Under the pieces are notes generated by a model that saw only the letters and a list, made by a program, of their open reading frames with translations, was not told the origin of the DNA and searched no databases. From NCBI GenBank assembly GCA_038217285.1, contig JBBQPO010000199.1:1-11693 (forward strand): a stretch of DNA of 11,693 nt. The letters are read 5' to 3'. Source of the stretch: Chthonomonadales bacterium (GTDB lineage: Bacteria; Armatimonadota; Chthonomonadetes; Chthonomonadales; Chthonomonadaceae). Positions 1 through 11,693 of this stretch are shown one piece after another (positions within the stretch are counted from its first letter, which is position 1; the number at the start of each line of letters is the position of its first letter). The position numbers were made by a program, and so were the translations under genes.

Positions 1-473
1 CGACGGGAAATGAGATGGTTGTAGTCACGCACACGACGAGACTCTTTGCCCTGCAGAGTGCGTACTCGCTTGCGAGAGGATTTGGTGTTGTGCCTTTGAA
101 GTCCTCGCCGGAGTTCGTAATGGTGGGAGCGCACAGCCCTGTTCAGGAGCAGCACCAAGAAAAACATGATCCTGCCGCCTACAGCGTGGGTCGTTGGACC
201 TTGCTGCTGGCTGACTGAAAAATGCAGCACATCGTGTTCGCTGTCAAACTGGCGTGTGAATCCCACGACCACTCCTGCATCAGTAACGAGTGCGCTGCCG
301 TCTTCCAGCGACGGATGCTCGACCTGTCCCATCTGCAGGACCTTCCCGACCCAGTCCCCGATCTGCCGATAGTGTACGTCGCTGTAGACCTTCCGGTAGT
401 ACTTCGCTTTGGCTCTTGCTTTGAGCCCGACGAAGGCGATAATGGCCAGAAGCGCAAGGATAATATAGGGCAT
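1..473 (-). CDS. Hypothetical protein with N-terminal membrane anchor; 3'-partial and possibly interrupted near position 141
   Basis: Not in the ORF track because it runs off the window edge. Manual translation from ATG 473 gives MPYIILALLAIIAFVGLKARAKAKYYRKVYSDVHYRQIGDWVGKVLQMGQVEHPSLEDGSALVTDAGVVVGFTRQFDSEHDVLHFSVSQQQGPTTHAVGGRIMFFLVLLLN..., with no stop before base 1. RBS-like AGGTGA lies just upstream. After ~141 the translation turns Arg/Ser-rich and looks unlike a natural protein. Confidence 0.6.
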   Translation of the reverse strand, partial: MPYIILALLAIIAFVGLKARAKAKYYRKVYSDVHYRQIGDWVGKVLQMGQVEHPSLEDGSALVTDAGVVVGFTRQFDSEHDVLHFSVSQQQGPTTHAVGGRIMFFLVLLLNRAVRSHHYELRRGLQRHNTKSSRKRVRTLQGKESRRVRDYNHLISR

Positions 474-515
474 GTGTTCACCTGTCGCGGTTGGAGGTTT
501 GGAGAGTTCGCGCCG

Positions 516-560
516 TTGTCGGTTCCTGTACATATCATGTTATAATACCAGGAAGGAGGT
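516..560 (+). promoter_or_regulatory. Sigma70-type promoter and RBS of the TA operon
   Basis: Perfect extended -10 TGtTATAAT at 538-546. Weak -35 TTGTCG at 516-521 (19-nt spacer). SD AGGAGGT at 554-560, 5 nt before ATG 566. Inverted repeats TTCCTG(523-528)/CAGGAA(549-554) and ACAT-atc-ATGT(530-540) surround the -10. Confidence 0.75.
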
Positions 561-565
561 GTAGA

Positions 566-865
566 ATGGCAGGTATGACTTTTGCCTCGAAACTTAAGGA
601 CGACGGTTCGTTTACCATCCCTCAAGAAGCAGTCGAGACGCTGGGGCTTCATCCCGGTGACGTGATAACCGTTCGGATCGAAGCCAATGGTATTTCCCAT
701 ATCGGGGAGCCGAATCAGGCGGAACTTCAACGGCGGGCCGCTCTCCGATTTGCCGAGGCCGACCGACTGGTTCGAGAACCAGGGAAACCGCTCTCTGATC
801 CGATGGAAGCGGCCTGGGCCACAGGCGTTGAAGAGAAGGCACACAGAATGGGGCTTAAACTGTGA
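566..865 (+). CDS. AbrB/MazE/SpoVT-type antitoxin (VapB-like), 99 aa
   Basis: N-terminus SKLKDDGSFTIPQEAVETLGLHPGDVITVRI fits the swapped-hairpin AbrB pattern (GxxTIPxxxxxxLGLxxGD). Strong SD before ATG 566. Its stop overlaps the GTG start of the PIN gene (GTGA 862-865). Confidence 0.85.
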   Translation: MAGMTFASKLKDDGSFTIPQEAVETLGLHPGDVITVRIEANGISHIGEPNQAELQRRAALRFAEADRLVREPGKPLSDPMEAAWATGVEEKAHRMGLKL

Positions 866-1268
866 CCCTGACGGATGCTGGGCCGCTTGTGGCTCTCGTG
901 GACACCGGACAGCCGCAGAACGCACGGTGTCGCGCTGCCTTCGCGATCCTTCGACTGCCGTTGCTTACGACATGGACCGCGTTTTCCGAGGCGATGTACC
1001 TACTTGGTAGGATCGGCGGATGGCCCCTCCAGCGCAACCTGTGGCATTTCGTTGAAGATGGAACGCTGGTCTTCCATGTCTCTTCGAGAGAAGAGCAAAT
1101 CCGGGTGAGGACGCTGATGGAACAGTATCACGACAGACCGATGGACTAGCAGACGCATCTCTTGTCGCGGTGGCCGAGGCTCGTGGAGACAGGCGCATCT
1201 TCACTATAGACGGTGACTTTTACATTTATCAATGGAATGGCCGGGAACCGTTCGAGGTCATGCCTTGA
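862..1268 (+). pseudogene. vapC: VapC/PIN-domain toxin, frameshifted by a 1-nt deletion at ~1146-1147
   Basis: First frame reads MTLTDAGPLVAL...TAFSEAMYLL...YHDRPMD then TAG (1147-1149). The -1 frame from 1149 continues ADASLVAVAEARGDRRIFTIDGDFYIYQWNGREPFEVMP* (TGA 1266-1268). Adding one base (GAC [C/T]TA GCA) restores the typical PIN motif PMDLADASLV...IFTxDxDF. Confidence 0.88.
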
Positions 1269-1323
1269 AATTTGACAGCGACAAAGTCACCAAGCAATCC
1301 AAAGGCGTCGTGGAGACAGCGAT

Positions 1324-1380
1324 ATGATCACTAATGCCTCCGATCTGAATGTGGCGTTACAGCAACTTACGCAGTTTGCG
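1324..1380 (+). pseudogene. 5' fragment of a small hypothetical gene, cut at the left end of the palindromic element
   Basis: GGAG at 1312-1315 precedes ATG 1324. MITNASDLNVALQQLTQFA is an amphipathic-helix-like start. From codon 20 the ORF reads through the palindromic element, so the 85-aa ORF is probably chimeric. Confidence 0.45.
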
Positions 1381-1606
1381 TTGACGTTTAGACTATTTTC
1401 GCCCGTCCGAAACAGCGATCAAAGACGATTTGAGATCGGAGACCCTAACTCTAATGAAATGCTAGGAATTTATAGCGAGTTGGGTACAGCCCGTTCGCTG
1501 TCCCAAAGTGCTATAAATTCCTGGCAAAACTTTCGGGAAATGCTTTTTGATCTCACTCAACGTCGATGTGGCTCCGTTTGAAGGCTCCATTTAGTCTAAA
1601 CGTCAA
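1381..1606. mobile_element. 226-bp palindromic MITE-like element with perfect 15-bp terminal inverted repeats
   Basis: TTGACGTTTAGACTA (1381-1395) is the exact reverse complement of TAGTCTAAACGTCAA (1592-1606). Nested inverted repeats share the same centre (~1493): TGAGATC 1431-1437/GATCTCA 1549-1555, AGGAATTTATAGC 1464-1476/GCTATAAATTCCT 1510-1522, and TTGGGtACAGC/GCTGTCCCAA around a 6-nt loop. No transposase is encoded and no target duplication is visible. Confidence 0.7.
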
Positions 1607-1800
1607 GCCACTGAAAGTTGGGCGTTATGGAGGTTCATCTTTGAAACCAATTGATCAGGAGTGAGATTCTGAAATGATGGATGCAGTACGCGAAGTTGCG
1701 CGATGAAGGCTGGATCGAATGACAGCCAAAGCTTTAACAGCTGCTTGGACTGGTTCTTTAGATGGCGAATGTTCGGAGATGTTGGAAGATGCTTATTCAT
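1603..1800 (-). pseudogene. Truncated gene encoding an N-terminal 'LPxxPxxxxLKxQxKxLL...AQ' domain (type usually fused to ankyrin or other C-terminal domains)
   Basis: MNKHLPTSPNIRHLKNQSKQLLK...LHNAQLSVA*. SD AAGGGGG lies 5 nt upstream. The stop codon comes from the first bases of the element's terminal repeat, just where the family motif, as I recall it, continues AR.YGF.SW. Confidence 0.65.
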
Positions 1801-1942
1801 AACGACCCCCTTTCATAAATGCCTGATGTCCGTTAGTACAGGCAGAAAGAAGGTGTTCTCATAAGCGAGGACACAGTTAAGTTTGAGAGAAAAAGCATTT
1901 GGCCTATGGCCTTTCAGCGGACAGGTCGCGAATGCGGCGCGA
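1801..1942 (-). ncRNA. Candidate structured 5' leader RNA (cis-regulatory)
   Basis: It lies between a near-consensus promoter and ATG 1800. Hairpins: UCGCG/CGCGA (1942-1926), GGCC-AUA-GGCC (1911-1901), GUGUcCUC/GAGaACAC (1874-1853). A long stem CCUUCUUUC-UGCCUG/CAGGCA-uuuau-GAAAGGGGG (1853-1806) buries the SD. UGUCCG (1923-1918) is complementary to CGGACA (1832-1827) in that stem's loop. Confidence 0.6.
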
Positions 1943-1948
1943 TAGGGT

Positions 1949-1988
1949 ATTTTACCAACAGATTCGCAATCTGTCAAGCTTTGCGAAT
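1949..1988 (-). promoter_or_regulatory. Near-consensus sigma70 promoter with overlapping palindromes
   Basis: Minus strand reads TTGACA (1977-1972), 17 nt, then TAAAAT (1954-1949), with an extended -10 TG. Palindromes: ACAGATT-cgc-AATCTGT (1958-1974) and ATTCGCAA (1962-1969)/TTGCGAAT (1981-1988). Confidence 0.8.
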
Positions 1989-2060
1989 GGATTTTATTTT
2001 TTGAGTGTAACGATCCCTAAATTGGCCGCTCTAGAGCGGATCGGTTACCTTAGAAAGTAT

Positions 2061-2096
2061 GAAAAAGCCGTTCGGTCAACAGGACCGAACGGCTTT
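2061..2096 (-). terminator. Rho-independent terminator of the tRNA gene
   Basis: 14-bp perfect stem AAAGCCGTTCGGTC/GACCGAACGGCTTT (2064-2077/2083-2096) with a 5-nt loop and a T-run on the minus strand, 4 nt downstream of the tRNA CCA. Confidence 0.88.
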
Positions 2097-2100
2097 CAAT

Positions 2101-2177
<77 letters not shown>

Positions 2178-2189
2178 TCATCGAAAAAT

Positions 2190-2218
2190 AGTATGCCACA
2201 GGTCGGGGCCTTTGTCAA
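2190..2218 (-). promoter_or_regulatory. tRNA promoter
   Basis: TTGACA (2218-2213), 17 nt, CATACT (2195-2190), 12 nt upstream of the tRNA 5' end. The -35 box contains the AraC stop codon. Confidence 0.75.
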
Positions 2219-3174
2219 GAGTGGATTGGCGGTTGAGGAGAGGAAAGTTCGGTTGAAGGCACGGTACAGGGTGGCACATCGATGCCTGCGGGGACGACGG
2301 GGGGAGGGGAGGTAGTGCGGCTTTTGCGGTAGTCGCGGGGGCTCTGGCCGATCCCGCGTTTGAAGCGCAGGGTGAAGTAGAAGGGGTTTTCGAAGCCGAG
2401 TTCTTCGGCGATAGAGTGGATGGGTCGGGCGCTGAATTCGAGAAGCTGGCAGGCACGGTCGAGGCGCTGGCGCTCCAGAAACTGGACGGGAGTCAGGCCG
2501 ACCTGCTTGCGGAAGAGATGGCCCAGGCGCGATCCGGACAGGCCGACGACCGCGCCGAGCTGGTCGAGGGAGAGGTTGTGGGTGTAGTTCTGGCAGAGGT
2601 AGTCCATGGCGGCGCGGACACGCCCGTCGATGACCGGCTGACCCTGACGCGGGTTGACGGTGTCACAGAGCAGGAGGGCAGCTTCGAGGGCGTTCATCGC
2701 GAACTCTTCCCGTCGACGGTGCGCGCCCGTCGTGTGGCGCAGCGCCTCGTCGAGTTTGGCGATGATCTCTGCCTGTAGAGCCGCGTCTTCCAGCGTCAGA
2801 TGCACGAGGCCCGGTGCGATCTGTGGCCAGTCCAGCCATTCCAGCCAGTGCGGGTGGGGGTGGAAATGCGCCCAGAGCAGCTCCCACGAGCCCGCCGGAG
2901 TCGCCACACCATAGTCGTGCAGGGCTCCGGGGGGAAGCAGCACCAACTCTCCGGGAGACGTTCGCGCCTCGCCGCCTGCGAACCCGAAACGACCGCTGCC
3001 GCTCAACGTCGCGATCAGCAGCCAGTCGGTCGTACCGTGCGCCCGCCAGGTCGCATACCCACGGCCCTCCTGGAAATGCCCCATGACAAGGTGCCGGAGC
3101 AACGGTCGAACCGCCTCCGCGCGTTGGGGCGGTGCGGAAGTCGTTGGGCGAAAATTATAGGTTTGCAGCGGCAT
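2215..3174 (-). CDS. AraC-family transcriptional regulator (N-terminal cupin-like ligand-binding domain, C-terminal double HTH)
   Basis: C-terminal motif LSLDQLGAVVGLSGSRLGHLFRKQVG...IAEELGFENPFYFTLRFKRGIGQSPRDYR. N-terminal domain resembles arabinose-operon AraC (PGELVLLPPGALHDYG, WELLWAHFHP.PHW.EWL.WP). Pro-rich tail. Confidence 0.95.
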   Translation of the reverse strand: MPLQTYNFRPTTSAPPQRAEAVRPLLRHLVMGHFQEGRGYATWRAHGTTDWLLIATLSGSGRFGFAGGEARTSPGELVLLPPGALHDYGVATPAGSWELLWAHFHPHPHWLEWLDWPQIAPGLVHLTLEDAALQAEIIAKLDEALRHTTGAHRRREEFAMNALEAALLLCDTVNPRQGQPVIDGRVRAAMDYLCQNYTHNLSLDQLGAVVGLSGSRLGHLFRKQVGLTPVQFLERQRLDRACQLLEFSARPIHSIAEELGFENPFYFTLRFKRGIGQSPRDYRKSRTTSPPPVVPAGIDVPPCTVPSTELSSPQPPIHS

Positions 3175-3180
3175 TGCGCC

Positions 3181-3220
3181 TTGTTCCCCTGTCGAAGTGA
3201 TGTTATAGTTATAGTATCAC
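3181..3220. promoter_or_regulatory. Overlapping divergent promoters for araC-like and phyH-like genes
   Basis: Plus strand: TTGTTC (3181-3186), 17 nt, TATAGT (3204-3209) with extended TG. Minus strand: TGaTACTAT (3219-3211). Both are bracketed by GTGAT/ATCAC (3197-3201/3216-3220). Confidence 0.5.
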
Positions 3221-3267
3221 ACGACGCCGGGATGCCGCAAGCGCTGCGGCGACCACAGAGGGAATCT

Positions 3268-4098
3268 ATGCAGACGCACACGCAACACGCGCTGAGCCTG
3301 GAGCAGCAGAAACAGTTCGAGCGCGACGGCTATATCGTCCTTCCTCGCCTCTTCACGAACGCCGAGGTGGACACGATCCGCGACGCCTTCATGGAGGCGA
3401 ACGCCGACGGGCCGATCCCGAATCTCTCTGAGATCAATCCTAACTTCAAGGCCGACGACCCACTCGCCTTCTATCCCCGCATGATGCATCCGCACCGCCA
3501 TCCCGAGCTTCCCATCGGGACTCTTGCGAGGGAGACGATGCTGGACGCCCGTATCGGCGCTACCCTAAAGGATCTGTTTCAAGAGGAGCCTGCCGCCGTG
3601 CAGAGCATGTTCTACTTCAAGCCGCCGGGGGCGCGGGGGCAGGATCTGCATCAGGACAACTACTACCTGCGCGTGAAGCCAGGAACCTGCATCGCCGCCT
3701 GGCTGGCCGTCGATGCCGCCGACCCGGAGAACGGCGGCATGGTCGTGGTGCCGGGTTCAAATCATACCGACGTCGTCTGCCCGGAAAAGTCCGACTCGAC
3801 CCTCTTCTTCACCAACGATCACGTCGCCATTCCGGAAGGGCTGGCAGAAGTCCCTCTCACCCTCAACGCGGGCGATGTCCTGTTTTTCAACGGCAGCGTG
3901 ATCCACGGCTCCTACGGGAACTCCAGCACCGACCGTTTCCGCCGTGCCTTCATCTGCCACTATGTGCCTGTCTCCAGCGCAGAACTGTCGCAGTGGTACA
4001 CGGAGCCCACGACCTTCGACGGCGAACTGGTTGGAATCCCCGCAGCGATCGGCGGCGGACCCTGCGGTGTCGCGGAGACGGTGAAAGGCCCGCACTGA
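3268..4098 (+). CDS. Phytanoyl-CoA dioxygenase (PhyH) family Fe(II)/2-oxoglutarate oxygenase, 276 aa
   Basis: LSLEQQKQFERDGYIVL start, FKPPGARGQDLHQD (HxD), AAWLAVD...ENGGMVVVPGS, GDVLFFNGSVIHGS..N...FRRA. SD GAGGGA before ATG 3268. The longer 2800 start overlaps araC and is rejected. Confidence 0.93.
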   Translation: MQTHTQHALSLEQQKQFERDGYIVLPRLFTNAEVDTIRDAFMEANADGPIPNLSEINPNFKADDPLAFYPRMMHPHRHPELPIGTLARETMLDARIGATLKDLFQEEPAAVQSMFYFKPPGARGQDLHQDNYYLRVKPGTCIAAWLAVDAADPENGGMVVVPGSNHTDVVCPEKSDSTLFFTNDHVAIPEGLAEVPLTLNAGDVLFFNGSVIHGSYGNSSTDRFRRAFICHYVPVSSAELSQWYTEPTTFDGELVGIPAAIGGGPCGVAETVKGPH

Positions 4099-4155
4099 TC
4101 GCCACCAAACACGGAGGAGTCCTCATTACAAGGTGCAACATTGGCGAGGTGCGGC

Positions 4156-4184
4156 TTGTCTAACCTGTCTGAAACGTGTAGAAT
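4156..4184 (+). promoter_or_regulatory. Putative sigma70 promoter for the cytochrome c domain gene
   Basis: TTGTCT (4156-4161), 17 nt, TAGAAT (4179-4184). Confidence 0.5.
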
Positions 4185-4247
4185 GAAGAGGCACATCGCG
4201 TCGCGTTGACGCGGGGCGCCTCTTCGGCATGAAATGAGGGAAAGACC

Positions 4248-6815
4248 GTGATGCGTCCGCAGCGCTTCCTGTTTGCATTCGCACTTCTGTTGCCTGTTGT
4301 CGGCGTTCTGTCGGCGGCGAATGCAGGCCAGGCGGCTCTCCATAAGAAGACCAGCGCCAGAGGAGCGACCGGCGGTCGAAAGTCTTCGGTTACGGCTGCC
4401 CCCGTGGCTCTCGTGAGTTATCGGGAAGAGGTCGAGCCGATCTTCAAATCGACCTGCGGCTCCTGCCACAGCAGCGACAAACATAGCAGCGGCTTCGTGG
4501 TCGAAACGCCCGACGCACTCTTCAAGGGCGGCACGCGTACCGGAACCAAAATCGTCGTCCCTGGCAAACCGGCGGAAAGTGCGCTGCTCGCCTACCTTCA
4601 TGGTGCGAAGCAGCCCCGCATGCCCCTGAACAGCCCGCCGCTCGCCCCCGGGAAGCTCAAAACCATCGAAACCTGGATCGCGCAGGGCGCGAAGATCGAC
4701 GCTGTCAAGCTCGGCTATCCCTACACCGCACCCGTCGCGCATACCGTCCCACACGTCAAAAATACGGCGTGGGTGAAGAGTCCGATAGACGCCTTTATCC
4801 TCGCCAAACTGGAGTCGAAAGGGCTGAAACCCGCCCCACCCGCCCCGAAAACGACCCTGCTGCGCCGCGTCTATGCCGATCTTATCGGCGAGCCGCCGAC
4901 GCCGCAGGAGGCCGACGCCTTCCTGAACGATACGACCCCGAAAGCGTACGAGACGCTGGTGGACCGCCTGCTCGCCGACCCGCGCTACGGGGAGCGCTGG
5001 GCGCGGCACTGGCTAGACCTCGTTCGCTTCGCGGAGACCCACGGCTTTGAAAATGATGGTGTGCGCCCACGCGCCTGGCGCTATCGCGACTACGTGATCC
5101 GCGCGTTCAACAGCGACAAGCCCTACGACCGCTTCCTCAAAGAGCAGATCGGCGGCGACGAACTCTATCCCACCGACGCCGACGCCATCACCGCCACCGG
5201 CTTTGCTCGCCTCGGCCCCTGGGACGAGCTGAGCACCGACCATCCGCAGCGCTGGCAGGACTACCTGAACGACGTCACCGACACCACCGGCTCCGTCGTG
5301 CTCGGCCTCACCGTCGGCTGCGCCCGCTGCCACAACCACAAGTACGACCGCATCTCCCAGGCCGACTACTACCGCCTGCAGAGCTTCTACGCCAGCACGA
5401 AGTGGGTCGAAACCCGACTGCCAGACGGCAGCGACAGTCCGGTCTATGTGCAGAAGACCGCCGCCTCACGCGCCCGGCTGGCAGATCTGCAGAGGCAACT
5501 CCACGACCTGCGTGAGAGCCATCGCGCATTCGCCATCGGCGAGAAGCAGAAACAGGCGAAGAATGGCGCAGCGGTCACCTCGATCAAAGAAGAGGAGATC
5601 GACCGTTACCTCAAGGACGCCGACCGCGACCACCGCAACCAACTGGAGAGCGACATTCGCGGTCTGGAGAGCCAGATCGCCCCATACGACCCGGTCGCGG
5701 AGGCCATCTCGGAGGATAACAAGGCCGGGGTGACGGAGCACCTTCTGCTGCGCGGCAATCTGCTGACGCCGGGGCCGGAAGTAAAGCCCGGATTTATCGC
5801 CGCACTCATCGGAGGGGAAGAGAAACCGGCTGACATCGCGCCTCCGGCGAACGGCCACACCAGCGGACGACGCGCCGCGCTTGCGAACTGGCTTGGCAGT
5901 CGCGACAACCCGATGACCGCCCGTGTCATGGTCAATCGCCTCTGGCAGCACCACTTCGGACGTGGCATCGTCGCCTCTCCCTCCGATTTCGGACGCAACG
6001 GTGACCGGCCCTCGCACCCGGAACTTCTGGACTGGCTGGCGATGCAGTTCATGGATCAGGGCTGGAGCCTCAAGAAGATGCACCGCCTTATGCTGCTCTC
6101 CAACACCTACCAGATGTCGTCGAAACTTGACCCGATAGCCCTGAAGGCCGACCCCTATAACGCTCTCCTCTGGCGCATGAACCGTATTCGTCTCGAAGGC
6201 GAACCGTTGCGCGACTCCATTCTTGCGGTTAGCGGACGCCTGAACCCGACGATGGCCGGGCCGAGCGTCTACCCAAAAATCAGTGACGAGGTGCTTTCGA
6301 CAGGTTCGACCCACAAGTGGGGCTCCTCCACCGAAGCGGACGGACTTCGCCGCACGATCTACGTATTCCAGCGCCGCTCCCTCGTCCTGCCCATCGTCGA
6401 AGCCTTCGACGGCGCGGACATGGCCAACACCTGTCCGCGCCGCGGCGTCACGACCATCGCGCCGCAGGCCCTCGCCCTGTTCAACGGTGACTTCACCCGC
6501 ACCGAGGCCGGTTTCTTCGCGGAGCGCGTACGTAAGGACGCCGGTGACGACCGCAGCAAACAGATCGACCGCGCCTACCAGATCGCCCTCTGCCGCCGCC
6601 CGACCGCCGCGCAGAAACAGACCGCCCTGGATTTCCTGACACGCCAGACGCAACTCCATCTCGACACCGCCCATCAGGCGACCAGCGGCCCGACGGCCCA
6701 ACACGTCGGCTTCACCACGCCAGACGACAAAACGCAGAAGGCCGCCGCGCAGGCCGCGCTCGCCGACTTCTGCCACGTCATCCTCAACACCAACGAGTTT
6801 CTCTATCTCGACTGA
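4248..6815 (+). CDS. Exported planctomycete cytochrome c + DUF1549 (PSCyt2) + DUF1553 (PSD1) domain protein
   Basis: Signal peptide; CxxCH motifs CGSCH and CARCHNH; VVPGKPAES...RMP (PSCyt1); IDAFILAKL...LLRRVY.DL.G.PPT...YGERWARHWLD (DUF1549); NPMTARVMVNRLWQHHFGRGIV...SHPELLDWLA...QALALFN...NEFLYLD (DUF1553). Start is GTG 4248 or ATG 4251. Confidence 0.93.
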   Translation: MMRPQRFLFAFALLLPVVGVLSAANAGQAALHKKTSARGATGGRKSSVTAAPVALVSYREEVEPIFKSTCGSCHSSDKHSSGFVVETPDALFKGGTRTGTKIVVPGKPAESALLAYLHGAKQPRMPLNSPPLAPGKLKTIETWIAQGAKIDAVKLGYPYTAPVAHTVPHVKNTAWVKSPIDAFILAKLESKGLKPAPPAPKTTLLRRVYADLIGEPPTPQEADAFLNDTTPKAYETLVDRLLADPRYGERWARHWLDLVRFAETHGFENDGVRPRAWRYRDYVIRAFNSDKPYDRFLKEQIGGDELYPTDADAITATGFARLGPWDELSTDHPQRWQDYLNDVTDTTGSVVLGLTVGCARCHNHKYDRISQADYYRLQSFYASTKWVETRLPDGSDSPVYVQKTAASRARLADLQRQLHDLRESHRAFAIGEKQKQAKNGAAVTSIKEEEIDRYLKDADRDHRNQLESDIRGLESQIAPYDPVAEAISEDNKAGVTEHLLLRGNLLTPGPEVKPGFIAALIGGEEKPADIAPPANGHTSGRRAALANWLGSRDNPMTARVMVNRLWQHHFGRGIVASPSDFGRNGDRPSHPELLDWLAMQFMDQGWSLKKMHRLMLLSNTYQMSSKLDPIALKADPYNALLWRMNRIRLEGEPLRDSILAVSGRLNPTMAGPSVYPKISDEVLSTGSTHKWGSSTEADGLRRTIYVFQRRSLVLPIVEAFDGADMANTCPRRGVTTIAPQALALFNGDFTRTEAGFFAERVRKDAGDDRSKQIDRAYQIALCRRPTAAQKQTALDFLTRQTQLHLDTAHQATSGPTAQHVGFTTPDDKTQKAAAQAALADFCHVILNTNEFLYLD

Positions 6816-6860
6816 TGGTCGTCAAAGGGATTTCTGTTACCCCCGAGGGTTGAGGGCAGG

Positions 6861-7844
6861 TCAAACGTGGCGGACGAGGTCGTGGATGCGGATCATGCCG
6901 ATGCAGTGGCCGGAAGAGTCTACGACGGGGGCGACGGAGAGGGCGCGGGGACGATCTTCCATAAGACGCAGGGCCTCGTAGGCGAGCTGATCAGGATGGA
7001 GGATGAGGGCAGGGCGTCTGTTCATCATGTCGGCAGCCGTTAGCAGGAAGGCGCCTGCCTCGTGCTTCTGAAGGGCGTTGCGCAGATCCGATTCCGCAAT
7101 GAGGCCGAGCAGACTGCCGTTCGAATCGGTGACGCAGGTCGCGCCGACGTGTTTGGTGCTGATCTCACAAACGACATCCATAAAGGGCGTAGAGGGCTGT
7201 ACGTGGGGTAGGGCATCCTCTCCGACAGGCATGACGTCGCGGACGCGCATCGTGAGGCGACGGCCCAGGCGCCCGCCGGGATGGTTGAGGGCGTAGTCCT
7301 CCTCCCGGAAGCCGCGCCGCTTCTGCAGGGTCATGGCGAGCGCGTCTCCGAGGGCCATCGCGACCAGCACACTGGTGGTTGGGGCGAGATTGAGCGGGCA
7401 CGCTTCGCGCTCGATAGAGGCGTCGAGCACGACCGTGGCCCTTTGCGCCAGTGTGGACACCAGATTACCGACGATAGCGATCATCGCGACATCGCGCGCC
7501 AGAAGCGCCGGGAGAATCGCCAGCAACTCCTCGCTCTCACCGCCGTTCGAGAAGGCGATGATGACGTCGTGCGGCAGTACGATTCCCAGGTCGCCGTGCA
7601 TGGCCTCGGAGGGGTGGAGGAAGACGGTGGGGCAACCCGTCGAGGTCAGGGTAGCCGCCAGTTTACGCGCCACCATACCGGACTTGCCGACGCCCGTCGT
7701 GATCACTTTTCCCCGACAGGAATCCAGCAGATCGAGCGCATGCACGAACGACTCGCCCAGTCTTGCGGAGGCCGCTTCGATGGCGGCTGTCGCCACCTCC
7801 AGCGTCTCCTTACCAAAATCTACTTCTCCGTTCCTATCTTCCAT
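6861..7844 (-). CDS. kdsD: KpsF/GutQ-family arabinose-5-phosphate isomerase (SIS + CBS pair)
   Basis: TGVGKSG, FLHPSEAMHGDLG, REACPLNLAPTTS, HPGGRLG and two CBS repeats. ATG 7844 is chosen because GAGG precedes it. Confidence 0.93.
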   Translation of the reverse strand: MEDRNGEVDFGKETLEVATAAIEAASARLGESFVHALDLLDSCRGKVITTGVGKSGMVARKLAATLTSTGCPTVFLHPSEAMHGDLGIVLPHDVIIAFSNGGESEELLAILPALLARDVAMIAIVGNLVSTLAQRATVVLDASIEREACPLNLAPTTSVLVAMALGDALAMTLQKRRGFREEDYALNHPGGRLGRRLTMRVRDVMPVGEDALPHVQPSTPFMDVVCEISTKHVGATCVTDSNGSLLGLIAESDLRNALQKHEAGAFLLTAADMMNRRPALILHPDQLAYEALRLMEDRPRALSVAPVVDSSGHCIGMIRIHDLVRHV

Positions 7845-7904
7845 ATTGCCTCGCTGCACTTCCAAAACGTCATCTTTTCGTGCCTGTTGGTGGCTCTGTT
7901 GCGT

Positions 7905-8903
7905 TTATGATACCTCAGAACGCCAGTAGGAGAGCGTGTCGTGCAGGGTTGTCTCCAGCGAATAACGAGGTTGCCAACGGGTGGCCGCGCAGAGTTTACG
8001 CGGGTCTCCAGTGGAACAGGCGATGTCGGCGGGCCGCATTCGCGCAGGGTCGGTCTTGACGGCGATGGGCACGGAGCAGAGCGCGCGCAGACGGTCGAGA
8101 ACCTCGCGCATGGCGATCGGCGCTCCGGTCGCGACATTGTAGGTTTCGCCTGCCGTCGCCTGCTCCATCAGCAGCCGGTAGGCGCGGACCACGTCCCGCA
8201 CGTCCAGCAAGTCCCGGCGCGCCTCCAGGTTGCCCACCAGGAGTTCAGGGGGCTGCTCCCCGCGCTCGATGAGGGCGATTTGGCGGGCGAAGGCGGGAGC
8301 GGCGAACGTCGGCGCCTGACCGGGGCCGGTGTGGGAGAAAGCCCGGACGGTGAACGCCAGGTCGCGATACTCCGCCGCCACGGCTTCCATAGCGATCTTG
8401 CTGTCGGTATAGGCTCCGAATCTGCCGAGGGAAGCGAGCGAATCGGATTCCCGGGCGGGCCGCTCGGCCTCCGTGTCGCCATAGACATAGCCGGTGCTCA
8501 CAAGCAGGACGCGTGGAGGAGACGGAAGCGAACGCGCGGCGGCGAGCAGATTCCGGCTTCCGTCCACATTGACTGAAAAGACAGCTTCGCGGTCGGGATC
8601 CGCCCCGGAGGCGCGGGCCGCCAGATGATAGACCTGAGTCGGTCGCAACGCGGTAAGAAGCGCCGCTGTGGCCGCCGCATCGCGTACGTCCAGAGGCACA
8701 AGATCGATAGGCCCATCGAGATCAGGGCCGCCCTGGCCGGAACCGGGAGGCGCGTGTGTGCTCGAGTGAGGCTCCGATTCCGCGTGGGTGGCAGCGAAGA
8801 TCCTGACGGGGAAGAGGGGCGGGGCCAGCAGCGCGGTGAGCAGATGTCTGCCCACAAAGCCGTTCGCCCCGGTAATCAGAATGCGTGTCGGTTCCAGAGG
8901 CAC
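7905..8903 (-). CDS. Extended SDR, probable GDP-4-keto-6-deoxy-D-mannose reductase (Rmd-like)
   Basis: ILITGANGFVG, VYHLAA, YTDSK (YxxxK), RAFSHTGPGQ, VGNLEARRDLLDVRDVVRAY, DPARMRPAD. Lies directly downstream of gmd. GTG 8903 has SD AAGGA. Confidence 0.8.
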   Translation of the reverse strand: MPLEPTRILITGANGFVGRHLLTALLAPPLFPVRIFAATHAESEPHSSTHAPPGSGQGGPDLDGPIDLVPLDVRDAAATAALLTALRPTQVYHLAARASGADPDREAVFSVNVDGSRNLLAAARSLPSPPRVLLVSTGYVYGDTEAERPARESDSLASLGRFGAYTDSKIAMEAVAAEYRDLAFTVRAFSHTGPGQAPTFAAPAFARQIALIERGEQPPELLVGNLEARRDLLDVRDVVRAYRLLMEQATAGETYNVATGAPIAMREVLDRLRALCSVPIAVKTDPARMRPADIACSTGDPRKLCAATRWQPRYSLETTLHDTLSYWRSEVS

Positions 8904-8917
8904 CGCTGTCGTCCTTC

Positions 8918-10740
<1,823 letters not shown>

Positions 10741-10771
10741 TACGTTCTTATTCCTTTTCTCGGTTTTGCTG

Positions 10772-11693
10772 TTAGCGTCGGCGCGCGGGAACCAACTGCG
10801 CGGCGGTAAGTCGCGCGGCATAGTAGGGCGGACGAGAAGGAACGACTTCCGGCAGGCTCAACAGTTCTTCGGTCGTGCGCTCCTCGTTCGGCTGGCGCAG
10901 GACGGCCTGCGCTGTCTCCAGTACGCTCTCCTCGGTGATGGCGTCGAGGCAGCGGCGCACCGCATCGTCGTCTTGTGCCGGTTCGTCCGGAAAGACGACG
11001 ACCGAACGATGGCGCGGCGCATCGTATCCCCAGCGCACCACTTTATTTGGACCGAAGATGCCGACGCTGGCGACCCGCTGCGCGACCGCAGCGTGCAGCA
11101 AGCCTGTATCGTTGCTAAGCCACAAGTCGCACTGTCCGATGGCGGCCAGAGCCTCGCGAAGAGGCAGCTTGCCGACCAGATCGATGACAGGGAACTGAAG
11201 AGCTTTCGCTGTGCGTTCCGCCGTCGCGCGTTCGGCTTCCCCTCCCATCAGTACCACCTGACCGCCGTTGTCCGCGACTAAGGTGTTGGCGACGTAGGCG
11301 TAGCGCTCCGCGCCCCATTCGCGGATCGGGGCGTCGTTGGCTCCGGGCTGAATACCGATCAACGGACGACTCCCGTCCCAGCCGTGTTGACGAAGAATTT
11401 CTCGGCCTCGTTCCTTTTCGTCCTCCGTCATCCAGAGGTCCGGCAGGGCGTCACGGGCGGGAAGGCCGAGCGCGCGCAGCATATCGAGATGGCAGTCCAC
11501 CTCGTTACGGTCGAAGAAGTAAGGAATGGGAACGGTGAGAAATGGCCGACGAAACTCATTGATGTAACCGATTCGGGCAGGAAGATGCGCGGCCCAGCAG
11601 GTCACGGCGCAGTGCAGCGAACGATTGAGCAAAAATCCGGCCTCATAGTTCCCGGTCCGCAGCAGGGCATGAAGCTCGCGACCGTGCTGCCAG
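10772..11693 (-). CDS. Glycosyltransferase family 9 (ADP-heptose:LPS heptosyltransferase-like), 5'-partial
   Basis: Frame stays open to the window edge ([25 protein letters not shown]...). Motifs IGIQPGA...[41 protein letters not shown]. Confidence 0.9.

Follow-up and report, generated by a model that had tools for sequence, protein, structure and literature searches.

Translational riboswitches built on a pseudoknot or loop-loop interaction, such as guanidine-II, guanidine-IV/mepA and SAM-II-like RNAs, combine a sensor with a helix that hides the Shine-Dalgarno (SD) sequence and a tertiary loop contact. In guanidine-II and guanidine-IV, the loop-loop contacts are known to respond to the ligand. 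Ribosomal-protein leaders usually differ from phylum to phylum. Like other autogenous protein-binding leaders, among them the 'protein-binding candidates' of PMC11109978, they are structured 5' untranslated regions (UTRs) that include the ribosome-binding site and stay with the gene of one protein. The yjdF motif (PMC4793209) is a leader almost exclusive to one protein family without an assigned function. The Solibacter-1 RNA motif (Weinberg 2010, PMC2864571) is acidobacterial, uncatalogued and absent from Rfam, and is tabulated as not cis-regulatory (PMC2864571).

Here we describe a widespread and so far uncatalogued class of 5' leader RNA that resembles each of these systems in part. As in the loop-contact riboswitches, a tertiary loop contact is combined with a sensor-like domain and a helix hiding the SD sequence, but the RNA matched none of 4227 Rfam models and has no ligand-related genes. 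As in the autogenous leaders, a structured 5' UTR with the ribosome-binding site stays with one partner. This partner, however, is an uncharacterised domain with many C-termini and no known RNA-binding fold, a candidate binder only, and unlike the ribosomal-protein leaders the RNA stays the same in different phyla. The likeness to yjdF lies in the near-exclusive tie to one family lacking an assigned function, although RNA and protein are different ones and the partner here is a domain shuffled onto different proteins. With Solibacter-1 the leader shares its acidobacterial occurrence and its absence from Rfam. Identity with that motif was excluded, as the alignment in the supplement of PMC2864571 differs in sequence and lacks any of the core words of the leader.

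Promoter and leader of the window locus

The window (the whole 11,693-nt stretch of Chthonomonadales DNA that was analysed) carries the locus on its minus strand, to which all coordinates of promoter, leader and open reading frame (ORF) refer. A promoter scan located a -35 hexamer TTGACA (1972..1977) and a -10 hexamer TAAAAT (1949..1954) with TG directly 5' of it. The promoter (1977..1949) has a 17-nt spacer and matches 11 of 12 consensus positions; between 1200 and 2400, the scan returned 3 promoter-like sites, compared to 0.7 ± 0.9 in shuffled sequences. We infer that the transcript begins at ~1943..1941. The leader RNA of ~148 nt (1801..1948) coincides with a covariance-model match at 1798..1948 (115.2 bits). 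It is followed by an ORF of 65 codons and a TGA stop (1603..1800), recognized by translation and a domain profile, with a GGGGG SD sequence upstream and a 65-aa product that reads MNKHLPTSPNIRHLKNQSKQLLK...AQLSVA. A preliminary description of this DNA had placed promoter, leader and ORF within 1603..1988, and all three are present there, on the minus strand. The words GCATTCG, CCGCTGAAAGGC and GCCAA of the leader are found at 1935..1895.

The leader has a conserved fold with two pseudoknots

Folded alone, the window leader reached a minimum free energy of -36.9 kcal/mol, compared to -34.05 ± 3.26 kcal/mol for shuffled sequences (z = -0.87), and 39 of 200 shuffles folded as well. Being informative neither way, single-sequence stability was dropped as evidence. 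Thus, the structure is demonstrated not by the window alone, where the leader is no stabler than its shuffles, but by comparison. Across 101 aligned leaders, 92.2% of the cells pair, compared to at most 53.2% when the partners are slid, in support of the structured leader that had been proposed. Both-side changes were found in 30 of 36 pairs and in 360 cells (119 ± 12 in shuffles), values reached by none of 500 shuffles; these shuffle tests on the leader alignment are inflated by the relatedness of the sequences.

Roughly half of the aligned sequences (52 of 101) were gathered by a pattern that fixes GTCCGCGG...GCGGAC, and in these the pairing of the second pseudoknot (PK2) is therefore present by selection. 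We subjected PK1 and PK2 to a permutation test on 63 copies collected without any sequence pattern, swapping partners between sequences. With its own partners PK1 scored 11.37 (8.87 ± 0.26 when swapped) and PK2 17.52 (15.94 ± 0.20 when swapped), and in both cases 0 of 2000 permutations reached the observed score. Swapping control loops that are not partners was without effect, with 846 and 878 of 2000 permutations reaching the score. The comparison establishes the conservation of the leader and all its pairings, PK1 and PK2 included, and on this sequence evidence the leader is a real, structured RNA with two pseudoknots.

The fold consists of a 5' domain (P1, P2 and PK1), which contains a GGRAAGG junction, and a 3' hairpin, P4. 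In the window, P1 (1926..1942) pairs UCGCG (1942..1938) with CGCGA (1930..1926) around the loop CCGCAUU, and all 4 pairs of this helix (helix 1) show both-side changes. PK1 (1895..1935) joins GCAUU of the P1 loop (1935..1931) to AAUGC directly 3' of P2 (1899..1895), with both-side changes in 5 of 5 pairs among the 101 copies (helix 2). P2 (1901..1911) pairs GGCC (1911..1908) with GGCC (1904..1901); the corresponding helix 5 is 98.0% paired in the 101 copies and has both-side changes in 4 of 4 pairs. An optional helix P3 (1853..1874), formed by GUGUCCUC and GAGAACAC with one mismatch, marks a long subtype common to the window and the loci L014, L031 and L035.

P4 (1806..1853) is the SD-sequestering hairpin. 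It pairs the anti-SD strand CCUUCUUUC (1853..1845) with GAAAGGGGG (1814..1806) and has an inner stem of GCCUG (1843..1839) and CAGGC (1825..1821). Its two helices (6 and 7) are 94.6% and 98.6% paired, with both-side changes in 8 of 9 and 2 of 5 pairs, respectively. P4 is the one helix present in the single-sequence centroid fold, and it was also recovered by RNAalifold. PK2, identified by covariation and the permutation test, pairs 6 nt of the 5' domain (GUCCGC) with the P4 loop (GCGGAC); in the window, its strands are UGUCCG (1918..1923) and, within the loop that closes P4, CGGACA (1827..1832). Compensated variants of PK2 are GUCUGC/GCAGAC, GUCCAC/GUGGAC, AUCCGC/GCGGAU, GACCAC/GUGGUC and GCCUGC/GCAGGC. 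Since PK2 joins the P4 loop to the 5' domain, both parts are locked together. The preliminary description had counted at least four stems, which correspond to P1 to P4, and had overlooked the two pseudoknots. Conserved unpaired nucleotides are few in the alignment of copies. A pairing between GGRAAGG and the anti-SD strand ('anti-anti-SD'), noticed by eye only, was discarded as matching changes were not seen.

The leader is widespread among bacteria

With the last 66 nt of the leader as query, BLAST hit 13 places (E < 0.01), spread over 8 of 41 related genomes, and across these places ~130-150 nt, from the -10 hexamer through the ATG, could be aligned. Within the family, 20 of 42 genomes carried matches to the covariance model R1 (43 in total), and single genomes had up to 9 copies. 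At the level of the order 24 of 68 genomes were positive, and in the phylum sample 33 of 151. Among named records, the model matched 52 of 80 loci, from at least seven phyla, with matches in Acidobacteriota, Actinomycetota, Gemmatimonadota, Chloroflexota, Verrucomicrobiota, Eremiobacterota and Alphaproteobacteria. This agrees with the earlier description, in which distant bacteria were said to have similar leaders before such genes. In the genus Streptomyces, only 2 of 121 sampled genomes were positive. The RNA lies at the transcript start: at 80 of 101 loci a TANNNT hexamer is found at -9..+2, counted from where the RNA match starts, and 62 of these hexamers begin at offsets -7 to -5.

Comparison of the window with Rfam 15 (4227 models) at the gathering threshold, and of 1300..2250 at E ≤ 10, returned only a tRNA and a chance P11 match elsewhere. 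Fourteen representatives from several phyla had no match at the RNA at E ≤ 1. The leader had been left without a named RNA family in the preliminary description, in line with these results. That description had also named two outcomes that would speak against it, upstream regions of homologues without shared structure and an Rfam match; instead, the fold is conserved and covarying and matches no Rfam family. A literature search that included the main texts of PMC5737381 and PMC11109978 and a 2026 bioRxiv preprint found no description of the motif.

In a survey of 87 neighbouring ORFs upstream of the leaders, Pfam families recurred at most twice, and neither a transposase or integrase nor a shared partner gene was found. 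By this survey, promoter, RNA and domain form a self-contained unit. A link to phages was rejected, since the 23 pattern matches in viral contigs include a single true copy. So was tRNA adjacency as a general feature, with a tRNA nearby at only 1 of 60 other loci. In sequencing runs, the search found one real carrier run, a DNA run and probably the source sample itself, and no RNA run of the Chthonomonadales source organism. One 151-nt contig in an RNA library from a different sample is ~92% like 1783..1934 and may represent DNA in the library.

The leader precedes genes that start with one domain

A gene starting with the same N-terminal domain lies within 420 nt downstream of 99 of the 101 aligned RNA copies (the exceptions are L156 and L107), so that the RNA stands consistently before one domain, as in autogenous leaders. 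Another count gave the domain behind 63 of 63 RNA copies. The window genome has two RNA copies and two domain loci, and these coincide. In the phylum sample of 151 genomes, 38 are domain-positive and contain all 33 RNA-positive genomes. Three of the five domain-positive, model-negative genomes carry a divergent RNA copy; the domain occurs with no detectable RNA in two genomes, G006 and G137, the domain match in G137 being weak. In five named genomes, the RNA is directly upstream of 10 of 12 domain genes (a grouping of 16 matches). The link is near-obligate, and RNA and domain do travel together, as had been suspected.

The domain (~85 aa) has the signature LPxxPxLxxLKxQAK...LSDAQ..AREYGFxSWxxLK and is basic, with a median pI of 9.55 and 70% of values above 9. 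Its previously noted occurrence on unrelated proteins was readily reproduced. Ankyrin repeats are present in 62 of 89 downstream proteins; another 10 match different Pfam families and 17 match none, a mixture that lacks the shared metabolic or transport theme of the riboswitch type. The other Pfam parts behind the domain are LRR, HEAT, beta-lactamase, CarboxypepD_reg, AHSA1 and others, and many LRR proteins of ~645 aa were among the matches of a domain profile search.

The domain itself had no counterpart in the databases searched. The protein P0001 matched 0 Pfam families at E ≤ 10, and 18 of 57 domains compared with Pfam touched PF20066 (Glyoxalase_8), with a best E of 9.2e-4 and none near the cut-off. 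NCBIfam returned no family for 5 of 5 domain queries. No meaningful match came from a search of PDB sequences with the domain profile (a designed protein ranked first, at E 0.0058), and a protein Atlas search returned unnamed hypothetical clusters only. The structure model of the domain has five helices (pLDDT 71.8). For this model, Foldseek returned no match at E ≤ 0.001 and VIA one of Z 4.4 at best.

Proposed control of translation

The structured leader probably acts in cis on translation via its sequestered SD sequence. The mRNA would start at the leader, from its own sigma-70-type promoter. P4 would pair the SD sequence with the upstream strand CCUUCUUUC, and PK2 would lock P4 to the 5' domain. 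In the locked fold, the SD sequence would be out of the ribosome's reach, and upon loosening of the fold translation would begin; the anatomy of the leader suggests that SD pairing represses translation. Such a gate would govern genes starting with the basic five-helix domain, irrespective of the part fused to it.

As to the trigger, our leading guess, made tentatively, is autogenous feedback through binding of the N-terminal domain to its own folded leader. In favour of domain feedback, what constantly accompanies the RNA is a domain, and a basic one, instead of a pathway, and conserved unpaired nucleotides are few. Against it, the domain has no recognizable RNA-binding fold or known fold in the Foldseek and VIA searches, and genomes with up to 9 copies would cross-regulate. 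A more far-reaching version, which we consider possible but doubtful, is that promoter, leader and domain form a horizontally portable, self-contained ribonucleoprotein switch, with the domain as a new RNA-binding domain for the kissing-loop fold. The freshly made domain would clamp the fold of its own mRNA, stopping further initiation, and any protein fused to it (ankyrin, LRR, hydrolase or others) would gain tight, copy-by-copy dosage control. In a bolder form, the RNA would remain on the protein as a cofactor.

A small ligand as trigger ranks after domain feedback and seems rather unlikely. In such a riboswitch, the 5' domain (P1, PK1, P2 and the GGRAAGG junction) would sense a small molecule or ion and thereby set the PK2 lock on P4, and all domain-carrying proteins would respond to one signal. 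The RNA has the usual complexity of riboswitches, with two pseudoknots, a sensor domain backed by covariation and a separate expression platform (P4) that overlaps the SD sequence; ligand-responsive loop-loop contacts have precedent in guanidine-II and guanidine-IV. Its position at the transcript 5' end, its distribution over several phyla and the lack of a conserved adjacent regulator gene among the 87 upstream ORFs also fit. The yjdF motif (PMC4793209) offers a precedent for an orphan candidate tied almost solely to one gene family. However, the downstream genes (ankyrin, LRR, HEAT and assorted) include no transporter or pathway pointing to a ligand, and the constant feature is the N-terminal domain rather than a function. 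Moreover, a domain that almost never occurs without the RNA is unusual among riboswitch-controlled families, and few conserved unpaired nucleotides are left to form a pocket.

We regard it as improbable that the leader works without a specific effector, by thermometer-like or constitutive damping, through mRNA stability, or as the target of an RNA chaperone, an RNase or another general factor. A long SD/anti-SD helix does dominate the predicted fold, and the gene context points to no ligand or partner. But RNA thermometers such as ROSE and fourU are simple SD hairpins with family motifs, no Rfam thermometer family was matched, and the additional covarying helices, two covarying pseudoknots and conserved 5' domain exceed the needs of damping. 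Conservation at the DNA level (a mobile element or recombination site) or a free-standing non-coding RNA partner like guide or antitoxin RNAs, readings suggested by the unrelated neighbourhoods and patchy spread of the module (as in Streptomyces) and by the low-GC surroundings of the window copy next to a tRNA gene and a miniature inverted-repeat transposable element (MITE), is very improbable, as compensatory changes preserve RNA pairs in a single orientation that always ends at the SD sequence and start codon, the 87 neighbours include 0 transposases or integrases, and a tRNA (1 of 60 loci) or a viral contig (1 of 23 matches) is rarely involved.

If translational control by the leader is confirmed, this complex two-pseudoknot class with its span of at least seven phyla would join the few leader RNAs that are widespread in bacteria. 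The class is most frequent in soil Acidobacteriota, a group with almost no studies of gene regulation. Because the RNA is tied to a domain of uncharacterised function and not to a pathway, it offers a way into the study of this domain and of thousands of 'hypothetical' proteins with ankyrin repeats or LRRs. Conversely, the domain is a concrete effector candidate for the RNA.

A MITE truncates the gene in the window

Copies in the genome revealed a 226-bp MITE (1381..1606, no strand assigned) that is bounded by perfect 15-nt terminal inverted repeats (TTGACGTTTAGACTA). Another 4 contigs carry complete copies (82-92% identity), many partial copies lie at contig ends, and the 15-mer of the inverted repeat occurs 47 times in the genome. 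Read depth at the element is 46-142, compared to 5.8 in the flanks. It is thus short, non-coding, bounded by inverted repeats and present in many copies, as expected of a MITE. Its internal ORF has no Pfam match, and no target-site duplication was seen by eye. The window copy of the leader lies in a low-GC stretch and adjoins a tRNA-Met gene as well as the MITE.

The MITE provides the stop codon of the ORF, cutting the gene at codon 65, and the domain profile covers only positions 1-65 of 94. Of the helical domain at the N-terminus of a P0002/P0005-like protein, only the first two thirds are left. A tblastn search of the whole genome with P0002, P0005 and P0003 recovered only residues 1-65(67), at 1800..1600, the remainder of the gene being absent. 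As no sequencing contig spans the MITE, the MITE-free form was not seen. Judging from these alignments, the window ORF is the remnant of a larger gene and not a natural 65-aa gene; the preliminary description, which took it for a small-domain gene, had overlooked the truncation. Promoter and leader of the window copy are intact, but a 65-aa stump is the most that they can now express.

The leader at the window locus and in related genomes

On the minus strand of the window, a tRNA-Met (CAT) gene (2177..2101) is followed by a perfect 14-bp, GC-rich hairpin with a run of T behind it (2096..2064), a promoter (1977..1949; TTGACA-17-TAAAAT with TG ahead of the -10 hexamer, 11/12 consensus positions), the leader (1948..1801) and an ORF of 65 codons with a GGGGG Shine-Dalgarno sequence in front (1800..1603). 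Promoter, leader and ORF had been described accurately before. The G+C content of 1200..2100 is 44-51%, versus 60-70% further along the window; this low-GC stretch begins directly after the tRNA-Met/hairpin region, resembling an island insertion site. A promoter-like site on the same strand (2218..2190; 10/12) accompanies the tRNA gene.

At a second locus of this kind in the same genome (contig C218), the product is an ankyrin protein of 515 aa that shares just 29% identity with the window ORF at its N-terminus, while the 54 nt ahead of the ATG are 80% identical to those of the window. Judged from these alignments, conservation of the leader far exceeds that of the protein. BLAST with the last 66 nt of the leader returned 13 matches (E < 0.01) in 8 of 41 related genomes, every one directly preceding an ORF that starts LPxxPxLxxLKxQAK. 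The entire interval from -10 hexamer to ATG is alignable across the 13 places. In a larger set of 101 copies, 80 loci have a TANNNT hexamer at -9..+2 relative to where the RNA match starts; the hexamer begins at offsets -7 to -5 in 62 of these, versus at most 5 at any single offset in shuffled flanks. This placement indicates that the motif begins at the mRNA 5' end. A 151-nt metatranscriptome contig (run X7, other habitat) is ~92% like the leader over 1783-1934, with 12 differing letters and 1 gap; it suggests, weakly, that the leader of a relative is transcribed, with library DNA as a possible source.

Comparative evidence for the leader fold

The fold was first read from the alignment and afterwards tested. 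It comprises a GC-rich hairpin (P1), a short helix showing GUCCGC in its loop (P1b; clear in the short subtype, weak in the window), a further hairpin (P2; GGGC/GCCC in most copies, GGCC/GGCC in the window), an optional hairpin (P3), and P4, in which the anti-Shine-Dalgarno strand CCUUCUUUC pairs with the Shine-Dalgarno sequence GAAAGGAGG and an inner GCCYG/CRGGC stem closes a loop of ~13 nt. Pseudoknot PK1 joins the P1 loop to the strand immediately after P2 (GCAUU/AAUGC in the window; GCGUU/AACGC, UGCAC/GUGCA and GCAGG/CCUGC elsewhere). In pseudoknot PK2, GCGGAC of the P4 loop is complementary to GUCCGC of the 5' domain.

Among 13 sequences, 90.8% of the pairing cells could pair, versus at most 49.0% with slid partners; the corresponding values for 101 sequences were 92.2% and at most 53.2%. 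In the larger set, both-sided changes occurred at 30 of 36 pairs and in 360 cells, versus 119 ± 12 after shuffling, and 0 of 500 shuffles attained the observed values. The 101 homologous leaders share both sequence and covarying structure. The preliminary description's structured RNA is thus borne out by comparison but not by the window leader alone, which folds no better than shuffled sequence (z = -0.87).

Note that 52 of the 101 copies were gathered with a pattern fixing both PK2 strands, so that their PK2 pairing follows from how they were chosen. Independent compensated variants come from the 63 copies that covariance model R1 (134 positions, 25 pairs) detected by itself: GUCUGC/GCAGAC, GUCCAC/GUGGAC, AUCCGC/GCGGAU, GUCCGU/ACGGAC and GUCCGG/CCGGAC. 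Three divergent copies supply GACCAC/GUGGUC and GCCUGC/GCAGGC. We also exchanged pseudoknot partners between the 63 sequences. Own partners scored 11.37 for PK1 (8.87 ± 0.26 swapped) and 17.52 for PK2 (15.94 ± 0.20 swapped), values reached in 0 of 2000 permutations in either case, whereas two control non-partner loops showed no effect (own score reached in 846 and 878 of 2000). In the 63-sequence consensus, CCnGUCCGCGGRaAGgg and GCCYG..gCGGAC..CRGGC are near-invariant and conserved unpaired positions are otherwise few. Comparison establishes how the leader folds, that the Shine-Dalgarno sequence is paired inside P4 and that the P4 loop is linked to the 5' domain.

Coupling of the leader to one protein domain

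All 63 model-found copies precede a gene beginning with the domain, whose start is the match's own ATG/GTG in 61 and lies a few nt further on in 2; one gene is cut off at the locus edge. With a domain HMM, 99 of the 101 copies (exceptions L156 and L107) showed the domain no more than 420 nt downstream, split across two frames in three. This HMM was trained on 57 of the 101 sequences; in the independent set of 44, it matched downstream of 42 leaders.

The converse relation was similar. The window's genome has exactly two domain loci, which are its two RNA loci. In an even sample of the phylum, 38 of 151 genomes carry the domain, including all 33 RNA-positive ones, which supports the earlier proposal that RNA and domain travel together. 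With filters off, three of the remaining five genomes revealed a divergent RNA directly upstream (E 8.9e-9, 1.5e-5 and 9.9e-5), and none was found in G006 (two loci) or G137 (weak domain match). In five named genomes from other lineages, the leader is immediately upstream of 10 of 12 domain genes, the 12 being our grouping of 16 profile matches. Pfam families among 87 upstream neighbour ORFs recur at most twice, and transposases and integrases are absent. Coupling to one protein domain is near-obligate, in varied neighbourhoods. Some modules of RNA plus gene occur in tandem, each with its own leader (G099:C7:190-1743, L073; G123:C3:143143-144696, L075).

The domain has the consensus M...LP..P.Le.Lk.QAK.Llka..a.dp.a..r.....p...LsdAQ.v.AReyGF.SWp.LK..v and is basic (median pI 9.55, 70% above 9; median net charge +3). 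It reaches no Pfam cut-off, with 18 of 57 members touching PF20066 Glyoxalase_8 (best E 9.2e-4), matches no NCBIfam model and has no sequence relatives in the PDB. Its AlphaFold model has five helices (pLDDT 71.8) and shows no clear fold match: Foldseek found nothing at E <= 0.001, and VIA reached a Z of 4.4 at best. Its proposed occurrence on unrelated proteins was confirmed: ankyrin repeats are present in 62 of the 89 downstream proteins and other families in 10 (CarboxypepD_reg, DUF2092, HEAT, DUF1835, LRR, DUF4287/AHSA1 in two and beta-lactamase in three), and 17 have no Pfam family. A wider profile search found 437 proteins at E <= 1e-5 among 8000 scored, mainly LRR proteins of ~645 aa and ankyrin proteins; pentapeptide-repeat and zinc-finger fusions also exist. 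P0020 (384 aa) carries the domain fused to DksA/TraR-type and ClpX-type zinc fingers (NCBIfam, sub-threshold). In some proteins, two tandem copies of the domain follow one leader (G076:C182:9130-9627, G112:C4:356493-357017, G206:C7:58197-58697).

Distribution and relation to known RNAs

R1 matched 20 of 42 genomes of the family (43 matches, up to 9 per genome), 24 of 68 of the order and 33 of 151 of the phylum sample, the last from many families. A degenerate pattern scan over the genomes of 185,579 species returned at least 120 stretches. Among the matches listed, 52 of the 80 loci examined were full-length model matches, and the other 28 look like chance pattern matches. The leaders expected in distant bacteria were indeed present: going by record titles, the matches listed come from many Acidobacteriota (Bryobacterales, Terriglobia, Vicinamibacteria, Blastocatellia, Thermoanaerobaculia), Actinomycetota (Streptomyces, Nonomuraea, Pseudonocardia, Actinocrinis, Solirubrobacterales, Streptosporangiaceae), Gemmatimonadota, Chloroflexota (Limnocylindrales), Verrucomicrobiota (Opitutaceae), Eremiobacterota (Baltobacteraceae) and two Alphaproteobacteria MAGs, the best-scoring named ones being Bryobacterales and Terriglobia. 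In the genus of the Streptomyces match the leader is rare (2 of 121 sampled genomes, with stricter filters and a model from distant sequences). The Opitutaceae copy L130 has a tRNA-Asp gene (836-912) ~260 nt upstream of the leader, the sole such case in 60 loci.

In agreement with the preliminary description, which could name no RNA family, neither the window leader nor 14 representatives from several phyla matched Rfam at the RNA. The leader belongs to no catalogued family and is most likely a cis-regulatory leader RNA in kind. Solibacter-1, an uncatalogued acidobacterial motif, was rejected as its sequence differs; core words of the leader motif are missing from four text supplements of the Solibacter-1 paper (PMC2864571). 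We found no description of the motif in the literature searched, including the main texts of PMC5737381, PMC11109978 and a 2026 bioRxiv preprint, and it may be listed under another name. What makes it of interest is a complex fold, a wide distribution and an unusual tie to a shuffled protein domain.

Possible function of the leader

We propose that the locked fold would block 30S binding and that some signal would shift its balance, in the manner of translational riboswitches and autogenous leaders. Tentatively, the signal may come from the encoded domain itself, because this domain is all that the controlled genes consistently share, is almost never found without the RNA and is basic, and because the unit requires no neighbour gene. 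Autogenous leaders have the same pattern. A small ligand as the source is a possible but more doubtful reading; the architecture is riboswitch-like, and the yjdF motif, reportedly tied almost exclusively to a single protein family of unknown function (PMC4793209), is a precedent for such a tie. That the leader acts without a specific effector seems unlikely. A DNA-level or mobile-element reading is highly improbable, as the compensatory changes are strand-specific and always end at a Shine-Dalgarno sequence and start codon.

Truncation of the window gene

The window copy scores 115.2 bits (rank 7 of 63), with promoter and leader intact. The small-domain gene described earlier does start with the domain, but its 65-aa product ends in a repeat. 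Its closest relatives have 599, 197, 140 and 884 aa (56-69% identity), and in them the domain continues past 65 aa (...NAQ..ARxYGFQNW...). The domain profile covers the window at positions 1-65 of 94 only, reading through the TGA. By this comparison, the ORF is the stump of a larger gene. Its closest full-length relatives, P0002 and P0005, have no Pfam family; P0005 (884 aa) has a cysteine-rich C-terminus that shares 38% identity with a further locus in the genome of the window (G000:C24:1127-1720).

A perfect 15-nt inverted repeat (1381-1395, 1592-1606) bounds a 226-bp element (1381..1606), and the stop codon of the ORF falls within the repeat's right arm. Whole copies (82-92% identity) are present on four other contigs (C302:1947-2172, C90:1-226, C186:5366-5592, C227:7055-7281) and partial copies at many contig ends. 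Sequencing depth in the best DNA run was 46-142 over the element versus 5.8 in its flanks. Length, terminal repeats, copy number and depth identify the element as a MITE. The genome has 47 occurrences of the 15-mer at its ends, which often sit ~125-141 nt from contig ends; a larger element sharing the 15-mer ends therefore probably breaks the assembly. No target-site duplication was seen at the MITE, and the remainder of the gene was not found anywhere in the window's genome; it was probably lost through rearrangement between repeat copies. An 85-aa plus-strand ORF (1324..1581) largely within the MITE has no Pfam match and is probably spurious.

Elsewhere in the window, plus-strand ORFs 491..865 and 862..1149 (reading on in another frame to 1268) resemble by eye an AbrB/VapB-type antitoxin and a frameshifted PIN/VapC toxin, with no Pfam matches at E <= 0.001. 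An AraC-family regulator gene (2215..3174, minus strand) neighbours the leader locus. It is overlapped by the listed start of a PhyH dioxygenase gene (within 2800..4098, plus strand), which probably begins further downstream in reality. A PSCyt1/PSCyt2/PSD1 protein of 855 aa is encoded at 4248..6815.
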